From Pedobacter sp. (GTDB taxonomy: Bacteria > Bacteroidota > Bacteroidia > Sphingobacteriales > Sphingobacteriaceae), in assembly GCA_965219295.1 (NCBI GenBank), contig OZ244731.1, positions 2,296,236-2,360,235 of the forward strand: a DNA stretch of 64,000 bases, in the 5' to 3' direction. This document shows, piece by piece, positions 1 to 64,000 of the stretch. The position numbers and the translations under genes were made by a program. Numbering within the stretch: the stretch's first letter is position 1; each line of letters starts with the position of its first letter. The notes under the pieces were generated by a model that was not told the DNA's origin, searched no databases, and saw nothing but the letters and a program-made list of their open reading frames with translations.

Positions 1-503
1 GCCAATTGGTTAATCTGTTCTGGAAAATCCCTAAAATTTTCTATATCCAATGTTAAGGCGTTTTTAAATCTACCCAACTGATGTTCATAGTTGGATCGCA
101 CATCTAAAATGATAACGTCTTCCTGATCTTTCATCGCCAAAAAGTCTTGCGGCTCTAAGTGCTTCCCAGTTTTCTCTACTGGGTTTATGATAGATGTATC
201 TCGTAAACCAGAGTGGACAATTTCTGTCTTATACCTACAGTGCATTTTAATGAAAGTAGGCTGATCCACCTCGTCTATTTTAAATTCCGTTTTTGCAAAG
301 CGTTCATCGGAATGAATGGATTTTATATAAGCATTACAATCAGTTAGTGTTCCAGATACAGTTCCGTTTAATCCTTCATCGGCCACAATAATGCGACCAA
401 CAAGATTTAAAGATTTGCAAAAGGCTAAGTGGTCGATGGCAAACTGCTCTGCATCTGCAATTGGCGAATAGCAGTAGTAAAGTAAAGTTAAGTATTTTTT
501 CAT
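1..503 (-). CDS. trhO: Rhodanese-domain tRNA U34 hydroxylase TrhO/YceA (UPF0176), partial; runs off the window start
   Basis: Manual translation from ATG at 503: MKKYLTLLYYCYSPIADAEQFAIDHLAFCKSLNLVGRIIVADEGLNGTVSG..., with the GRI...EG.NGT motif and a later GKHLEPQDF...VIILDVRS rhodanese start. Not in the ORF track. Confidence 0.85.
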   Translation of the reverse strand, partial: MKKYLTLLYYCYSPIADAEQFAIDHLAFCKSLNLVGRIIVADEGLNGTVSGTLTDCNAYIKSIHSDERFAKTEFKIDEVDQPTFIKMHCRYKTEIVHSGLRDTSIINPVEKTGKHLEPQDFLAMKDQEDVIILDVRSNYEHQLGRFKNALTLDIENFRDFPEQINQL

Positions 504-782
504 AATGCATTGATACCGCTGCAAACGGCGTTTAAGGCGTTACAAATTTACGAAAAAACGCTGAACGAAAAAGTGTTGTGATCGTCTTTTTGAGGTTTGT
601 TTCCAAAAAGGAGATACAAAGCGCGCTTTGTTTATAGGTACAGCAACGTGGCAAAAACGGTAGCACGAAGGTTATAGGCACCCAATCTCTTATCGTGGCT
701 CTTTATTTATTTAGTTGTTTATTCTAAGCCCTAATTTTTAGCCGGAGCCTTTCTAATTGTAACGAAATTTTGGCAAATCTTT

Positions 783-809
783 TGCAACAATTGCTCCTAG
801 CATGCGTTT
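783..809 (+). promoter_or_regulatory. Putative ECF-sigma promoter TGCAAC-N16-CGTTT
   Basis: TGCAAC at 783-788 and CGTTT at 805-809 with a 16-nt spacer, matching the AAC/CGT ECF promoter architecture. Confidence 0.55.
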
Positions 810-814
810 TGAAC

Positions 815-936
815 ATACTTTAGTTAATTCTAAGGTACCTCGAGCGGAGTAGTTAACCGCGACAAAGAGGTTCTTCATAAATAGTTTGTTTGGTTTAAAT
901 TCCGGTTACAGCTCCCAGCTGCGACCGGATTTTTTT
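815..936 (+). ncRNA. Candidate small RNA (~120 nt); 5' end estimated
   Basis: Bounded by an ECF-type promoter and a strong intrinsic terminator. The downstream gene has its own -7 promoter (949-956). No plausible + strand ORF. Confidence 0.5.
901..936 (+). terminator. Rho-independent terminator
   Basis: TCCGGTTACAGCT-CCC-AGCTGCGACCGGA stem followed by a T7 run. Confidence 0.8.
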
Positions 937-948
937 GCATCTTTTTTC

Positions 949-956
949 TACATTTG
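949..956 (+). promoter_or_regulatory. Bacteroidota sigma-A -7 element for pnuC
   Basis: TACATTTG matches TAnnTTTG. It overlaps the TTG used by the ORF track, so the ATG at 969 is the likelier start. Confidence 0.55.
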
Positions 957-968
957 CCAAACCCTACT

Positions 969-1568
969 ATGAATCAACTTATAAATTATTTTTTACAAAC
1001 TAGTTTATTAGAGTGGTGTGGAGTCTTCACAGGCATTTTATGCGTTTATCTTGCCGCAAAAAATATTATTTGGAATTGGCCAATAGCCATCGTTAGCGTA
1101 ATCATCTATATTTTTATTTTTTATGAGGCAAAGCTTTATGCAGATACTGGCTTGCAGGTTTATTTTTTAGTAATGAATATTTATGGATGGTACTATTGGA
1201 ATGAAGAGCGCAAAAGTGAAGCCGAGCCGCGACCGGTAAGTTCTATAAGACCAAAAGAAATCTTCCTTTCCGTATTAGGTGTGATTGTGTTTACGTTAAC
1301 ATTGGGATTTTACTTCCATCAGAAAACCGATGCAGCAGCGCCCTATTTAGACAGTTTTTGCACTGCAATAAGTTTAGTTGCACAGGTTTTTCTTGCCCGC
1401 AAGGTTATAGAGAATTGGCTTATGTGGATATTTGTTGATCTTATTTACATTGGCTTGTACATTTACAAGGGTTTGTACGCGACATCTGGCATGTATGCAT
1501 TGTACATTTACATTGCCGTTATGGGGTATTTAGAATGGAAAAGAACGTATCGTGAACAAACAAATTAA
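969..1568 (+). CDS. pnuC: PnuC-family nicotinamide riboside/vitamin transporter
   Basis: Multi-TM protein with WNWP, YGWYYW, DSFCTAISLVAQ and ENWLMWIFVD motifs. Confidence 0.85.
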   Translation: MNQLINYFLQTSLLEWCGVFTGILCVYLAAKNIIWNWPIAIVSVIIYIFIFYEAKLYADTGLQVYFLVMNIYGWYYWNEERKSEAEPRPVSSIRPKEIFLSVLGVIVFTLTLGFYFHQKTDAAAPYLDSFCTAISLVAQVFLARKVIENWLMWIFVDLIYIGLYIYKGLYATSGMYALYIYIAVMGYLEWKRTYREQTN

Positions 1569-2094
1569 AAAAATTGCAATCGTTGGACCAGAAAGCACCG
1601 GAAAATCTACCATTTCTGTAGCCTTAGCAAAACATTATCGAGTAGATTGGGTGCCAGAATATGCGCGTTATTATTGCGCTGCACTTACCCAACCTTGTAC
1701 GCTGCAAGATGAAGAAAATATGTTCTATGGTCAACTTGCGCTAGAAGATTCCGTGATTGCTACTACAGAAAAAGATTTTGTCATTTGTGATACCACATTT
1801 GTAACCGTAAAAATTTGGAGCGATGAAATGCTAGGCGAAACTCCAAAAGCTGTTTTAGATGCGCTTCCTAAAAGAACTTATGATTTATACCTTTTAATGG
1901 ATATAGATTTACCTTGGCAGGACGACCCATTGCGGGATTTTCCGCATAAGCGCCAATTTTTTATGGATGTTTGGCATAAAGAGTTGAAAGCGCTAAACGC
2001 AAATTATAAAGTTATAAGTGGTTTGGGAAATGAACGCTTGGAAAATGCGATTGAGGCGGTAGATGGGCTTTTGGTAAAAAACACAAAAAATTAA
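1552..2094 (+). CDS. NadR-type ribosylnicotinamide kinase / AAA_28 P-loop protein
   Basis: Walker A GPESTGKST, VPEYARYY and WQDDPLR motifs; overlaps the end of pnuC. Confidence 0.8.
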   Translation: MNKQIKKIAIVGPESTGKSTISVALAKHYRVDWVPEYARYYCAALTQPCTLQDEENMFYGQLALEDSVIATTEKDFVICDTTFVTVKIWSDEMLGETPKAVLDALPKRTYDLYLLMDIDLPWQDDPLRDFPHKRQFFMDVWHKELKALNANYKVISGLGNERLENAIEAVDGLLVKNTKN

Positions 2095-2187
2095 AACTCA
2101 CCAGAAATCACTTATAATTGTATTAAATACATCTTTCCTAAACTTTCGCGAATAGCAAGATAGTCTTCACCAAAAAATTTATAAATT

Positions 2188-2415
2188 ATGGAAGCAATAA
2201 ATATTAAAGCTTACACAGAAGATAGTTCTCAAATAGATGCAATTAAAGCATTTATGAAGGCATTGAAAATAAAATTCGAGCTCTCTAAAGAAGTTGAAAA
2301 GCCTTACGACGCTGAGTTTGTTGCTGAAATAAAAAAGGCAGATAAAGAATTTGCAGATGGTAAGGGCCTAAAAATGTCTATATCTCAATTCAAAGACTTA
2401 TGCAAATTGAGCTAG
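2188..2415 (+). CDS. Putative antitoxin (DUF2683-like)
   Basis: 75 aa with AIKAFMKALKIKFE and YDAEFV motifs; overlaps a downstream YoeB-like frame. Confidence 0.65.
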   Translation: MEAINIKAYTEDSSQIDAIKAFMKALKIKFELSKEVEKPYDAEFVAEIKKADKEFADGKGLKMSISQFKDLCKLS

Positions 2416-2657
2416 GTAGCAAGGCGAAGGAACATCTATTGTATTGACAAAACACTAGCAATACTTCAATTCTGAAAAAGATTGATAAGTTACTAGATTC
2501 AATTTTAGAAAACCCATATCAAGGTATCGGCAAACCCGTAGCTTTAAAGTATGATCTCGCGCCAAAATGGTCTCGCAGAATTGATAGAGAGCACAGATTT
2601 ATCTATCTTATAAAAGACGGTACGCTTTTTATCTATTCCCTGAGAGGGCATTATTAA
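2400..2657 (+). pseudogene. yoeB: Txe/YoeB toxin with a nonsense codon
   Basis: Manual translation MQIELGSKAKEHLLY*QNTS...PYQGIGKPVALKYDLAPKWSRRIDREHRFIY...SLRGHY*. In-frame TGA at 2445-2447. Confidence 0.85.
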
Positions 2658-2660
2658 TCT

Positions 2661-3590
2661 TTAATACTCCACCACTTCATATTTAAAACTTCCATCTTCA
2701 AAAAGATCGAAGTTGAAATAAGCGGGATTGAATTCTTGCAGTTTTCCCTTCCACCAGTTCCCGCTAACGGCGCCACAGTTAATGTATGTGGTATGCAGAT
2801 AATTTATTTCTTCTTGCAAATGTAAATGGCCAGACAAACAAAGCTTTACGTTCGGATAGTTTTTCAGCAACTCTTTAATTTTCCAGCTATCGCGATGAAG
2901 GAGAATACGGTCTGTAAGCTCTGTATATAGATCGCTTTTTTTACCCTCAAAAACATAGTTATAAACGGCAGAAAATAATGGCATGTGCGAAATAATTACT
3001 ATTGGTTCCGTTACCGGGATGTTTTTGAGGCTATTTTCTAACCACCTGAATTGTTCATCATCCAATCTAGCCTCATAACCTTTCGGATGTTGGTGTATGC
3101 TATCCAACACGATAAAATTCCAGTTTTTTTGTTTAAAACGATAATACCGATTGCTCATTTTCAGCTCTCTAAGTACTCTGGCTTTTCCGTAATCTGGAGA
3201 ATTTTTTATCGCGGCATCTGCGTTCATCCAACCATAAACATCATGATTGCCGATGGAGTGAAACATTGGTAGTTTATTTTCTGCTGCTACAATTTTATGC
3301 CAGGTTGCCCATTGCGCAGCAATGTTTTCTTCTGTTCGTTCTAAGCTATCGAAAATTGTATCGCCACCATTAATGATAAAATCTGGCCTGGTTGGTTGGG
3401 CGTTTATTTTCTTTATTGCTTTTGTAAATCCAGTGATAGCAACTTCAGTCGGTTCTAAATGCACATCAGTGATTAAAGCAAAAGAAAGTTCTGCCTCGGC
3501 CGATGAAATGGAGTTTGCCTTTAACAAATTAGGCAGAGTACTTAACGCTACAGACGACGCTCCAGCTTTTAAAAAATTTCTTCTTTCCAT
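2661..3590 (-). CDS. Calcineurin-like metallophosphoesterase, Tat-exported
   Basis: RRNFLK Tat motif; DVH, GGD, GNHD and GHLH metal-binding motifs. Confidence 0.85.
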   Translation of the reverse strand: MERRNFLKAGASSVALSTLPNLLKANSISSAEAELSFALITDVHLEPTEVAITGFTKAIKKINAQPTRPDFIINGGDTIFDSLERTEENIAAQWATWHKIVAAENKLPMFHSIGNHDVYGWMNADAAIKNSPDYGKARVLRELKMSNRYYRFKQKNWNFIVLDSIHQHPKGYEARLDDEQFRWLENSLKNIPVTEPIVIISHMPLFSAVYNYVFEGKKSDLYTELTDRILLHRDSWKIKELLKNYPNVKLCLSGHLHLQEEINYLHTTYINCGAVSGNWWKGKLQEFNPAYFNFDLFEDGSFKYEVVEY

Positions 3591-3666
3591 CTTCTTGAAA
3601 ACGGTTATTTAACAAACACCAATATCGCGCAAAAATATTTCTTTTATTTTATCTCGCAATATTTTA

Positions 3667-3674
3667 TACATTTG
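3667..3674 (+). promoter_or_regulatory. Sigma-A -7 element upstream of the TPP riboswitch
   Basis: TACATTTG just 5' of the aptamer. Confidence 0.6.
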
Positions 3675-3675
3675 C

Positions 3676-3860
3676 CCCATCATTAGGGGTGCCTTGTTTG
3701 TAAAACACAAAGACAGGCTGAGAACATACCCATTTTGAGGCGAAAGGTAAAAAGGCGAAAGGTAAAAGGTAATGCGTATGCAACAACCTTAAACCCTAAA
3801 CCTCTAAACCCTATTCCTTAAATGCACCTGATCCGGATAATGCCGGCGTAGGGATTGGAG
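3676..3860 (+). promoter_or_regulatory. TPP riboswitch carrying a ~90-nt inserted hairpin
   Basis: AGGGGTGC...GGCTGAGAACATACCC, then an insert at 3732-3823, then ACCTGATCCGGATAATGCCGGCGTAGGGA. A downstream GCGTA-CCCC-TACGC hairpin can alternatively pair with the aptamer 3' end. Confidence 0.9.
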
Positions 3861-3926
3861 TTATGGAAGTTTAACTAAAATTGGGCGTACCCCTACGCGC
3901 AATGGGTTTAACTAAAAAACAAAACA

Positions 3927-6362
3927 GTGAAAAAATTTAATTTAATGGCTTTAGCAGCCATGTTTTTGCCTTGCTTTGCCATGGCACAGTTTGTGGTGAG
4001 CGGAAAAATAACAAATGGAAACAAACCTATTAATGGCGCTACAGTAAAAATCGGGAATCGGACCGCATCCTCGAATCAAGAGGGAAACTATCGTTTTGAA
4101 AACATCCCGAAAGGAACGAAAACACTAAAAGTAAGTTTTGTTGGTTTTCAAAACATTTTAAAACAAGTTGATGTAAATTCAGACATCACCCAAAATTTTG
4201 ATTTGAAAGAACAGGTTTATCTTGCCGAAGATGTAATCGTTCGAGCAACCCGAGCAAATGACAAATCGGCAACGACCTACAAAAACATTAGCAAAAAAGA
4301 CATCGAAGAAAATAACTTCGGACAGGATTTGCCTTTTATTTTGCAGAATACGCCTGGAGTTGTCGTAACTTCTGATGCCGGTGCAGGCGTGGGTTATACC
4401 GGAATTCGCATCCGCGGAAGCGATAATAGCAGAACAAATGTTACCGTAAACGGTATACCGATTAACGATAGCGAGAGCCAAGGTACTTTTTATGTCAACA
4501 TGCCCGATTTCGCCTCTTCGGTGAACAACATCCAGATCCAACGAGGCGTTGGAACTTCAACCAATGGCGCAGGTGCTTTCGGTGGAAGCTTAAATATTCA
4601 AACCGCCAGTGGAGAATTAGAACCTTATGCTGAAGTGAATAATACCTACGGTAGCTTTAACACTTGGAAAAACACAGTGAAAATCGGCACTGGCTTGATT
4701 AATAATAAGTTCAGTTTTGATGGTCGGCTTTCTAGAATTAGTAGTAATGGTTATGTAGATAGAGGTGCTTCATTGCTAAAGTCTTACTTCCTAACGGGCG
4801 CATATCAGGGAAATAAAGATTTGCTTCGAGTAAATATTTTTTCCGGACAAGAAAAAACCTACCAAAGTTGGAATGGAATTCCCGAATCTAGATACAATAA
4901 TGATCTTGCAGGCATGCAAGCGTACATAGACAGAAATGGCTTAGGCCCTGAAGATGCGGCAAACTTGCTAAACTCCGGCATCAGGTATAATAGTTTTACC
5001 TACAACAATCAAACAGACAACTACAATCAAAGCCACTTTCAGTTGCTTTACGCGAGGCAGATTTCCAACCAATTTTCTTTTAATGGCGCTTTACATTATA
5101 CTAAAGGCGCGGGATATTACGAGGAATATCGCCCAGAGGATAAACTTAAAAACTACGGATTAAATCCAGTGATTACTGGGAATGATACAATCAATACAAC
5201 AAACCTAGTTAGAAGAAGATGGCTTGATAACGACTTTTATGGACTGACTTACGCCTTTAATTATGCACCAAAAAAAGCTCTTAACTTTACTTTGGGGGGT
5301 GCATATAACCAGTATTCTGGTGCACATTACGGGCAGGTAATTTGGTCAGAATATGCCAGTAATGGAAGTATCGACAGGCACTATTACGATAATGAAGGAA
5401 ATAAAAATGATTTTAATACCTACTTAAAAGCCAACTACAGTCCTTTAGAAGCGTTAAGTTTATTTGTTGATTTACAATACCGTAGGATAAATTACACCAT
5501 CAGGGGAACCGAAAATAAATTGAATAGTTTGGACATCAAAGACAACTTAAACTTCTTTAATCCAAAAGTGGGAGCCACATATTTTATCAATGCCGAGCAA
5601 AATGTTTATGCATCATTTAGTGTGGCCAATAAAGAGCCAAATAGAGATGATTATGTAGACGGAGATGCCAATGCTTTTCCGAAATCAGAACATTTGAATG
5701 ATGTAGAAATCGGCTACAGATACAAAGCTGCAAAGCTGAATATAGGCGCAAATGTGTATGAAATGTTTTATAAGAATCAGTTGGTAGTTACTGGAAAAAT
5801 TAACGATGTCGGCGCAAACTATCGTCAGAATGTGGATAAGAGTTATCGCCTCGGAATAGAACTAGACGGTTCTTATCAAATTAACAAACAATTTGCCCTA
5901 AATGCAAATGCTGCAATTAGTCGAAATAAAATAGAAAACTTCACTGAATACATAGATGATTATGATAATGGCGGACAGATAGTAAATAATTATGCACTCC
6001 CAGATATTTCCTATTCTCCAAATGCGGTAATGTTTGGCGAGCTGGTTTACAAGCCAACAAAAGGTTCTGGAATCGCAATCCAAAGTAAATACGTAAGCAA
6101 ACAGTATTTAGATAATACGCAGAATGATGCGAGAAAGTTGGATGGATACTGGGTCAATAACGTCCGTTTGGGTTATGACTTTAAGGTCTTTAACTTAAAA
6201 AACTTCAATTTAGGTTTATTGGTTAACAATCTTTTCGATAAGAAATATGCAAGCAATGGTTACACCTACGGTTATTTCTATGGCGGCGCTTTAACTACCG
6301 AAAATTTTTATTATCCACAAGCAGGAAGAAATTTTCTTTTAAATTTGAATGTGAAGTTCTGA
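3927..6362 (+). CDS. TonB-dependent receptor, probably thiamine uptake
   Basis: Signal peptide, CarboxypepD-like N-domain, plug motif RGSDNSRTNVTVNG, C-terminal F; lies under a TPP riboswitch. Confidence 0.9.
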   Translation: MKKFNLMALAAMFLPCFAMAQFVVSGKITNGNKPINGATVKIGNRTASSNQEGNYRFENIPKGTKTLKVSFVGFQNILKQVDVNSDITQNFDLKEQVYLAEDVIVRATRANDKSATTYKNISKKDIEENNFGQDLPFILQNTPGVVVTSDAGAGVGYTGIRIRGSDNSRTNVTVNGIPINDSESQGTFYVNMPDFASSVNNIQIQRGVGTSTNGAGAFGGSLNIQTASGELEPYAEVNNTYGSFNTWKNTVKIGTGLINNKFSFDGRLSRISSNGYVDRGASLLKSYFLTGAYQGNKDLLRVNIFSGQEKTYQSWNGIPESRYNNDLAGMQAYIDRNGLGPEDAANLLNSGIRYNSFTYNNQTDNYNQSHFQLLYARQISNQFSFNGALHYTKGAGYYEEYRPEDKLKNYGLNPVITGNDTINTTNLVRRRWLDNDFYGLTYAFNYAPKKALNFTLGGAYNQYSGAHYGQVIWSEYASNGSIDRHYYDNEGNKNDFNTYLKANYSPLEALSLFVDLQYRRINYTIRGTENKLNSLDIKDNLNFFNPKVGATYFINAEQNVYASFSVANKEPNRDDYVDGDANAFPKSEHLNDVEIGYRYKAAKLNIGANVYEMFYKNQLVVTGKINDVGANYRQNVDKSYRLGIELDGSYQINKQFALNANAAISRNKIENFTEYIDDYDNGGQIVNNYALPDISYSPNAVMFGELVYKPTKGSGIAIQSKYVSKQYLDNTQNDARKLDGYWVNNVRLGYDFKVFNLKNFNLGLLVNNLFDKKYASNGYTYGYFYGGALTTENFYYPQAGRNFLLNLNVKF

Positions 6363-6368
6363 GGAAAA

Positions 6369-6403
6369 GATATGAGAAGTGAGATTTGAGACGATAGACT
6401 AGA
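6369..6403 (+). repeat. Heptamer-period array (mostly GAnnnGA, 5 units)
   Basis: GATATGA GAAGTGA GATTTGA GACGATA GACTAGA. Confidence 0.55.
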
Positions 6404-6467
6404 TGGAAGATGCAGGAAAAGATTTGTAAAATTCAAATTATCTATAATAACTAATTGTTAACCAAAC

Positions 6468-7112
6468 ATGTATAGATACATAGAAAGATTTCAGTTTATA
6501 ACACATGATGTTCCACACCGCAGCCATGTAGAACAGGCGCAATTGGCTTGTGAAGCTGGCGCAAAATGGATTCAGTACCGTTGTTTAAGCAAAGCTGATG
6601 AAGAACTGCTTGCAGACATAAATGCTATTGCCGCTATTTGCGACGATTGGGGAACCACTTTAATAGTTACCGACCATGTTCATTTGGCCGGAAAGGCAGA
6701 CATTCAAGGTTTCCACATAGAAAATATGGACGCAGATTTTATCGCTTTGCGAAAAAAATTAGGAAACGATTTAACACTCGGCGGCTCTTCAAATACGTTA
6801 GAAAATCTACTTCGAATGGCAAAAACCGGAGCAGATTACTTCGGGTTTGGGCCATTCGCCAAAACCAATACCAAGCCAAATGATCATCCATTTATAACTC
6901 TTTCAGATTATAGAAGTGCGGTAGAAAAGTTTAAAGAATTAAATCTCGACCTACCTATTTTTGCTGTGGGTGGTGTGGAATTAAAAGATGTTCCAATCCT
7001 TATGGAAACAGGAATTTATGGAATTGCAGTTTCGCATGCGATAAATTTTGCCGATGATTTTGCCGATGAGTACGATGCTTTCTCCGCTGCTGTAAAGCTT
7101 AATAAAACTTAA
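6468..7112 (+). CDS. thiE: Thiamine-phosphate synthase family (ThiE/TenI-like) protein
   Basis: GAKWIQYR, ADYFGFGPFAKTNTK, AVGGV and GIYGIAVS motifs; several canonical residues are altered. Confidence 0.7.
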   Translation: MYRYIERFQFITHDVPHRSHVEQAQLACEAGAKWIQYRCLSKADEELLADINAIAAICDDWGTTLIVTDHVHLAGKADIQGFHIENMDADFIALRKKLGNDLTLGGSSNTLENLLRMAKTGADYFGFGPFAKTNTKPNDHPFITLSDYRSAVEKFKELNLDLPIFAVGGVELKDVPILMETGIYGIAVSHAINFADDFADEYDAFSAAVKLNKT

Positions 7113-7128
7113 AGCTTCGGCGATAAAT

Positions 7129-8061
7129 CTAAAGTTCCACCACATTTCTCTTTTTTTTGTTTTTCATGTGCTTCGGGATGGTCTCTAAAATTTCTCCCTT
7201 CACTAAATTTAGCATCCTCTGCTTAATAAAATTCTTATGTGTAACCAAACTAATTTCCCTCACCGGTTCTGGGGCTTTAAAAGTGCGAAGTCTATTTTTC
7301 TGTTTACCGGTTAATTCCTCCGCGCCAAGCTCTGGCAATAAAGTAGCTCCGCCGTTTAAATCAACCATCCTTACCAAGGTTTCTACGCTACCAGTATTAT
7401 ATTCTAAACCTTGCAAACGGCTGTTTTTTGTTGACCTGCAAATACTTAACACCTGATTTCGCATGCAATGTCCTTCATTCAATACCCAAACATTTTCCTC
7501 ATTCAAATCTGCTGCATCGATAAACTTCTTTTTATATAAATTGCTTCCCTTATTTAGGTAGCCAACAAAATTTTCATAATAAAGTACGTGCTCTACAATG
7601 TTTGCATCGGTCAGCGGTGTTGCTAAAATTCCACAATCGAGAATACCGGTTTTAAGCTGAGCGATAACCTCTGCGGTAGTATATTCCCAGATCATCAATT
7701 TCAATCCTGGGTATTTTGCTAAAACATTTGCAATTACTTTCGGCAATAAATATGGTGCAACAGTTGGAATTACACCAATTTTAAACTCGCCAGAAACTTC
7801 TAGTTGTTGTGCATTTATCAACTCTTTAACTTTGCCTGCTTCTTGTAAAATAGCTCTTGCTTGCGCTATAATTTGCACGCCAATTTCTGTGGGATTAATT
7901 GGCTGCCTGCTCCTATCAAAGATTTTAACATTTAACAAATCTTCTAACTTTTGCACTTGCATACTTAAAGTTGGCTGCGTAACAAAACACTTCTCTGCGG
8001 CCGAAACAAAACTTCTGTAAGTATCTACTGCAACAATATATTCTAACTGAACTAAAGTCAT
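7129..8061 (-). CDS. oxyR: Hydrogen peroxide-inducible LysR regulator OxyR
   Basis: LysR HTH (FVSAAEKCFVTQPTLS) and the redox pair GHCMRNQVLSIC. Confidence 0.9.
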   Translation of the reverse strand: MTLVQLEYIVAVDTYRSFVSAAEKCFVTQPTLSMQVQKLEDLLNVKIFDRSRQPINPTEIGVQIIAQARAILQEAGKVKELINAQQLEVSGEFKIGVIPTVAPYLLPKVIANVLAKYPGLKLMIWEYTTAEVIAQLKTGILDCGILATPLTDANIVEHVLYYENFVGYLNKGSNLYKKKFIDAADLNEENVWVLNEGHCMRNQVLSICRSTKNSRLQGLEYNTGSVETLVRMVDLNGGATLLPELGAEELTGKQKNRLRTFKAPEPVREISLVTHKNFIKQRMLNLVKGEILETIPKHMKNKKKRNVVEL

Positions 8062-8277
8062 ATAGGTAAAATCAATTTATATTTTCAAAGTTATCAATTT
8101 AGACTATGAAAGCAAATTCCAAAAAATAGTTAGCTGAAAAATTTAGGGTAAGGCATAATTTACGCCGACCTATTTTAGCTTTGTTGAACTTAAAAGATCA
8201 TTGTTATTTTTTTTACGCGATTTTTGGTGTAAGATTTTTATGCTAATTTTGATTTCTTTAATCGACATTACAACACA

Positions 8278-8928
8278 TTGGGAAAGGACAAGCTAAGAAG
8301 ATTTGCAGAGATAAATACCTTTGCAAACGTTTTGCAATTAGAAGAAGCAAAACCGTTAAGAGGCAATTGGGCGCAGACTCAATTTAAAAATAACAATCCA
8401 ATTGTTCTAGAACTTGCCTGTGGAAAGGGAGAATATGCGGTAAAGTTAGCCGAGCTATTTCCCGATAAAAACTTTATCGGTATAGACCTAAAGGGAAATC
8501 GGATTTGGCGTGGTGCAAAAACTGCTGTCGAAGAAAAAATTGATAATGTCGCTTTTTTACGCATCCAAATAGAACATTTGCTGGATTACTTCAGCCATAG
8601 CGAAATAGAAGAAATTTGGATTACGTTCCCAGATCCGCAACCACAAATCAGCAGAGAAAAGAAAAGATTAACTTCGCCAAGATTCTTAGATAAATATAAA
8701 ATTTTAATGAAAAAGGGCGGCAAAATAAACCTTAAAACAGATAACGATCAGCTCTATAAGTACACTTGCGAAAAGGTAGAAGAGCTAGATTTAATTGTAC
8801 ATAAAAACACTGATCATTTATATACCTCTGAAGTATTGGATGATGTATTATCTATCAAAACTTATTACGAAAAAAAATATTTGTTACGTGATAAAAATAT
8901 CAATTATATCCAGTTTTCATTTGACTGA
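8278..8928 (+). CDS. trmB: tRNA (guanine-N7)-methyltransferase
   Basis: LELACGKGE, FPDP and KTDN motifs. Confidence 0.9.
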   Translation: MGKDKLRRFAEINTFANVLQLEEAKPLRGNWAQTQFKNNNPIVLELACGKGEYAVKLAELFPDKNFIGIDLKGNRIWRGAKTAVEEKIDNVAFLRIQIEHLLDYFSHSEIEEIWITFPDPQPQISREKKRLTSPRFLDKYKILMKKGGKINLKTDNDQLYKYTCEKVEELDLIVHKNTDHLYTSEVLDDVLSIKTYYEKKYLLRDKNINYIQFSFD

Positions 8929-9260
8929 TGAACGTTAATTTTTACGAACAGGTCTATGAAATCGCTAGACTCATCCCAAAAGGAAGAGTTACCTCTTACG
9001 GTGCAATTGCCAAGTGTTTGGGCGCGGCGAATTCGTCTCGAATGGTCGGAACGGCGATGAGTTTATCGCATTTTGCTGCGCCACGCGTTCCGGCACATCG
9101 AGTGGTAAACCACAGCGGCTTGCTAACGGGCAGGTTTCACTTTAACCCGCCAGAGCAAATGGAACAACTTTTAAGAAAAGAAAATGTGAGAGTCGAAGAT
9201 AATAAGGTGGTGGATTTTAAAGCGCTTTTCTGGAACCCGATGGACGAAATTACAATATGA
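8928..9260 (+). CDS. MGMT-family / alkyltransferase-like (ATL) protein
   Basis: IPKGRVTSYG and PAHRVV; Ala replaces the catalytic Cys. Confidence 0.85.
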   Translation: MNVNFYEQVYEIARLIPKGRVTSYGAIAKCLGAANSSRMVGTAMSLSHFAAPRVPAHRVVNHSGLLTGRFHFNPPEQMEQLLRKENVRVEDNKVVDFKALFWNPMDEITI

Positions 9261-9609
9261 CGGGAAGCTTTTTATGATAATCTGTTATAGAAAACACAAT
9301 TAAAATAATCAGCCCGACACACGCATAATAAATTTCATCTATATTGTCTCCCTTAAAAACCGTAAACGCAAGCGCTATAAGTGTAATGCCAACAATAAGT
9401 TCGATGTAGCCGTGAATTTTAAACGGTATTATTTTAAATATCCCTCCACCAAAATCGGTCATTATCGTCATAACAAAATGGATGCCCGCAAGTGAGTAAG
9501 ATAATATTTCTGCATTGGGCGACAATAAGATTAAATTTGGCAAAGCCAATAACCCAATAACGGTTATAAAATCTAAAACGGCATGTGTTCTAGAGGAAAT
9601 GATTCTCAT
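9250..9609 (-). CDS. Small membrane protein (SPW-repeat-like)
   Basis: Four hydrophobic segments; THAVLD and HGYIE repeats. Confidence 0.6.
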   Translation of the reverse strand: MRIISSRTHAVLDFITVIGLLALPNLILLSPNAEILSYSLAGIHFVMTIMTDFGGGIFKIIPFKIHGYIELIVGITLIALAFTVFKGDNIDEIYYACVGLIILIVFSITDYHKKLPVIL

Positions 9610-9660
9610 GGATGGATGCTTATTTCTGTAAATTAATAAATTTTAGTCAGCATAAAAAAT

Positions 9661-9998
9661 ATGGGAAAATTAGTAGATAAATTTAACGTTGAACGGACAA
9701 TCTTTAATCATCGTGCTACAGAAACGGCAAATACCAATCTCACACTACATTGTGCTCAGACGGCGCTATAAGTGTAAAGTCTTTGGAGATGCTTGGACGA
9801 GTTGCCTCGATGGTTTCTCGATGCGATGATTGCATAAAATACCATTTGGAAAATTGCCACAAAGAAGGCGTAACGACAGAAGAATTGAACGAGATTTTTA
9901 TAGTTGAAAATTTATTGAGCAGAAGTATTGAAATTATACAGTACCGCAAAGCGATAACCTGCTGTGACGATTTGAATGCTCAGTTTTACTTAGTTTAG
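9661..9998 (+). pseudogene. Carboxymuconolactone decarboxylase/AhpD-like pseudogene (frameshift)
   Basis: The frame from ATG 9661 (MGKLVDKFN...ETANTNL) stops at 9769-9771. The rest (DGAISVKSLEMLG..ASMV.RCDDCIKYHL) lies in another frame. Confidence 0.7.
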
Positions 9999-10009
9999 AG
10001 TACAATATT

Positions 10010-10573
10010 ATGGAAGAAGAAAAAAAAAGATGCCATTGGTGCGGCACAGACCCGCTTTACATCAAATACCACGATGAAGAATGGGGCAAACCTGTATATG
10101 ATGATAAAACGCTGTTTGAATTTTTGATTTTGGAGGGAGCGCAGGCAGGTTTAAGTTGGATAACCATTTTGCGCAGAAGAGAAAATTATAGAAATGCTTT
10201 CGCCGATTTCGATGTAAAAAAAGTTGCCATTTTTGATGAACAAGATGTTGAGCGTTTGATGCAGGATGTAGGCATTATCCGCAACGGCTTAAAGATTAAA
10301 GGTGCCATTAATAATGCTTTGCGATTTATGGAGGTGCAAAAAGAATTTGGCTCATTTGCGAATTACATTTGGGGTTTTTTGCCCGACGGAAAACCATTAA
10401 TAAATCAAGTTAAAAACATTACAGACCTGCCTGCTTCTACAGCGTTATCCGATAGAATAAGCAAAGACATGAAGAAGCGAGGATTTAAGTTTTTCGGTAC
10501 AACCATCTGTTATGCCCATATGCAAGCAACCGGAATGGTAAATGACCATATTATGGGTTGCATTGCGAAATAA
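10010..10573 (+). CDS. tag: DNA-3-methyladenine glycosylase I
   Basis: RCHW, YHDEEWG, LEGAQAGLSW and VNDH motifs. Confidence 0.95.
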   Translation: MEEEKKRCHWCGTDPLYIKYHDEEWGKPVYDDKTLFEFLILEGAQAGLSWITILRRRENYRNAFADFDVKKVAIFDEQDVERLMQDVGIIRNGLKIKGAINNALRFMEVQKEFGSFANYIWGFLPDGKPLINQVKNITDLPASTALSDRISKDMKKRGFKFFGTTICYAHMQATGMVNDHIMGCIAK

Positions 10574-10601
10574 TGATTGAGAGGCTTCTAGCTTTCGGCG
10601 A

Positions 10602-12968
10602 TTACTTCTTCAGCGTAGTTTCAAAAAGTTTAAAAATTCTTTTGTACTCATCGGTCCAGCTGCTTGGTTGTAGAAAACCGTGGCTTTCTACAGGATAGAC
10701 TGCAAGTTCCCAATTGTTTTTTCCCAACTCGATAAAACGCTGGGTAATATGTACAATATCTTGAAAATGCACATTAACATCTACCATTCCGTGCGCCATT
10801 AAAAGATTTCCTTTTAGCTTGTCTGCAAAATAAATTGGCGAGCTTTGTTTGTAGGCAATTGGGTCGTTATAAGGCTCGTTCAAAATATTGGAAGTGTAGC
10901 CATGATTATAGTTTGCCCAATCGGTAACCGATCGCAATGCAGCTCCGCTGGTAAAAGTATCGCTTTCGTTAAACATGCCCATAAGAGTTATAAAGCCTCC
11001 ATAAGAACCTCCGTACAGGCCAACATGTGCAGGATTTACGCCATAGTTTTTTACCAAATATTTAACGCCATCCACTTGGTCTGTTAAGTCTTTTCCTCCC
11101 ATGTGCCTATAAATACCTGTCCGAAAATCTCTTCCATATCCGGCACTTCCTGTATAATCTATATCAATTACGGTATAACCATTATCTGCAAGCAAATTAT
11201 TGAACATGTATTCCCTAAAATAATCGCTCCAGCCAAAATGAACGTTTTGGAGATAACCCGCGCCGTGTACAAAAACTACCGCAGGATGGTTTTTATCGGC
11301 AACTGCTGGTTTGTAAACTCGGGCATAAACATCTGTTCCGTAGCGGTTTTTAAAGCTTATTAATTCAGGATCCTTCCAGAAATAAGAATTAAATTCTGCG
11401 GATGTAGATTGTGTGATTTTGATTGCTTTTGCCGTTGGATTATTTGCTTGGAGATAAAGTTCCCAAGGTATGTTCATATAAGAGTGGCGTATGGCAAAAT
11501 ACTTTTCATCAGGAGAAATAGTGATTTCATTGAGCCCTTTCAAATTCGTCAACTGAACTAAATTGCGACCATCAACCCCAATTTTATAAAAATTTGTAAT
11601 GCCGGGATGCTCCTTATTTGCTGTAAAATAGAATGCTTTTTTGTCTTTCGATATTTTTAAGGTTTGTACTTCCCAGTTGCCGCTCGTCAATTGTTTTTTA
11701 TCACCCGTGGCAATGTTTGCTACATAAATATGCGAATAACCGCTTGCCTCGCTTTGGTAATAAAACGTGTCGTTGTCTATCCAACCAACACTACCATCAT
11801 CATAACCAGAAATATCTGGTCCTCCAATCCAAGCTTCATCCCGCTGTCTATCTAGAGTAGAAAACTTTCCGGTTGAGGCATCTAACTTTAAGATCCAACG
11901 GTCTTTGTTGTCTAAAGAACTTCCAATCAACACGGCAGAAGTTCCGTTATCATTCCAAATTATTTTTGATAAATCAACTGGCCTATCTGCATTTTTCTTT
12001 TTTAAAGAATCTAAAGCTTTAGGATAATCTTTTAAATAATCTGGCAAATCTTTTATACCAGCGATGGTAGATGTTTGCATGGCGTAAACAGAATCTCTCG
12101 CAACATCAAAAACATAACTTTCAGACAAACCTAGCGCCTCGCCCACTTTGGTTCTTCCGCTTATGTCTTCTGTGTACCCACTCGCGGTAACATAGTTCGG
12201 CACAATGGTATTTCGGTTTCCCGTTGAAAAAGTGGTAAGTGTATAGGTGATGTATTTTCCGTTTGGGTTAATGGCAATATTTCTTAGAAATTTTCCTTCA
12301 GTGTAAATTTTTTTTAGCGTTTTCTCTGGCTTTTCGTCTGCCTTCTCTTTAATTTCTTTTACAAAATCTGCATTCTGTTTTTTAATGACATCAAACAAAT
12401 CAGCTTGTTCATCTTTTAAATACTGATTTTGGTTAGATAGCTTTTCCTTAGATTCCTTAGTTGGTTTCTTATCAGCAATAAAGTTGCTTAACTGCTTTAC
12501 CTCGGCTGTCTCGATGTTTATTTGGAACAGGTTTTTATCTTTTTCGAACACCACATCTCCGCTGATAAGAAAAACCGGATTGCTTTCTCTTTCAACAGTA
12601 TTAGTTAAGCGATTTACTTTTCCTGTCCTAATATTTTTTAAATAGATGTCGCCCTTTTTTTCTGCCAACCCGAAAATGCCTGTGTTATTTAGAACATAAT
12701 CTTCTGCATCGGCGATTTCTTTTTCTTCTTTTGCCGCCTTTAAAATTTTATCAGTTAGCGGAGAGACCTTATAAAGCTGCATGTCCTCTTCGTTTTCCGG
12801 ATTCCAATCGAAATATAGCGTTTTGCTATCTTCGCTCCATCGATAATTTGCTGGGGCTACGCCAATCCATTTTGGGTCGCGCATAATCTTTTCTACCGTC
12901 AGCGGTGCTAATTGAGCAAAACTTTGTTCCACCATTAAAAAAAGAACGATGGGTAAAAAATATTTCAT
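10602..12968 (-). CDS. S9 family secreted dipeptidyl/prolyl oligopeptidase
   Basis: Signal peptide, beta-propeller region, GGSYGG nucleophile, HGMVD.NV and ESHG motifs. Confidence 0.9.
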   Translation of the reverse strand: MKYFLPIVLFLMVEQSFAQLAPLTVEKIMRDPKWIGVAPANYRWSEDSKTLYFDWNPENEEDMQLYKVSPLTDKILKAAKEEKEIADAEDYVLNNTGIFGLAEKKGDIYLKNIRTGKVNRLTNTVERESNPVFLISGDVVFEKDKNLFQINIETAEVKQLSNFIADKKPTKESKEKLSNQNQYLKDEQADLFDVIKKQNADFVKEIKEKADEKPEKTLKKIYTEGKFLRNIAINPNGKYITYTLTTFSTGNRNTIVPNYVTASGYTEDISGRTKVGEALGLSESYVFDVARDSVYAMQTSTIAGIKDLPDYLKDYPKALDSLKKKNADRPVDLSKIIWNDNGTSAVLIGSSLDNKDRWILKLDASTGKFSTLDRQRDEAWIGGPDISGYDDGSVGWIDNDTFYYQSEASGYSHIYVANIATGDKKQLTSGNWEVQTLKISKDKKAFYFTANKEHPGITNFYKIGVDGRNLVQLTNLKGLNEITISPDEKYFAIRHSYMNIPWELYLQANNPTAKAIKITQSTSAEFNSYFWKDPELISFKNRYGTDVYARVYKPAVADKNHPAVVFVHGAGYLQNVHFGWSDYFREYMFNNLLADNGYTVIDIDYTGSAGYGRDFRTGIYRHMGGKDLTDQVDGVKYLVKNYGVNPAHVGLYGGSYGGFITLMGMFNESDTFTSGAALRSVTDWANYNHGYTSNILNEPYNDPIAYKQSSPIYFADKLKGNLLMAHGMVDVNVHFQDIVHITQRFIELGKNNWELAVYPVESHGFLQPSSWTDEYKRIFKLFETTLKK

Positions 12969-13173
12969 GCTGAGAATGGTTTAAGCGCGCAATTTAATTA
13001 AACGAAATTCTATTTTTGGGTTTAGCGTGAAAATGTTACGGATTTTGTTGTTTAAGGGGGTTGGGCCTCAAGGCCGAGAGGACATTTAGTAAATTTTCAA
13101 GTGTATCGATTCAAATAAGTACTTCTATTTTTAAAAACAATACGCTACATTTATTTTATCAAACCAACCAACC

Positions 13174-14316
13174 ATGATTGTGCAAAAACAGCGATTACTA
13201 TCTCTGGATTTTTTACGAGGTTTAACCGTTGCGTCGATGATCTTGGTAAACAATCCGGGTAGTTGGGGGCACATCTATGCACCGTTGGAGCATTCTGAAT
13301 GGAGTGGTTGCACACCCACCGATATGATTTTCCCTTTCTTCCTATGGATTGTTGGGGTATCCATTGCCTTTGCAATGGGGACAAAAAAAGAAGATCCTTC
13401 TCAACACAAAGCCATTATTTTAAAAGCGATAAAAAGGGGCATCATTTTATATTTGCTGGGTTTTTTCTTGGCGATTTTTGGAAAACTAGTCAACGACTAT
13501 CGGCACGCGTTAGAAACCGTTAGAATTTTAGGCGTGCTACAGCGAATCGCGATTGTGTTTATCATCAGCAGCATTATATTTGTTAAATCTTCCAAAAAGA
13601 CAATTTTCATAATTTTTATTTCAATTCTTGTAATTTACTGGGCGCTAATGACTTTTATTCCTGTCCCGGGGATTGGTTATGCAAACTTAGAAAAGGAAAT
13701 CAACCTCGCAGCCTGGGTAGATCGCGGCGTTTTAACTGAAGCACATACGTGGTCTCAATCAATAACCTGGGACCCTGAAGGGGTGTTGAGCACGCTCCCA
13801 GCTGTTGGAACTTGCCTTTTTGGAATATTGGTTGGTCTTTGGATGCGCAGAAAAGATGTTGATGGAGCAAGCAAAGTTGCTTGGCTGTTTTCTACGGGCA
13901 TAATTGCCATCATATTAGGTTTAACTTGGGACCTCCAATTTCCTATAAACAAAGCATTATGGACAAGTTCTTTTGTGCTTTACACAGGTGGGCTGGCGTG
14001 TTTTGCATTGGCCCTATGCTACTGGATTATCGATATTCAAAACTATAAGCGTTTTACAACCCCTTTTGTAATTTATGGGCTTAATGCCATTACTGTTTTT
14101 TTCCTTGCGGGATTAATGCCCAGATTATTGGGCTTTTTTACCGTTACGAGACCAGATGGCGTTGAAGTAACCATCTTAACCAGATTTTACGAGCTTTGTT
14201 ACGAGCCGTTTTTCTCTCCCGTTAACGCATCTTTGGCTTGGGCGATAAGCTATGTACTGGGATTTTTCGTTCTACTTTGGATCATGTATAAAAAAAACAT
14301 CATCATCAAAGTTTAA
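13174..14316 (+). CDS. HGSNAT-like/DUF5009 membrane acyltransferase
   Basis: RLLSLDFLRG, NNPG, DPEG and PINKALWTSS motifs. Confidence 0.85.
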   Translation: MIVQKQRLLSLDFLRGLTVASMILVNNPGSWGHIYAPLEHSEWSGCTPTDMIFPFFLWIVGVSIAFAMGTKKEDPSQHKAIILKAIKRGIILYLLGFFLAIFGKLVNDYRHALETVRILGVLQRIAIVFIISSIIFVKSSKKTIFIIFISILVIYWALMTFIPVPGIGYANLEKEINLAAWVDRGVLTEAHTWSQSITWDPEGVLSTLPAVGTCLFGILVGLWMRRKDVDGASKVAWLFSTGIIAIILGLTWDLQFPINKALWTSSFVLYTGGLACFALALCYWIIDIQNYKRFTTPFVIYGLNAITVFFLAGLMPRLLGFFTVTRPDGVEVTILTRFYELCYEPFFSPVNASLAWAISYVLGFFVLLWIMYKKNIIIKV

Positions 14317-14336
14317 CAAAGTCTCTTCAAAAATTC

Positions 14337-15869
14337 TTACTTCGTTTCTACCCCAACTGGGCCAGATGCTACACTCTCGTTTTTCAACCTGTCTAAAGCG
14401 GTAACTAGATAGCTATATCTATGGCCTGCCTCGGTGTTTGTATCAAGAAAAAAAGGAAAATCTTCAAAACTGATGTTAATGATGTTTTTTGAATCTAATA
14501 CTGATATTTTTTCGCCTTCGTCAAATCTATAAACTACAAAGCCAGATGCTGTCTCTCCATCGCTCGCAAGTTCTGGCATTTTCCACTTTAAAGTAACTCC
14601 AAGCTTTGTTGCTTCTGCGGTTAATTCTTTAGGTTTATTTGGTGGCACCTCATCTAGCCATGGCATTTGTGGAGGCAGGGCAGGATATTCATAAAGATTG
14701 TTTTTTAACGAATCGCTCAGTCCTCGGGCTACGGTGCTTAAAGATTTGGACGAGAAATAAACGCTTCCCTCAATGCGGTTGTTGTTACGCAAATACCTAA
14801 TTTGGTTTGGAATTTCTTGCGGATTTCTCCAGGCCGCCTCGGCCCTACTGTTAACAAGATAAGCTGCCATGCCAATATACACATGTCGTCCGTAACTGTT
14901 GTTTGCCCACCAATCTAACAAAGTCGCAAAAGGTGCTACGCGGCGAGTAAACGTAAAGTATATCTGGGGATTAATGTAATCAACCCAACCTTCTTTAATC
15001 CATTTTCTACTATCAGCGTATAGCTCAGCATAGTTTGATAGTCCACTGCTGGCAGAGCCTTCCGGATCCTCGTAACTATTCCTCCAAATACCAAATGGGC
15101 TTATGCCGAACTTTACAAATTTCTTATAGTAATGGATGCTATCATCCAGTTCTTTAATCAGATTATCTACATTACTTCTACGCCAATCTCTAATGTCCGT
15201 AAATTCGGCGCCGTATTTTGCAAAGGTGGTGCCATCGTTAATTTTTTGCCCCGCAATTGGATATGGGTAGAAATAATCGTCGAAGTGTACGCCATCAATA
15301 TCGTATTGTTTAACCACATCTAAAACTACTTGTACGATATATTCCCTAACCTCAGGAATGCCCGGATCGAACTGTTTTTTCCCACCATAAGTAAAAAACC
15401 ATTCTGGATGAATTTGCGTAGGATGATTTTTTGCGAATACCGTATTTACACTCATACTGGCGCGGTAAGGATTAAACCAAGCATGCAATTCCATCCCTCT
15501 GGAGTGTGCTTCCTTAATGGCAAATTCAAGCGGATCGTAACCAGGAGAGGGTGCAATACCTTGTGTTCCCATCAACCAATAACTCCAAGGTTCTCTAGAC
15601 TTAGCGTAGAAGGCATCGCCCGCAGGCCTAATTTGTAACATAATAGCATTCATGCCTTCTGCCTTATGTCTATTTAAAATGCCAATTAGCTCTTGCTTTT
15701 GCTGGTCTGTAGTTAAACCGGGTTTAGATGGCCAGTCTATATTTGTTACGGTAGCGACCCAAACACCCCTAAACTCTCGTTTTGGTGCTATATTTGCTAT
15801 TGACTGTGCATATAAATTGAAGGTAGTTGAAATAAAGGTAAAAAGGGCAATTGTTACGGCTTTGGGCAT
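14337..15869 (-). CDS. GHL10 (DUF187, YddW/DigH-like) glycoside hydrolase with a C-terminal FN3-like domain
   Basis: EFRGVWVATV, HAWFNPYR, DGVHFDDYFYPY and PQIY motifs. Confidence 0.85.
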   Translation of the reverse strand: MPKAVTIALFTFISTTFNLYAQSIANIAPKREFRGVWVATVTNIDWPSKPGLTTDQQKQELIGILNRHKAEGMNAIMLQIRPAGDAFYAKSREPWSYWLMGTQGIAPSPGYDPLEFAIKEAHSRGMELHAWFNPYRASMSVNTVFAKNHPTQIHPEWFFTYGGKKQFDPGIPEVREYIVQVVLDVVKQYDIDGVHFDDYFYPYPIAGQKINDGTTFAKYGAEFTDIRDWRRSNVDNLIKELDDSIHYYKKFVKFGISPFGIWRNSYEDPEGSASSGLSNYAELYADSRKWIKEGWVDYINPQIYFTFTRRVAPFATLLDWWANNSYGRHVYIGMAAYLVNSRAEAAWRNPQEIPNQIRYLRNNNRIEGSVYFSSKSLSTVARGLSDSLKNNLYEYPALPPQMPWLDEVPPNKPKELTAEATKLGVTLKWKMPELASDGETASGFVVYRFDEGEKISVLDSKNIINISFEDFPFFLDTNTEAGHRYSYLVTALDRLKNESVASGPVGVETK

Positions 15870-16062
15870 TTTTAGTGTCTATTTTATTATTTTATCTATC
15901 ACAAATTTAGTAACCAGACTTCTAGCAGATAAACGATAGCTTTTAAAAAGTCTTACATTTTTAGTGAAGGTTTTAATTTCGGGACGAAGTTATCTTTAAA
16001 AAATACAAATAAAATTTTTTGGGAATAAATTTCGGTTACAAAACACAAAATATTGGCATTGC

Positions 16063-16965
16063 ATGGAAGCTAGGGATGTTAGCAGGGGTAATAGAAATAA
16101 AATTTACTTTTTAATTTTGGTAATTACAGCCTTGGTGGGCATTAACGGCTATCTGTTTTTTAAGAACAAACAGCAAACCGAAAAAGTTACAACCACCGGG
16201 GTAGAAAAAGACCAATTAAAGCTAGAGGTAGAAAAAATTGAAGTCGAATTAGACCGCGTAAGTGCATTAAATGTAACGCTTAATAACACTTTAATTGGGC
16301 AGCAGAACGATATAAGAGCAAAAATTGACCAATTAAAAATTGCGCTTAAGAAAGGAACTATTACAAAAATAGAACTAGATCAAGCTTATCTCCAAGTAGG
16401 TAAGCTAAAAGGATTCGTAAAAAGCTACAATAACCAGGTAGCGAAGCTACAAAAGGATGCCCTGTTTTTAAGAAGCAGTAGAGACAGTTTGCAGCAAAAG
16501 GTAAACTCTATCTCTAGCAAAATTTCAAATTTAGAGGTAGAAAATCTTTCTCTGAACGACAAAGTAAACACTGCCTCCCAACTTAGGTTAAAAGATGCAG
16601 ATATAGTAGCATTTAAAACGAAATCTAACGGCAGGAAAATAGAAGTAACTAAATCTTCTACTGCCGAAAAATTAAGCATTAGATTTGCGATTCTACCTAA
16701 CGACTTGGCAGAGAAAGGGCATTATAATATTTTTTTAAGAGTATTCGATCCTGCAGGAAACCTAATAGCTGACGATAATAATAGGTTTGAGGCAGATGGA
16801 CAAGACATGCAATACAGCCATTCTATTTATATAGATTACAACAATGACAACAGTACCTATATTATCGACTGGGCAAATCCCCAACCCTTTATTGCCGGTG
16901 ATTATACTGTGATTCTATATACGGAAGGCAATACTCTTGGAAAAGTGCAAATAACTTTGAGGTAG
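16063..16965 (+). CDS. Membrane-anchored coiled-coil hypothetical protein
   Basis: N-terminal TM segment, long heptad region and beta-rich C-terminus. Confidence 0.7.
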   Translation: MEARDVSRGNRNKIYFLILVITALVGINGYLFFKNKQQTEKVTTTGVEKDQLKLEVEKIEVELDRVSALNVTLNNTLIGQQNDIRAKIDQLKIALKKGTITKIELDQAYLQVGKLKGFVKSYNNQVAKLQKDALFLRSSRDSLQQKVNSISSKISNLEVENLSLNDKVNTASQLRLKDADIVAFKTKSNGRKIEVTKSSTAEKLSIRFAILPNDLAEKGHYNIFLRVFDPAGNLIADDNNRFEADGQDMQYSHSIYIDYNNDNSTYIIDWANPQPFIAGDYTVILYTEGNTLGKVQITLR

Positions 16966-17034
16966 CGAAATAAAAACATTATCAGGCTCTTCAAACCATC
17001 TTGTTTAGGTAGACCATTCTATAAAAACCAGATA

Positions 17035-20000
17035 CTAAGCAAGCGGAAACTTTAAAAAGAAAGTTGTGCCGTTTTTATGTGAGGTAAAATCAACAGAGCC
17101 ACCAGCATTTTCCATCGACTGCCTTACAAAAGCTAAGCCCAAGCCTGTGCCCGAAGACTTTGTAGTAAAGTTAGGCACAAATATTTGATGGTAAATATCT
17201 GGAGAGATGCCAATGCCGTTGTCTTCTATTTCGATAAAAACGTTTTTTTGATTGGTATATACACGTACTTCGATTTTGCAAAAACCATTTTTCGAAGTAG
17301 CCTCAATGGCATTTTTAAACAAATTGTTAAAAGTTCTCAACAACTGATCTGCATCTGCCATAATTTTAACCCCTTTTTTTGTTCGATTACTTAGCGTAAA
17401 ATGCGCATTTTCTGAACTCTCAAAAACCTCTATGGTTTTCTCCAGAATCGGCAGCAGCTCCATTTTTTTTAAAACCGCGTCGGGCATTTTTGCAAAATTA
17501 GAAAACTCCGAGGCGATTCTAGACAGACTGTCTATTTGCTCTATAAATGATTTGCTAAACCTATTAAACTTGGTTTCGAAATTCGGATCGTCCTCTTTCC
17601 AAGCTTTTTCTAAAAGCTGAACGCCCAACCTTAAAGGTGTAAGCGGGTTTTTTATCTCGTGCGCAACCTGCTTAGCCATTTCTCGCCAAGCGCTTTCTCT
17701 TTCAGACTTGGCTAATTTTTTTGCGCTCTCATCTAATGCAGCTATAAGGTTGTTGTATTCTTTAATTAGCGAGCCTAACTCGTCATGCCTTCGCCAAACT
17801 ATGGGTTCGTTTCTTTGCCCAAGTTTGGTTTTCCTAATATTTTGTTGAATAAAGGTTAGCGGGTTTGTAATTTGATTTGCCAAAAATATAGCCAACACCC
17901 CGGTTCCTACAAAAACCAACGCATAAATATTAATTAGGTTGCTTAAAAACAGAGCAATCTTACTGCTATATTCTTCTTCGTTTAAATAATTTGGTAAACC
18001 AATAAATGCTACCGTTTTGCTCTGCGCGTTTTCTATTGGCGCGTAGGCCGCTGCATAAGTTAAAGAGCCTAATTTTTCTTGGGAATTTATGTATTCAGAC
18101 CTTTGCAGATATTTTAGATTAATATAAGCCGCCGCGCCCATTCTTTTTCCCAGTATCTTAGAATCATAAAGTTTTGGATAAGAAGTGGTCACCAACCTAC
18201 CATCTAAATCGTATAGGTTCAAATCTGCATTGTTTACGTCTGCAAAATTTCCAAATCCGGTAAGGGCAGCCTCATCATCGGTAATTTCTCCAGTGTTTAA
18301 AACCTGCTTTTCAAAATTCTGTTGTACTGTTCTAATTTTCTGTTTAATAATGTCGTTTTGCTGGTTGCGATACTCTAGGTTCATATAAAAATATGTAATC
18401 CATCCCACAATAACTAAGGTGGCCACTACAGCAAGCACTACAGATAGTTGTATGCGTGTTTTATATAAAATTTTGTTCGCATTAATCATTAGCGAACGGT
18501 TCACGGTAAACCAGCCAACGTTATCGTCTTCTAAGTTTTTTACAACCCAAATTAGACCAAACAGAACCAGAGAAAAAATGATGAAAACTATAAAGAAAAA
18601 AGATAGTACTGCCGCACGTTCTAAAAAGCTTGGATTTGCCTTGCTAATAACGACCATCTTGTTTGCTGAGGGTTTAAAAACCAAATGGCTGTAGCCAAGT
18701 TTATCATCATTATAAGAAAGAAAATCATTTAATTTTCCCTTAAAAACTTTTCCGTTTAATGGATATGTGAAATTTCCACTTTGGTTTAGTAAATTGTTGT
18801 TAGCGTACAATGCGCTAGAATAACCCTTAAAATCTTGATCATTATTAAACTTTTGATCGCCCAAAAGATCTGGAAGTCTATTGTTATAGTTAAAAGGCCT
18901 AGACCGAAATTCTATTATTAACGTGCCTTTTAAGTTGCCTTTCTCTATGATCGGAACGATCCCAAAGTAGTTTTGATAGCCAAAGGTATTGTTGACTTGG
19001 TAAAAGTATTTTGAACCATCTAGCTTAATAGCGCCAGCTTCTACCAGCTTTTTGTATTTAGCAAAGCTTGCATTGCCGGCAGTTGTTAGTGCTTCGCCTT
19101 TTTTATTGTAACTATAAATTTGGAAATTATAACGGCTCAGGTAGCCATTTGACATCCCTTTGATATCCGTTTTAAAGCGGTTATAGTTAATGCTTTTATA
19201 ATTATCGTAAAACCGGGGTAAAAGACCGCTTGCGAGTAATTTGTTTTCTAAATCCCCCAAAGCCAAAATTGCATTTGGGTCGTCAGAAGACTCCACTTTG
19301 CGAGCCAAAGGTTCGCGAATAGATTCTTCTGCGATGTCTTTATATTCCAGGTATTTCACCGATGTTATAAAAGCTAGGCAAATAAATGCCGCAGCAAATA
19401 GACTAATTCCAAATTTTGCATTTATCTCATATTCCTTTCGAGCAAGTAAAAACAGAACAAGAAAAAATGCAATAAAAAAAACATTGAAGCCGGCAAAAAC
19501 AACGTACACGGCCACTGCAATAAATGAGGTGAGTAATATATAAACGCGTTCCTTGTTGGTAACGTTCAATTTTTTGCTCATTACCATAAAAATTATAGTG
19601 ATAAGATACAATTGAAACCAAACCAAACACACTATTACAATACTTACCCAACTTGAACCACTCAACTTTAAAATATTAATTATATCGAAGTTGATCTTCG
19701 AATTGTAGATTATGCCAAATAGCATCTCATCCGCCAGCAGTGCGGTGGCTCCAATAATTGCCAATAAGATAAAATGAAGAGCGATACCGACCCATTTTAT
19801 TTGAGTTACCCAATTTGGAAATCGATAACTTTTTCGATGGTTAAATATAAAAAGCAACAACCACGTAACAGAGATTATGTTGGTAATCAAATCTCCGAGA
19901 GAGGGCATTAAGAAACTTTGGGAGTAAATTTTGGGATCGAATATAGGCGCTTCAAACCTATGGTTAAACCATCCCCAATATAAATCCGTAAGCCTAAATG

Positions 20001-20760
20001 TTAAAAAAAAGCTCAATAACAGCAGCGTAGCCAAACCAAGCTGACCTTTTTTTGCGATATAAGAACTTAAAGAGTTAAAAAAAGTGCAGATGAATAATAA
20101 CCCCGCAACAAACAGCCAAATTTGTAGGTTAGGCATATAATTTACCTGTATATTAGGCTTAAGCTTTAGAGAAAAAAGAAACTTATTGTCTAGCCCCTTA
20201 ACAGCATACACGTCTTTATCTGCAAAAGCAGCAACCATTATGTTTTTTGATTCGGATAGCAGCGGATCGATTTGATCATTAAAATAATCGCTTTCTTTAA
20301 CCCCAAATTGAGATTGGATGGGAATGAAGAATACAAAAGTAAATTCTCCACTATCTTTCCTTATTACCTCATACCACCCATTTGATAAAAATATTGCCGA
20401 GGTACCGGATCTAATGTTTTTCAGGATTGGTTCGTTTATCCTAAACGAGCTCCAAAATTGCAGTTTGTTTTTTTGATAGAGAAAAAGGTTAATGCCGTTT
20501 TTTCTGTACGTATCAATAAAATTTAACGCCGCTTTGGTATTTTGCGGATACGTTTTTAGTTCTTCGACTTTTTCTTTATCAGACAGGATGTTTTTTACTA
20601 TTCTCTCACGGCCTAGTAAATTCTGCTCTATCTCTCTCCCCTCATTTTCTAGAATTTCTACCCTTGTAGAAAATAGTCTTAACGAAACAGAGGTAACTAA
20701 AAGAGAGCAACCTAAGGCCAATAACAAAAATCGAATTTTAATACCAAACCCTAAGCCCAT
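17035..20760 (-). CDS. Large multi-TM HAMP sensor histidine kinase (NtrY-like)
   Basis: AKQVAHEIKNPL H-box; N, D and G boxes (KNAIEA, DNGIG, GTGLGL). Confidence 0.9.
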   Translation of the reverse strand: MGLGFGIKIRFLLLALGCSLLVTSVSLRLFSTRVEILENEGREIEQNLLGRERIVKNILSDKEKVEELKTYPQNTKAALNFIDTYRKNGINLFLYQKNKLQFWSSFRINEPILKNIRSGTSAIFLSNGWYEVIRKDSGEFTFVFFIPIQSQFGVKESDYFNDQIDPLLSESKNIMVAAFADKDVYAVKGLDNKFLFSLKLKPNIQVNYMPNLQIWLFVAGLLFICTFFNSLSSYIAKKGQLGLATLLLLSFFLTFRLTDLYWGWFNHRFEAPIFDPKIYSQSFLMPSLGDLITNIISVTWLLLFIFNHRKSYRFPNWVTQIKWVGIALHFILLAIIGATALLADEMLFGIIYNSKINFDIINILKLSGSSWVSIVIVCLVWFQLYLITIIFMVMSKKLNVTNKERVYILLTSFIAVAVYVVFAGFNVFFIAFFLVLFLLARKEYEINAKFGISLFAAAFICLAFITSVKYLEYKDIAEESIREPLARKVESSDDPNAILALGDLENKLLASGLLPRFYDNYKSINYNRFKTDIKGMSNGYLSRYNFQIYSYNKKGEALTTAGNASFAKYKKLVEAGAIKLDGSKYFYQVNNTFGYQNYFGIVPIIEKGNLKGTLIIEFRSRPFNYNNRLPDLLGDQKFNNDQDFKGYSSALYANNNLLNQSGNFTYPLNGKVFKGKLNDFLSYNDDKLGYSHLVFKPSANKMVVISKANPSFLERAAVLSFFFIVFIIFSLVLFGLIWVVKNLEDDNVGWFTVNRSLMINANKILYKTRIQLSVVLAVVATLVIVGWITYFYMNLEYRNQQNDIIKQKIRTVQQNFEKQVLNTGEITDDEAALTGFGNFADVNNADLNLYDLDGRLVTTSYPKLYDSKILGKRMGAAAYINLKYLQRSEYINSQEKLGSLTYAAAYAPIENAQSKTVAFIGLPNYLNEEEYSSKIALFLSNLINIYALVFVGTGVLAIFLANQITNPLTFIQQNIRKTKLGQRNEPIVWRRHDELGSLIKEYNNLIAALDESAKKLAKSERESAWREMAKQVAHEIKNPLTPLRLGVQLLEKAWKEDDPNFETKFNRFSKSFIEQIDSLSRIASEFSNFAKMPDAVLKKMELLPILEKTIEVFESSENAHFTLSNRTKKGVKIMADADQLLRTFNNLFKNAIEATSKNGFCKIEVRVYTNQKNVFIEIEDNGIGISPDIYHQIFVPNFTTKSSGTGLGLAFVRQSMENAGGSVDFTSHKNGTTFFLKFPLA

Positions 20761-20820
20761 GACAATTTTAACAAATCTTTGTTCTACAATTCTTTACAAT
20801 AGGTTTGTTTGAGAAAAGTT

Positions 20821-21714
20821 CTATCCAAGTTCCACGCTTGCGCTACTGGCATCTATCATTCTATCTACTTTTTTAACCAAGCTCTGCAAAACTTTACCTG
20901 GGCCAACTTCTATAAATTCGGTAGCTCCATCAGCCAGCATATTGCTTGCAGTTTGTGTCCAGCGTACTGCACCGGTCAATTGCTTAATCAGATTTGCTTT
21001 AATGTCATTGGGATTGATATATGGCTGCGCATCAATGTTCTGATAAACTGGGCATACAGGTTGCAGAATGGTTGTTTGCTCTATCGCGGTCTGTAATTCT
21101 ACTTTTGCAGGCTCCATCAACGGCGAATGAAAAGCGCCGCCTACATTGAGTTTTAATGCCCGTTTCGCACCGGCTTCGGTTAATTTTGCACAGGCCAAAT
21201 CAATTCCTTCTATACTTCCAGAAATAACCAATTGCCCTGGGCAGTTGTAATTAGCAGGTACAACAATTGCGTCAATCTCGCTACATATACGCTCCACAAC
21301 ATCATCTGCGAGGCCTAAAATTGCGGCCATTGTAGAGGGTTGTTTCTCGCATGCCTTCTGCATAGCATTGGCACGTGCAATTACCAACCTTAATCCGTCC
21401 TCAAAACTTAGCGCTGTTGCAGCAACCAATGCCGAAAATTCGCCTAATGAATGCCCTGCAACCATATCAGGCTTAAAATCATCACCCAACAATTTGGCAA
21501 GAACTACCGAATGTACAAAAATAGCAGGCTGCGTTACATTGGTTTGTTTAAGCTCGTCGTCTGTGCCATCAAACATAATATCGCTTAGGCGGAAACCAAT
21601 AATCTCATTTGCTTTTTCAAATAATTCTTTGCCTCTTTCGTGTTGATAAAGCTCCTTACCCATGCCAACAAATTGAGCACCTTGCCCTGGAAAAATATAT
21701 GCTTTCTTGCTCAT
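20821..21714 (-). CDS. fabD: Malonyl-CoA:ACP transacylase
   Basis: FPGQGAQ, GHSLGE and GAFHS motifs. Confidence 0.95.
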   Translation of the reverse strand: MSKKAYIFPGQGAQFVGMGKELYQHERGKELFEKANEIIGFRLSDIMFDGTDDELKQTNVTQPAIFVHSVVLAKLLGDDFKPDMVAGHSLGEFSALVAATALSFEDGLRLVIARANAMQKACEKQPSTMAAILGLADDVVERICSEIDAIVVPANYNCPGQLVISGSIEGIDLACAKLTEAGAKRALKLNVGGAFHSPLMEPAKVELQTAIEQTTILQPVCPVYQNIDAQPYINPNDIKANLIKQLTGAVRWTQTASNMLADGATEFIEVGPGKVLQSLVKKVDRMIDASSASVELG

Positions 21715-21911
21715 ATTTTATATCGAAATTTTAGTGTAGTTAAAATTATCAAATTATTTAACGATGCAATTGTCAATATTCACGAAAAAAAATTCTTTTA
21801 TCGTTCACAAATTAGATAATCTCTAGCTGCTTCTTAAGTCACCAAATATTTTGCCTTTCGGCGATGGATAAAGCCTAATTTTTCAAACTAGCATCGCAGC
21901 CTGCAAATCGT

Positions 21912-22169
21912 TTAATTTTCTTGCGTTACCTCTATTTTTTTGTCATCGATAAAAAGTTGGCAACCAATTTTAAACCAGCCGAAAAGGCTTACCTTGATTA
22001 ATTCTCTTTCTCTATTCGAGTTTAAAAGATGTCCGCTTAAATTAGCCGAGAAAAAACTGAATTTTTTGTCTTGCAAAACTCCGTTCACAAATAATTGTTC
22101 TCCACCAAACCAAGTGTTGATGATCTTAATTTGATTGCCTTGGTAATTCGTTGTCCAAATACTTTTCAT
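21912..22169 (-). CDS. Small beta-rich hypothetical protein
   Basis: ATG start, same orientation and tightly spaced downstream of the DUF3667 gene. Confidence 0.6.
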   Translation of the reverse strand: MKSIWTTNYQGNQIKIINTWFGGEQLFVNGVLQDKKFSFFSANLSGHLLNSNRERELIKVSLFGWFKIGCQLFIDDKKIEVTQEN

Positions 22170-22174
22170 AAATT

Positions 22175-22894
22175 TTAATGTCTTATTATCAAATCAATCG
22201 TTACGCCCACAACCATCACTAAAATATAAAAAGTTATCATACCAAACATATAAGCAATAAATGCTTTTAGATAACTTGTAACTTTCTTTTTGTCAAAAAA
22301 CTGCCCAATTGCCCAAGCAGAATAAATTAATCCAACAACTCCCGCAGTAGTCATTAAGTTAATATGCATCAATCCTTGAAGCGTTGCAAACAGCGCAAAA
22401 ATCAACATTCCAATCCCCATTACAAAGCATAACATGATTAGGATTTCGAAAAAGTTATAACGGTATTTACTAAAAAATACTTTCAGCCACCAGGCAATAA
22501 AAGCTCCCATGATGATGTTTGCATAGCCATAATGATCTTGTACCCACTTTAACATCTTCCCAATCGTAGATTTTTCTAATCCGCTAAAATTTACATACTC
22601 GTCTTCGATATGAAAAAAATGATTTACAAGCGTATAAATTAACGATGTTATAATTATAAAAATAATTGGCTTTACAAGTCGGCTCCTGTTTTCGGTTATA
22701 TAGTCTTTAATAGTCTGCCCCGGCCGGATAAAAAGCTCCTTAACCGTATATAAAATTCCCCGTTCAAAATGCAGCACATGCTCAATTTCGTGGATGATAT
22801 AATGCCCATCAATTCTGTGTATGTATGCTGCTTGCCCACAACTAGGACAAAATTTTAGCGTTATTTCGGTATTGCAGTTTTTACAATTCGCCAT
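22175..22894 (-). CDS. DUF3667 zinc-ribbon membrane protein
   Basis: CKNC...FCPSCGQ zinc ribbon, RPG motif and TM helices. Confidence 0.8.
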   Translation of the reverse strand: MANCKNCNTEITLKFCPSCGQAAYIHRIDGHYIIHEIEHVLHFERGILYTVKELFIRPGQTIKDYITENRSRLVKPIIFIIITSLIYTLVNHFFHIEDEYVNFSGLEKSTIGKMLKWVQDHYGYANIIMGAFIAWWLKVFFSKYRYNFFEILIMLCFVMGIGMLIFALFATLQGLMHINLMTTAGVVGLIYSAWAIGQFFDKKKVTSYLKAFIAYMFGMITFYILVMVVGVTIDLIIRH

Positions 22895-22952
22895 GTTTTC
22901 TGTCTATCCCTATTCTATTACGTCCATCGAATTTATAATGATGATTTAAACA

Positions 22953-23576
22953 TTAATCCAAGCTAGCCGTAATCAACCTCAAAAACTCAGCTCTAGTTCT
23001 TTCGTTGTTTAAAAATGCACCTGTAAATGCCGAGGTAGTTGTTACAGAGTTTTGTTTTTGGGCGCCGCGCATCGACATACAAAGATGTTTGCATTCTATC
23101 ACCACCGCAACGCCCTTTGGCTTTAAAGTATCTTCAATACAATCTCTAATTTCGTTGGTTAACCTTTCTTGCACCTGCAAGCGGCGCGCATAAGCATCTA
23201 CCACACGTGGTATTTTGCTCAAGCCAACAATGTGCCCATTCGGAACGTAAGCAATATGTGCTTTTCCAAAAAAAGGCAACATGTGGTGTTCGCATAAAGA
23301 ATAAACTTCAATGTCTTTTACAACAACCATTTGGCTATAATCTTCTTCAAACATGGCCGATTTTAGAATCTCTGCTGGTTTTAAATCATAACCATGGGTT
23401 AAAAACTGCAAAGACTTTGCAACTCTTTCTGGCGTTTTTAACAAACCTTGTCTGTTTGGGTCTTCGCCAAGTTGTTCTAAAACACCCTTGTAAACGGCTG
23501 CCAAACTCGCTACCTTTTCTTCATCATAACGATCTATTTTTAAATAGCCGTCTATTGCTTCACTATCCATTTCCAT
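22953..23576 (-). CDS. folE: GTP cyclohydrolase I
   Basis: [20 protein letters not shown] and HLCMSMRG motifs. Confidence 0.95.
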
Positions 23577-23593
23577 TTATGCTGTGCTAAATA

Positions 23594-24004
23594 TTATCCA
23601 AAAAACTCTACGTAATTGTTCTCGGTTTCGTAAATTTTTATCGAGTGTAAAACCGCCCCGCTTTCTTCTATCGCGGCAAAAAGCTGTTCCCAAATGCCAA
23701 TGGCCAAATTCTCTGTAGATGCTAGTTTGCCTTTCATGAAATCTACATCCAAATTAATGTTTTTATGGTCAATCTTATCGATCACAAGATCGTTTGTTAT
23801 TTGTTTAAGCCACTTTAAATCTACCAAAAACCCTGTTTCGGGATTTATTTCGCCTTTAACCGTTACATATAGAGCATAGTTATGTCCGTGCCAATTTGGG
23901 TTTGAGCATTTTCCAAAAACCTCTTGGTTCTTCTCGTCATTCCAATCTGGCCTCGCTAATTTATGCGCTGCATTAAAAGACGCCTTCCGTGTTATATAAA
24001 TCAT
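23594..24004 (-). CDS. queD: 6-carboxytetrahydropterin synthase / PTPS
   Basis: FNAAH, CSNPNWHGHNY, DHKNIN, STEN and ETENN motifs. Confidence 0.9.
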   Translation of the reverse strand: MIYITRKASFNAAHKLARPDWNDEKNQEVFGKCSNPNWHGHNYALYVTVKGEINPETGFLVDLKWLKQITNDLVIDKIDHKNINLDVDFMKGKLASTENLAIGIWEQLFAAIEESGAVLHSIKIYETENNYVEFFG

Positions 24005-24170
24005 CTCTTCAAATAAAGCACAAATATACGGTTTAACAGATAAGCAAAGAAAAACACCAAGCGTGGAAAAGACTATCTTCCAACGCAGTTTTTGTACTAG
24101 GGTTATTAAACGGATTTGTTAGGATAGACTAAGTTTTTGCTGAGGGAATGATTTTTGTAAAGGCTTATTT

Positions 24171-24746
24171 ATGTTTCTGTCATTTCTGAAGAAGAACGGA
24201 CTAACAATCGCTATCTCTTCGTTTCTTTTAATGCTTTTATTTGCACCTGATGCAAAGGCATTGGTGTGGCGAGGATTAATGAAAGTTGGACTGTTCTCGC
24301 CGAAAATAGAACCAGTTAACGATGCAAAAGCTGATCTAAGTGGCATTGTTTTTAGAGATCAAAAGGGGTTATTGGTTAATCTCGGCGAATTAAAAGGTAA
24401 AGTTATTTTTATAAATTTTTGGGCAACCTGGTGTCCGCCGTGCAGGGCAGAAATGCCAGGATTAAATAGATTGTATAATAAATTTAAGAACGATAAAAAC
24501 GTGGTTTTCATTTTTGCCGATGCCGACGGTGACCTATTAAAATCTGCCAAATTCTTGGCACGTAAAAATTACAATCTGCCGCTTTACAAAATAGAAACTA
24601 CTATGCCAAGCAGCATATTTGAGCGCACGCTACCCACCACCGTAATTTTTGATAAACAAGGCAGACTTTCCTTCCATCACGAGGGTTTGGCAGATTATGC
24701 TGATAAGAAAATTGAAAGTTTTATAGAGAAGTTAAGAGATATTTAA
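24171..24746 (+). CDS. TlpA/ResA-like thiol-disulfide reductase
   Basis: NFWATWCPPCRAEMP motif. Confidence 0.9.
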   Translation: MFLSFLKKNGLTIAISSFLLMLLFAPDAKALVWRGLMKVGLFSPKIEPVNDAKADLSGIVFRDQKGLLVNLGELKGKVIFINFWATWCPPCRAEMPGLNRLYNKFKNDKNVVFIFADADGDLLKSAKFLARKNYNLPLYKIETTMPSSIFERTLPTTVIFDKQGRLSFHHEGLADYADKKIESFIEKLRDI

Positions 24747-24875
24747 TTTTTCAACTTCAAATTTTGATTTTTACTTTTCTGGTCAACCATCCAAATATGC
24801 GATTACCATTGTAGAGCAGCAGAATTGAAAAATAATTAAATTAGCAGATATTTGTGACATAAACTGCTCCAAACT

Positions 24876-25622
24876 GTGCCAAAGCTAACCGTAATTACCA
24901 TTGTTTTTAACAATGTTCGAGATATAGAACGAACCATGAAATCTGTAGTCGGGCAATCCTTTACCGACATAGAATATATAGTTATTGATGGCGCATCTAC
25001 AGATGGAACTTTAGAAATCATCACGCGTTACCGCGATAAAATTTCCAAAATGATCAGTGAGCGCGATGGTGGAATTTACTTCGCCATGAATAAAGGTTTA
25101 AAATCTGCCACAGGCGATTTTGTTTTATTTATGAATTCTGGGGATGAAATTTATGATGCCAAAACGGTGGAACGAGTATTTTCAGTGGCAACCGATGCAG
25201 ATATTTATTACGGTGAAACAGAAATGTACAACGATAGTTGGCAGAGCTTAGGTTGTAGAAGGCATAGAGTCCCAGATAAATTTAATTGGCGAAGTTTTAA
25301 ATACGGAATGAGTGTAAGTCACCAAGCTATCTATATCCGCAAATCTATTATCTCACCTTATGATACTTCTTATAAATACAGCGCCGATATAGATTGGATT
25401 ATTCGCGCAGCAAAAAAGGCAAAAAAAATAGCAAAGGTAGATGGTTATGTAGCTAAGTATTTGGTTGGTGGGATAAGCAAGAAAAAACATCGCGAAAGCT
25501 TAATAGAACGATACAAAATCTTTAAAAAATATTATGGGTTTGTACCGAACATATTTAACCATTTTATAATTGCTTTAAATTTGGCCTGGCATAAGTTGTG
25601 GCATAAGGAGATGAGGGACTAG
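24876..25622 (+). CDS. Glycosyltransferase family 2
   Basis: IDGASTDGT, GIYFAMNKG and NSGD motifs. Confidence 0.9.
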   Translation: MPKLTVITIVFNNVRDIERTMKSVVGQSFTDIEYIVIDGASTDGTLEIITRYRDKISKMISERDGGIYFAMNKGLKSATGDFVLFMNSGDEIYDAKTVERVFSVATDADIYYGETEMYNDSWQSLGCRRHRVPDKFNWRSFKYGMSVSHQAIYIRKSIISPYDTSYKYSADIDWIIRAAKKAKKIAKVDGYVAKYLVGGISKKKHRESLIERYKIFKKYYGFVPNIFNHFIIALNLAWHKLWHKEMRD

Positions 25623-25625
25623 TTT

Positions 25626-25665
25626 AATTGATAGTGGATAATGAATAATTGATAATGGATAATTT
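25626..25665 (+). repeat. Left heptamer array (AATTGAT-type, about 5 units)
   Basis: AATTGAT AGTGGAT AATGAAT AATTGAT AATGGAT AATTT. Confidence 0.75.
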
Positions 25666-25668
25666 AGT

Positions 25669-26029
25669 ATGGCGGAGAATGTTATAAAGGTTAAATCTTT
25701 TGAGTTTGCATTGAGGATTGTTTAATTAAATGTTTTCCTTACCAAAAATAAAAGTGAGTATGTCATGAGCAAACAATTACTAAGAAGCGGTACTGCTATC
25801 GGGGCTCTGGTTCGTGAGGTAGAGCAAGCCGAAAGTAAAGTCGACTTTATCCACAAATTAGTAATTGCTTTGAAGGAAGCAAAACGAAACAGACTATTGG
25901 ATAGAACTGCTATTTTAAGCAAATTACCTCGAGGAAGCAGCTTAATCTTCTATAAAAACCGATATTTTAGAATTATTAAAACTACTAGTAAGCATCATAA
26001 AAACTACGAAAGGAAATGCCAAAAAATAA
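25669..26029 (+). pseudogene. Four-helix-bundle (23S rRNA IVS protein/bAvd-like) pseudogene
   Basis: MAENVIKVKSFEFALRIV* then SKQLLRSGTAIGALVRE..AES..DFIHKL.IALKEA, a +1 frameshift at 25881-25884, then NETDYWIELL with further stops. Confidence 0.85.
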
Positions 26030-26208
26030 ACCGGAAGCTTTCGATCATCAGCGATAATTCTACAAGAGTATCAATTACCAATTATCAATTAGTTGATATG
26101 CATCATAAAAACTACAAAAAGCAATGCCCATAGATAAACCTAACCTTTCCATCATCAGTAATGCCTTATTGGAGCAATATCAATTGTCAATTGTCAATTT
26201 TCAATTAG
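25992..26208 (+). repeat. Imperfect tandem duplication (25992-26092 and 26100-26208), each copy ending in a (CAATTNN)n array
   Basis: Both copies start GCATCATAAAAACTAC and share AATGCC, ATAAACC, ATCATCAG and a terminal CAATTAG. Confidence 0.75.
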
Positions 26209-26921
26209 CCAACAGATTTAATGCGTTAAAAGATGCCGAAATAAGTACGTATACCTTTAGTTTTTATACCTCGGTTTCTGCCATAGCTAGCAGCAAAATA
26301 GAGGGCGAACAAATGGAAATAGACAGCTATGTAAAACACAAGATGTTAAACATAGCATATTTAGAAGATCTAATAGAGAAACCAAACGACTTATATGAAG
26401 CTTATCTTTTTGCACAGAAAAATAAGTTAACCAAAGCCAATTTTTTAAAAGCGCATAAACTTATTAGCGCCCACTTACTGCCTCCGCTTAAAAGAGGAAA
26501 ATACCGAAAAGTAAATATGCTTGTAATGGAGCATAACACAGGTAAAATACAATTCGAAGCTGCCGGCTGGAGCGAAGTTGCGCAGCTGATGAAAAAACTT
26601 TGGGGTGATGTTGCGACGCTCTTAAAACAAAGGCTAAGCGTAGAAGAAGTATTTTATTACGCAGCCTACATTCATTTGGTATTCGTAAATATTCATCCTT
26701 TCGAAGATGGCAACGGCCGTGCCGGGCGACTTTTGGAAAAATGGTTTATCTCCGAAAAACTTGGCAAACAAGCTTGGTTTTTACAAAGCGAACTCAACTA
26801 TTACCGCCACGTAAACGACTATTACAAAAACCTAAATAAACTTGGTGTTTTTTACGAGGAACTTGATTATGGAAAGGCATTGCCTTCTTTACTCATGCTA
26901 CCGAAATCGTTTTTACCATAA
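26124..26921 (+). CDS. Fic-domain protein with an N-terminal inhibitory motif
   Basis: HPFEDGNGRAGR catalytic motif; SSKIEG matches the (S/T)xxxE(G/N) alpha-inh motif. Confidence 0.85.
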   Translation: MPIDKPNLSIISNALLEQYQLSIVNFQLANRFNALKDAEISTYTFSFYTSVSAIASSKIEGEQMEIDSYVKHKMLNIAYLEDLIEKPNDLYEAYLFAQKNKLTKANFLKAHKLISAHLLPPLKRGKYRKVNMLVMEHNTGKIQFEAAGWSEVAQLMKKLWGDVATLLKQRLSVEEVFYYAAYIHLVFVNIHPFEDGNGRAGRLLEKWFISEKLGKQAWFLQSELNYYRHVNDYYKNLNKLGVFYEELDYGKALPSLLMLPKSFLP

Positions 26922-26994
26922 ATATTTGCCAATTGATTTCGCAAAACCCGTCAAACGAATCACCCAAACAACAAATAAACTAAACAAACAAACC

Positions 26995-28395
26995 CTACCT
27001 CCATCCCCCACCCAACGCCCGATACAAATTAACAACCGCCTGCAATTGTTGCAGTTGATCGCCAACACCATTTAACTGGGCTGTCAGCAAGCTTTGCTCG
27101 GAGGTTAAAACGTCTGTATAATTTGTTGCAGAGCTGTACCGCAATAATTCGTTTGTAAAATCTACCGCTTTGGTTAAAGAGGCGATTTGGTTTGCGCGGA
27201 TGGTCTTTTTTTCTGCTGCGGTTTGGTAGGCGTAAAGCGCATTGCTTACTTCTTGTCCGCCGGTTAGTAATGCTTTTTGGAAAGCGAGATAAGCGACCTG
27301 TTGTTGCGCTTGCGCTGTTGTTAACCTTGCTCTGTTTTGCCCCTTAGCAAAAATCGGTTGTGTTAACCCGCCAACAAGATTGTAAAAAATAGAATTGTCA
27401 AAGAAGTTTTGGAGTTTCAAACTAGACAAACCACCTGCAGCTGTAAGTGTTAAAGCTGGATAAAAATAAGCTTTTGCAGCATTCGTTTGTTCAAAAGCGG
27501 CTCTAAAACCAAATTCTGCCGCTTGTACATCTGGCCGGTTTTCTAAAAGCTGTGCAGAAACCCCAGTTTTAAGGTCGGAATAAATTTGCTGGTTATCTAG
27601 TATGCCTCGTCTAATGTCGTTTGCAGGTAGGGCAAGTAATATAGACAACGCATTTTCCACCTCCCGCGCTTGCCTTCTTAAGTCTGGCAGTAGAACTTCG
27701 GCGCCATATAAATTTCCCTCAGCTTGTACAACCGCAGCGCCGGTTACGATTGCTGCTTCCTTTAAAGCTTTTAGTGTTTCTACATTTTTCTGCCTCACCA
27801 AAACTGTTTGCTCTGTTATTTTTATCTGCTTATCAAAAGCCATCAAATTATAATAACTGTTTGCAATGTTTGCAATCAATTCTGTCTGGATGGCACGTTT
27901 TGCAGCATCGGTTTGCAGTAACGATGCGTAAGCAGAACGCTTCGCACTACTTAGCTTGCCCCAAATATCTGCTTCCCATGCGGTGCTTAGCTGGGCTCGG
28001 TAACTTTGTGTCTTTAGATTTATATTTATCCCGGGAGGAAAATTTAAAGATTTTGCAGATTGTTTTGCATCTGATGCCGATATGTCTGCCTGTAGGCTTG
28101 GGAGTAACGCGCTTCTACTCTGGTATAGATTTGCCTCGGCAATTTTAATACGCTCTATGGCTTGCTTTAAATCTAAATTTGCTGCCAGCCCTTGATTAAT
28201 CAAAGCCTGCAGATCTGAATCGGTAAACAGGTTTTGCCAAGGTAAGGTTGCCATGGTTAAGGTGTCTGTTGTTGTTGCATCTCGATACAAACCATCGACA
28301 TTTACCGCCGGCGCAGTGTATTTTCGCGAAATGCAGGCCGATAAACTTATCGTAATTAAGCCAATAAAGAGTAGAATTTTATTCGTCAATTTCAT
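26995..28395 (-). CDS. RND efflux outer-membrane factor (TolC/NodT-like lipoprotein)
   Basis: Lipobox LSAC, WEADIWGK, RPDVQAAE and LYRALGGGW motifs. Confidence 0.9.
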   Translation of the reverse strand: MKLTNKILLFIGLITISLSACISRKYTAPAVNVDGLYRDATTTDTLTMATLPWQNLFTDSDLQALINQGLAANLDLKQAIERIKIAEANLYQSRSALLPSLQADISASDAKQSAKSLNFPPGININLKTQSYRAQLSTAWEADIWGKLSSAKRSAYASLLQTDAAKRAIQTELIANIANSYYNLMAFDKQIKITEQTVLVRQKNVETLKALKEAAIVTGAAVVQAEGNLYGAEVLLPDLRRQAREVENALSILLALPANDIRRGILDNQQIYSDLKTGVSAQLLENRPDVQAAEFGFRAAFEQTNAAKAYFYPALTLTAAGGLSSLKLQNFFDNSIFYNLVGGLTQPIFAKGQNRARLTTAQAQQQVAYLAFQKALLTGGQEVSNALYAYQTAAEKKTIRANQIASLTKAVDFTNELLRYSSATNYTDVLTSEQSLLTAQLNGVGDQLQQLQAVVNLYRALGGGWR

Positions 28396-28404
28396 AAGTT
28401 ATTT

Positions 28405-31400
28405 TTAATGATGTTTACGTTTTTGCTCTGCTTCTTTATATGCTTCTAAACTTAATTCTTTCTCTATACCCTTGTTAAATGGAGATTTACTGCTTACCTT
28501 CTCTTGTAAAAGTTGAAATACAATAAAAAGCGACGGAATTACGAACAAACCAAAAAGAGTACCGATAAGCATTCCGCCAACGGCGCCTGTACCGATAGAC
28601 TTGTTTCCTGCAGCACCCACACCGCTCGAAAACATAAGTGGCATTAATCCAAAAATAAATGCAAATGAGGTCATCAATATAGGACGTAAACGGGCAGTTG
28701 CACCTTCAATAGCTGCATCTACTATAGACATGCCTTTTTTACGTCTATCGATGGCATATTCAACGATTAAGATTGCATTTTTGGCAAGCAATCCTACTAA
28801 CATGATCAGCGTAATTTGCGTGTAAATGTTGTTATCGACGCCAAAAATCTTATCAAACAGAAAAACCCCCGCTAAACCAATTGGTAGAGAAAACAGAACC
28901 GAAAACGGCAACAGGTAACTTTCGTATTGTGCAGCGAGTAGAAAAAACACAAAAATAATACAAAGTAAAAAGATAAATACAGTTTGATTACCACCTGCAA
29001 TTTCTTCCCTAGATAGACCAGAAAACTCATAGCTATACCCAGCAGGTAGATACTTTGCCGCCTCTTCTTGTATGGCCTTTAAAGCATCGCCGGTACTGTA
29101 GCCTGCGTTCGGACTGCCTTGCATAGAGATGGAGGTGAACAGATTAAATCTTGAGATAGCCTGCGGGCCGTAAACCCTGGTTAGTTTAATAAACTGCGTT
29201 ATCGGTGCCATATCTCCGTTTGCATTACGCACATAAATACCATTTAGGCTTTCCTCGTTTGCTCTAAATTGAGCATCTGCCTGGTAAACTACCCTAAACT
29301 GCTTTCCAAATTTGTTGAAATTGGAAGCGTAAACACCGCCATAATAACCTTGCAAAACCCCTAAAACATCATTTACCTTTAAATTAGCCTGTTTTACTTT
29401 GGCTACATTTACGTCAATTTGATATTGCGGAAAATTTATGTTAAATGAGGTGGAAGCGTATTGAATCTCTGGCCGTTTGTTGAGGGCATCTATAAACTTA
29501 GTTCCAACGGCATTAAATTGGCTCAGCTCTCCGCCGGTTTTGTCTTGCAGCTCGAAAGAAAAACCGCCGTTGTTTCCGAAACCAGATATGGTAGGCGGTG
29601 CAAAAAATATAATCTTCGCGCCCTTTATAGATGCTGTTTTCGCGAACAATTCTCCAATAATGGCTTTAACATCGCGCTTTCGATCGTCCCACTTTTTTAA
29701 GCGGCCAATAACCATTCCGTAAGAACTGCCGGAGCCGCTGATAATACTTCTGCCAACAATTTTTAAGGTCGTGTTAATTTCAGGCGTTCCCCGCACCACA
29801 GCATCTATTTGATCTATTAGCTTTGCTGTTTCTTCTCTTGATGTTCCTGGCGCAAGCGAAATGTCAGAAAATATTGTTCCCAAATCCTCAGCAGGTACAA
29901 ATCCCTTTGGGGTGGTATTCATCAAAAGTATCAGTAAACCTGCAAAAACTGCGATGCCAACGCCAACAATCCACTTTTTCTTGGCGAGAAATCCGATAGA
30001 GCGTTTATATTTCGCAGTTACCTTTTCAAACGAAGCATTAAACGCAGCATAAAAACGATTTAGGTAGCTTTTCTTCTTGTGCTCGTCTTCGTTATGCGGT
30101 TTTAGAAATAGCGCACAAAGCGCAGGGCTCAGCGTTAGCGCGTTTACCGCGGATATAATTATCGCTATAGCTAATGTTAAACCAAATTGCTTATAGAAAA
30201 CACCAGAAGAACCTTCTATAAAGCTTACCGGTACAAAAACCGCGGCCATAACCAACGTGATGGAAATTATGGCGCCGCTAATTTCGTCCATGGCATCTAT
30301 AGAGGCCTTTGTAGCATCTTTATACCCTTCATCTAGCTTTGCATGCACCGCCTCAACAACCACAATGGCATCATCCACCACAATCCCAATTGCCAAGACA
30401 AGTGCAAAGAGTGTTAGTAGGTTTATGGTAAAGCCAAATAATCCTAAGAAAAAGAACGTGCCTATAATGGCTACGGGTACGCTTATGGCAGGGATTAAGG
30501 TAGATCGAAAATCTTGCAAAAAGATAAATACTACCAAAAACACCAGTATGAAAGCCTCTATTAAGGTGTGTACTACCTTGTCTATAGAGGCACCTAAGAA
30601 ATCGTTTACGTTTATTAACGTCTTGTAATGTATTCCTTTGGGAAAACTTAGTTGGGCTTGGTCTAAAGCTGCGATAGAGTTGTCGATCACTTCTTTCGCG
30701 TTAGATCCAGCCGTTTGGTTAATCGCGATACCCAATGCAGGTTTTCCATCCAACTGTACTGTACTGGCATAGCTTTGCGCACCGAGTTCTATCCTGGCTA
30801 TATCGCTAAGTCTTAAAATGTTGCCTTTATCATCTGCCTTAACAATAATGTTGCTAAACTGCTGCTCGTCTTTTAGCCTACCGGTATATTTGAGCGTGTA
30901 TTGAAACGCCTGATCGCCTTCCTCTCCAAATTGTCCGGGCGCGGCTTCTATATTTTGCTCAGCCAAAGCTGCGTTTACATCGCTGGGCACTAACCCATAA
31001 GTTGCCATAACATCTGGCTTTAGCCAAATCCGCATGGTATAATCCAAAGTTCCAAATGCACTCGCATCTCCAACGCCATTTATTCTTTTTATTTGTGGGA
31101 TGATGTTAATGTTGGCATAGTTCTGTAAAAACTTCTGATCGTAGTTTGGGCTGTCGCTGTAAATACCGAAAATCAACACGTTACTTGCTTGAGCTTTTGC
31201 AGTGATAACCCCCGATCTTGTAACCTCTGCAGGCAGTAGACTTGTAGCTCTTGCAACCCTATTTTGTACGTTTACCGCTGCAATATCTGCATTGGTACCT
31301 AATTTAAAGTTTACGGTAATGGTAGCAGAGCCATCATTAGTAGATGAAGAAGTCATGTAGGTCATGTCTTCTACACCATTTATTGCTTCTTCTAAAGGCA

Positions 31401-31587
31401 CCACAACGCTACTCAGAACCACATCGGCATTTGCACCGGGATAAGATGCGGAAACTCTTACCGTTGGCGGCGCAATTTCTGGGTATTGGGTTACAGGCAA
31501 ACTGTTTAAACCCAAAACTCCCAGTATAACTATGATTATGGAAATAACGGTGGATAATACCGGCCTTTGGATAAATTGTTTAAACAT
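28405..31587 (-). CDS. RND efflux permease (HAE1/AcrB family)
   Basis: GIVVDDAIVVVE, AKNAILIVE and RLRPILMTS motifs. Confidence 0.95.
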   Translation of the reverse strand: MFKQFIQRPVLSTVISIIIVILGVLGLNSLPVTQYPEIAPPTVRVSASYPGANADVVLSSVVVPLEEAINGVEDMTYMTSSSTNDGSATITVNFKLGTNADIAAVNVQNRVARATSLLPAEVTRSGVITAKAQASNVLIFGIYSDSPNYDQKFLQNYANINIIPQIKRINGVGDASAFGTLDYTMRIWLKPDVMATYGLVPSDVNAALAEQNIEAAPGQFGEEGDQAFQYTLKYTGRLKDEQQFSNIIVKADDKGNILRLSDIARIELGAQSYASTVQLDGKPALGIAINQTAGSNAKEVIDNSIAALDQAQLSFPKGIHYKTLINVNDFLGASIDKVVHTLIEAFILVFLVVFIFLQDFRSTLIPAISVPVAIIGTFFFLGLFGFTINLLTLFALVLAIGIVVDDAIVVVEAVHAKLDEGYKDATKASIDAMDEISGAIISITLVMAAVFVPVSFIEGSSGVFYKQFGLTLAIAIIISAVNALTLSPALCALFLKPHNEDEHKKKSYLNRFYAAFNASFEKVTAKYKRSIGFLAKKKWIVGVGIAVFAGLLILLMNTTPKGFVPAEDLGTIFSDISLAPGTSREETAKLIDQIDAVVRGTPEINTTLKIVGRSIISGSGSSYGMVIGRLKKWDDRKRDVKAIIGELFAKTASIKGAKIIFFAPPTISGFGNNGGFSFELQDKTGGELSQFNAVGTKFIDALNKRPEIQYASTSFNINFPQYQIDVNVAKVKQANLKVNDVLGVLQGYYGGVYASNFNKFGKQFRVVYQADAQFRANEESLNGIYVRNANGDMAPITQFIKLTRVYGPQAISRFNLFTSISMQGSPNAGYSTGDALKAIQEEAAKYLPAGYSYEFSGLSREEIAGGNQTVFIFLLCIIFVFFLLAAQYESYLLPFSVLFSLPIGLAGVFLFDKIFGVDNNIYTQITLIMLVGLLAKNAILIVEYAIDRRKKGMSIVDAAIEGATARLRPILMTSFAFIFGLMPLMFSSGVGAAGNKSIGTGAVGGMLIGTLFGLFVIPSLFIVFQLLQEKVSSKSPFNKGIEKELSLEAYKEAEQKRKHH

Positions 31588-31624
31588 AATGGTTTTTTAA
31601 TTTCGTTAACAATAGCCTAGCATC

Positions 31625-32857
31625 TTATTTTCTTATCTCTTTGTAAACAGAATCTGCATTTTTAATTTCCGGTTTTATTTTAACACCGTCTTTTAGTCCT
31701 TGCAAACCTTCTACAACAATTTTTTCACCCGCCTTTAACCCTTTAGTTACCACGTAAAATTTGCCGCTGGTTAAATCCATTATTTCTATTTCGGTGTTAA
31801 TTACTTTTGCAGAATCGCCCAGAATGAAAACGAATTTTTTACCCTGTATATCTACCGTTGATTTTTGTGGGATTAATAACGCGCTATCAACCGTTCTAGG
31901 AATTCTAACCAAAGCACTTCCGCCACTTTTCAGCAGAGCTGTTGGGTTAGAAAAGGTAGCACGCAAACTTGCAGAACCCGTGCTTGTATTCAACTGACTA
32001 TTTATGGATTCGATATGCCCTTTTTTGTCGAAAATACTCCCATCGGCGAGAATCAAACTTACCGGCGGTATTTTTTTCATTTGTTCTTTAAGCGTTCCGC
32101 TACCATAGGTGTTAGAAAAATCTAATAGTTGCTTCTCATTAAGAGAAAAATAGGCATAAACTTTTGATGTATTAGAGACTGTTGTTAACGGCTGCGCGCC
32201 GCTGCTGCTAACCAAACTACCAGTTCTAAACGGAATGCTGCCCACAATACCATCCACCGGACTGGTAATTTTCGTATAGCCTAAATTTACTTTTGCGTTT
32301 ACAAGGGATGCTCTTGCTTGAGACAGCGCGGCTTGTTTTGTTTGTTGCATTAACTGCGCCGCATCTAATTCATACTTGCTTATTATGTCTTTATCTACAA
32401 GCGGTTTGGTTTTTGTAACTTGTAATTGGGCTGCATTTACTTCAGCTTGTGCGCTGCTAATGGCTGCAGCTGCAGTTCTTACTGCTTGTTCATATTGGGG
32501 AGCGTTTATCTTAAACAGCAGTTGTCCTTTTTTAACTACCGCACCTTCATCTAAATATATATTTTGAACAAAACCATCCACCTTGGGACGTATCTCAATG
32601 TCTTGAATTCCTTCTATGGTTGCCGGATAATCCGTATTTAGTATGGTGGTCTGCGGTTCAACCTCAATTACCGGATAGGCCTGTGGACCTGCTGGGGCAC
32701 CACCTGGTCCACCGGGTTTGCCGCCGGCTTTTTTATCTGAATTTCCACAGGACGACAACAGTAAACTGACTGCCAATATAATCGACGTTAATCTTGTTGG
32801 AAGCGTTGAAAAAACTGAGGGTGTTGAAAATGTTAAAGAAACGTAACTTAGTTTCAT
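31625..32857 (-). CDS. RND periplasmic adaptor (MFP) lipoprotein
   Basis: LLLSSC lipobox, VKKGQLLFKI and SPVDGIVG motifs; ATG at 32857 preferred over the track start. Confidence 0.9.
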   Translation of the reverse strand: MKLSYVSLTFSTPSVFSTLPTRLTSIILAVSLLLSSCGNSDKKAGGKPGGPGGAPAGPQAYPVIEVEPQTTILNTDYPATIEGIQDIEIRPKVDGFVQNIYLDEGAVVKKGQLLFKINAPQYEQAVRTAAAAISSAQAEVNAAQLQVTKTKPLVDKDIISKYELDAAQLMQQTKQAALSQARASLVNAKVNLGYTKITSPVDGIVGSIPFRTGSLVSSSGAQPLTTVSNTSKVYAYFSLNEKQLLDFSNTYGSGTLKEQMKKIPPVSLILADGSIFDKKGHIESINSQLNTSTGSASLRATFSNPTALLKSGGSALVRIPRTVDSALLIPQKSTVDIQGKKFVFILGDSAKVINTEIEIMDLTSGKFYVVTKGLKAGEKIVVEGLQGLKDGVKIKPEIKNADSVYKEIRK

Positions 32858-32916
32858 ATTTAGGTATTTTAGGTTATCGCTTATCAAAGAAATCTATAAG
32901 TGTTTAGATTATTTTG

Positions 32917-32924
32917 CAAAAGTA
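32917..32924 (-). promoter_or_regulatory. Sigma-A -7 element for the RND operon
   Basis: TACTTTTG on the - strand. Confidence 0.45.
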
Positions 32925-33141
32925 AAAGACCATAGAAATAAAACGGTTATCGCTTAGTCATTAAATTAATCGTTTGATTAAAAATTAATTTTTTAACTTT
33001 TACAACCGTTCCGCGGCCCCAAAAACCAACGTTCTGGTATGATGAGAAACAAAATCTGTTTTGTAATTATTTTGCGACAAGATGCTCTACGGCAAATAAG
33101 TTCTTAATTCTGTAATGATATGGGAACTTAGGACAGAAAAG

Positions 33142-33927
33142 CTATAAAACCAATTCTCCCTTAAAAACAAATTTGGCAGCTCCACAGAGGAAGACATTTG
33201 AAAATTTGCTACCATCGTAGTCAAACTTAATTTCCATTTCTCCGCCAAGGGTTTTGATATTGGTTCTTTGTTTGCCTATTTTATTATTTAGTCTCGCCAT
33301 AGCAAGCGCAACCGCAGTAACGCCTGTACCGCACGCAAATGTTTCGTCTTCTACGCCACGCTCAAAAGTACGCACGAAATATCCGTCACTATTAACTTCT
33401 ACAAAATTTACGTTAATGCCTTTTGCAGCAAATGTAGTATTGTTCCTAATTTTGCTGCCCTCCGTAAAAACATCTAACTGGGCTAAATTTTCTTGAATCA
33501 CCACATAATGCGGCGAACCTGTATCCAAAATATACGCACCATCCATTTCGGTAATAGCTTCAACATCAATCATTTGCAGGTTTACCCAATTGCCGCTCGC
33601 TGCAATTTTGGCATAATGTGCGCCATCTACTGCCAAAAAGGTGGTCTCGTTTTGTATAATCCCCAACTCCTTTGCACACGCAACGATGCACCTCCCGCCG
33701 TTTCCGCACATGCTGCCCAAGTTTCCATCAGCATTATAATATTTCATCTCGAAATCATAATCAGAATGCAGGTTTAATAGCATCAAGCCATCTGCACCGA
33801 CGCCAAATCGCCTACTACAAATCGAACTAACATGCTCTTTATCAAAAGCTTCTATTAAATTTTTCCGATTATCTATAACTACAAAATCATTTCCTGCACC
33901 TTGGTATTTGTAAAAACTTATGTTCAT
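33142..33927 (-). CDS. dapF: Diaminopimelate epimerase
   Basis: GAGNDF, MCGNG, GSPH, ERGVEDET and ACGTG motifs. Confidence 0.95.
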   Translation of the reverse strand: MNISFYKYQGAGNDFVVIDNRKNLIEAFDKEHVSSICSRRFGVGADGLMLLNLHSDYDFEMKYYNADGNLGSMCGNGGRCIVACAKELGIIQNETTFLAVDGAHYAKIAASGNWVNLQMIDVEAITEMDGAYILDTGSPHYVVIQENLAQLDVFTEGSKIRNNTTFAAKGINVNFVEVNSDGYFVRTFERGVEDETFACGTGVTAVALAMARLNNKIGKQRTNIKTLGGEMEIKFDYDGSKFSNVFLCGAAKFVFKGELVL

Positions 33928-33993
33928 AATTTCTTCATTAAAAAAACAGACCTTTAATTGTTGTGTTATCGTATTGCGTTAGTAGACTAGTAT

Positions 33994-34009
33994 TTAACAT
34001 AATTTAACA
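33994..34009. promoter_or_regulatory. Direct-repeat box TTAACA-N4-TTAACA (OmpR-type)
   Basis: Exact reverse complement of 61137-61152. Confidence 0.55.
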
Positions 34010-34221
34010 CGAGTGTAATATCTGTTTAGGGCAAATATCGTTATTATGGTATTAAATTTGAATTGATAGATACAGAGTTAGTTGCTTTCTTAAAATACTT
34101 CTTACAAAACAAACGATTTGCAAATTACTTTAATTACATAGAAACTTTGCATCAATCACAATAAGCTGCTCGAGTTGCGTGTTGTGTTTGTGTTGGTTTC
34201 AAAATAAATAATCAATAAACA

Positions 34222-35769
34222 ATGAAAAAAATATTAGGAATTTCAGTTTTAGCTGCCCTTATTGGAGGTGCAGCAGCGCTTGGAAGCTATAAGCTGTTAG
34301 AGCGCAACCAGTCTGCAGATACCATCTCTGGCAAACAGGATGTATATTTTGCAAATAACCCTTTAAAAGTTTCTTCTGCTGGGGCTGTAGATTTTACAGA
34401 AGCGGCGGCGGCTGTAGCGCCGGGTGTTGTGCATATTAGAACTACTTATGCCGCCAAGGAGACAGATGATAGCGACTCCCAACCAGATTTTTTAAATGAT
34501 ATTTTTGGAGGCGGTATGCGCCGAGGAAAACCGATGCCGAGTGCAGCTTCTGGCTCTGGAGTAATTATTAGCCCTGACGGTTATATAATGACCAATAACC
34601 ATGTTGTAGAAAATGCGAGTAAAGTTGAAGTTATTTTAACTGATAGACGTAAGGTTGAAGCAAAAGTAATTGGAAGAGATCCCAATACAGATTTAGCTTT
34701 AATTAAAGTTGATCAAAAGAATTTACCAGTTGTAAAGATGGGAAACTCTGATAATGTGCAGGTTGGTGAGTGGGTTCTCGCAGTTGGTTATCCGTTAGAT
34801 TTGAATACTACGGTTACTGCTGGAATTGTTAGTGCAAAGAATCGTAGTATCGGCATAATTGGCCGTGAACAGCAAGGAAGTCAACCTACTGAAGAAGAGT
34901 ATCAAGAGTACCTCCGCACAGGTAAAAAACCCGAAGCTGCTCCAAATACCGGCATAGAAGCATTCATTCAAACAGATGCAGCTATTAACCCCGGAAATAG
35001 TGGTGGCGCTTTAGTAAATACCAACGGTGAGTTAATTGGGATTAATTCTGCAATTGCGTCGCAAAGCGGCTACAACCAAGGGTATGGTTTTGCAATTCCT
35101 ATCAACTTAGCGAAAAAAGTGGTCGATGATTTTATGAAATATGGTAAGGTTAAACGAGGTTATATTGGAGTTAAGTTTGTTCCTTTAAGCGCAGATAATC
35201 CAAAATCCATAAACACATCAGAAGTTAATGGACTTTATGTAAATGATGTTGTACCTGGTAGTGGTGCAGCTGCTGCAGGAATTAAAAAAGGTGATATTAT
35301 CAAAGAAGTCGATGGAAGAATTATCTATGATTCGCCAGATTTGCAGGAGAAAATAGGAAGGTTAAACCCGGGCGATAATGTTAAATTAACAGTTTTAAGA
35401 GACGGTAAATTAAAAAACTTTGCGGTTCAACTTAAAGGCGAAACTAGCTTGGGAATGATTGCCAAAAGTAGCACACCTGCTAAGGGTATGGCTGTAGATA
35501 AATTGGGAGCCACTTTTGCCCCGGCAAGCAAAGAACAAAAAGCTCAATTAAGAATAGGCAATGGAGTAGTGGTTACTGGAGTTGCGCCTGGCAAAATGTT
35601 TGATAACGTGGGCGTTACCAAGGGTTTGGTAATTACAAAAGTAAACGGAGTTGCTGTTAACACCGCAGACGATGTTAAAAAGGCATTAGGTTCTGCAAAT
35701 AGAAATATGGTAAGTATTTCCGGGGTAAACAGTCAAGGAACTTTTAATTATAGTTTTCCTGCAGAATAA
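34222..35769 (+). CDS. htrA: HtrA/DegQ serine protease with two PDZ domains
   Basis: TNNHVV, DLAL and GNSGG catalytic triad motifs; -7 element TAAATTTG at 34053-34060. Confidence 0.9.
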   Translation: MKKILGISVLAALIGGAAALGSYKLLERNQSADTISGKQDVYFANNPLKVSSAGAVDFTEAAAAVAPGVVHIRTTYAAKETDDSDSQPDFLNDIFGGGMRRGKPMPSAASGSGVIISPDGYIMTNNHVVENASKVEVILTDRRKVEAKVIGRDPNTDLALIKVDQKNLPVVKMGNSDNVQVGEWVLAVGYPLDLNTTVTAGIVSAKNRSIGIIGREQQGSQPTEEEYQEYLRTGKKPEAAPNTGIEAFIQTDAAINPGNSGGALVNTNGELIGINSAIASQSGYNQGYGFAIPINLAKKVVDDFMKYGKVKRGYIGVKFVPLSADNPKSINTSEVNGLYVNDVVPGSGAAAAGIKKGDIIKEVDGRIIYDSPDLQEKIGRLNPGDNVKLTVLRDGKLKNFAVQLKGETSLGMIAKSSTPAKGMAVDKLGATFAPASKEQKAQLRIGNGVVVTGVAPGKMFDNVGVTKGLVITKVNGVAVNTADDVKKALGSANRNMVSISGVNSQGTFNYSFPAE

Positions 35770-35792
35770 CAAGGAGCAAATAGTTGAATATT

Positions 35793-35824
35793 AAAAAACA
35801 GCGAGTAGACCTCGCTGTTTTTTT
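35793..35824 (+). terminator. Bidirectional-type intrinsic terminator after htrA
   Basis: AAAAAACAGCGAG-TAGAC-CTCGCTGTTTTTT. Confidence 0.85.
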
Positions 35825-35908
35825 ATGTGAAAAAAGCAAAAGGATAGAAGACTAATGAAAATTGAAACCAAAAACGATGGAACAAAATTTAGGCAACTTT
35901 TTTAACCA

Positions 35909-35957
35909 AGCCGTGGGTTGAAACCCACGGCTATTAAATCGGTCGTTCCTATGGAAC
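35909..35957. repeat. REP-like palindromes
   Basis: Perfect AGCCGTGGGTT-GA-AACCCACGGCT at 35909-35932 plus GTTCC-TAT-GGAAC at 35945-35957. Confidence 0.6.
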
Positions 35958-36150
35958 TTTTAAAATGGCAAGTTAATTCTTTTCGAAACCAATCATAGGT
36001 TACGCATAAAACATTTACAAAAAGGTGGATAGATAGAGCTTAAAAGAAACTAAAGCAGGGTGCAGAAGTTTAAATATAACTTTTCCTATAACAAAAAAGG
36101 CTCTCTGCAAATTGCAAAGAGCCTTGAATAAATAATTTCTTATAGTTGTT

Positions 36151-37842
36151 TTACCAATAAACGCTATAAAGCGCAACCAACATCGCTACAATAATAAACG
36201 AGCCGATCGCAAAACTGGTTGAGGTTTTGAACATTTTCGCATCTATTTCTAGACCATTTGTAACTACCCCTTTTTTATGTTCGTAGATACTAATGAAATA
36301 CATACCGATTGAACACAACACAAATACGATAAGCATTCTATCTAAAAACGGAATTTCAAATACTCCAGATGCGTTTGGAACAGCCCAGCCCATACTGTAA
36401 AGTGGAGAAAGATCCACGTAAGGCGGTATCAGCTTTAAAATAACAGAGAAGATAAAACCCCCAATTGTCGCAAATAATGCGGCGTTTGAGGTGGTTTTTT
36501 TCCAGAAAAAGCCATAAATAAACATGGCAAAAATGCCTGGAGAAACGAAACCTGTATATTCTTGAATGTATTGAAATCCTTGTTTTCCTTCGCCCATTAA
36601 AGCATCGCCCAACATTAACGAAAGTAATACTGCTAACATCATAGCAACAACAACAGTTACCTTACCTGTGTTTACCAGGTTATTTTCTGATGCGTTACGA
36701 TTAAAGGCTTTCTTATAAATATCTAGCGTAAAAATTGTAGCAATACTGTTTGCCTTTCCTGCCAGCGAGGCAACAATGGCAGCCGTAAGTGCCGCAAACG
36801 ATAATCCTTTTAATCCCACAGGAAGAAGCGTTAGCAACGCAGGGTAAGCTTTGTTTACATCCTGAACGCCGCTAGAGGTTAGCATATCTTTAGGATCAAT
36901 CCCGCTTACATTATTTTTAACCATATAATAAACTGCGATGCCAGGAATTACTACGATTAACGGCATCAACATTTTTAAAAACCCAGCAAACAAAAGCCCT
37001 TTCCTCGCAACTGGCAATGAGGCGCCCAAAGCTCTTTGGGTTATATACTGGTTACAGCCCCAATAATTTAGATTAGCAATCCACATACCGCCTATTAACA
37101 CACTTAAGCCTGGCAAATCTATATAATTTGGATTTTCCTTGTTAAAAATTAGATGAAAATGGTCTTTCGCTCCGCCATGAAGTATAGAAAATCCTTGGGC
37201 TATTCCTTTACCACCAGAGATAAGGTTTAAGGCAATATAGGTAGCCACTAAGCCGCCAAGGACTAAAAAAAACACCTGTATAACATCTGTATATCCAATT
37301 ACTTTCATCCCGCCAAGGGTAATAAAAATAGCGAAGATAGCGAGAGCGAAGATACAGACGGTAATGCTGATGCCAGAAATGCCGCTAATTGCCAAAGCAC
37401 CTAAATATAAAATAGACATCAAGTTTACTACAATGTAAAGCATTAGCCAAAAGATTGCCATAATCATGGCCACCTGTTTGTTATACCGCTCGCTAAGAAA
37501 TTGCGGCATGGTAAAAATTTTGTTCTTTAGGTAAACTGGCATAAAAAATATGCCTACCACAATAAGGGTTGCTGCCGACATCCACTCGTAAGCCGATATG
37601 GCAAGGCCAAGTTTAAAGCCCGAACCGCTCATCCCTATCATTTGCTCGGCAGAAATATTAGACGCAATTAACGATGCGCCTATGGCCCACCAAGTTAACG
37701 AGCCTTCTGCTAAAAAATAGTCTTTGGAATCCGCATTTATTGTTTTTTTGCGATTGTATACGTACAGACCGTACGCGGACACGATGATAAAGTAGATAAA
37801 AAAAACAATATAGTCTTTTGTATCTAATAATTTATGGTTCAT
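36151..37842 (-). CDS. Sodium:solute (sugar) symporter, SSS family
   Basis: ASNISAEQMIG, YWGCNQYITQRALGA and about 14 TM segments. Confidence 0.9.
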   Translation of the reverse strand: MNHKLLDTKDYIVFFIYFIIVSAYGLYVYNRKKTINADSKDYFLAEGSLTWWAIGASLIASNISAEQMIGMSGSGFKLGLAISAYEWMSAATLIVVGIFFMPVYLKNKIFTMPQFLSERYNKQVAMIMAIFWLMLYIVVNLMSILYLGALAISGISGISITVCIFALAIFAIFITLGGMKVIGYTDVIQVFFLVLGGLVATYIALNLISGGKGIAQGFSILHGGAKDHFHLIFNKENPNYIDLPGLSVLIGGMWIANLNYWGCNQYITQRALGASLPVARKGLLFAGFLKMLMPLIVVIPGIAVYYMVKNNVSGIDPKDMLTSSGVQDVNKAYPALLTLLPVGLKGLSFAALTAAIVASLAGKANSIATIFTLDIYKKAFNRNASENNLVNTGKVTVVVAMMLAVLLSLMLGDALMGEGKQGFQYIQEYTGFVSPGIFAMFIYGFFWKKTTSNAALFATIGGFIFSVILKLIPPYVDLSPLYSMGWAVPNASGVFEIPFLDRMLIVFVLCSIGMYFISIYEHKKGVVTNGLEIDAKMFKTSTSFAIGSFIIVAMLVALYSVYW

Positions 37843-38242
37843 TTGGTTGGATTAATATTGGCTTCGAACGCTAAATGTAGGAAAATCATCAAACAAAACC
37901 ACAGATAGTAAAAAAAATATCAAAAAATTTTTGTTGAGTTTGCGTATTGCCTTGTGATTTTCCAGAAGCAAGAAAGCCAGCATATCAATCAAAGGTAGAT
38001 TTTGGATCTTTGGGAATTAAACTGAACTAGTGCACAAAATTACAAAACATTGTAAAAGGCAAGATGTAATGGGAAAGCAGATTATTGGAGTAATGAACTT
38101 TCGAAAAAGCAAATAGGGAAGTTTATGTTTGAGTTTTTGCTAACCGGTTTTGCAGACGAAAATGGTTACAGTGTTCTCACCAGCGTAAATGCCAAACTGC
38201 CAAATGGAAGTAAAATTGTTTAGGCTCAATTTCTATATTTGT

Positions 38243-38713
38243 ATGATGGGTTTTTACAATTTTGAAGGTGACAAATCTGGCGCGGAAGATATTCATTACA
38301 TGAAACAGGCGCTTTTGGAAGCGCATAAAGCAATGGATGAAGATGAAATTCCGATTGGCGCAGTTGTAGTTTGCCAAAACAGAATCATTGGGCGTGGCTA
38401 TAATCTGACCGAAAAACTTGGAGACGTTACCGCACATGCAGAGATGCAGGCATTTACCTCAGCGGCCCAAACACTTGGCGGCAAATATCTAATTGGTTGC
38501 ACCCTATATGTTACGATAGAACCTTGCATAATGTGTGCCGGCGCAAGCCTTTGGACCAAAATAGATAGAATAGTTTACGGTGCCCGTGAAGAAAAATTTG
38601 GATTTTTATCGAAGGATAAGTCTTTACTTCACCCAAAAACAAGACTGGCCGGCGGCATTTTGGCTGACGAATGTGCGGCACTAATGACTAATTTTTTTAA
38701 AAATAAGCGCTAG
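38243..38713 (+). CDS. tadA: tRNA adenosine deaminase-like nucleoside deaminase
   Basis: TAHAE and EPCIMC motifs; start moved to ATG 38243. Confidence 0.8.
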   Translation: MMGFYNFEGDKSGAEDIHYMKQALLEAHKAMDEDEIPIGAVVVCQNRIIGRGYNLTEKLGDVTAHAEMQAFTSAAQTLGGKYLIGCTLYVTIEPCIMCAGASLWTKIDRIVYGAREEKFGFLSKDKSLLHPKTRLAGGILADECAALMTNFFKNKR

Positions 38714-38820
38714 GACTTTTTTAGCGTAATCGCACTTTGAGAACCCTTGAATAGAACAATTGCACCTCATCATTGTTAAACTATAATAAATCATATTAAT
38801 AAACTTTAAAATATACCATT

Positions 38821-39429
38821 ATGGCTTTTGAACTACCTGCATTACCATATGCAGCAGATGCGTTAGAACCGCATATAGATAAGACGACCATGGAAATACA
38901 CCATGACAAACATCACCAAGCGTACGTTACAAATTTAAATAAAGCGCTAGAAGGAAAACCCGAGGCGGAAAGCGACATAGAAGATTTAATAAAAAATATT
39001 TCTAAATATCCTGCAGGAGTTCGCAATAACGGTGGCGGGCATTATAATCACTCCATTTTTTGGAAAGTGCTTGGACCTAACAAAGGCGGCGAACCAAGTG
39101 GCGATCTTGCTGATGCTATTAAAGAAGCTTTTGGATCTTTTGAAGATTTTAAGACCAAAATGAAAGAGGCAGGCGCTACGCGTTTTGGCTCTGGTTGGGC
39201 TTGGCTTTCTGTAGGGGCTGATAAAAAATTGCAAGTTTCTTCTACTCCAAACCAGGATAATCCCTTAATGGATGTTGCCGAGGTAAAGGGAACGCCAATT
39301 TTTGGAATTGATGTTTGGGAGCATGCCTATTATTTGAAATATCAAAACAAGCGCCCCGATTATTTGGCTGCTATTTGGGATGCAGTTAATTGGGATGTGG
39401 TTTCCGAGTTATATAAAAAAGCGATTTAA
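38821..39429 (+). CDS. sodA: Mn/Fe superoxide dismutase
   Basis: [19 protein letters not shown] and DVWEHAYY motifs. Confidence 0.95.
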
Positions 39430-39447
39430 TTTAGCAACATCTAATGT

Positions 39448-39477
39448 AAAAACCCGATGCCAAAAGCTCGGGTTTTT
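39448..39477 (+). terminator. Intrinsic terminator after sod
   Basis: AAAAACCCGA...TCGGGTTTTT. Confidence 0.75.
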
Positions 39478-39523
39478 ATGTTTCCAATTTATATGGGTAA
39501 CTTTGAATAAAATATTGCTATCA

Positions 39524-39982
39524 ATGAAACATTTAATTTTTATACTTTTTATTCTATTCGGATTTAATCTGGCCGTAAGCGCACAACAGAATAAACAACC
39601 CACTCCAGCAGAAGTCGCCAAAAAAAATGTTGATGATTTAACCAAAAGATTGAGGTTAAACGATACGCAAAAAAGTGTAATTTACAGATTTACGTTTGCT
39701 CAGGCTAAGGAACAATCAGAAATGATTAAGCGGCAAGAGGCGGGAACAAGTAGAGATGATGATGGCGACAAGTATTACAAAATTCAAAATGAAACTAACG
39801 CCAATATTAGAAACGTTTTAAAAGACGATCAAAAGGCAGAATTCGATAAAATTATAGAAGAACGCTTGCGCGGGATTACCACAGAATCTAAAAAGAAAAA
39901 AAAAGGCAAGCAGCTTGAGCCTGAAGGAGATATTAACGGTTTGTTAACTAAACCAGACACAACTAAGGTTGAGCAGCTTTAA
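39524..39982 (+). CDS. Secreted helical protein with LxxxQ repeats (Spy/CpxP-like)
   Basis: Signal peptide from ATG 39524; LRLNDTQK and LKDDQK motifs. Confidence 0.6.
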   Translation: MKHLIFILFILFGFNLAVSAQQNKQPTPAEVAKKNVDDLTKRLRLNDTQKSVIYRFTFAQAKEQSEMIKRQEAGTSRDDDGDKYYKIQNETNANIRNVLKDDQKAEFDKIIEERLRGITTESKKKKKGKQLEPEGDINGLLTKPDTTKVEQL

Positions 39983-40026
39983 GGTTTCGTTATAGCGAGG
40001 CTAGGTTATAAGAGGTCGTCTTTTTT

Positions 40027-40132
40027 AGCTCAGCGAAGCATCACGCAGAGACGAAGGCCTATTGCAAGCACTTTCACAATTTATCTTTCTATTCGATCAT
40101 GCAAGTGAGATGCTTCCTTCGTCAGCATTGAT
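40027..40132. repeat. Degenerate REP/BIME-like inverted element
   Basis: GAAGCATC (40035-40042) and GATGCTTC (40109-40116) arms with GCTCAGC/GTCAGCAT flanks, between convergent genes. Confidence 0.4.
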
Positions 40133-40171
40133 GCGCAAGGGTAAGTTGCAATCCTTTTTTGCGAAAACACC

Positions 40172-41569
40172 CTAAATCGAACTTCCCTCTAAAAAACCGA
40201 TCAGCTCAACCTCAGTTAATTTCTGTTGCTCACCGCTTTTCATGTTTTTAAGAGTGAGCAAGTTGCTGCTCAGCTCATCGCTTCCAATCAGTAAAACGAA
40301 AGGAATGTTTTTTGCATCGGCGTAAGCCAACTGCTTTTTTAGTTTAGCTCCGTTTGGATAAAGTTCTGCGGCGATATCTTTCTCTCTAAGTTTTTGCAAA
40401 ATAGGTAAGGCAAACTTTTCTGCAGCTTCATCAAAATTGCTAATCAATACTTTTGCTCCGGTAGAGGCAGAAGTCGGAAACAGATTAAGTTCTTCCAAAA
40501 CATCGTAAATCCTATCCGCGCCAAATGAAATGCCAACGCCTGTGAGGTTTTGCAGCCCAAACATTCCGGTTAGATCATCATATCGGCCGCCGCCGCCAAT
40601 ACTCCCCATTTCAGCTTCGTTGGTTTTAACCTCAAAAATGCTGCCTGTGTAGTAGTTCAATCCGCGGGCTAAGGTTATGTCTATTTCAATAGATTCTTCC
40701 AGTCGTTGGTAATTTTCTGCGGTAAGCAATTTAACATACTCCAAAACCTTTTCTATCTCTGCAATACCCTTAAGTCCGATTTGTGATTTAGATAAGGCAG
40801 TTTTCAACTGTTGCAATTTATTATCATTGCTGCCACCTAACAGAATTATGGGGTGTAATATGTTCAAATCGGTTTCGGTAAATCCCGTGGATAACAGTTC
40901 TCTGTTAACTCCATCGATACCAATTTTGTCTAATTTATCAATAGCAATCGTCATGTCTATAATGAGTTCGGGTTTGCCAATAATTTCGGCTAGGCCGGAT
41001 AATATCTTACGATTATTGAGTTTGATGTTAAAGTCTTTTAAACCCAGTAAAGTTAGCGCTTCATGATAAATCAGGATAAATTCCGCTTCATTTAACAAAC
41101 TTTCTGATCCAACTACATCTACATCACATTGATAAAATTCTCTATATCTGCCACGCTGTGGCCTATCTGCGCGCCAAACAGGTTGAATTTGAAAACGCTT
41201 AAACGGAAACGTCAAATCGTTTTGGTGCATCACCACATACCTCGCAAACGGAACGGTAAGATCGTAACGTAGGGCCTTTTCAGATATTTTTGGAGTTGCG
41301 AGTTGTGAGTTACGGCTAGTGAGTATTTGCTCGTTGATTTTTCCTAAAAAATCTCCACTATTTAATATCTTAAAAATAAGTTTGTCTCCTTCTTCTCCAT
41401 ATTTTCCGGTAAGGGTAGTTAGGTTTTCTAGGCTTGGAGTTTGAATTTCGGTAAAGCCATATTTTAAAAATACCTTTTTTAAAATGCTGAAAATGTGGTT
41501 GCGTTTTACCATCTCGTGCGGAGAGAAATCTCTAGTTCCTTTTGCTAGCGAAGGTTTAATTATAGCCAT
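40172..41569 (-). CDS. hisS: Histidine--tRNA ligase
   Basis: KGTRDF, LRYDLT, GRYREFYQCD, RGLNYYTG and GGGRYD motifs. Confidence 0.95.
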   Translation of the reverse strand: MAIIKPSLAKGTRDFSPHEMVKRNHIFSILKKVFLKYGFTEIQTPSLENLTTLTGKYGEEGDKLIFKILNSGDFLGKINEQILTSRNSQLATPKISEKALRYDLTVPFARYVVMHQNDLTFPFKRFQIQPVWRADRPQRGRYREFYQCDVDVVGSESLLNEAEFILIYHEALTLLGLKDFNIKLNNRKILSGLAEIIGKPELIIDMTIAIDKLDKIGIDGVNRELLSTGFTETDLNILHPIILLGGSNDNKLQQLKTALSKSQIGLKGIAEIEKVLEYVKLLTAENYQRLEESIEIDITLARGLNYYTGSIFEVKTNEAEMGSIGGGGRYDDLTGMFGLQNLTGVGISFGADRIYDVLEELNLFPTSASTGAKVLISNFDEAAEKFALPILQKLREKDIAAELYPNGAKLKKQLAYADAKNIPFVLLIGSDELSSNLLTLKNMKSGEQQKLTEVELIGFLEGSSI

Positions 41570-41631
41570 GGCCGCAAAAATACAAAAATTTGTTGCTGTT
41601 GTAAGTGGGTTTCATCCGCGAAAGCGAGCAA

Positions 41632-42606
41632 TTAAACTATCAGCCCAATTTTTTTGGAATGTGCCTTGGCTTCATCGCTGTGCCTAAAAAAGCAGGTTGC
41701 GATTCCACGCTGCTCTATTTCATCGAGTAATCTTTTTGTGCTGTCTGCCTTAGTAGAACTTATATTTCGAATATATACCGCAGCAATATTTGCTGGATAT
41801 CGCTCGGTTATAGTAGTGTAAATTTGAGGATCTTGTTGGGAATTATCTCCGAAGAAAACAAATTTTTGCTCAGGGAACGCGTCTATAACCCTCATTACTC
41901 GAAGCAGTTTTCCTTGGTGGCCAGTCTTGCCGGTTTTAAAAAAATCTCGTAATTGTTTTATGGCATTCAATGAAAATGTGCCATTTGGAAGTTGATTAAA
42001 TCTAAACATTTCAGTAAGATAATCATACAAATTCCACTCGCTACTGCTGACGTAAAAGAATGGATTTGGTTGATCTAAACGAGTATGCGCAAGCGCCAGT
42101 TGCTGATAATAATTTGCGGCCGACGGAAAGACAGTACGCGTTCGCGGATTTTCAGTAAGAAGCACCTTTAACCTTTTCCAAATAGATGCAGAATAAGAAT
42201 TAATTACGGTATCGTCAATATCAGAAATAAACGCATATTGGGTAATATGCGGCACATACACTTTTCCTAAACTTGATGAAATTACATTTTCATCTTGATC
42301 TAAAGCATCTATTTTTACTTCGTGCCAACCTGCCGCTACATTCTCATTCGCGGCCCACTCAAATTTAAAAAATCCATCAGCCTCTGTTTTGTTTAAAAAG
42401 GTTTGACCATAAAAACTAAGGCGGACATTGGCGAAAGGATACGGCTTTACCAAAAACAATTTAATAAGGTTAACCATATTTGTCCAAAGGCTATCACTAA
42501 ATTTTTGGTTGTATTTTAGTTTCTGCTTAAAAACATGTCCGAAAACAACCAAGTTGTGCGTATGTCCGTAACCATGATAAACTTTTACGGTAACCGTGTT
42601 GCTCAT
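41632..42606 (-). CDS. App1-like phosphatidate phosphatase (DUF2183)
   Basis: ISDIDDT (DxDxT), YVSSSEWNLY and GDNSQQDP motifs. Confidence 0.85.
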   Translation of the reverse strand: MSNTVTVKVYHGYGHTHNLVVFGHVFKQKLKYNQKFSDSLWTNMVNLIKLFLVKPYPFANVRLSFYGQTFLNKTEADGFFKFEWAANENVAAGWHEVKIDALDQDENVISSSLGKVYVPHITQYAFISDIDDTVINSYSASIWKRLKVLLTENPRTRTVFPSAANYYQQLALAHTRLDQPNPFFYVSSSEWNLYDYLTEMFRFNQLPNGTFSLNAIKQLRDFFKTGKTGHQGKLLRVMRVIDAFPEQKFVFFGDNSQQDPQIYTTITERYPANIAAVYIRNISSTKADSTKRLLDEIEQRGIATCFFRHSDEAKAHSKKIGLIV

Positions 42607-42666
42607 AATTTTAAAACAGAGTTTCCATTAACTTGTTTGTAGAGAACTAAATTCCGAACTATATAA

Positions 42667-43521
42667 ATGAAGCTATTATTTATCATAAATCCTGGGGCGG
42701 GCAATCATGACGAAAACTTTAAAGAAATTATCTCAGCGCATTTCTCAGACGGAGATGCCCAATTAGATTTTTATGAATTACCGAGTGACTGCTCTTTAGA
42801 AAAAATAAGGCAAAAAATAACGGATTCCCAGCCTGATAGAGTTGTTGCCGTTGGTGGCGATGGAACTTTAAAGTTGGCTGCCGAATGTTTAATTGGTAAG
42901 GCTATTCCAATTGGTGTAGTTGCAGCCGGATCTGCAAACGGAATGGCAAAAGAGTTGGGAGTTCCTTTGGATATCCCGAGCGCGTTAAACCTTGCAAAAA
43001 CAGGAACGCCAAAATCGATTCATCTTGTAAAAGTAAACGATGAAATCTGCATGCACTTATCTGACATGGGTTTCAATGCGTATCTAATTAAGATTTTCGA
43101 TGCTCTACCGCAACGTGGAATGTGGAGTTATGCAAAAGCTGCTTGGTACGCTTTGCTGAACCATAAAAAAATGGATGTAGCATTGATGATAGATGGCGAA
43201 ACCAAAACGAGCAAAGCAGCAATGGTTGCAATTGCGAATGCAACCATGTATGGATCGGGTTTGAAAATAAACCCAGTAGGTAAACTAGATGACGAGCTTT
43301 TTGAAATAATTTTAGTAAAAGACTACTCCTATTATGAGATCTTAAAAATGTGGATTACCAGCCTGCCCCTAAATCCACAAAAAATTGAAGTATTGCAAGC
43401 GGCGGAAGTCACCATAAGAGCAAAGAAAAAAACACACTTTCAAGTTGATGGGGAATATCTTGGAAAAGTAGATAAGGTACATGCTAAAATTATGCCTGCG
43501 GCAATAAGTATTATTTTGTGA
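42667..43521 (+). CDS. Diacylglycerol/lipid kinase family protein
   Basis: INP, GGDGT, GSANGMA and QVDGE motifs. Confidence 0.9.
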   Translation: MKLLFIINPGAGNHDENFKEIISAHFSDGDAQLDFYELPSDCSLEKIRQKITDSQPDRVVAVGGDGTLKLAAECLIGKAIPIGVVAAGSANGMAKELGVPLDIPSALNLAKTGTPKSIHLVKVNDEICMHLSDMGFNAYLIKIFDALPQRGMWSYAKAAWYALLNHKKMDVALMIDGETKTSKAAMVAIANATMYGSGLKINPVGKLDDELFEIILVKDYSYYEILKMWITSLPLNPQKIEVLQAAEVTIRAKKKTHFQVDGEYLGKVDKVHAKIMPAAISIIL

Positions 43522-43642
43522 GAGGCGGAAGGCTGGTTAGAGTATCATAACCGATTTTTTTTCGAAAAATGAATCGTTTTGACAGTTTAAAAATCAGATT
43601 TTGAAGATTGACTCTTAAGTTTACTATCAACCACGGGCCAAT

Positions 43643-44032
43643 TTAAAAATACCGCCGATAAATTTTCACGCTATAGTAAACCCTAAAAAACTCGGCTACA
43701 ATACATACCCTAAAAAATGCATCAAACCAGCCGTTTGATAAATTCAACCATTCAGGTAAAAGCGTAATAAATCCTATGGAAAAAACCCAAAGTATCAATC
43801 GAAAAGGAAATTGGATATAATAGGTGATGAATCCGAATTTTTTAAAAAACATTAAGCCTGCAGCCGATGCGACCAGCGAAAAGAAAAGAGGAAAGGTCAG
43901 CCAAACCCTCGCTTGAGAAAGAAAGTTATTCGGCACATCTTCTATATGCGTTGCTAAATTCCAGGTAGGCAGAAACAATAAAAAGGTTGAGACTATATCG
44001 AAAGCAGCAAAAATTTTTGTCAAAAAACGCAT
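43643..44032 (-). CDS. Hypothetical membrane protein
   Basis: Hydrophobic helices; abuts the TonB-domain gene. Confidence 0.65.
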   Translation of the reverse strand: MRFLTKIFAAFDIVSTFLLFLPTWNLATHIEDVPNNFLSQARVWLTFPLFFSLVASAAGLMFFKKFGFITYYIQFPFRLILWVFSIGFITLLPEWLNLSNGWFDAFFRVCIVAEFFRVYYSVKIYRRYF

Positions 44033-44686
44033 TTAACTGCAATACTTTGTTAGATAATCATCGGCAAGGCTGCTTCCCATATTTTTCACAAAATTAAAAT
44101 CTTCGCAAGCGCCTTGTCTATCACCTTGTTTAATTTTTTTTAATGCAGCTTTTATTCGTTCATTCAAATATTCGTCATCAATACCTAACTGATTTTTCAA
44201 ATTAATAATTTGTTGTTCTTGCCCAGGTTTCGCCTCACTGTAATTTTTATAGAAATTGGCAATCGTATTTATTTGCCCCAACTCTACTTGATATTGATTA
44301 ATTGCTTGGTTAATTTCCTGCTGACTTTTGCTAGCACAATTATAGCCTTGCAAGGTAAATTTAACGGGTACCACAATATTGGTTGTCGTATCATAATCGG
44401 ATGGCACCAACCATTTGCCGCTACTCATACGCACAAGCCGAAGCGCTTCGTCATCCAAATCTGTACCGATGCGTTTTGTAATTTTAGAAAAATATACTCT
44501 ACCCTGTTCATCCAATTTGAAACTAATTTCTGTTGTTCCTTGAATGCAGTTGTCTTTAGAAAAGGTTGGATAGATTGTGTTCTGCGTTAGGAAATTTGCG
44601 AAACCACTTGGCCCACTCTTAAAACGCGGTTGAGCAGAGACAATCAAACAAATAAGCATAAAACAAATAACCAAAAGCTTTTTCAT
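44033..44686 (-). CDS. Secreted TonB C-terminal-domain protein
   Basis: Signal peptide; YP..SK...IQG...ISF..DEQG and LDDEALRLV motifs; helical C-terminus. Confidence 0.75.
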   Translation of the reverse strand: MKKLLVICFMLICLIVSAQPRFKSGPSGFANFLTQNTIYPTFSKDNCIQGTTEISFKLDEQGRVYFSKITKRIGTDLDDEALRLVRMSSGKWLVPSDYDTTTNIVVPVKFTLQGYNCASKSQQEINQAINQYQVELGQINTIANFYKNYSEAKPGQEQQIINLKNQLGIDDEYLNERIKAALKKIKQGDRQGACEDFNFVKNMGSSLADDYLTKYCS

Positions 44687-44695
44687 CTTATTAAT

Positions 44696-45406
44696 TTACG
44701 AATAATAAACGTCGCTGATCTTACCAAAAGTATGCCGCAAGATAACTTCAGGATTCGGGCAGTTTCTTAAATATTTTTCTCGTTCGCTAAATTTACAAAC
44801 ACCGGGATAATCGCCAAAATAATCGCCCATGTTCAGTATGAGTTGAAAATGCAAATGTGGCGGCCAAGAGCCATTTTCGTTTTCGTTGCCAAAAGCACCG
44901 AAGTTTTTCCCTTTCGGGATTATTTTTCCTACTTTCAGGCCAACAAGCGAAGCCGTAGTAAGATGGCCGTAAAGAGCGTGGAAAATAAAATTATCGATAT
45001 TGTATTCTAAAATAATAGTGGCACCATAGTCTCCAAAGTTATTGTTTGAGCCAACACTATGCACTTTAGCATTATAAAAATTGTAGATTGGCGTGCCGAC
45101 TCTTCCCCAAATATCTAGACCGAGATGCAACCTGCGAGCCTCGCCAACCGCGGTAAAATGCTCGCTTCTACTATAAATCGTTCGGTGTTCGTTGTAGCCT
45201 CCAATTCCGTAATTAGCTTTAGCGGTTGCCAATTTTTCATCGATCCAAGTAGAAAAAAGTGAGGTGTCGTCCAACTGCTCTTTACACAAGCTGACGTTGT
45301 TTTTTGTAAAATCTATATGAAGAAGAGCGTCTGCCGAGGCATCGAAATCAACGACTTTTCCAAACCTTTTGTTTGTGTTAGCAAAAATATCTTCTATGTT
45401 TTTCAA
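44696..45406 (-). CDS. M23 metallopeptidase
   Basis: HLGLD, LYGHL and PPHLHFQ motifs. Confidence 0.85.
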   Translation of the reverse strand: MKNIEDIFANTNKRFGKVVDFDASADALLHIDFTKNNVSLCKEQLDDTSLFSTWIDEKLATAKANYGIGGYNEHRTIYSRSEHFTAVGEARRLHLGLDIWGRVGTPIYNFYNAKVHSVGSNNNFGDYGATIILEYNIDNFIFHALYGHLTTASLVGLKVGKIIPKGKNFGAFGNENENGSWPPHLHFQLILNMGDYFGDYPGVCKFSEREKYLRNCPNPEVILRHTFGKISDVYYS

Positions 45407-45418
45407 ACAGATAATAAG

Positions 45419-45793
45419 CTAATCTTCACTGGTTTCTTCCTTTCGATCTTTATTTATCTGCTCAAAAAGATGATCCATTCTTTCCACGTATTCGTTGGTA
45501 TCATCTACAAAGAAGTTTAGCTCCGGAATTACACGTACTTGATTTCTAATGCGCGTTCCCAGTTTATATCTAATCTCCCCGTTGTGCGAATTTACGATGT
45601 TGATGGAAGCTTCTGTATCTTTCGTGTTAAAAAAGCTAAGGTATATTTTTGCTACAGCCAAGTCTGGAGATACACGCACTCTGGTTATTGTAACTAACGT
45701 ATCTGGCAAAAGTGATGAACCTTCACGCTGAAAAATTTGGGCCAATTCTTCTTGTAAAACCCCTGCAAATTTTTGCTGTCTTTTACTTTCCAT
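45419..45793 (-). CDS. rbfA: Ribosome-binding factor A
   Basis: MESKRQQK, VSPDL.VAKIY and IPELNFFVD motifs. Confidence 0.95.
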   Translation of the reverse strand: MESKRQQKFAGVLQEELAQIFQREGSSLLPDTLVTITRVRVSPDLAVAKIYLSFFNTKDTEASINIVNSHNGEIRYKLGTRIRNQVRVIPELNFFVDDTNEYVERMDHLFEQINKDRKEETSED

Positions 45794-45847
45794 AATTCCT
45801 AATTTAGTTTTTCTCAAAGCGATGACATGCATCGCTAAAGCTTATAA

Positions 45848-47044
45848 TCAATAAAGCAAATTACCGCTGTACGGATACCGAATAATGTTTGCTGCGCTTA
45901 CCATCTCGTAAAGTTTGTTCTTAAATTCATCAATATTTTCCTTTTCTGTAGCCGATATAAATAAAGTCGGAATATTTCCATGACTCATCCAGCTATTTTT
46001 AAAATCTTCTAAAGACATTTTTCCATCCTCAAGCGCTTGCAAATCGTCTTCTTCCGGCGGAACATATGCATCAATCTTGTTAAAAACCAAAAGCATTTCT
46101 TTATCTATTGCGCCAATATCTTTAAGTGTTTCGTTAACGGTAAACAGTTGATCTTCGAAGTTTGGGTGCGAAACATCTACCACATGAATTAAAATGTCTG
46201 CTTCGCGCACCTCATCTAAAGTAGATTTAAAACATTCCACCAAATGGTGCGGAAGTTTTCTAATAAAGCCAACCGTATCGCTAAGTAAAAAGGGCACATT
46301 GCCAATCACCATTTTTCTCACGGTAGTATCTAACGTCGCAAATAATTTATTCTCAGCAAATACTTCCGATTTTGACAGCATATTCATGATGGTGGACTTG
46401 CCCACATTGGTATAACCAACCAAAGCAATACGAATCAGCTCTCCCCGATTTTTCCGTTGTGTTTCGTTCTGCCTATCTATATGCCGCAATCGTTCTTTCA
46501 GCAACGAAATTTTGCTCAAAATAATTCTTCTATCGGTTTCAATTTGGGTTTCGCCCGGCCCACGCATCCCAATGCCACCTTTTTGACGTTCTAGGTGAGT
46601 CCACATTCTGGTAAGTCTTGGCAGCATATATTGTAATTGTGCAAGTTCTACCTGCGTTTTTGCTTGCGCCGTTTGCGCCCTATTCGCAAAAATATCTAAA
46701 ATCAAAATACTCCTGTCCAATATCTTAACGCCGAGCTCTCTTTCGATGTTACGCAACTGCGATGGCGACAATTCATCATCGAATACCACCACATCTATTT
46801 CCTCTGCTTTTACGTAAGCTTGAATTTCTTCCAGTTTTCCGGTACCAACAAAGGTGGAGCGATCTGGCTTAAGCATTTTTTGCGTGAAGGTTTTTTCTAC
46901 TTCGCCTCCCGCGGTCTGAACCAAAAAGGCCAACTCATCTAAATATTCTTTTGTTTGGGCTTCTTTCTCGCCCGGAGTTATTATGCCAACAAGTACTACT
47001 CTTTCTTGTACCGCAGCGGTATCATGCATTTTTTGTTTACTCAT
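45848..47044 (-). CDS. hflX: GTPase HflX
   Basis: GYTNVGKST, LFATLD, DTVGF and NKID motifs. Confidence 0.95.
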   Translation of the reverse strand: MSKQKMHDTAAVQERVVLVGIITPGEKEAQTKEYLDELAFLVQTAGGEVEKTFTQKMLKPDRSTFVGTGKLEEIQAYVKAEEIDVVVFDDELSPSQLRNIERELGVKILDRSILILDIFANRAQTAQAKTQVELAQLQYMLPRLTRMWTHLERQKGGIGMRGPGETQIETDRRIILSKISLLKERLRHIDRQNETQRKNRGELIRIALVGYTNVGKSTIMNMLSKSEVFAENKLFATLDTTVRKMVIGNVPFLLSDTVGFIRKLPHHLVECFKSTLDEVREADILIHVVDVSHPNFEDQLFTVNETLKDIGAIDKEMLLVFNKIDAYVPPEEDDLQALEDGKMSLEDFKNSWMSHGNIPTLFISATEKENIDEFKNKLYEMVSAANIIRYPYSGNLLY

Positions 47045-47343
47045 AGTTTCAAAACAAATATACAAAATTAAGAAGCCAATTTATTTGGTTTGATGGCGAG
47101 AATGTAAAAGTTTGATATGCAAAAAGTGCTTAGAAATTAATTTTTGGGCGGATGTGTTCAAAATAAATTATTTCGCTTATACTGAGCTTGAAGTTCATCG
47201 CGTGCATCTGCTTCATAATCATAGCGCTCCTACGGAGTTAAACCAATCCCGTGAAAATTGTCAACTGCTGATGAATTGTGCTTGCAAAGTGCTTTTGATC
47301 ATAAAATAGTAATTCTACTAGTTGCGCAATGCTTAAAAGAATT

Positions 47344-48126
47344 CTACATCCGCCCCACAAATTCCTCCATCGCCTTCCCCGGATTTTCGGTCTTCATAAA
47401 ATTTTCGCCAATTAAAAATCCTTGAAAACCTGCTGATCTTAAACTTCTTATAATAGCCGGATCGCTGATGGCGCTTTCAGAAATTTTTAAAAACTCGTTT
47501 GGGATTTGATTTACCAAATTGTAAGAGTTCTTAATATCTACCGTAAAATCTGCCAAGTTTCTATTGTTTACTCCAATCGCATCCAATTCTGGGCAAATGC
47601 TTCGTTCTAATTCAAATTGGTTATGTACCTCGAGCAAAATATTTAAACCAAGATTTTTTGCCGTTTTCGAGAACCGGTTTATTTCCTCAGGCGATAAGAT
47701 AGCTGCTATGAGAAGAATTATATCTGCGCCCCAAGCTTTCGCCTCCAAAATTTGATATTCATCAATTATAAAATCTTTCCTTAAAATTGGGATTTTGTTC
47801 GCCTCTCTAGCGGCTAAAATATCATCGATAGAACCACCAAAAAAATCTACATCCGTAAGGACGCTGAGCGCTGAAGCACCCGCTTTATTGTAAGCCTGCG
47901 TAATTTCTGTAACATCGGCCATGCCATTTATCAATCCTTTAGATGGCGATCTCCGTTTAAATTCTGCAATAATGCCGCTGCGGTTTTCATCCAACAAAAA
48001 ATCTTTAAAAATTAGAGGAGTGCTGCCGAAATAAGCCGATTGCTCTAGTTCTGCAATGCTAACAAATTGTTTCGCAGAAACCAGCTCTTCTCGTTTTCTA
48101 GCCACTATTTTTTGCAGGATATTCAT
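47344..48126 (-). CDS. trpC: Indole-3-glycerol phosphate synthase
   Basis: IAEFKRRSPSKG, LRKDF, LLEVH, GVNNRNL and SESAI motifs. Confidence 0.95.
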   Translation of the reverse strand: MNILQKIVARKREELVSAKQFVSIAELEQSAYFGSTPLIFKDFLLDENRSGIIAEFKRRSPSKGLINGMADVTEITQAYNKAGASALSVLTDVDFFGGSIDDILAAREANKIPILRKDFIIDEYQILEAKAWGADIILLIAAILSPEEINRFSKTAKNLGLNILLEVHNQFELERSICPELDAIGVNNRNLADFTVDIKNSYNLVNQIPNEFLKISESAISDPAIIRSLRSAGFQGFLIGENFMKTENPGKAMEEFVGRM

Positions 48127-48186
48127 TTTATATTTCCACCCAATTTAATCAAAACTACTATCTCTTTAATTTTTAAAACTCGGAAA

Positions 48187-48777
48187 CTAATATGTCAACC
48201 AATTTTCCATCATTTTTTTACCATGTTCTGTAAGCACACTTTCCGGGTGAAATTGAACGCCACGAACATCTAAATTTTCATGCCTAAGTGCCATAATTCC
48301 GTTTGTATGGTCTTTTGCGGTAATCTTCAAACAAGATGGTAGATTTTCATTGCTAACCACCCAACTGTGGTATCGCCCCACATTTATAGTTTGTGGACAT
48401 TCCCAAAACAAACTTTCCTCTCCATCGGTAACGGTGACCGGGGTTGCGATGCCGTGCATTGGTCTGCCAAGGTTTAATAACGTAGCACCAAAAACCTCTG
48501 CAATGGCCTGCTGACCTAAACAAACGCCAAAAATACTTTTGGTTTTGCTGTATTCTCTAATCACGTCCATCAACAGACCTGCTTCTGTAGGAATACCTGG
48601 TCCTGGCGATAAAAGAATCTTATCGTAGGCTTCTACATCTTCCAAATCGAATTTATCGTTACGCCACACTTCCGCCTCAAAGCCAACCTCATTAATTAAG
48701 TGAACCAAATTATAGGTGAAACTGTCGTAATTATCTATTACTAAAACCGTTTTACTAGTGTCTTTTTTGTTTTCCAT
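48187..48777 (-). CDS. trpG: Anthranilate synthase component II
   Basis: DNYDSFTYN, SPGPG, GVCLGQQ and QFHPES motifs. Confidence 0.9.
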   Translation of the reverse strand: MENKKDTSKTVLVIDNYDSFTYNLVHLINEVGFEAEVWRNDKFDLEDVEAYDKILLSPGPGIPTEAGLLMDVIREYSKTKSIFGVCLGQQAIAEVFGATLLNLGRPMHGIATPVTVTDGEESLFWECPQTINVGRYHSWVVSNENLPSCLKITAKDHTNGIMALRHENLDVRGVQFHPESVLTEHGKKMMENWLTY

Positions 48778-48789
48778 CGTTACGTTCCA

Positions 48790-50187
48790 TTAAATTCCTG
48801 TCGCCATTTCTATTGCTTTGCGCAATGCGGCAATTTTATTGTTTACTTCCTGCAACTCGCTTTCTGGTATAGAGTCTGCAACAATACCTGCGCCTGCCCG
48901 ATAATGCAACTCGTTGTTTTTACTCATGAAAGTACGGATCATGATGGCGTGATTAAAATCTTCTCCGAAGCCCATAAAACCAATAGCTCCCGCATAAAAG
49001 TTCCTTCCTAAGGTTTCGTTTTCATCTAACAACTGCATAGCCTTATATTTTGGCGCGCCGCTTAAAGTTCCTGCGGGATACGTGTCTGCAACTACATTAA
49101 ACGCATGAACATTTGGTTGCAAATGGCCACCCACCTTGCTTACCAAGTGTATCAAATGAGAATAATATTGCACTTCCTTAAAAGATTTTACCTCAACCTT
49201 GTTGCAGTGTCTGCTTAAATCGTTGCGGGCAAGATCTACCAGCATAACATGTTCTGCACTTTCTTTTGGGTCAGCCTCCAATTTTTTTGCCTGCTCTGCG
49301 TCTTCTACATCATTTCCGGTTCTTTTAAAGGTACCCGCAATCGGGAAGATATCTGCATGATTGTCTTTTATGGTTATCTGTGCTTCTGGCGACGAACCGA
49401 AAAGTTTAAAGTTTCCATAATCGAAGTAAAATAAGTATGGAGATGGATTTATGGAACGTAAGCATCGATATACATTAAACTCGTCTCCTATAAAACCTTG
49501 TTTAAAAGCCCGAGATGGAACAATTTGAAATACATCGCCTCTAAAAATATGTTTTTGAAGCTTTTTAACCAATGCGATAAAATCTTCATCGGCCAAGTTA
49601 GAAGATTCCTCTCCCTTGATGTCAAATTTATATTCGGGATAGTTTTTATTCTGGATTAGGTATTGCATTTTGTCCAAACCTTCATCCTCTTCACCCTCCA
49701 AAGTGTTTTTAAAAAGGGTAATCTCATTTTTAAAATGGTCTATCGCGATAAGATATTTATATAAATGATACTGCAGTTCTGGAATTCCCTCTTCTGAAGG
49801 AGTTTCTGCTTTAAATTTTATATCCTCAAAATGCTGCACCGCATTCCAGTTGAAATAGCCGAACAAGCCGGTGCTTATAAATTTAATTTCTGGAATTTCT
49901 GTAACTTTAAACTTCTTCTTGAAGAGTTCCATCTCATTTAAGAGATTTTCCGTCTCCTTTATTTCTACGCTACCATCGGGAAAATACGTTTCTAAACTTT
50001 TGTTTTTCAAAATAATCCCTGCCATTGGGTCTGCGCAAACAAAGCTCATGGAGTTTTCTCTACTATGATAATCAGAACTTTCTAGCAAAATACTATTCGG
50101 AAAAACATCGCGCAGACGAAGGTAAATGCTTACAGGCGTGGTGGTATCAGCTAGGAGTTTTTTATATTGGGTGTTGATTTTATACAT
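48790..50187 (-). CDS. trpE: Anthranilate synthase component I
   Basis: NPSPY, SSPE, AEHVMLVDLARND and PAGTLSGAPK motifs. Confidence 0.95.
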   Translation of the reverse strand: MYKINTQYKKLLADTTTPVSIYLRLRDVFPNSILLESSDYHSRENSMSFVCADPMAGIILKNKSLETYFPDGSVEIKETENLLNEMELFKKKFKVTEIPEIKFISTGLFGYFNWNAVQHFEDIKFKAETPSEEGIPELQYHLYKYLIAIDHFKNEITLFKNTLEGEEDEGLDKMQYLIQNKNYPEYKFDIKGEESSNLADEDFIALVKKLQKHIFRGDVFQIVPSRAFKQGFIGDEFNVYRCLRSINPSPYLFYFDYGNFKLFGSSPEAQITIKDNHADIFPIAGTFKRTGNDVEDAEQAKKLEADPKESAEHVMLVDLARNDLSRHCNKVEVKSFKEVQYYSHLIHLVSKVGGHLQPNVHAFNVVADTYPAGTLSGAPKYKAMQLLDENETLGRNFYAGAIGFMGFGEDFNHAIMIRTFMSKNNELHYRAGAGIVADSIPESELQEVNNKIAALRKAIEMATGI

Positions 50188-50250
50188 TTTTTGTTATTGA
50201 TAATACAAATGATGCAAGGGATTTATTAGTCAAACTAGATTCAAAAACAA

Positions 50251-50281
50251 AAAACCCAGCGTTATGTTGCGCTGGGTTTTT
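50251..50281 (-). terminator. trp attenuator terminator
   Basis: On the - strand, AAAAACCCAGCG-N8-CGCTGGGTTTT followed by a T-rich tail. Confidence 0.8.
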
Positions 50282-50309
50282 GTTGGTTTAGGTTGATAAA
50301 ATATTTTCG

Positions 50310-50378
50310 CTATACGCACCAGGCACAAATCATTTTTAAATTGTTACGCCAAAGCCAAGTATAATTTTTGCTGTTCAT
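50310..50378 (-). CDS. trpL: trp leader peptide (MNSKNYTWLWRNNLKMICAWCV)
   Basis: 22-aa ORF with 3 Trp codons between a -7 element (TATTTTTG, 50385-50392) and the terminator. Confidence 0.75.
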   Translation of the reverse strand: MNSKNYTWLWRNNLKMICAWCV

Positions 50379-50651
50379 CTACGGCAAAAATATAAAGAAT
50401 TATGAGAATGCGAAATGTTTTTTAGAAAAGATCGGCTGCGATGCAGAAATACAAACTTTTGAGACTAGCGCAAGTGTTGGGATTCTTATCGTGGAGAGTT
50501 CAAATTTATACTATTTCGTATTGTAGGAATCAAAATTAAAATCACGACAAGGGAAAACAAAACTAAGTTCCATCAATGTCTCCTCAGCTTTATTTAGTAG
50601 CATTGGTGCAGACCACAAACCGACTTAGCAAATAATTCCTTTAATTTGTAC

Positions 50652-51818
50652 ATGTTGAAATACATCTCTGCCGATTGGATTTTCCCTGTCAGTTGCGCAC
50701 CTTTAAAAAACGGTATTATAGCGGTTGACGAAATCGGAATAATAAGAGATGTTCTACCGGCAGAGCATTCTAAAAGCATAAAAGATGATATAGAAACCCA
50801 CAGCGGTGTCATTGTTCCAGGTTTTATAAATACGCATTGCCATTTGGAACTCTCGGCGATGCTGGGAATCGTGCCAAAACATATTGGTTTGGTAAAATTT
50901 GTCGAAACTGTAATTACCAAGAGAGATCAGAACATAGAAGAAATTGAAGCTGCGATGTTTGATGCCGATGCCGAAATGAAGCGTAATGGAATTGTTGCGG
51001 TTGGAGACATTAGTAACAACCTTCTATCAAAAAAGATAAAGCTTCAGAGCGAAATTTATTACCATACGTTTATAGAAACGTTAGGTTTTAATCCGGCGAA
51101 AGCCGAAGAAATAATAGAAAATGCTATTTCTTTGCACGATGCATTTTTGCCGCTTAATTCGAGCGTAATTCCACATGCGCCTTATTCAATTTCAGCAAAG
51201 CTGATGAAATTAATAAGCGAGTTTGCATCAAAAAACAACGATTTTTTAAGTATCCACAACCAAGAGTGCAAAGCAGAAAATGTATTTTTCGAGCAGAAAA
51301 AAGGGGACTTTTTACCTTTCTTCAATTTTTTGGGGATTGATATTTCGCATTTTAAGGCGAGTGGAAAATCATCATTACAAACATTTATAACAGCGTTTGC
51401 AACTCAAAAAATGTTGTTGGTGCACAATACGTTTAGCAGCAAAGCCGATGTTAGATTTGCTGAACGAACAAATTCAAATTTGTATTGGTGTCTTTGTCCG
51501 CAGGCAAATCTGTATATTGAAAATATCTTGCCCAACGTGGAAATGCTGATGAAAGAAGGTGTAAAAATAACTTTGGGAACCGATAGCTTGGCAAGCAATA
51601 ATCAGTTAAATATTTTGGCAGAAATGCAAACGCTGCAAGAACATAAAAGCATTCCTTTCGAAAAACTCTTGACATGGGCTACAATAAACGGCGCAGCGTT
51701 CTTAAATAGAGACGCAGAATTAGGCAGCATTGAAGTTGGGAAAAAACCGGGTTTAAACTTAATTGAATTGTCTGAAGATTTTGAAATTTTGAGCGACAAG
51801 ATAGAAAAGTTGTTGTAA
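50652..51818 (+). CDS. Metal-dependent amidohydrolase (possible aminodeoxyfutalosine deaminase)
   Basis: NTHCHLE, PHAPYS, IHNQE and LGTDSLASN motifs. Confidence 0.8.
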   Translation: MLKYISADWIFPVSCAPLKNGIIAVDEIGIIRDVLPAEHSKSIKDDIETHSGVIVPGFINTHCHLELSAMLGIVPKHIGLVKFVETVITKRDQNIEEIEAAMFDADAEMKRNGIVAVGDISNNLLSKKIKLQSEIYYHTFIETLGFNPAKAEEIIENAISLHDAFLPLNSSVIPHAPYSISAKLMKLISEFASKNNDFLSIHNQECKAENVFFEQKKGDFLPFFNFLGIDISHFKASGKSSLQTFITAFATQKMLLVHNTFSSKADVRFAERTNSNLYWCLCPQANLYIENILPNVEMLMKEGVKITLGTDSLASNNQLNILAEMQTLQEHKSIPFEKLLTWATINGAAFLNRDAELGSIEVGKKPGLNLIELSEDFEILSDKIEKLL

Positions 51819-51831
51819 TTTGAAACTATTT

Positions 51832-52779
51832 ATGAACGACAAAAATCCAATTTGCAAACTTTTCGGCATCCAATATCCCATCGTTCAAGCAGGTATGGTT
51901 TGGGTAAGTGGTTGGCGTTTGGCTTCTGCGGTTAGCAATGCAGGCGGCTTGGGAATTATTGGCGCTGGTTCTATGTATCCAGAAGTGTTGCGCGAAAACA
52001 TTAAGAAATGTAAAGCGGCGACTGACAAACCATTTGGAGTAAACGTTCCGTTGCTTTATCCAAATGTGAAAGAAATTATAGATGTAATTATAGAGGAGGA
52101 GGTAACTATTGTTTTTTCCTCTGCGGGGAATCCCGCAACTTGGACACCTTTTTTCAAATCGCACCGAATTACGGTGGTACACGTAATCGCAAATACTAAG
52201 TTTGCTTTAAAAGCGCAAGAGGCAGGTGTAGATGCCATTGTTGCCGAGGGATTTGAGGCCGGCGGGCACAACGGTCGGGAAGAAACGACCACTTTATGTT
52301 TAGTCCCGATGATTTGTAATATCGTAAATATTCCTGTTATTGCTGCTGGCGGAATAGCAAGTGGGAAAGCGATGTTGGCTGCATTTGCGCTGGGCGCATC
52401 GGCGGTTCAAATAGGTTCAGCTTTTGCGGTTTCTGAAGAATCTTCCGCACATCTCAATTTTAAGGAAAGGATAATTTCATCTGAGGAAGGCGATACTAAA
52501 TTGGCGATGAAAAAGCTTGTTCCCGTGAGGTTGTTAAAAAACAAATTTGCTGAAGCAATATCGCAGGCAGAAGCAGAAGGTGCAAATAGAATTGCGTTAT
52601 TAGAACTGTTGGGAAAGGCACGTGCAAAACTCGGCATGTTTGAAGGTGATATGGAAAACGGGGAGCTAGAAATTGGACAGGTATCGGCCATGCTAAACGA
52701 AATAAAACCTGCTGCACAAATTTTGGAAGAGATTTGGCAAGAATTCCAAACCGGGCGACAAGCATTGCTTGGTTTGTAA
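51832..52779 (+). CDS. Nitronate monooxygenase / FabK-like flavoprotein
   Basis: QAGMVW, EGFEAGGHNG and AAGGI motifs. Confidence 0.85.
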   Translation: MNDKNPICKLFGIQYPIVQAGMVWVSGWRLASAVSNAGGLGIIGAGSMYPEVLRENIKKCKAATDKPFGVNVPLLYPNVKEIIDVIIEEEVTIVFSSAGNPATWTPFFKSHRITVVHVIANTKFALKAQEAGVDAIVAEGFEAGGHNGREETTTLCLVPMICNIVNIPVIAAGGIASGKAMLAAFALGASAVQIGSAFAVSEESSAHLNFKERIISSEEGDTKLAMKKLVPVRLLKNKFAEAISQAEAEGANRIALLELLGKARAKLGMFEGDMENGELEIGQVSAMLNEIKPAAQILEEIWQEFQTGRQALLGL

Positions 52780-52870
52780 ACATCCATCGCACAAGCAAAA
52801 ATTAGTTTTACTTTTGCTGCCTTCAATCTAGGTTTTCTTTTAAAAAGTAAATTTCCAAAAGAATACAACA

Positions 52871-53161
52871 ATGGCAGATAAAAAGCATTTGAACATAAAA
52901 GTGACAGGTAAAGTGCAGGGAGTGTTTTTTAGGGTAAGCACCAAAGCTGTGGCAAACCAAATGGGAATTAACGGATTTGTGAGGAATGAAACCGACGGAT
53001 CAGTTTATCTAGAAGCAGAAGGTGAAATTTTTTTGCTAGAAGAGTTGGTAAATTGGTGCAAGGAAGGACCAGATGGCGCAAAAGTAGAAAATGTAGAAAT
53101 TACAGAAAGTGAAATAAAAAACCTAATCGGTTTCGAAGTATTAAAAAAGCAAAAAGGCTGA
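52871..53161 (+). CDS. acyP: Acylphosphatase
   Basis: GKVQGVFFR, GFVRN and DGSV motifs. Confidence 0.9.
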   Translation: MADKKHLNIKVTGKVQGVFFRVSTKAVANQMGINGFVRNETDGSVYLEAEGEIFLLEELVNWCKEGPDGAKVENVEITESEIKNLIGFEVLKKQKG

Positions 53162-53226
53162 AAACATCTATCAGCAAAACAGTACAAAACTAGTCGACAT
53201 TAGTTTTGGAAATAAGCGCCACGTTT

Positions 53227-53272
53227 TCAAATCTCAAATCCGACTTCCCAAACTTTCAACTTCACGACTTCC
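53227..53272 (+). repeat. Pyrimidine-rich heptamer-period array
   Basis: TCAAATC TCAAATC CGACTTC CCAAACT TTCAACT TCACGAC. Confidence 0.5.
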
Positions 53273-53311
53273 CTCTGTAACAATTCCCACTAACCTCGCT
53301 CTAATTAAAAA

Positions 53312-53617
53312 ATGAAAGGCTTTAAAAATCTTCCGGTAGAACTAATCTTTTGGTGTACCGCCTTAGCTGCGTTAGCCATAACAAATCCAACAAACCACCA
53401 TTTTACGCTATGTCCATTGGCAAATTTAGGATTTGAGGAATGGTGTCCAGGCTGTGGATTGGGCAGGTCTATCAGTTATCTATTCCGTGGCAATTTTGCC
53501 CAATCCTTTAATCAACATTGGTTGGGAATGCCAGCTTTAGGAATCATTTTATTCCGTATTTATCAACTTTTAAGAAAGAAAAAACAGTTTATATATTTTA
53601 GCCAAATAGCAAATTAA
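53312..53617 (+). CDS. DUF2752 membrane protein
   Basis: CPL...CPGCGLGRS motif. Confidence 0.85.
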   Translation: MKGFKNLPVELIFWCTALAALAITNPTNHHFTLCPLANLGFEEWCPGCGLGRSISYLFRGNFAQSFNQHWLGMPALGIILFRIYQLLRKKKQFIYFSQIAN

Positions 53618-53620
53618 ATC

Positions 53621-54001
53621 ATGGATATATTTCAATCGCCGCTCATGTCGTTACCAGGTATAACGCCAGATGAGTACGCCTACTTACAACAGGCGACCAC
53701 AGGATTAAACGAGCAACAGCTGCGCAATTTTTTGATGGTGTATAGCAGTAAGCGCAAAAACCCATCAGACATGCTGTTGTTTTGTTTAATCGGGCTTTTT
53801 CTAGTGCCTGGCCTTCAAAGATTTATAGTTGGGCAAATAGGTATGGGAATTTTATACTTATTCACTATCGGATTGTGCTTTATAGGTTCAATTATAGATG
53901 TTGTTAACCACAAAACCTTAGCCTTTGAGCACAATCAAAAAATGATTTTTGAAAGCTTGCAGTTGGTTCGCATGGGCAGTTTTCAGCAAACGGCGCAATA
54001 G
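53621..54001 (+). CDS. TM2/NINE domain protein
   Basis: GLQRFIVGQIGMGILYLFT.GLCFIGSIID motif. Confidence 0.85.
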   Translation: MDIFQSPLMSLPGITPDEYAYLQQATTGLNEQQLRNFLMVYSSKRKNPSDMLLFCLIGLFLVPGLQRFIVGQIGMGILYLFTIGLCFIGSIIDVVNHKTLAFEHNQKMIFESLQLVRMGSFQQTAQ

Positions 54002-54100
54002 TGTTATCATTATTTGCCTTTCGGCGGATGAATTTCTTTCAACCGCCTTTAGAAGCCCAATCCGATTTTGGATGCTTATAAATTTGGTTAATTTTATGGC

Positions 54101-55198
54101 ATGAGATTATTAGAACTTACAAGCTGCCTAGAAGAAATTGCGCCACTAAATTATCAAGAAGATTATGATAATTCTGGTTTGATTGTTGGCGATTTCAATA
54201 TGGAAATAACAGCGGCGTTGGTTGCACTAGATTGTATAGAGGCGGTTGTAGATGAAGCAATAGCTGAAGGCTGTAATTTAATTATTACCCATCATCCAAT
54301 CGTATTTAAAGGCTTAAAAAAACTGAATGCCAGCTCATACATTGAGCGTGTTGTGATGAAGGCGATTAAAAACGACATCGCCTTATATGCCATCCACACA
54401 AACTTAGATAGCGTTAAACACGGAGTTAATGCCAAAATTTGTGAGCGCCTGGGGTTAACAGGCACAAAAATACTTCGGCCGAAAGGCAACTTATTGAAAA
54501 AATTAGTAACGTTCTGCCCGGTTAAACAAGCCGAACAATTACGCCAAGCGTTATTTTACGCAGGAGCGGGAAATATTGGCAATTATAGCGAAGCAAGTTT
54601 CAATATTTCCGGGATGGGAACTTTCAAAGGAAACGAGCAATCGAATCCGGTTGTCGGCGAGCGAGGTATGCAAGAACAGGTAGAAGAATTGCGGATAGAA
54701 ATTATATTTACCGGGCAACAAGAACGCAAAATTTTGTTGGCGCTCTTCGAAAATCACCCTTATGAGGAAGTTGCCTATGATATCTATCAGCTTGAAAATA
54801 CAAATCAGGACGTTGGGGCAGGTATGTTGGGCTGGTTGGAAGAACCGATGGACGCAAAAGATTTCTTGGAAATGGTAAAATACCAGATGCACGCAAAGGT
54901 AATTAGACACACTTCCATCCTTCCAAAAAAAATAAGAAAAGTTGCAGTTTGCGGTGGGGCTGGAAGTTTTCTTTTAAAAGACGCCATTACAGCGGGCGCC
55001 GATGCGTTCATTACCGCAGATTTCAAATATCACGAGTTTTTTGATGCGGAGCAAAAACTAATGATTGCAGACATTGGGCACTTTGAAACTGAACATTTTA
55101 CCTCTGATTTATTGGTGGGAATTATTAGGAAAAAATTTGCTAACTTTGCAATCCGTTTAACGAAGCAAAATACGAACCCAATAAATTACATGTTTTAA
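54101..55198 (+). CDS. Nif3-like dinuclear metal-center protein
   Basis: YDNSGL, THHP, IHTNLD, HPYEEVAYD and IGHFETE motifs. Confidence 0.9.
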   Translation: MRLLELTSCLEEIAPLNYQEDYDNSGLIVGDFNMEITAALVALDCIEAVVDEAIAEGCNLIITHHPIVFKGLKKLNASSYIERVVMKAIKNDIALYAIHTNLDSVKHGVNAKICERLGLTGTKILRPKGNLLKKLVTFCPVKQAEQLRQALFYAGAGNIGNYSEASFNISGMGTFKGNEQSNPVVGERGMQEQVEELRIEIIFTGQQERKILLALFENHPYEEVAYDIYQLENTNQDVGAGMLGWLEEPMDAKDFLEMVKYQMHAKVIRHTSILPKKIRKVAVCGGAGSFLLKDAITAGADAFITADFKYHEFFDAEQKLMIADIGHFETEHFTSDLLVGIIRKKFANFAIRLTKQNTNPINYMF

Positions 55199-55941
55199 TG
55201 GAACAAACCGTAGAACAGAAGCTGAGAGCTTTATACGAATTACAAAATATCCACACAAAAATTGATAGAATACGTCAGGTTAGAGGTGAACTACCAATGG
55301 AGGTTGCAGATTTAGAAGATGACGTTCTTGGACTGGAAACTCGTATTCAGAAAATTAAAGGAGATTTAGATGAGATGGATGATTCCATTGTGATGCGCAA
55401 AAATGCTATCAAAGATTCTCAAGCAGCTATCAAACGCTACGAAACCCAATTGAAAGAGGTAAAAAATAATCGCGAATACGATGCTTTGAATAAAGAAATC
55501 GAAATTCAGGGATTAGACATTCAGGTAGCTGAAAAAAAAATCAAGGAATTTGGGTTTGATATCACTACAAAGAACGAAACTTACGAAGCTGCTGAAGTTC
55601 AGTTGGAAAGTCGCAGAAAGGATTTGGAGATTAAGAAATCAGAACTTGATGTAATCACTTCTGAAACTGAGAAGGAAGAATCAGGATTACAAAAGAAGGC
55701 AGAAAAGGCAGAGAAAGCCATAGAAGATCGTTTGTTGATTGCCTACAAACGTTTGCGTAAAAACTCGGTTAATGGGTTAGCGGTGGTAACGATAGATAGA
55801 GATGCCTGCTCGGGTTGCTTTAATCAAATTCCGCCACAAAGACAATTAGACATTCGCCAACGCAAAAAGGTTATTGTTTGCGAACATTGCGGCCGCATAT
55901 TGGTGGATGAAGCACTAACACAAGAAGTGGTAGAGGCTTAA
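55198..55941 (+). CDS. Coiled-coil protein with a C4 zinc ribbon (DUF164-like)
   Basis: CSGC...CEHCGRIL; conserved partner of Nif3. Confidence 0.9.
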   Translation: MEQTVEQKLRALYELQNIHTKIDRIRQVRGELPMEVADLEDDVLGLETRIQKIKGDLDEMDDSIVMRKNAIKDSQAAIKRYETQLKEVKNNREYDALNKEIEIQGLDIQVAEKKIKEFGFDITTKNETYEAAEVQLESRRKDLEIKKSELDVITSETEKEESGLQKKAEKAEKAIEDRLLIAYKRLRKNSVNGLAVVTIDRDACSGCFNQIPPQRQLDIRQRKKVIVCEHCGRILVDEALTQEVVEA

Positions 55942-56122
55942 GAGCCAAACAATTTTAAGGGAATCCGGCCTTGCTTTTTAGCATGGCCGTTTTTGTTTTA
56001 AAAAAAATTTGACGAAACTTTTTCGAGATCTATTCCAATAAATTCGGTGCGATTTTAGTCGATTAAAAAGGTTTAAAAGCTTTTTATGTTAAACACCGAT
56101 TCAGAGCGTTGCGAACGTTAAC

Positions 56123-57190
56123 CTAAAATTGATAAACTATTGCATTGATGTGCATTCCCGCTCCTACAGAAGCAAAGATTGCTACATCTCCAGGCTTTAC
56201 ATTATAGCCTTCTACCTGGTTGTGCAACACTAAATCTATCAGTGTAGGGATGGTTGCAACAGAACTGTTTCCTAGCCAAGAGATGGTCATCGGAACTAAA
56301 TTTGTAGGAACCTCGTTCTTATCATAAAGCTTAAACAGGCGCTTCATTATGGCGGCATCCATTTTACCATTTGCTTGATGCACAAAAACAATATTTACAT
56401 CATCCACCGTCAATTTAGCCTTGTCCAACGCTTTTTTTATTACCTGAGGAACGGCTACAACTGCAAACTCGTAAAGCTTACGACCGTTCATTTTCAAGTA
56501 TGCATTTCCACTTCCATCATTTGGATTTGCGCTGTTGCCCATTATCAAAAGATGGCCATGATCTATGGCGTGAGTTTGCGTTTTATGGGCTAAAATACCT
56601 TTTTTAGCATCAGCTTCTTGGCCTTCGTAAATCGCCGCACCTGCACCGTCAGCAAAAATCATACTATCCCGATCGTGCGGATCGACCATCCTGCTAAGCG
56701 TTTCTGCTCCAATTACAAGTACCCGCTTTGCATCGCCACTTTTAATCAAATAATCTGCTTGGATTGAGCCTTGTACCCATCCGGGGCAACCGAAAATAAG
56801 GTCAAAAGCAACACAATCCGGATTTTCTATGCGCATCAGTTGCTTTACTTTGGCGGCAAGCGCGGGCAACATATCTATACGATTACTATCTAAATGGACA
56901 TCGCCAAAATTATGGCAGAAGATGATATAGTCGAGGCTTTCTTTGTCAATGGCTGCATCTGCAATCGCTCTTTCTGCCGCAATTAAGCCAATTCCATTGT
57001 TCAGTTGGTCATCCTCGATGTATCTACGTTCCTTTATTTCGGTTATCTCGGTAAATTTTTCAACAATATCTTTGTTTTCCTTTTTTATTTTTTCTCCGTT
57101 TTCGAAAAAGCTGTGTTGTAAAAAAGCATTGCCAGACACAATGCGCTCTGGAATATAGCTACCTGTTCCTATAAGTACAGTATTAATCAT
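56123..57190 (-). CDS. fabH: 3-oxoacyl-ACP synthase III (FabH-like)
   Basis: GCPG, HQAN and GNSS catalytic Cys/His/Asn; SVGAG motif. Confidence 0.8.
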   Translation of the reverse strand: MINTVLIGTGSYIPERIVSGNAFLQHSFFENGEKIKKENKDIVEKFTEITEIKERRYIEDDQLNNGIGLIAAERAIADAAIDKESLDYIIFCHNFGDVHLDSNRIDMLPALAAKVKQLMRIENPDCVAFDLIFGCPGWVQGSIQADYLIKSGDAKRVLVIGAETLSRMVDPHDRDSMIFADGAGAAIYEGQEADAKKGILAHKTQTHAIDHGHLLIMGNSANPNDGSGNAYLKMNGRKLYEFAVVAVPQVIKKALDKAKLTVDDVNIVFVHQANGKMDAAIMKRLFKLYDKNEVPTNLVPMTISWLGNSSVATIPTLIDLVLHNQVEGYNVKPGDVAIFASVGAGMHINAIVYQF

Positions 57191-57367
57191 ACTCTTAAAT
57201 TTAAAACCGTAAACCAAAACGGTATTGGGTATAAAAGTAGCTTTAAAAATTTATAAACGAAAATTGATTAGCACTGGGTTAATTTTCTGCTTAGGTAAGT
57301 TTTTTAAATTGATAGACAAAAAGATTATTTATCTGTGGCTTTATTGTAAAAAGCAAACCGACAAAAC

Positions 57368-58162
57368 CTAAGTTTTTCTTTCTGCTTCTAGCTCTGGCTC
57401 GTTTAGCCTAACGAGCCTTCTTTTCTTTTCCCGGTTTCTAAAAACCATATTCAACATTTCTACCCCAACCGAAAATGCCATGCCGAAATAGATGTAGTTT
57501 TTCAAATGCATATCGTGCGCGGCATTCGCATCCCAACCTTCTATAATTAAACTTAAACCTATCATTACCAAAAACGACAATGCCAACATCTTTAAAGTTG
57601 GGTGTTCATGGATAAAGGCGGAGATTTTAGGACTAAACGTGAACATAATTATCATGGCAATAATTACGGCAATAATCATTACTTCAAGATGTTTGGCAGT
57701 TCCTCCAGCAGTAATAATACTGTCGAAAGAAAAAACGGCATCTATTAACATAATTTGCACAATGGCTTGCCCAAAGCCTAAGGGTTTGCTCTTTTCATCG
57801 TCTTCAGATGGATCTTCTCCCTCTAGCTTGTGGTGGATTTCCATTACAGATTTGTAAATTAGGAACAAACCGCCTAAAAGCATTACCAAACTTGCCAAAT
57901 CGAAACCTTTGCCAAACCAAGCTTCGGGAATGATGAATTTACCTTTTTGAGAAAGCAACCAGCTTAGGCCAAATAGCATTAAGCATCTGGAAGCGATACC
58001 GGTAATCATCCAAACTAAACGACCCTTTTTCTGCGAGTTACTATCAATTCTGTTAAGAATTAAGCTCACAAAAATGACGTTGTCTATTCCAAGAACCACC
58101 TCTAAAACCGTTAAAACCAATAAGGAAGTCCATGCCTCGGGGCTCGTTAACAATTCTACCAT
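57368..58162 (-). CDS. TerC-family membrane protein
   Basis: LEVVLGIDNVIF and DAVFSFDSIITA motifs. Confidence 0.9.
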   Translation of the reverse strand: MVELLTSPEAWTSLLVLTVLEVVLGIDNVIFVSLILNRIDSNSQKKGRLVWMITGIASRCLMLFGLSWLLSQKGKFIIPEAWFGKGFDLASLVMLLGGLFLIYKSVMEIHHKLEGEDPSEDDEKSKPLGFGQAIVQIMLIDAVFSFDSIITAGGTAKHLEVMIIAVIIAMIIMFTFSPKISAFIHEHPTLKMLALSFLVMIGLSLIIEGWDANAAHDMHLKNYIYFGMAFSVGVEMLNMVFRNREKKRRLVRLNEPELEAERKT

Positions 58163-58204
58163 AAGTTCTTTTATCTAATAGGACGAAGATAGAAAATGAT
58201 TATT

Positions 58205-58849
58205 TTAATTACCTGCCCATTCTTTGAAAAAATGATCGAGATAAGTGAGCATAAATTCGTGCCGTTTTTCTGCTATCGCGCTGCCAGAATCCGTTTTCAT
58301 GGTGTCTTTTAAAAGAAGCAACTTCTCGTAGAAATGATTAATGGTGGGCGCAGAGGTATTCTTATAACTGTCTTTTGTGTGGTTTATATTTGGCTCAATA
58401 TCTGGATCGTACAACACCCGATTTTTAAAACCGCCATAAGTAAAAGCTCTGGCGATTCCGATGGCGCCCATGGCATCTAACCGATCTGCATCTTGCACCA
58501 CTTGCATCTCTTTGGATGAAAACGCCTCGTTATCAAAACTATTTTTAAAAGACATGTTTCGAATTATCTTTACCACATGCGTAATTGTATTAGACGGAAT
58601 TCGTATTGACGTTAAAAACTCACCAGCAATTTTCGGCCCCAAATCTTCATCACCGTTGTGAAATTTCGGATCTGCAATATCGTGAAGTAAAGCGGCAAGG
58701 GAAATCACCAACACATCGGCATTTTCTACTTTGTTTATGGTTAGGGCAGTTTTATATACCCGGTCGATGTGAAACCAATCGTGCCCCGCCTCGGCATTAG
58801 CTAAGGTTTTTTTTACAAAGTTGATGGTGTTATCAATTTTTTCTTCCAT
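58205..58849 (-). CDS. HD-domain phosphohydrolase
   Basis: GHDWFH, LLHDIAD and QDADRLDA motifs. Confidence 0.9.
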   Translation of the reverse strand: MEEKIDNTINFVKKTLANAEAGHDWFHIDRVYKTALTINKVENADVLVISLAALLHDIADPKFHNGDEDLGPKIAGEFLTSIRIPSNTITHVVKIIRNMSFKNSFDNEAFSSKEMQVVQDADRLDAMGAIGIARAFTYGGFKNRVLYDPDIEPNINHTKDSYKNTSAPTINHFYEKLLLLKDTMKTDSGSAIAEKRHEFMLTYLDHFFKEWAGN

Positions 58850-58918
58850 TGGCTAAGTCTTTCCCAAAAGTAGCAGAAAAATCAATCTGATAAGCAACTT
58901 TAAGTAGAACCAAATATG

Positions 58919-59194
58919 TTACGCCGTTGCCAACCTGCCGTGGTTGTTAGAAATCTTAATTAAATCATGATAGTTTAATGAAATTAAAGCGGTCGCTTCT
59001 ACTTCTAGAATAACGGCGATTTTAAATAATCGATCAACGGTTAATTTGCTGTAGCCTAATTCTAATTTGCTGTATGCGTTTTGAGAAATTTTTAATTTCG
59101 CCGCTAAATAATCTTGCGTATAGCCGTTATGTTCCCTAACTTTTCTAATGTTTATAGCCACGTTCTCCACGTGAGCCGAAAAAATACTTTCCAT
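58919..59194 (-). CDS. XRE-family HTH regulator
   Basis: YTQDYLA..LKISQNAYSKLELG motif. Confidence 0.85.
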   Translation of the reverse strand: MESIFSAHVENVAINIRKVREHNGYTQDYLAAKLKISQNAYSKLELGYSKLTVDRLFKIAVILEVEATALISLNYHDLIKISNNHGRLATA

Positions 59195-59323
59195 GTTTAT
59201 GAGCTAATAAGTTGTTCAAACACATTTACGGAAAATACTCTTAAAAGGTTTTTTTTTAAGTTTAAAGATGTGATTTACAGTGAAAGTGCCGACTGTTTTT
59301 ACACGGAAATTTAAGCAATAAAA

Positions 59324-60526
59324 TCAATTATCTATAGATTTATGCTTTGGAGCGCGGTCTTCGTCAGCTCTTTTAGAACCGTCGTAAAGTTCATACTCCA
59401 ATAATCTACAATCTAGCTTGCCGTTGTAAAACTCTATTTTTCTTGACGCTTTTAAGCCCACTTTTTTGGCTAGATCTGGATTGCCCGTAAAAATATAACC
59501 AAAATAACCTTTACAATTTTTCTTTAAAAAATCGCCCATCCGGCTGTAAGTCAATTCTAATTGAGAATGTGTTCCTAATCTCTCTCCATATTCAGGGTTA
59601 AAAACAATAACACCTTTTTCCTGTGCTGGCATTTGAGTACTCTCAAAATCGCATACCTGAAAATCTATAAATGTATCAACTCCAGCGGTCTTTGCATTGC
59701 GGATGCTAATGTCAACTGCATCTTTTGAAATGTCTGAAGCGATTATTTTAAGACTGGAACTTTTTACCACTTGCTCTTTCAACATTCTCCGCTCTGCAAA
59801 AAATGCTTCTTCATTATACCCCATGATGTGCATAAAAGCATAATTCATTCGAAGCAAACCGGGTGCTCTATTTGTAGCGATAAGAGCTGCTTCTATGGCA
59901 ATTGTTCCCGAACCACACATGGGGTTTATGAAAGGGCTAATTTTATCCCACGCAGTGGAATATATAACCCCTGCTGCCAAGGCTTCTAACATCGGTGCTT
60001 TGCCCGGAATTTTTCTGTAGCCATGTTTTGCCAACGTTTCGCCAGAAGTGTCTAAAAAAATATTTGCTTCTGCGTCTTTCCAATATAGATGAATTACAGT
60101 TTTATTAGCATCCGAGCCAGAATTTGGACGTAAATCTTTTTTTTCTTTTATACGATCTACAATTGCATCTTTGACCTTCAGATTGGCAAAAAGTGGTGTA
60201 GTGATGTTTGGGTTATCTACGTTAGATGTTACTGAAAAATACCCAGCAAAATCTATCAATTCTTCCCAGGGAATTTTCAATAATTCATTATAGAGATCGT
60301 CGGGCGTAATGGCCTTAAATTCCTTTATGGAATATAAAATTTGGCTTGCACAACGCAGTTTAAGGTTTAATTTGATGCACTCCGTCAGTGTAATATTTAG
60401 TTCCAACCCTGTAGAAAAATAGCGCTCTATTGTATAACCAAGTGCTAAAACCTCCTTCTTTAAATAAAGAGCCAGACGGTTATTGCAGGTTATAATAACC
60501 TTGCTCTTATTGTGGAAAACTTGCAT
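59324..60526 (-). CDS. THUMP-domain RNA methyltransferase (RlmL/K-like)
   Basis: DTSGETLAKHGYR, NPMCGSGT and NPEYGER motifs. Confidence 0.85.
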   Translation of the reverse strand: MQVFHNKSKVIITCNNRLALYLKKEVLALGYTIERYFSTGLELNITLTECIKLNLKLRCASQILYSIKEFKAITPDDLYNELLKIPWEELIDFAGYFSVTSNVDNPNITTPLFANLKVKDAIVDRIKEKKDLRPNSGSDANKTVIHLYWKDAEANIFLDTSGETLAKHGYRKIPGKAPMLEALAAGVIYSTAWDKISPFINPMCGSGTIAIEAALIATNRAPGLLRMNYAFMHIMGYNEEAFFAERRMLKEQVVKSSSLKIIASDISKDAVDISIRNAKTAGVDTFIDFQVCDFESTQMPAQEKGVIVFNPEYGERLGTHSQLELTYSRMGDFLKKNCKGYFGYIFTGNPDLAKKVGLKASRKIEFYNGKLDCRLLEYELYDGSKRADEDRAPKHKSIDN

Positions 60527-60596
60527 AATATTTATGCGAAGTTATCAATAAAAATATAGAGATTTGAAATTTAGGAGACATTATTAGAATTGTGTT

Positions 60597-60965
60597 ATGG
60601 AAATTAAAGGAAAGGTGCATGAAGTTGGCGAAACCCAACAAATAAGCGAAACATTCAAAAAAAGGGATTTGGTTGTAGAATATGCCGAAAACCCTCAATA
60701 CCCTGAGTATTTAAAGTTTGAAGCTTTGCAAGACAAAACCTCTTTGCTAGATACTTACAAAGTTGGCGATGAGGTAGAAGTGTTTTTTAACTTGCGGGGC
60801 AGAGCCTGGACGGATAAAACTGGTAAAACTGCTTATTTTAATAGCATGGTTATCTGGCGCATAAATAAAATGAATGCTACTAATACTTCGACTAACACGC
60901 CGGCAACGGCCCAACCTGTAGATGTAAGTGCATCGGAAGGCGAAGAAGATGATCTTCCGTTCTAG
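60597..60965 (+). CDS. DUF3127 protein with an SSB-like acidic tail
   Basis: FKKRDLV, F..LQD, FNLRGR.W motifs; C-terminal EEDDLPF. Confidence 0.85.
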   Translation: MEIKGKVHEVGETQQISETFKKRDLVVEYAENPQYPEYLKFEALQDKTSLLDTYKVGDEVEVFFNLRGRAWTDKTGKTAYFNSMVIWRINKMNATNTSTNTPATAQPVDVSASEGEEDDLPF

Positions 60966-60996
60966 AATAAGGATTTTTTAAGAGAATAATTAATGC

Positions 60997-61026
60997 ATGC
61001 CGGGATGGAAATCTCGGCATTTTTTT
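60997..61026 (+). terminator. Intrinsic terminator
   Basis: ATGCCGGGAT-GGAA-ATCTCGGCAT followed by T6. Confidence 0.8.
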
Positions 61027-61136
61027 ATGGAAAAAATTTTGTTAAAATTTCCATAAAGTGATGCGTTACCTCATTTATTAAAGTTATTAGAGCTTAAAAT
61101 AACTAAACCATGCTAAAACCAAGATCAAAATTTCGA

Positions 61137-61187
61137 TGTTAAATTATGTTAAACCGCAGCTAACATAGGTATGTTTAGCTATTTTTG
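61137..61187 (+). promoter_or_regulatory. TGTTAA-N4-TGTTAA box plus -7 element TATTTTTG upstream of the two-component operon
   Basis: Box at 61137-61152; -7 element at 61180-61187. Confidence 0.55.
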
Positions 61188-61241
61188 AATAAAGGCGAAC
61201 TCTCTTTGCACTTAGTGCCATACATTCTCTTTCTGCAAGAC

Positions 61242-63083
61242 ATGAAAAAGCGAAGTTTCTGGTTCATCACCATTTTAATGACGTTGGCCTTGTTAGGCGT
61301 TTTTATAATGCAATTGTATTATATTAGGGAAGCCTACAATCTAAAATGCCAACTTTTTGATCAGCAGGTTAATCAAACACTTCGAACCGTTGTTGGCAAA
61401 CTGCAAAAACAAAACGCCTTTAATTACTATAGCCGTAAAGAAGCTAGAGATAAACGGCAGCGGATAATTGATTTGAGGCAACGCGAATTACAACTCGCGG
61501 ATGCAAAAAAAAACTATGAAACGCTTTTGGATCGTAACCGCTTAAGTCATCAACGGCAGATAGAAGCAGAGCTGATTTCGCAAGACAGTGTAATTCGCTC
61601 CTTTTACCGCAAACCGGTAATTTTATCAGAAACTGATTTTAAAGCCGCAGATGCCCGGAACGGACAAAATCCAAATTCGCCTGTAAGGGTTGATGTGTAC
61701 GCAAATGTTGATGAGAATTTCAACATTGTTAGCGGGTCCATTTCAACAAAATTTACACCGACGGGGCGGCGAACCTTAAACTTCAATGGCGGGAAATTGC
61801 CAGATTCCATCCGCTATGCTGCGCAAGACCCAAATACAGGCAGAATCGTGCTAATATCTTTGGCTACTGTGCAGCCAAATGTAAAAACGAGGTTTAAAAA
61901 AGAAAGCTTTCTTGCTAAAAAAGAATACGAACAAAAAGTCCGGTTTCTACGTTCAGATTCTGCGTTTGTGTACACCGCAAATTTAAGTCAGCTAGAAGAT
62001 GTTGCCAAAGAAATGAGCCAACCAAATTTGCCGTTAGATAAACGGATAGATTTTAGCCAGTTGAAACCTTTGTTAAAAAAAGAATTTAGGAACAGTAATA
62101 TCAATCAGCCCTTTACTTATTCCGTAAATCTTGCGCGCAAAGATTCCGTGCTTTTTGCAAGTAACGGTGGCGAAAAAAATAACTTTACAGATAACAATAC
62201 ATATTCTACCAATCTAGATAATAACGGCCTATTTAGAGACCCAGGTGTGTTGATGGTTAGTTTTCCAAACAAAAATTCGGCAATACTTTCTAATCTAACA
62301 GCAACCGTAGCATCATCTGTGGGATTGTTGTTGGTTTTGGTTTTTATTTTCAGCTATACCCTTTACGCAATTCTCAGGCAAAAAAAGTTATCTGAAATGA
62401 AGACAGACTTTATAAACAACATGACGCACGAGTTTAAAACGCCAGTTTCAACCATAATGATTGCCAGCGAAGCGCTGAAAGACACAGAGGTTAGTAGGGA
62501 TAAAAACCGGTTAAAACGACTTGCTGATATAATTTACGATGAAAATGTTAGGCTAGGAAACCATATAGAAAGGGTGCTTAGCATCGCGCGCTTAGAAAAG
62601 AATCAACTCAGTATGGACAATAGCGAGGTGAATATGAACGAGCTTATTGCAGTGGTAATTGATTCGATGGATTTACAACTGGAAAAACGAAACGCAATAA
62701 TAGATTTGAAATTAGAAGCGGATAAATCTACCGTTTTTGGCGATGAACTCCACTTATCTAATGTAATTTTTAATTTAGTAGACAATGCAAACAAATACAG
62801 TTTAAACCACCCATACATAACCATCTCTACTGAAAATACGTCCAATAATTTAATTATTAAGGTGTCTGATAAAGGCATTGGAATGAGCAAAGACCACAGT
62901 AAAAAAATATTCGAACAGTTTTACAGAGTACCGACCGGAAATCTGCACGATGTGAAAGGTTTTGGCCTAGGATTAAATTACGTGCAAGATATTATTAAAC
63001 AAATAAACGGTCGCATTAAAGTACGTAGCGAAAAAGACAAAGGCACCACGTTTGAAATCTTATTACCCTTATTAACCACTTAA
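61242..63083 (+). CDS. rprX: Sensor histidine kinase (RprX-like)
   Basis: FINNMTHEFKTP, NLVDNANKY and GFGLGL motifs; ATG 61242 preferred. Confidence 0.8.
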   Translation: MKKRSFWFITILMTLALLGVFIMQLYYIREAYNLKCQLFDQQVNQTLRTVVGKLQKQNAFNYYSRKEARDKRQRIIDLRQRELQLADAKKNYETLLDRNRLSHQRQIEAELISQDSVIRSFYRKPVILSETDFKAADARNGQNPNSPVRVDVYANVDENFNIVSGSISTKFTPTGRRTLNFNGGKLPDSIRYAAQDPNTGRIVLISLATVQPNVKTRFKKESFLAKKEYEQKVRFLRSDSAFVYTANLSQLEDVAKEMSQPNLPLDKRIDFSQLKPLLKKEFRNSNINQPFTYSVNLARKDSVLFASNGGEKNNFTDNNTYSTNLDNNGLFRDPGVLMVSFPNKNSAILSNLTATVASSVGLLLVLVFIFSYTLYAILRQKKLSEMKTDFINNMTHEFKTPVSTIMIASEALKDTEVSRDKNRLKRLADIIYDENVRLGNHIERVLSIARLEKNQLSMDNSEVNMNELIAVVIDSMDLQLEKRNAIIDLKLEADKSTVFGDELHLSNVIFNLVDNANKYSLNHPYITISTENTSNNLIIKVSDKGIGMSKDHSKKIFEQFYRVPTGNLHDVKGFGLGLNYVQDIIKQINGRIKVRSEKDKGTTFEILLPLLTT

Positions 63084-63096
63084 ATTAAGCAGTAGC

Positions 63097-63792
63097 ATGA
63101 AAAAAGTCCTTTTGGTAGAAGACGATCCCAACCTAGGATTGTTGTTGCAAGATTATTTACAGTTAAAAGGTAAGTTTGAAGTTGTGCTCTGCGTAGATGG
63201 AGATGAAGGCTTTAAAGCTTTTAATACCACCGCTTTCGATCTCTGCATTTTGGACGTAATGATGCCTAAAAAAGATGGGTTTACCCTCGGCAAAGAAATT
63301 AGAAAAATTAACCCGCAGATACCCATTATTTTTGCCACTGCTAAGGCCATGTTAGAAGATAAAGCTGCGGCTTATGATTTGGGAGGCGACGATTACATTA
63401 CCAAACCGTTTAGAATAGAAGAGCTTTTATTGCGAATAAACGCATTGCTGAAGCGGGTTTCGGGCAGTTCAGATGAAAACGAATTGAAGAAAGAGACCAA
63501 GTTTTCAATTGGTGATTATCATTTCGATTATACCACGCAGATCATTACATTTAATGGAACTCAGCAAAAATTATCTACCAAAGAAGCAGAATTGTTACGC
63601 TTGCTTTGTTTAAAAAAGAACGAGGTGCTTACCAGAGAAGAAGCGTTGCTTAGCATTTGGCACGACGATAATTATTTTAACGGTAGAAGTATGGATGTTT
63701 TTTTAAGCAAGCTTAGAAAATATTTAAAGGGAGATTCTTCTGTAGAAATTTTAAATGTGCATGGCAAAGGCTATAAGCTTTTGGTAAATTAG
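63097..63792 (+). CDS. rprY: OmpR-family response regulator (RprY-like)
   Basis: EDD.NLG.LL, DVMMPKKDGF and IW.DDNYFN.RSMDV motifs, resembling Bacteroides RprY as recalled. Confidence 0.8.
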   Translation: MKKVLLVEDDPNLGLLLQDYLQLKGKFEVVLCVDGDEGFKAFNTTAFDLCILDVMMPKKDGFTLGKEIRKINPQIPIIFATAKAMLEDKAAAYDLGGDDYITKPFRIEELLLRINALLKRVSGSSDENELKKETKFSIGDYHFDYTTQIITFNGTQQKLSTKEAELLRLLCLKKNEVLTREEALLSIWHDDNYFNGRSMDVFLSKLRKYLKGDSSVEILNVHGKGYKLLVN

Positions 63793-63828
63793 TTTTTGCC
63801 TTTCGGCGATAAAATCCTTGGGGCTAAG

Positions 63829-64000
63829 CTAGACGTATAGATCCTCAGGCATATTTTTTATTATCCCTCGCTTTTTGGCCCACTGAAAAAGTGTATCGAC
63901 TGCTTTGCGACCATCCGAACCCAAATTAATACTATATTTATTAACGTAGAGATCTATATGTTTTTGCATAACGCTTTCTTGCATGGTTTGCGCATGTTCT
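63829..64000 (-). CDS. mqnD: 1,4-dihydroxy-6-naphthoate synthase, C-terminal part (partial)
   Basis: Manual translation EHAQTMQESVMQKHIDLYVNKYSINLGSDGRKAVDTLF...; matches the recalled MqnD C-terminus. Confidence 0.75.
   Translation of the reverse strand, partial: EHAQTMQESVMQKHIDLYVNKYSINLGSDGRKAVDTLFQWAKKRGIIKNMPEDLYV

Follow-up and report, generated by a model that had tools for sequence, protein, structure and literature searches.

Small RNAs of comparable design

The closest known system to the RNA described here is FopS of Bacteroides. FopS and GibS are sRNAs of Bacteroides thetaiotaomicron, FopS being a family of paralogues, and the mechanism shown in Bacteroides is one in which the sRNA pairs with susC-like mRNAs in the region of the start codon and so blocks translation, with induction by bile-salt membrane stress (PMC11697453, PMC7366714). 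The Pedobacter RNA resembles FopS in belonging to the Bacteroidota, in being multicopy and in having a single conserved, unpaired seed with an intrinsic terminator after it, and its loci, like FopS-family members, are either intergenic or 3′-UTR-derived. There is, however, no sequence or Rfam relationship with FopS or GibS, and Pedobacter belongs to a different class (Sphingobacteriia). FopS has 14 copies, against one to four for the Pedobacter RNA, and its seed is 5′-terminal and lies directly before the terminator, whereas in the copy studied here the seed comes after two hairpins (short type-3 Pedobacter paralogues may have a FopS-like layout of seed then terminator). FopS promoters are of the canonical sigma-ABfr kind, whereas the motifs of the Pedobacter RNA are sigma-54-like and ECF-like, and the copy examined lacks an upstream TAnnTTTG box. 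Pairing with susC-like mRNAs has been shown for FopS; for the Pedobacter RNA it is predicted, with statistical support.

MicA, RybB and MicL of enterobacteria are sRNAs of alternative-sigma stress regulons that curb abundant outer-membrane proteins, as is proposed below for Pedobacter. MicL has its promoter within the coding sequence of cutC, and the 3′ end of cutC overlaps the MicL gene, an origin that resembles the one suggested for type-2 Pedobacter loci. Unlike the Pedobacter RNA, all three are Hfq-dependent, with sigmaE-type promoters and unrelated seeds, and they target porins and Lpp rather than the SusC-type transporters predicted here. Qrr1-5 of Vibrio are transcribed from a -24/-12 promoter, as the Pedobacter RNA probably is, and like it are paralogues with a long invariant region (~32 nt in Qrr), while GlmY and GlmZ of enterobacteria have overlapping sigma-54 and sigma-70 promoters, and a similar sharing between two sigma factors is possible for the Pedobacter RNA; in sequence, targets and physiology, Qrr and GlmY/GlmZ are unrelated to it. 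Within the Bacteroidota, Rfp18 and other sRNAs of Flavobacterium psychrophilum are conserved in their genus and were found alongside mapped promoters of the sigma-54 and ECF kinds; Rfp18 uses a stem-loop to pair with protease mRNAs (PMC9723704), and no similarity between it and the Pedobacter RNA was detected.

Post-transcriptional control in Bacteroidota beyond the gut Bacteroides is almost unexplored, and a literature search for sRNAs or transcriptomes of Pedobacter found nothing specific. To our knowledge, Bacteroidota have no Hfq and initiate translation without a Shine-Dalgarno basis, and the absence of both raises the question of how their sRNAs locate mRNAs and block them. The Pedobacter family lends itself to easy testing, being found in soil bacteria that can be cultured, and its pairing region is exceptionally long and invariant.

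A probable small RNA gene upstream of pnuC

The window analysed here is a stretch of 64,000 nt from a Pedobacter sp. genome, and all positions refer to it unless otherwise stated. An earlier note, made from the sequence alone, had described 783–936 as a candidate sRNA controlled by an ECF sigma factor, and every feature it named is present in the sequence where it was placed. Positions 814–936 are very probably a previously undescribed small regulatory RNA gene of about 120–140 nt that is conserved across Pedobacter. On the plus strand, the gene would extend from about 797 or 815 to 936 and comprise a promoter block, two 5′ hairpins, an unpaired invariant stretch of 25–27 nt and an intrinsic terminator; the minimal RNA body, as matched by a covariance model, is 814–935, with a 5′ end somewhere between about 797 and 817. 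We consider it moderately probable that the product is a trans-acting sRNA of a Pedobacter-wide family, predicted to repress SusC-type genes, transcribed from a sigma-54-type (or overlapping ECF-type) promoter and descended from the 3′ end of a lipoprotein gene. Conservation, structure, the lack of coding potential, promoter motifs and class-specific complementarity form the basis of this reading, and from them we infer that the gene is transcribed and by which sigma factor, that its RNA represses, and which mRNAs it targets.

The hairpins lie at 818–835 (hairpin 1, CTTTAG with CTAAGG) and 837–871 (hairpin 2, with an outer stem ACCTC/GAGGT and an inner stem of GCGG at 844–847 and CCGC at 857–860). 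They are followed by the predicted seed, an invariant single-stranded region (TTCTTCATAAATAGTTTGTTTGGTTTA, 871–897, with CAT at 876–878) within the segment TTCTTCATAAATAGTTTGTTTGGTTTAAA (871–899) that had been read as an anti-start-codon segment. The terminator (901–936) consists of a 12-pair interrupted stem with a 5-nt loop (TCCGGTtaCAGCtcccaGCTGcgACCGGA, 901–929) and a tail of seven T residues (930–936). Its hairpin folds with -17.8 kcal/mol (z = -5.7; 0 of 200 shuffles as good), and the fold of the 123-nt body has a z-score of -3.4. A simple terminator scanner did not call the 901–936 terminator, probably because the stem has an internal mismatch.

The covariance model, R1, holds the two 5′ hairpins, the unpaired invariant stretch and the terminator, and has a sole strong match in this genome (101 bits, E = 3.5e-15, at G000 2297049–2297170, equivalent to 814–935 of the window). 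Compensatory (double) changes occur in all 27 of its pairs and 94.2% of cells are paired, against 75.4% in shuffles and 34–52% in slid controls, although these counts overstate independence since the structural alignment was fitted to R1 and the genomes are related. By helix, the proportion of paired cells is 87.8% for helix 1 (hairpin 1, 6 pairs), 95.6% and 97.4% for helices 2 and 3 (hairpin 2, 9 pairs) and 95.9% for helix 4 (the terminator, 12 pairs), with compensatory changes in every pair; the stem of hairpin 2, for example, varies among loci as CTTC/GAAG, CTCC/GGAG and GTGG/CCAC. The seed is unpaired in the covariation-supported consensus; when the window copy is folded as a single sequence, the minimum-free-energy structures pair part of it. 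An independent non-coding RNA gene, as first proposed, accords well with the conserved promoter block, covarying hairpins, invariant unpaired stretch and terminator. An Rfam scan, which the earlier note had suggested, gave no FopS, GibS or riboswitch match for positions 400–1200 at E-values up to 10, and no FopS or GibS match for the type-2, type-3 and type-4 loci at E-values up to 5, nor anything else of relevance; the note itself had not recognised a named family. A match to the L20 leader on one locus (L015; 22.7 bits, at permissive E-values) was due to chance.

No ORF is conserved on either strand, and several orthologues lack the plus-strand ATG at 802. On the minus strand, a 41-aa ORF (878–753) had been named at the outset as a potential refutation, should it prove to be the conserved, translated unit. 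The element would then be a small protein gene, its leader and start codon supplied by the conserved stretch, and ATGAAG with an A-rich leader does resemble a Bacteroidota translation start. Over 29 loci, however, the ORF that follows the ATG can be as short as 2 aa or as long as 45 aa and is unrelated in sequence and frame between loci, which refutes it as the conserved unit. The hairpin loops carry indels of lengths not divisible by three, and the hairpin with its T-run acts as a terminator on the plus strand only. We regard a small protein gene at this locus as barely credible.

Downstream, pnuC (ATG at 969) has its own sigma-A-type -7 box, TACATTTG, at 949–956 on the plus strand, 12 nt before the start codon and outside the RNA. 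Where enough sequence is available downstream, almost every type-1 or type-2 locus is followed on the same strand, within ~60–250 nt, by pnuC and/or a nadR-like ATPase gene, and this neighbour persists though the upstream neighbour changes. Such an arrangement would suit a cis-acting, riboswitch-like leader or attenuator of the pnuC/nadR-like nicotinamide-riboside operon, in which a ligand or protein on the invariant stretch controls read-through, but we consider this very unlikely. Most of 79 downstream pnuC or nadR-like genes are preceded, after the terminator, by a TA(C/T)(A/T)TTTG box, which in most cases stands 5–35 nt ahead of the start codon, and a -7 box of its own after the terminator would make pnuC independent of read-through, which upholds the original view that the terminator was unlikely to serve pnuC as an attenuator. 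At several loci the element is separated from pnuC by other genes, the same core occurs in paralogues in unrelated contexts, and the seed is not complementary to the start regions of pnuC or nadR-like genes. Variation falls in the structured parts and spares the unpaired one, the opposite of what is seen in an aptamer, and even the permissive Rfam search yielded no riboswitch, such as the NAD+-II pnuC motif.

Conservation and paralogues

Conservation of the element is far beyond chance. Positions 803–935 were matched in 18 of 24 sampled genomes of the same genus, and CTTCATAAATAGTTTGTTTGGTTTA (873–897) is found without any change in more than 130 distinct loci, almost all of them from Pedobacter. 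The exact 21-mer CATAAATAGTTTGTTTGGTTT is present in at least 119 stretches of a species-representative collection, nearly all from Pedobacter or Nubsella, and an exact 16-mer taken from it occurs in all seven further Pedobacter genomes but, among 143 genomes that represent 36 other genera of the family, in only three. The earlier note had made its case depend on the promoter, seed and terminator being conserved in relatives, and all three are, across Pedobacter.

There are between one and four paralogues per genome. Type-3 paralogues have the same core and lie 3′ of a gene for an MBL-fold (metallo-beta-lactamase fold) hydrolase, whereas those of types 4 and 5 occupy other genomic contexts and include a second copy in this genome. 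The stretch 873–897 is unchanged throughout loci of types 1–3, and 882–896 (TAGTTTGTTTGGTTT) is common to the window copy and more distant paralogues. A hairpin and T-run stand at the terminator position in every family member, with a sequence that differs from locus to locus through compensating changes. At the other end of the gene, the block GCGTTTTGAACATACTTTAG (804–823, plus strand) is near-invariant among 11 aligned orthologues, the 15 nt preceding it vary freely, and a related block, GTTTT(A/G)TATA, is found in type-3 and type-4 paralogues.

Predicted pairing with the start regions of SusC-like genes

The RNA had been proposed to act in trans on envelope mRNAs under ECF stress, by means of a seed directed against translation starts. 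For translation starts in general this did not stand: over all start regions, complementarity to the seed showed no clear excess over composition-matched shuffled seeds, and 8-mer seed complements were not enriched in start regions relative to permutations. It gained statistical support for one class, the SusC-like/TonB-dependent receptors. At the 27 starts of this class in the genome, the mean duplex energy was -11.86 kcal/mol, compared with -9.27 kcal/mol for the rest (Mann-Whitney p = 3e-5), in a test that is partly post hoc, the class having been picked after the top-ranked start region proved to be SusC-like, and that uses start codons from a crude ORF call (first ATG). Twelve dinucleotide-shuffled seeds gave no such difference. 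The result was replicated with 29 SusC-like starts from three other genomes (-12.74 versus -8.91 +/- 0.85 for shuffles; 0 of 40 shuffles as good), of which 13 scored -14 or lower, against a mean of 1.1 for shuffles. The motif AACCAAA is present in 22% of SusC-like/TonB-dependent receptor leaders and in 1.8% of others (Fisher p = 1e-5).

The complementarity covers about -22 to +5 of the start regions. In the mechanism we propose, the unpaired stretch would base-pair with the translation initiation regions of mRNAs for SusC-like/TonB-dependent outer-membrane transporters, GUUUGUUUGGUU with the A/C-rich leader (an AACCAAA(C/U)-type motif at about -22 to -5) and CUUCAU with AUGAA(G/A), and this pairing would occlude the ribosome landing site and so repress translation. 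The idea of an anti-start codon survives in part, in the predicted pairing of CUUCAU, but the CAU is not universal; it is lost in distant paralogues, which retain only UA(G/A)UUUGUUUGGUUU. The predicted SusC-type targets parallel those of FopS, and would suggest that sRNA control of SusC-type transporters is an ancient or recurrent theme of the phylum.

A seeded genome-wide duplex scan produced an uninformative list, and two individual candidates were rejected. A porin-like gene beside amtB has four tandem complementary units in its leader, but the leader is not conserved in those relatives where the start could be located (three close, one distant). Upstream of gldL, a perfect 15-mer site in one relative is absent from this genome, and the site is not conserved.

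An invariance of 25 nt exceeds the typical length of a seed, and no long perfect target exists: a search of the genome for an ungapped antisense partner with up to 6 mismatches of 27, also with G:U pairs, found none. Both points would fit a conserved DNA-level or protein-binding element that works without base-pairing, such as the site of an RNA-binding protein or a mobile-element remnant beside terminators. Against this, the family loci are syntenic, not mobile, with no inverted repeats, transposase genes or target-site duplications, and four genomes show the class-specific complementarity to SusC-like starts, so that we rate such an element as highly improbable. For a pairing RNA, the freezing of all 25 nt could be explained by many targets, which would use overlapping parts of the stretch.

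Promoter motifs

Two promoter-like elements overlap upstream of the RNA, both on the plus strand. A sigma-54-type -24/-12 element, TGGCAAATCTTTTGCA, lies at 771–786 (GG at 772–773, GC at 784–785) and implies a start near 797, whereas the ECF-like pair named in the earlier note (TGCAAC at 783–788, a spacer of 16 nt, and CGTTT at 805–809) implies one near 815. The conserved form of the former is TGGCAA-N5-TTG(C/T)A, and it overlaps the TGCAAC-N16-CGTTT pair. The motif TGG-N8-TTG[CT], at a fixed 103–107 nt before the core, is present in 38 of 40 type-1 and 36 of 51 type-2 distinct loci and in none of 39 of type 3, against a background of 0.06 per 250 nt; the other 15 type-2 loci and all those of type 3 have no -24 element. 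In most relatives the -12 box is TTGT and not the canonical TTGC. For the ECF-like motif, A[AC][CT]-N16/17-[CG]GTTT, the counts are 39/40, 37/51 and 14/39 for types 1, 2 and 3 (background 0.05–0.07 per 230 nt), and a looser form is found in 33 of the 39 type-3 loci. Among the type-2 lineages, some have the ECF-like motif alone and others the sigma-54-like motif alone.

In this genome, dnaK, htpG, grpE, clpB and lon have the same sigma-54-type motif a short way upstream, TGGCA-N6-TTG being present in five of the seven chaperone promoters examined (binomial P ~1e-10), and the genome encodes rpoN and three enhancer-binding proteins that are bona fide activators. No upstream activator site common to the chaperone and sRNA promoters was recognised. 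In F. psychrophilum, the mapped sigma-54 regulon consists of exactly these dnaK, htpG, grpE, clpB and lon-type chaperone genes (PMC9723704). Since the conserved element matches the motif of the chaperone genes, control by sigma-54 appears no less likely than control by an ECF factor, and the RNA may depend on either or both.

Transcription of the same sRNA by an ECF sigma factor from TGCAAC-N16-CGTTT, with a start near 815 and with TGGCA as a regulator site or irrelevant, is a serious but less probable alternative. It draws on the spacing AAC/T-N16/17-(C/G)GTTT, which is retained in types 1, 2 and 3 despite differing upstream sequence, on the 15 type-2 lineages and the type-3 paralogues that hold the ECF-like motif without any TGGCA, and on conservation of the RNA body, which begins right after the motif; a CGT -10 box also marks the ECF promoters of F. 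psychrophilum (PMC9723704). Its -35 region, however, is GTAAT or GTACT in most relatives and its -10 box GGTT or AGTT in many type-3 loci, 11 type-2 lineages carry the sigma-54-like motif only, and an ECF promoter leaves unexplained the TGGCAA at exact -24/-12 spacing in non-coding type-1 loci. Nor did a genome-wide scan by motif find any convincing ECF regulon. The promoter pair of the earlier note is thus present and conserved, but ECF control is not established, and the proposed -35 hexamer overlaps the sigma-54-type -12 box. The 804–823 block could belong to an ECF-type promoter, as its -10 region and start, or could form the 5′ end of a transcript initiated by sigma-54.

In our preferred reading, the chaperone-like sigma-54-type promoter probably drives transcription, and the overlapping ECF-type promoter may act instead of it or alongside it. 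A promoter of the chaperone kind would tie the repression of transporters to protein quality control and the envelope-stress response, and this similarity, if confirmed, would link the sigma-54 stress regulon to outer-membrane remodelling. One could speculate further that sigma-54-driven sibling sRNAs are the missing post-transcriptional arm of the Bacteroidota heat-shock/envelope-stress regulon, which under stress would shut off the translation of dozens of SusC-like/TonB-dependent transporters together through a 25-nt ‘consensus anti-start-region’, and that they arose from the 3′ end of a lipoprotein gene, by way of an intragenic promoter that outlived the coding sequence; we offer this bolder proposal tentatively and regard it as doubtful.

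A possible origin in a lipoprotein gene

The sRNA gene would have derived from the 3′ end of a lipoprotein gene, from an intragenic promoter and the 3′ UTR, with loss of the coding sequence in the present lineage. At type-2 loci, the 5′ arm of hairpin 1 lies within the last codons of an upstream lipoprotein gene, and the end of that coding sequence matches the promoter block in an ungapped alignment, the block being kept where the coding sequence is gone. Comparison of type-1 with type-2 loci would give a clear snapshot of a 3′-UTR-derived sRNA becoming a free-standing gene.

Conservation and genomic setting

The candidate sRNA gene occupies part of a divergent intergenic region of 444 bp (525–968) in a Pedobacter genome of 3.97 Mb and 38% G+C. 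The region is bordered on one side by a minus-strand UPF0176/rhodanese (TrhO-like) gene and on the other by pnuC (969–1568), which a nadR-like AAA_28 ATPase gene (1552–2094) follows, both on the plus strand. All of the features listed in an earlier note were found where it had placed them, namely TGCAAC (783–788) followed after 16 nt by CGTTT (805–809), a 29-mer containing the putative seed (871–899), a terminator hairpin (901–929) with a T7 run (930–936), the pnuC -7 box TACATTTG (949–956), and a 41-aa ORF on the minus strand. The terminator hairpin folds at -17.8 kcal/mol (z = -5.7), and the fold of the 123-nt body is better than all of 200 shuffles. A consensus terminator scanner did not list the hairpin of the window copy, probably because its stem is interrupted.

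When compared by BLAST with 40 relatives, the intergenic region was matched in 18 of the 24 genomes of the same genus and in none of the 16 from other families. The conserved block spans 803–935, and within it CTTCATAAATAGTTTGTTTGGTTTA (873–897, hereafter the core or seed) is unchanged in every match, including the second and third copies carried by some genomes. Exact matching of a 21-mer of the core against one genome per prokaryotic species gave at least 119 stretches, nearly all in Pedobacter or Nubsella; two lack a terminator and look like chance occurrences. A 16-mer of the core was present in all seven further Pedobacter genomes; across 36 other genera of the family, 3 of 143 genomes had it. 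The family is absent from Rfam 15, and a literature search found no description of it. It is very likely that the window element belongs to a genus-wide, undescribed family of trans-acting sRNAs.

Genomes carry one to four copies, which fall into five paralogue types. Type 1, which includes the window copy, has a body of two hairpins and is free-standing, upstream of pnuC or a nadR-like gene. Type 2 has a one-hairpin body and often begins directly behind the stop codon of a lipoprotein gene of about 173 aa, while type 3 has a short body with a conserved GGGGCTTATGGATTTAAGCCCC hairpin and in every case lies 3' of a gene for an MBL-fold (metallo-beta-lactamase fold) hydrolase. Types 4 and 5 retain only TA(G/A)TTTGTTTGGTTT and occur at other locations. 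Among these is a second, divergent member in the window's own genome (contig C1, about 828,330–828,420, minus strand; ...GATATAGATTAGTTTGTTTGGTTTttaaaaGGGATTTATGGATATAAATCCCttttt), which shares just the 15-nt sub-core (882–896 in the window) and is of type 4, with others at loci L194, L196 and L198. A relative's locus (L015:98–229, minus strand) matches the TPP riboswitch below threshold (43 bits, gathering score 54) about 1.3 kb from its type-2 sRNA, and it may be worth checking whether the TPP riboswitches of Pedobacter are systematically atypical.

RNA structure and coding potential

Twenty-nine type-1 sequences were used to build a covariance model, which found 85 loci; its sole match in the window's genome was 814–935 (101 bits). 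Standard pairs occupy 94.2% of cells compared with 75.4% in column shuffles (500 made, none as high), and pairing falls to 34–52% when partners are slid by one to three columns. Double, compensatory changes occur in 27 of 27 pairs across four helices, in an alignment that was fitted to the model and whose genomes are related to each other. From an independent MAFFT alignment, RNAalifold retrieved no more than the base of the terminator, with four of eight pairs compensated; without a model, hairpin 2 is too variable in length for alignment. The invariant core is unpaired in the consensus structure, between hairpin 2 and the terminator. Folded on its own, the window copy pairs the core partly and weakly, and these single-sequence folds were judged untrustworthy.

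The minus-strand 41-aa ORF, raised in the earlier note as a possible translated unit, is not conserved: translation from the conserved ATG gives products of 2–45 aa with unrelated sequences across loci. Several orthologues lack the plus-strand ATG at 802, and the indels in the loops do not come in multiples of three. By these criteria the conserved element very probably encodes an RNA and no protein.

The element could instead be read as a pnuC leader, since pnuC and/or a nadR-like gene follows nearly all type-1 and type-2 loci, a striking linkage. Against this, most of the 79 downstream genes checked are preceded by a TAnnTTTG -7 box of their own, placed beyond the terminator, other genes intervene at some loci, the seed shows no complementarity to pnuC/nadR-like start regions (-8.1 compared with -7.7 kcal/mol for shuffles), and the type-3, type-4 and type-5 paralogues are not linked to NAD genes. 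The element is not a pnuC leader, and the earlier view that its terminator is unlikely to be a pnuC attenuator holds, given the separate -7 boxes and the unlinked paralogues. We read the linkage as inherited synteny over a very short spacer that holds the pnuC promoter.

The type-1 promoter block (...ATTATTGGCAATAATGTTGTAATAAGCAGAACATATATGCGTTTTGTATATAC...) aligns without gaps to the final part of the type-2 lipoprotein coding sequence (...AATATTGGCAACAATCTTGTACTAGATATAGACAATTCACGTTTTGTAGATGA..., encoding ..IGNNLVLDIDNSRFVD..), and the 5' arm of hairpin 1 is the counterpart of the last codons of that gene. On the simplest reading, the ancestral state would be a 3'-UTR sRNA with its promoter inside the lipoprotein gene, and the window's lineage would have lost about 110 nt of coding sequence while retaining promoter and RNA. 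MicL, an sRNA transcribed from a promoter inside cutC, offers a parallel for such an origin.

Promoter motifs

Two conserved motifs overlap each other upstream of the RNA body. The first generalizes the ECF-like pair TGCAAC-N16-CGTTT of the earlier note to A(A/C)(C/T)-N16/17-(C/G)GTTT, and is present in 39 of 40 type-1, 37 of 51 type-2 and 14 of 39 type-3 loci (33 of 39 in a looser form). The second, TGGCAA-N5-TTG(C/T)A, has the exact sigma-54 -24/-12 spacing (GG-N10-GC at 771–786 in the window copy) and is found at a fixed distance in 38 of 40 type-1 and 33–36 of 51 type-2 loci; it is essentially absent from type 3, and the background is 0.02–0.06 per interval searched. Since 11 type-2 lineages have the sigma-54-like motif alone and 15 the ECF-like motif alone, both may be functional; glmY, where a sigma-54 and a sigma-70 promoter overlap, is a parallel. 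The proposed ECF pair is conserved in the family, but it overlaps a sigma-54-like element which, for the window copy, we would put slightly ahead of it. Stress control of the family through sigma-54 and/or ECF is probable. The window's genome has genes for RpoN and for three enhancer-binding proteins. About 100–150 nt upstream of the sigma-54-like element, the window has a direct repeat (TTATAGGTAC ... TTATAGGCAC, within 600–700), and at a comparable distance in relatives lies an inverted repeat, TGTAC-N9-TACA; both are candidate enhancer-binding-protein sites.

With a relaxed -12 box, the sigma-54-like motif also occurs directly upstream of chaperone genes in the window's genome (contig C1): dnaK (TGGCACATACATTGTT, 3378982, minus strand), htpG (TGGCAATTATTTTGTT, 3591300, plus strand), grpE (TGGCAAAAAAGTTGTA, 479833, minus strand), clpB (TGGCACTTGTTTTGAA, gene start 1298812+), lon (TGGCACAGGAGTTGAA, gene start 3889765-) and, more weakly, groES (TGGCATAAAAAGTGAT, upstream of the groEL start 3114755-). 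It was found at five of seven chaperone promoters, against 0.005 expected per interval searched (P ~1e-10). For Flavobacterium psychrophilum, exactly these genes (groESL, lon, dnaK, grpE-dnaJ, htpG, skp and clpB) were given a sigma-54 motif on the basis of dRNA-seq; the regulon was described as one of protein quality control and envelope stress, and ECF promoters there are marked by a CGT -10 box (PMC9723704). The form seen in Pedobacter, TGGCA(C/A)-N5-TTG(T/A)(T/A), lacks the canonical C of the -12 box and, to judge from its placement, these chaperone and protease genes form a sigma-54-type heat-shock regulon like that mapped in F. psychrophilum. That most relatives have TTGT as their -12 box is thus no argument against sigma-54 in Pedobacter. 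Several of the chaperone promoters have CTGTCA/TGACAG repeats just upstream of the motif, and the one at groES, TTGACAG-N13-TGTCAA, may be an activator site.

Predicted targets and related systems

The earlier note described the seed as the reverse complement of a typical translation start. Against all of about 3,800 crude start regions the seed scored only marginally better than dinucleotide shuffles, and seed-complementary 8-mers were not enriched in start regions compared with permutations, so the generic form of this argument is unsupported; the genome has no extended complement of the seed. The top-scoring start region genome-wide belongs to a SusC-like receptor. For a class chosen partly post hoc, with first-ATG guesses as start codons and energies that ignore accessibility, the 27 TonB-dependent receptor/SusC-like starts of the window's genome averaged -11.86 kcal/mol, compared with -9.27 for all others (Mann-Whitney p = 3e-5). 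Of 12 dinucleotide-shuffled seeds, not one separated receptor starts from the rest (differences +0.55 to -0.78), and for a 16-nt sub-core the receptor difference was -1.73 against -0.18 ± 0.38 in 40 shuffles. The 29 SusC-like starts of three other Pedobacter genomes gave -12.74 against -8.91 ± 0.85, with none of 40 shuffles as good, and 13 of the 29 scored -14 or lower (shuffle mean 1.1). Of the 27 receptor genes, 6 have AACCAAA no more than 40 nt before the start, compared with 49 of 2,699 others (Fisher p = 1e-5). In good predicted duplexes the sRNA contributes both CUUCAU, on AUGAA, and GUUUGUUUGGUU, on about -22 to -5. The earlier interpretation thus stands in part, for a trans-acting sRNA and for predicted pairing at SusC-like starts, and we lean modestly towards a family that represses the translation of SusC-like transporters.

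The closest known system is FopS of Bacteroides thetaiotaomicron, whose 14 paralogues have a common seed and terminator, one being 3'-UTR-derived, and are induced by bile salts; FopS was shown to pair close to the start codon of susC mRNAs and so to block their translation, and it is antagonized by RbpB (PMC11697453). In its logic and its predicted target class the Pedobacter family is like FopS; it has no detectable homology to FopS, and both the promoter types and the architecture of the window copy differ. For MicA and RybB, where a stress sigma factor drives sRNAs that repress outer-membrane proteins, the analogy drawn earlier holds at the level of logic.

Complements of the core were also seen at single sites. 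In one relative (L190, G011:C1, about 4,292,200) a perfect 15-nt complement, absent from the window's genome, lies 28 nt upstream of the start codon of gldL, a gene of gliding motility and the type IX secretion system. In another genome (L197, G003:C4, about 62,900–62,990) the complement AAACCAAACAAATTA lies on the opposite strand, directly before a terminator hairpin and T-run; this is possibly the 3' terminus of an RNA, which might act as a decoy for the family. In the window's own genome, a 340-aa porin-like gene near amtB (L159, C1 1851452, minus strand) has a leader of three tandem AAATCAAACAAAT units plus AAATCAAACAAACTATG; this repeat is species-specific and absent in relatives with a locatable start, and each unit is complementary to the core, G:U pairs included. 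The leader may act as a target with several sites or as a sponge.

What the first reader, a model, noticed from the sequence alone, without database searches (positions are those of the whole stretch)
25626..26092. Four-helix-bundle gene bracketed by inverted heptamer arrays: a candidate hairpin-cassette mobile element
Seen: left array AATTGAT AGTGGAT AATGAAT AATTGAT AATGGAT (25626-25665) begins 3 nt after the GT2 stop. Right array ATCAATT ACCAATT ATCAATT (26070-26090) is its reverse complement, and a four-helix-bundle ORF (now broken) lies between. Established: this family (TIGR02436) is related to proteins encoded in 23S rRNA intervening sequences, which are excised from a long RNA stem, and to DGR Avd. 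Inference: a non-transposase cassette whose transcript forms a stem looping out the gene, possibly processed by RNase III and spread through an RNA or recombination route. The TPP insert and solo arrays would be non-autonomous relatives. I know of no mechanistic description.
Basis: partly seen in the sequence, partly recalled or inferred. Interest (0 to 1): 0.7.

Follow-up and report, generated by a model that had tools for sequence, protein, structure and literature searches.

The report
Decayed heptamer-armed four-helix-bundle gene cassette
A broken small gene of the family first found inside ribosomal-RNA intervening sequences lies between mirror-image arrays of a 7-base repeat, and relatives show that this gene-plus-arms unit is an insert that enters gaps between genes, shifts to neighbouring gaps and decays into the bare repeat arrays that litter the genome.

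Summary
The gene is a TIGR02436/PF05635 pseudogene with three premature stops and one frameshift. A third array lies inside the neighbouring Fic reading frame.

The pattern is general. In this genome 11 of 12 family genes have cassette-specific inverted arms, each with its own repeat unit. In the genus the figure is 70 of 106.

In the arginine operon of 33 relatives the cassettes fill gaps patchily. A clade without the gene family has gaps of -3 to +7 nt. The arms begin about 1 nt after the upstream stop codon and end about 6 nt before the downstream start codon, so the arms are the ends of the insert.

Cassette lineages sit in different neighbouring gaps in different species. Gene-less hairpins and "gene tail plus right array" stubs are deletion products.

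An RNA route finds no support. There is no reverse transcriptase, no excess of sense-strand G:U pairs, and no difference between sense and antisense stem strength. One filled/empty allele pair points to recombination between direct arrays.

The scan has noted this cassette type in many other genomes. The relocation and decay series are the new evidence here.

The parts
24876..25622 (+). Upstream host gene, glycosyltransferase family 2. Its stop codon lies 3 nt before the left arm.
   Evidence: ORF list. Pfam PF00535 E 3.4e-21. Conserved in genus relatives at about 72% nt identity, with a different downstream neighbour in each and no arrays.
25626..25665 (+). Left arm: five 7-nt units (AATTGAT / AATGGAT type), G>C on the sense strand.
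   Evidence: (TRF score 50). Its polarity matches 40 of 44 armed cassettes in the genus.
25669..26029 (+). Four-helix-bundle (TIGR02436/PF05635) pseudogene: about 120 codons, three premature TAA stops (25723, 25916, 25943) and a +1 frameshift near 25885.
   Evidence: Aligned by eye to intact homologues G006:C35 (L190) and G034:C33 (L192).
26070..26090 (+). Right arm 1: three units ATCAATT ACCAATT ATCAATT, the reverse complement of the left arm.
   Evidence: duplex -17.5 kcal/mol, z -2.75.
25989..26096 (+). Decayed upstream copy of a 108-nt tandem duplication. It holds the last about 12 codons of the four-helix-bundle gene, a dead copy of Fic codons 1-13 that now runs into a stop, and an array.
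   Evidence: Direct repeats D1, D2 and D6, 84-88% identical at 107-109 nt spacing. Translation compared with Fic homologues.
26097..26207 (+). Downstream copy of the duplication. It holds a four-helix-bundle tail relic (26097-26123), the live Fic start at 26124, and right arm 2 (26180-26206, TCAATTG x3.9) translated as Fic codons 19-28.
   Evidence: The MFE fold of 25615-26215 pairs the left arm with this array. Duplex -24.2 kcal/mol, z -4.1.
26124..26921 (+). Downstream host gene, a Fic-domain protein. Its N-terminus is real, and the array lies within it.
   Evidence: Pfam PF02661 E 5.5e-15. Homologues in 24 other genomes of the class align from residue 3-10. N-termini compared. No homologue turned up in the genus relatives searched.
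3675..3871 (+). TPP riboswitch whose P3 stem is replaced by an 88-nt hairpin built of 7-nt arrays. This is a gene-less relative of the arms.
   Evidence: Rfam RF00059 E 6.2e-6, 37.5 bits, below the gathering score because of the insert. The array hairpin is present in 11 relatives, and a plain 32-nt P3 in G055.

Best explanation
The feature is a decaying copy of an insertable gene cassette. The layout is G-rich heptamer array, short leader, four-helix-bundle gene (TIGR02436/PF05635), spacer, then the complementary C-rich array.

Shown:
- The arrays are the termini of the inserted DNA.
- The cassette sits exactly between the stop codon of one gene and the start codon of the next co-directional gene.
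- It is mostly inherited vertically.
- Cassette lineages, arms included, have been copied or moved, mainly into neighbouring gaps.
- The cassette decays by deletion into gene-less hairpins, stubs of gene tail plus right array, and solo arrays.

Inferred:
- Movement and loss run through DNA recombination or replication slippage between arrays of like unit, which act as portable homology.
- They do not run through an RNA intermediate or a cassette-encoded transposase.
- The transcript, read through from the host operon, can fold so that the stem base brings the upstream stop codon next to the downstream start codon.
- By analogy with 23S rRNA intervening sequences, RNase III may cut that stem.

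The role of the protein is unknown. In the window copy the gene is dead, and only the arrays and a partial tandem duplication that reaches into the Fic gene remain.
For: Generality:
- 12 family genes in the genome. All but one have arm pairs above the 95th percentile of 132 mismatched pairs, each with its own unit.
- In the genus 70 of 106 cassettes are armed.
- The left arm is G>C in 40 of 44, and the upstream gene is co-oriented in 62 of 66.

Insert and ends:
- In the arginine operon of 33 relatives, cassettes occupy gaps g2|g3, g3|g4, g4|g5, g8|g9 and g9|g10 patchily.
- Eleven genomes without the family have gaps of -3 to +7 nt.
- Arms start a median 1 nt after the stop codon and end a median 6 nt before the start codon (n=20).

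Decay series in one gap: intact, broken, tail plus right array, gene-less inverted arrays.

Movement:
- A clade with 95/98 support joins g4|g5 cassettes of two species with g3|g4 cassettes of five others. They are 84-89% aa identical and share the arm family.
- One lineage occurs in g8|g9 and in g9|g10.
- Of 88 cassette pairs >=70% identical elsewhere in the genus, 15 do not share both flanks, and 5 of those lie on the other side of the same gene.
- G013 and G005 hold the same cassette (80% nt) in gaps B|C and A|B, between genes 85-90% nt identical.

Recombination:
- The empty A|B allele equals the filled one minus [one G-array + leader + gene], and the junction lies inside the array.
- 16 of 106 cassettes have direct arrays as well.

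No RNA route:
- No PF00078 match in a 98.8% complete one-contig genome.
- No strand signature in the arms.

Link between arrays and genes, as period-7 arrays per 200 kb:
- 0 and 0 in two far-clade genomes without the family.
- 0 and 6 in two near-clade genomes without it.
- 6, 8 and 9 in three genomes with it.
Against: - No near-identical copies exist within any genome. The best within-genome pair is 71% aa, so nothing is moving now, and every 'move' could be an old duplication followed by reciprocal loss.
- No enzyme and no target duplication were found.
- A third of the cassettes have no detectable arms.
- Arrays outnumber the genes 14 to 1 in this genome (168 against 12).
- G049 keeps arrays without any family gene, so arrays may also spread or arise on their own.
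- The recombination junction rests on one allele pair.
- The strong polarity relative to transcription (31:5 and 30:8) is not explained by a purely DNA-level model.
- The window locus itself has no clean empty allele, because the neighbours of GT2 differ in every relative.
Confidence: 0.6

Rival explanations
1. RNA-level element. The arms are kept by selection because the operon transcript folds into a long stem that RNase III cuts, releasing or silencing the small gene as in 23S rRNA intervening sequences. Copies spread through an RNA intermediate.
For: - Same protein family and same stem-plus-heptamer layout as the Coxiella IVS, which RNase III cuts at the first heptamer (PMC4990558).
- The cassette gene is co-oriented with the upstream gene in 62 of 66 cases.
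- Arm polarity follows the direction of transcription.
- An array hairpin sits in the P3 stem of a TPP riboswitch, an RNA that must fold.
- In the window the sense duplex with right arm 2 (-24.2 kcal/mol) beats the antisense one (-14.0).
Against: - No reverse transcriptase in the genome.
- Across 44 armed cassettes, sense G:U mismatches are fewer than A.C mismatches (104 against 163).
- Sense and antisense duplex energies do not differ in 91 cassettes (42 against 49, p 0.87).
- Arms are only about 80% complementary, and transversions are the commonest mismatch class.
- The whole window cassette folds no better than shuffles (z -1.35).
Confidence: 0.25
2. No cassette unit. Period-7 arrays are autonomous simple-sequence repeats, like cyanobacterial STRR or the Xanthomonas GGGAATC repeats. 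They arise by slippage at gene ends, G-rich after stop codons and C-rich before start codons. Small foreign genes such as the four-helix-bundle genes merely happen to lie between two of them.
For: - 168 arrays against 12 genes, with the general polarity rule holding genome-wide, as reported for other phyla (PMC4692102).
- Arrays occur in the rRNA spacer and in a riboswitch.
- Neighbouring arrays in some gaps are not complementary, for example AAGGTGT with CTTGATA in g8|g9.
- G049 has arrays but no family gene.
Against: - The arms flanking a given gene match each other far better than arms of other cassettes (11/12 and 70/106 above the 95th percentile).
- The arm family travels with the gene lineage between gaps.
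- Gene-less hairpins and solo arrays in the arginine operon still carry the 3' tail of the gene.
- Far-clade genomes without the gene family show no arrays in 400 kb and have tight gaps.
Confidence: 0.13
3. Chance resemblance, or a diversity-generating-retroelement Avd gene with unrelated repeats.
For: - The family is related to Avd. A paralogue scores 32.6 bits on the Avd model.
Against: - That score is far below the 80-bit cut-off.
- No reverse transcriptase anywhere in the genome.
- Chance is excluded by the Markov and shuffle controls.
Confidence: 0.02

Closest known systems
ORF-bearing intervening sequences of 23S rRNA (Coxiella burnetii helix 45, Leptospira; Warrier et al. 2016, PMC4990558; Ralph and McClelland 1993, as cited there)
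   Same: - Same protein family (S23p, PF05635/TIGR02436).
- The ORF is enclosed by terminal complementary sequences that form a stem.
- Tandem heptamers, variable in number, lie at the 5' end.
- The ORF is often decaying.
- It was long suspected to be a former mobile element with no known enzyme.
   Different: - It lies between protein-coding genes of ordinary operons, not in an rRNA helix. The three 23S genes here are uninterrupted.
- The arms are whole arrays of degenerate heptamers, about 80% complementary, rather than a near-perfect 28-bp stem.
- RNase III excision is unproven here.
- There are many copies per genome, each with its own unit.
Intergenic heptamer repeats: GGGAATC in Xanthomonas, GGGGAYT and STRR in Nostoc (Rehm et al. 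2015, PMC4692102)
   Same: - Period 7.
- Enriched between co-directional ORFs.
- G-rich strand just after the stop codon and C-rich just before the start codon.
- 70-75 convergent (inverted) pairs per Xanthomonas genome.
   Different: - That work tied the repeats to G-quadruplexes, not to any gene family.
- Most units here (AATTGAT, TACGATT, GAGATTT) cannot form quadruplexes.
- Here the arrays are shown to be arms and relics of a gene cassette.
MITEs and other TIR-bounded non-autonomous elements
   Same: - Small.
- Bounded by inverted termini.
- Found in intergenic gaps.
- Gene-less derivatives outnumber full copies.
   Different: - No shared terminal sequence between copies.
- No target-site duplication.
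- No near-identical copies.
- No known transposase.
- The termini are tandem arrays.
Integron gene cassettes (attC)
   Same: - A promoter-less single gene plus a foldable imperfect inverted repeat.
- Expressed from host transcription.
   Different: - Arrays lie on both sides rather than one attC.
- Cassettes are scattered in housekeeping operons instead of stacked beside an integrase.
DGR accessory protein Avd
   Same: - Distantly related four-helix-bundle fold family.
   Different: - Below the equivalog cut-off.
- No reverse transcriptase and no template/variable repeats.

Membership tests
TIGR02436 / PF05635 four-helix-bundle (23S rRNA IVS protein) family | Profile score above the curated cut-off | tested here: met
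   A 45-aa fragment of the window scores 34.8 bits against a cut-off of 24. The whole region read through a stop scores 43.2 bits against 33.8. The intact homologue L190 scores 99.4 bits.
TIGR02436 / PF05635 four-helix-bundle (23S rRNA IVS protein) family | Single-domain protein of about 110-130 aa with an intact reading frame | tested here: not met
   The length fits (about 120 codons, 25669-26029), but there are three premature stops and one frameshift. It is a pseudogene.
TIGR02436 / PF05635 four-helix-bundle (23S rRNA IVS protein) family | Four-helix-bundle fold | not tested
   No structure was predicted. The fold is inferred from family membership only.
ORF-bearing 23S rRNA intervening sequence | Inserted in a 23S rRNA helix (9, 25 or 45) | tested here: not met
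   It lies between GT2 and Fic genes. None of the 12 copies is in an rRNA gene. The 23S genes are 2901 nt and match the model end to end.
ORF-bearing 23S rRNA intervening sequence | Terminal complementary sequences that enclose the ORF in a stem-loop | tested here: met
   for the window. 11/12 in the genome and 70/106 in the genus.
ORF-bearing 23S rRNA intervening sequence | Excision from the precursor RNA by RNase III | not testable with these tools
Indirect tests for an RNA-specific signature were negative.
DGR Avd | Equivalog score, with a neighbouring reverse transcriptase and template/variable repeats | tested here: not met
   NF033474 scores 32.6 bits against a cut-off of 80. No PF00078 match in the genome.
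MITE / TIR transposon | Target-site duplication, and many near-identical copies sharing one terminal sequence | tested here: not met
   No duplication at filled against empty gaps. Arm units differ between copies. The best within-genome pair is 71% aa identical.
Intergenic heptamer simple-sequence repeats (Rehm 2015 type) | Period-7 arrays enriched between co-directional ORFs, G-rich after the stop codon and C-rich before the start codon | tested here: met
   76% of 168 arrays lie in the 13.7% of the genome that is intergenic. Polarity is 31:5 and 30:8.
Integron gene cassette | Cassettes stacked next to an integrase, each with one attC | tested here: not met
   Copies are scattered in housekeeping operons such as arginine biosynthesis, with arrays on both sides. 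The integrase was not searched for.

The most novel reading that the evidence does not exclude
The heptamer-armed four-helix-bundle cassette is a mobile element of a new kind that needs no transposase. Its tandem-heptamer arms serve as portable homology. A unit of gene plus one array integrates into array hairpins and excises from them by recombination or slippage. Its decay products are the main source of period-7 repeat arrays in bacterial genomes (STRR-type repeats included) and of the ORF-bearing intervening sequences of 23S rRNA.
Probability: 0.3. Interest if true: 0.85.

Novelty: new variant of a known kind. Interest (0 to 1): 0.62.

Why it matters
The intervening sequences of 23S rRNA and their S23p gene have lacked an origin and a function for about thirty years. 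The abundance of heptamer repeats in bacteria is likewise unexplained.

This genus links the two. It offers tight ancestral gene junctions, filled gaps, lineages that change gap, and a graded decay series ending in bare arrays, all within one conserved operon.

That makes the questions testable in a culturable Bacteroidota-like genus:
- Does the stem get cut?
- Does it preserve coupling between the flanking genes?
- Do arrays mediate excision and integration?
- What does the protein bind?

It also warns annotators that arrays can be written into real coding sequence, here the Fic N-terminus and the argD C-terminus.

Tried and rejected
1. An empty-site allele for the window locus itself. GT2 is conserved in the genus, but its downstream neighbour differs in every relative and Fic was not found in any of them, so no clean comparison exists.

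2. RNA-seq evidence for processing.

3. G:U against A.C asymmetry as proof of an RNA stem. The result was negative or reversed (38:45; 104:163). Registers in periodic arrays are ambiguous, so this is weak evidence either way.

4. Sense against antisense duplex energy. No difference.

5. I first read the second copy (26097-26207) as a pure cassette relic. Rejected: Fic homologues show that codons 8-28 are genuine Fic sequence, so the duplication includes the Fic 5' end.

6. I first read G013 against G005 as a very recent hop, because the flanking proteins are 98-99% identical. Corrected: nucleotide identity is 85-90% for the flanks and 80% for the cassette, so the event is as old as the species split.

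7. Direct arrays flanking the gene as a general rule. They occur in only 16 of 106 cassettes.

8. Phage carriage. No phage record matches at 1e-8. Plasmid matches are nearly all cyanobacterial megaplasmids.

9. Strict exact-type inverted pairing of arrays genome-wide found only 14 pairs, because the arms are degenerate. That analysis was not pursued.

Full report
**What is in the window**

The coordinates and letters of the finding are exact. The GT2 gene (24876-25622, PF00535) ends with TAG at 25620-25622. After three bases come five heptamers, AATTGAT AGTGGAT AATGAAT AATTGAT AATGGAT (25626-25665). Their reverse complement, ATCAATT ACCAATT ATCAATT, lies at 26070-26090.

Tandem Repeats Finder reports three period-7 arrays:

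| Position | Copies | Score |
|---|---|---|
| 25625-25663 | 5.6 | 50 |
| 26072-26091 | 2.9 | 33 |
| 26180-26206 | 3.9 | 47 |

The repeat finder pairs the left array with both right arrays at 73-84% complementarity. This is not chance:

- An order-3 Markov genome of the same size holds 5 period-7 arrays scoring at least 35, against 174 real ones. It holds none scoring at least 50, against 62.
- The arm duplexes are -17.5 kcal/mol (z -2.75) and -24.2 kcal/mol (z -4.1) against shuffles.

**The gene between the arms**

It belongs to the four-helix-bundle family. PF05635 scores 43.2 bits when a stop is read through. A 45-residue fragment scores 34.8 bits on TIGR02436, whose cut-off is 24.

I read it against intact homologues from G006 (L190) and from another genus, G034 (L192). 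It is about 120 codons long, from ATG 25669 to TAA 26027-26029. Its lesions are:

- a premature TAA at codon 19 (25723-25725),
- a +1 frameshift near 25885,
- two further TAA stops (25916-25918 and 25943-25945).

It is a pseudogene.

**The right side of the cassette**

The right side is more complicated than the finding says. A 108-nt segment is duplicated in tandem, 25989-26096 and 26097-26207, at 84-88% identity. Each copy holds the last dozen codons of the four-helix-bundle gene, an ATGCC start, and an array.

Fic homologues in 24 other genomes of the class align from residue 3-10. Their N-termini match the window protein through the array region. So the downstream copy is the live 5' end of the Fic gene, and the array 26180-26206 is translated as Fic codons 19-28. 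The upstream copy is a dead duplicate.

The minimum-energy fold of 25615-26215 pairs the left array with this outer array. The whole sequence, however, folds no better than shuffles (z -1.35).

**The pattern in this genome**

The complete genome (3.97 Mb, one contig) holds 12 matches to PF05635. Printing their flanks shows inverted arrays of 7-8-nt units around nearly all of them, and each has a different unit: GGTGTTTA, GGGTTAG, GTCGGAA, CAGTTAT, TACGATT, GAGATTT and others.

True left/right pairs score 37.3 on average. The 132 mismatched pairs score 22.9 +/- 3.8. Eleven of the twelve true pairs exceed the 95th percentile of the mismatched set. The only high mismatched pairs come from two paralogous cassettes 4 kb apart that share GGGTTAG arms.

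The arrays are therefore specific to each cassette and are not a shared recognition sequence.

**Arrays genome-wide**

There are 168 period-7 arrays. Of these, 76% lie in the 13.7% of the genome that is intergenic.

In co-directional gaps the polarity is strong:

- Arrays next to the upstream stop codon are G>C on the sense strand, 31 to 5.
- Arrays next to the downstream start codon are C>G, 30 to 8.

Rehm et al. described the same polarity for GGGAATC repeats in Xanthomonas, with 70-75 inverted pairs per genome and no gene family named (PMC4692102).

**Filled and empty sites**

The window locus has no clean empty allele. GT2 is conserved in the genus, but what follows it differs in every relative.

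The arginine operon, which holds three cassettes in this genome, gave the comparison instead. I fetched it from 33 relatives.

- Cassettes, always on the operon strand, occupy gaps g2|g3, g3|g4, g4|g5, g8|g9 and g9|g10 in a patchy way.
- In eleven genomes of a more distant clade that lack the family altogether, the same gaps are -3 to +7 nt, for example an ATGA overlap at g4|g5.
- In 20 armed cassettes the left arm starts a median 1 nt after the upstream stop codon, and the right arm ends a median 6 nt before the downstream start codon.

The arms are therefore the ends of the inserted DNA. No target duplication is visible.

**The decay series**

The single gap g4|g5 shows every stage:

- intact cassette (five species),
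- broken gene (one species),
- the 3' tail of the gene plus the right array only (six species; L036 is a near copy of the tail in intact L037),
- inverted arrays with about 90 nt between them that still include the tail (two species),
- short plain gaps.

Solo arrays and gene-less hairpins are therefore deletion products, at least here. In this genome the left array of the g4|g5 cassette has become the 3' end of the argD reading frame. This mirrors the array inside Fic.

**Movement**

Cassette lineage does not follow gap.

- The g4|g5 proteins of G000 and G006 are 84-89% identical to the g3|g4 proteins of five other species. They form one clade with them at 95/98 support.
- The label g3|g4 needs at least three changes on the tree, and g4|g5 needs two.
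- Their arms belong to the same AAGGTTT/AAACCTT family.
- Species with the lineage at g3|g4 keep its tail-plus-array relic at g4|g5.
- A second lineage, with TACGATT arms, sits at g8|g9 in two species and at g9|g10 in a third, 85% identical.

Elsewhere in the genus I compared 88 cassette pairs that are at least 70% identical:

| Flanks shared | Pairs |
|---|---|
| Both flanks | 73 |
| One flank | 6 |
| Opposite sides of the same gene | 5 |
| None | 4 |

The clearest case involves three genes A, B and C that are 85-90% nt identical (98-99% aa) in G013 and G005. The cassette, 80% nt and 93-94% aa identical, lies in B|C in G013 and in A|B in G005.

The G013 A|B gap holds a gene-less hairpin of the same GAGATTT/TCTCAAA unit. 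It aligns with both the array upstream and the array downstream of the G005 gene. The two alleles thus differ by exactly [one G-array + leader + gene], and the junction lies inside the array. This is what recombination or slippage between direct arrays would produce.

Direct arrays accompany the inverted ones in 16 of 106 cassettes. One example is the intact homologue of the window gene in G006.

Against active mobility, no two cassettes within a genome exceed 71% protein identity. These events are therefore old, and each could be a duplication followed by reciprocal loss.

**RNA or DNA?**

- The genome has no match to the reverse-transcriptase family. This also rules out a DGR, as does the Avd model score of 32.6 bits against a cut-off of 80.
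- If selection kept a sense-strand RNA stem, G:U mismatches should outnumber A.C mismatches. They do not: 38 to 45 in the first set and 104 to 163 in 44 armed cassettes. Transversions are commoner still, and the arms are about 80% complementary.
- Duplex energies of sense and antisense transcripts do not differ in 91 cassettes (42 against 49, p 0.87).

Three things still speak for a role of transcription:

- The gene is co-oriented with its upstream neighbour in 62 of 66 cases.
- Arm polarity follows the direction of transcription.
- An array hairpin replaces the P3 stem of the TPP riboswitch at 3675-3871. Eleven relatives have it too, while G055 has a plain 32-nt P3.

**Arrays and the gene family across genomes**

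In the genus, 23 of 41 sampled genomes hold the family. Period-7 arrays in 200-kb samples number as follows:

| Genome group | Arrays per 200 kb |
|---|---|
| Two far-clade genomes without the family | 0, 0 |
| Two near-clade genomes without the family | 0, 6 |
| Three genomes with the family | 6, 8, 9 |

This fits arrays as a legacy of cassettes. The sample is small and the genomes are related.

**Known relatives and the literature**

The closest described thing is the ORF-bearing intervening sequence of 23S rRNA. In Coxiella, an S23p gene lies in a 28-bp stem with two to three tandem GACAGAT heptamers at its 5' end. RNase III cuts at the first heptamer, and the element has long been suspected to be a former mobile element (PMC4990558).

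Here the three 23S genes are uninterrupted, and the cassettes sit in ordinary operons.

Full-text searches found no paper that ties this gene family to heptamer arrays outside rRNA. No phage record holds a relative. Plasmid relatives are nearly all on cyanobacterial megaplasmids. One of them lies between cas6 and cas4, flanked by (AAAAGCT)16 and (AAAAGCC)10.

Earlier notes of this scan describe the same cassette type in many other genomes and list movement as unseen.

**Verdict**

The window copy itself is a dead remnant. The class it belongs to is a new variant of the IVS kind. Its mode of spread is probably DNA recombination through its arrays, and the function of its protein is unknown.

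Noticed in passing
window 3675-3871: A TPP riboswitch (RF00059, 37.5 bits, below the gathering score) has its P3 stem replaced by an 88-nt hairpin of 7-nt arrays (AAAGGTA-type 5' arm, AAACCCT-type 3' arm). The arms share only the GGT/ACC core, so the helix would be interrupted by A-rich loops. Eleven near-clade relatives have an insert of 90-101 nt, two of them of another, AT-rich type. G055 has a plain 32-nt P3.
   Followed up: partly
window 26124-26207: A heptamer array (TCAATTG x3.9) is translated as codons 19-28 of an intact Fic gene. Gain or loss of one unit would shift the frame. No Fic homologue turned up in the genus relatives searched, so the gene may be horizontally acquired. A Fic homologue in another genus (L052) is also preceded by a heptamer array.
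   Followed up: partly
L024, L026, L034, L036 (g4|g5 gaps); L028, L032, L034 (g2|g3 gaps): A different palindromic element (cgtcattgcgaggcacgaagcaatc ... gattgcttcgtgcctcgcaatgacg) has replaced the left part of decayed cassettes in several relatives. A second type (gtcaccctgaacttgtttcaggg ...) sits in other gaps. These are MITE-like repeats competing for the same gaps.
   Followed up: no
G000:C1:3777016-3777986 and the two other rRNA operons: The 16S-23S spacer holds three heptamer arrays (CTTGATA, AACCAAC, AAGTATA). A CCCCCAA array lies upstream of the 16S gene and a TATACCC array after the 23S gene. The 23S genes themselves have no intervening sequence.
   Followed up: partly
L019 (G012) g8|g9 gap, 509 nt: About three tandem copies of a roughly 130-nt unit, each made of GAGTCTT arrays plus a conserved spacer, fill one arginine-operon gap without any four-helix-bundle gene.
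   Followed up: no
L013 (G000:C1:3322735-3322780): The left array of the g4|g5 cassette has been absorbed into the 3' end of the argD reading frame, so the protein now ends ...GKEVEGKSFRA. In G006 the stop codon precedes the array.
   Followed up: partly
L211 (Pseudanabaena plasmid NZ_CP112875.1, 45571-47315): A four-helix-bundle gene between cas6 and cas4 is flanked by (AAAAGCT)16 upstream and (AAAAGCC)10 downstream in direct orientation. An inverted AGCTTTT array lies further upstream.
   Followed up: no
G000:C1:3842401-3842444: Six perfect CCCTAAA units, the same letters as the plant-type telomere repeat. Probably just one more heptamer array.
   Followed up: no
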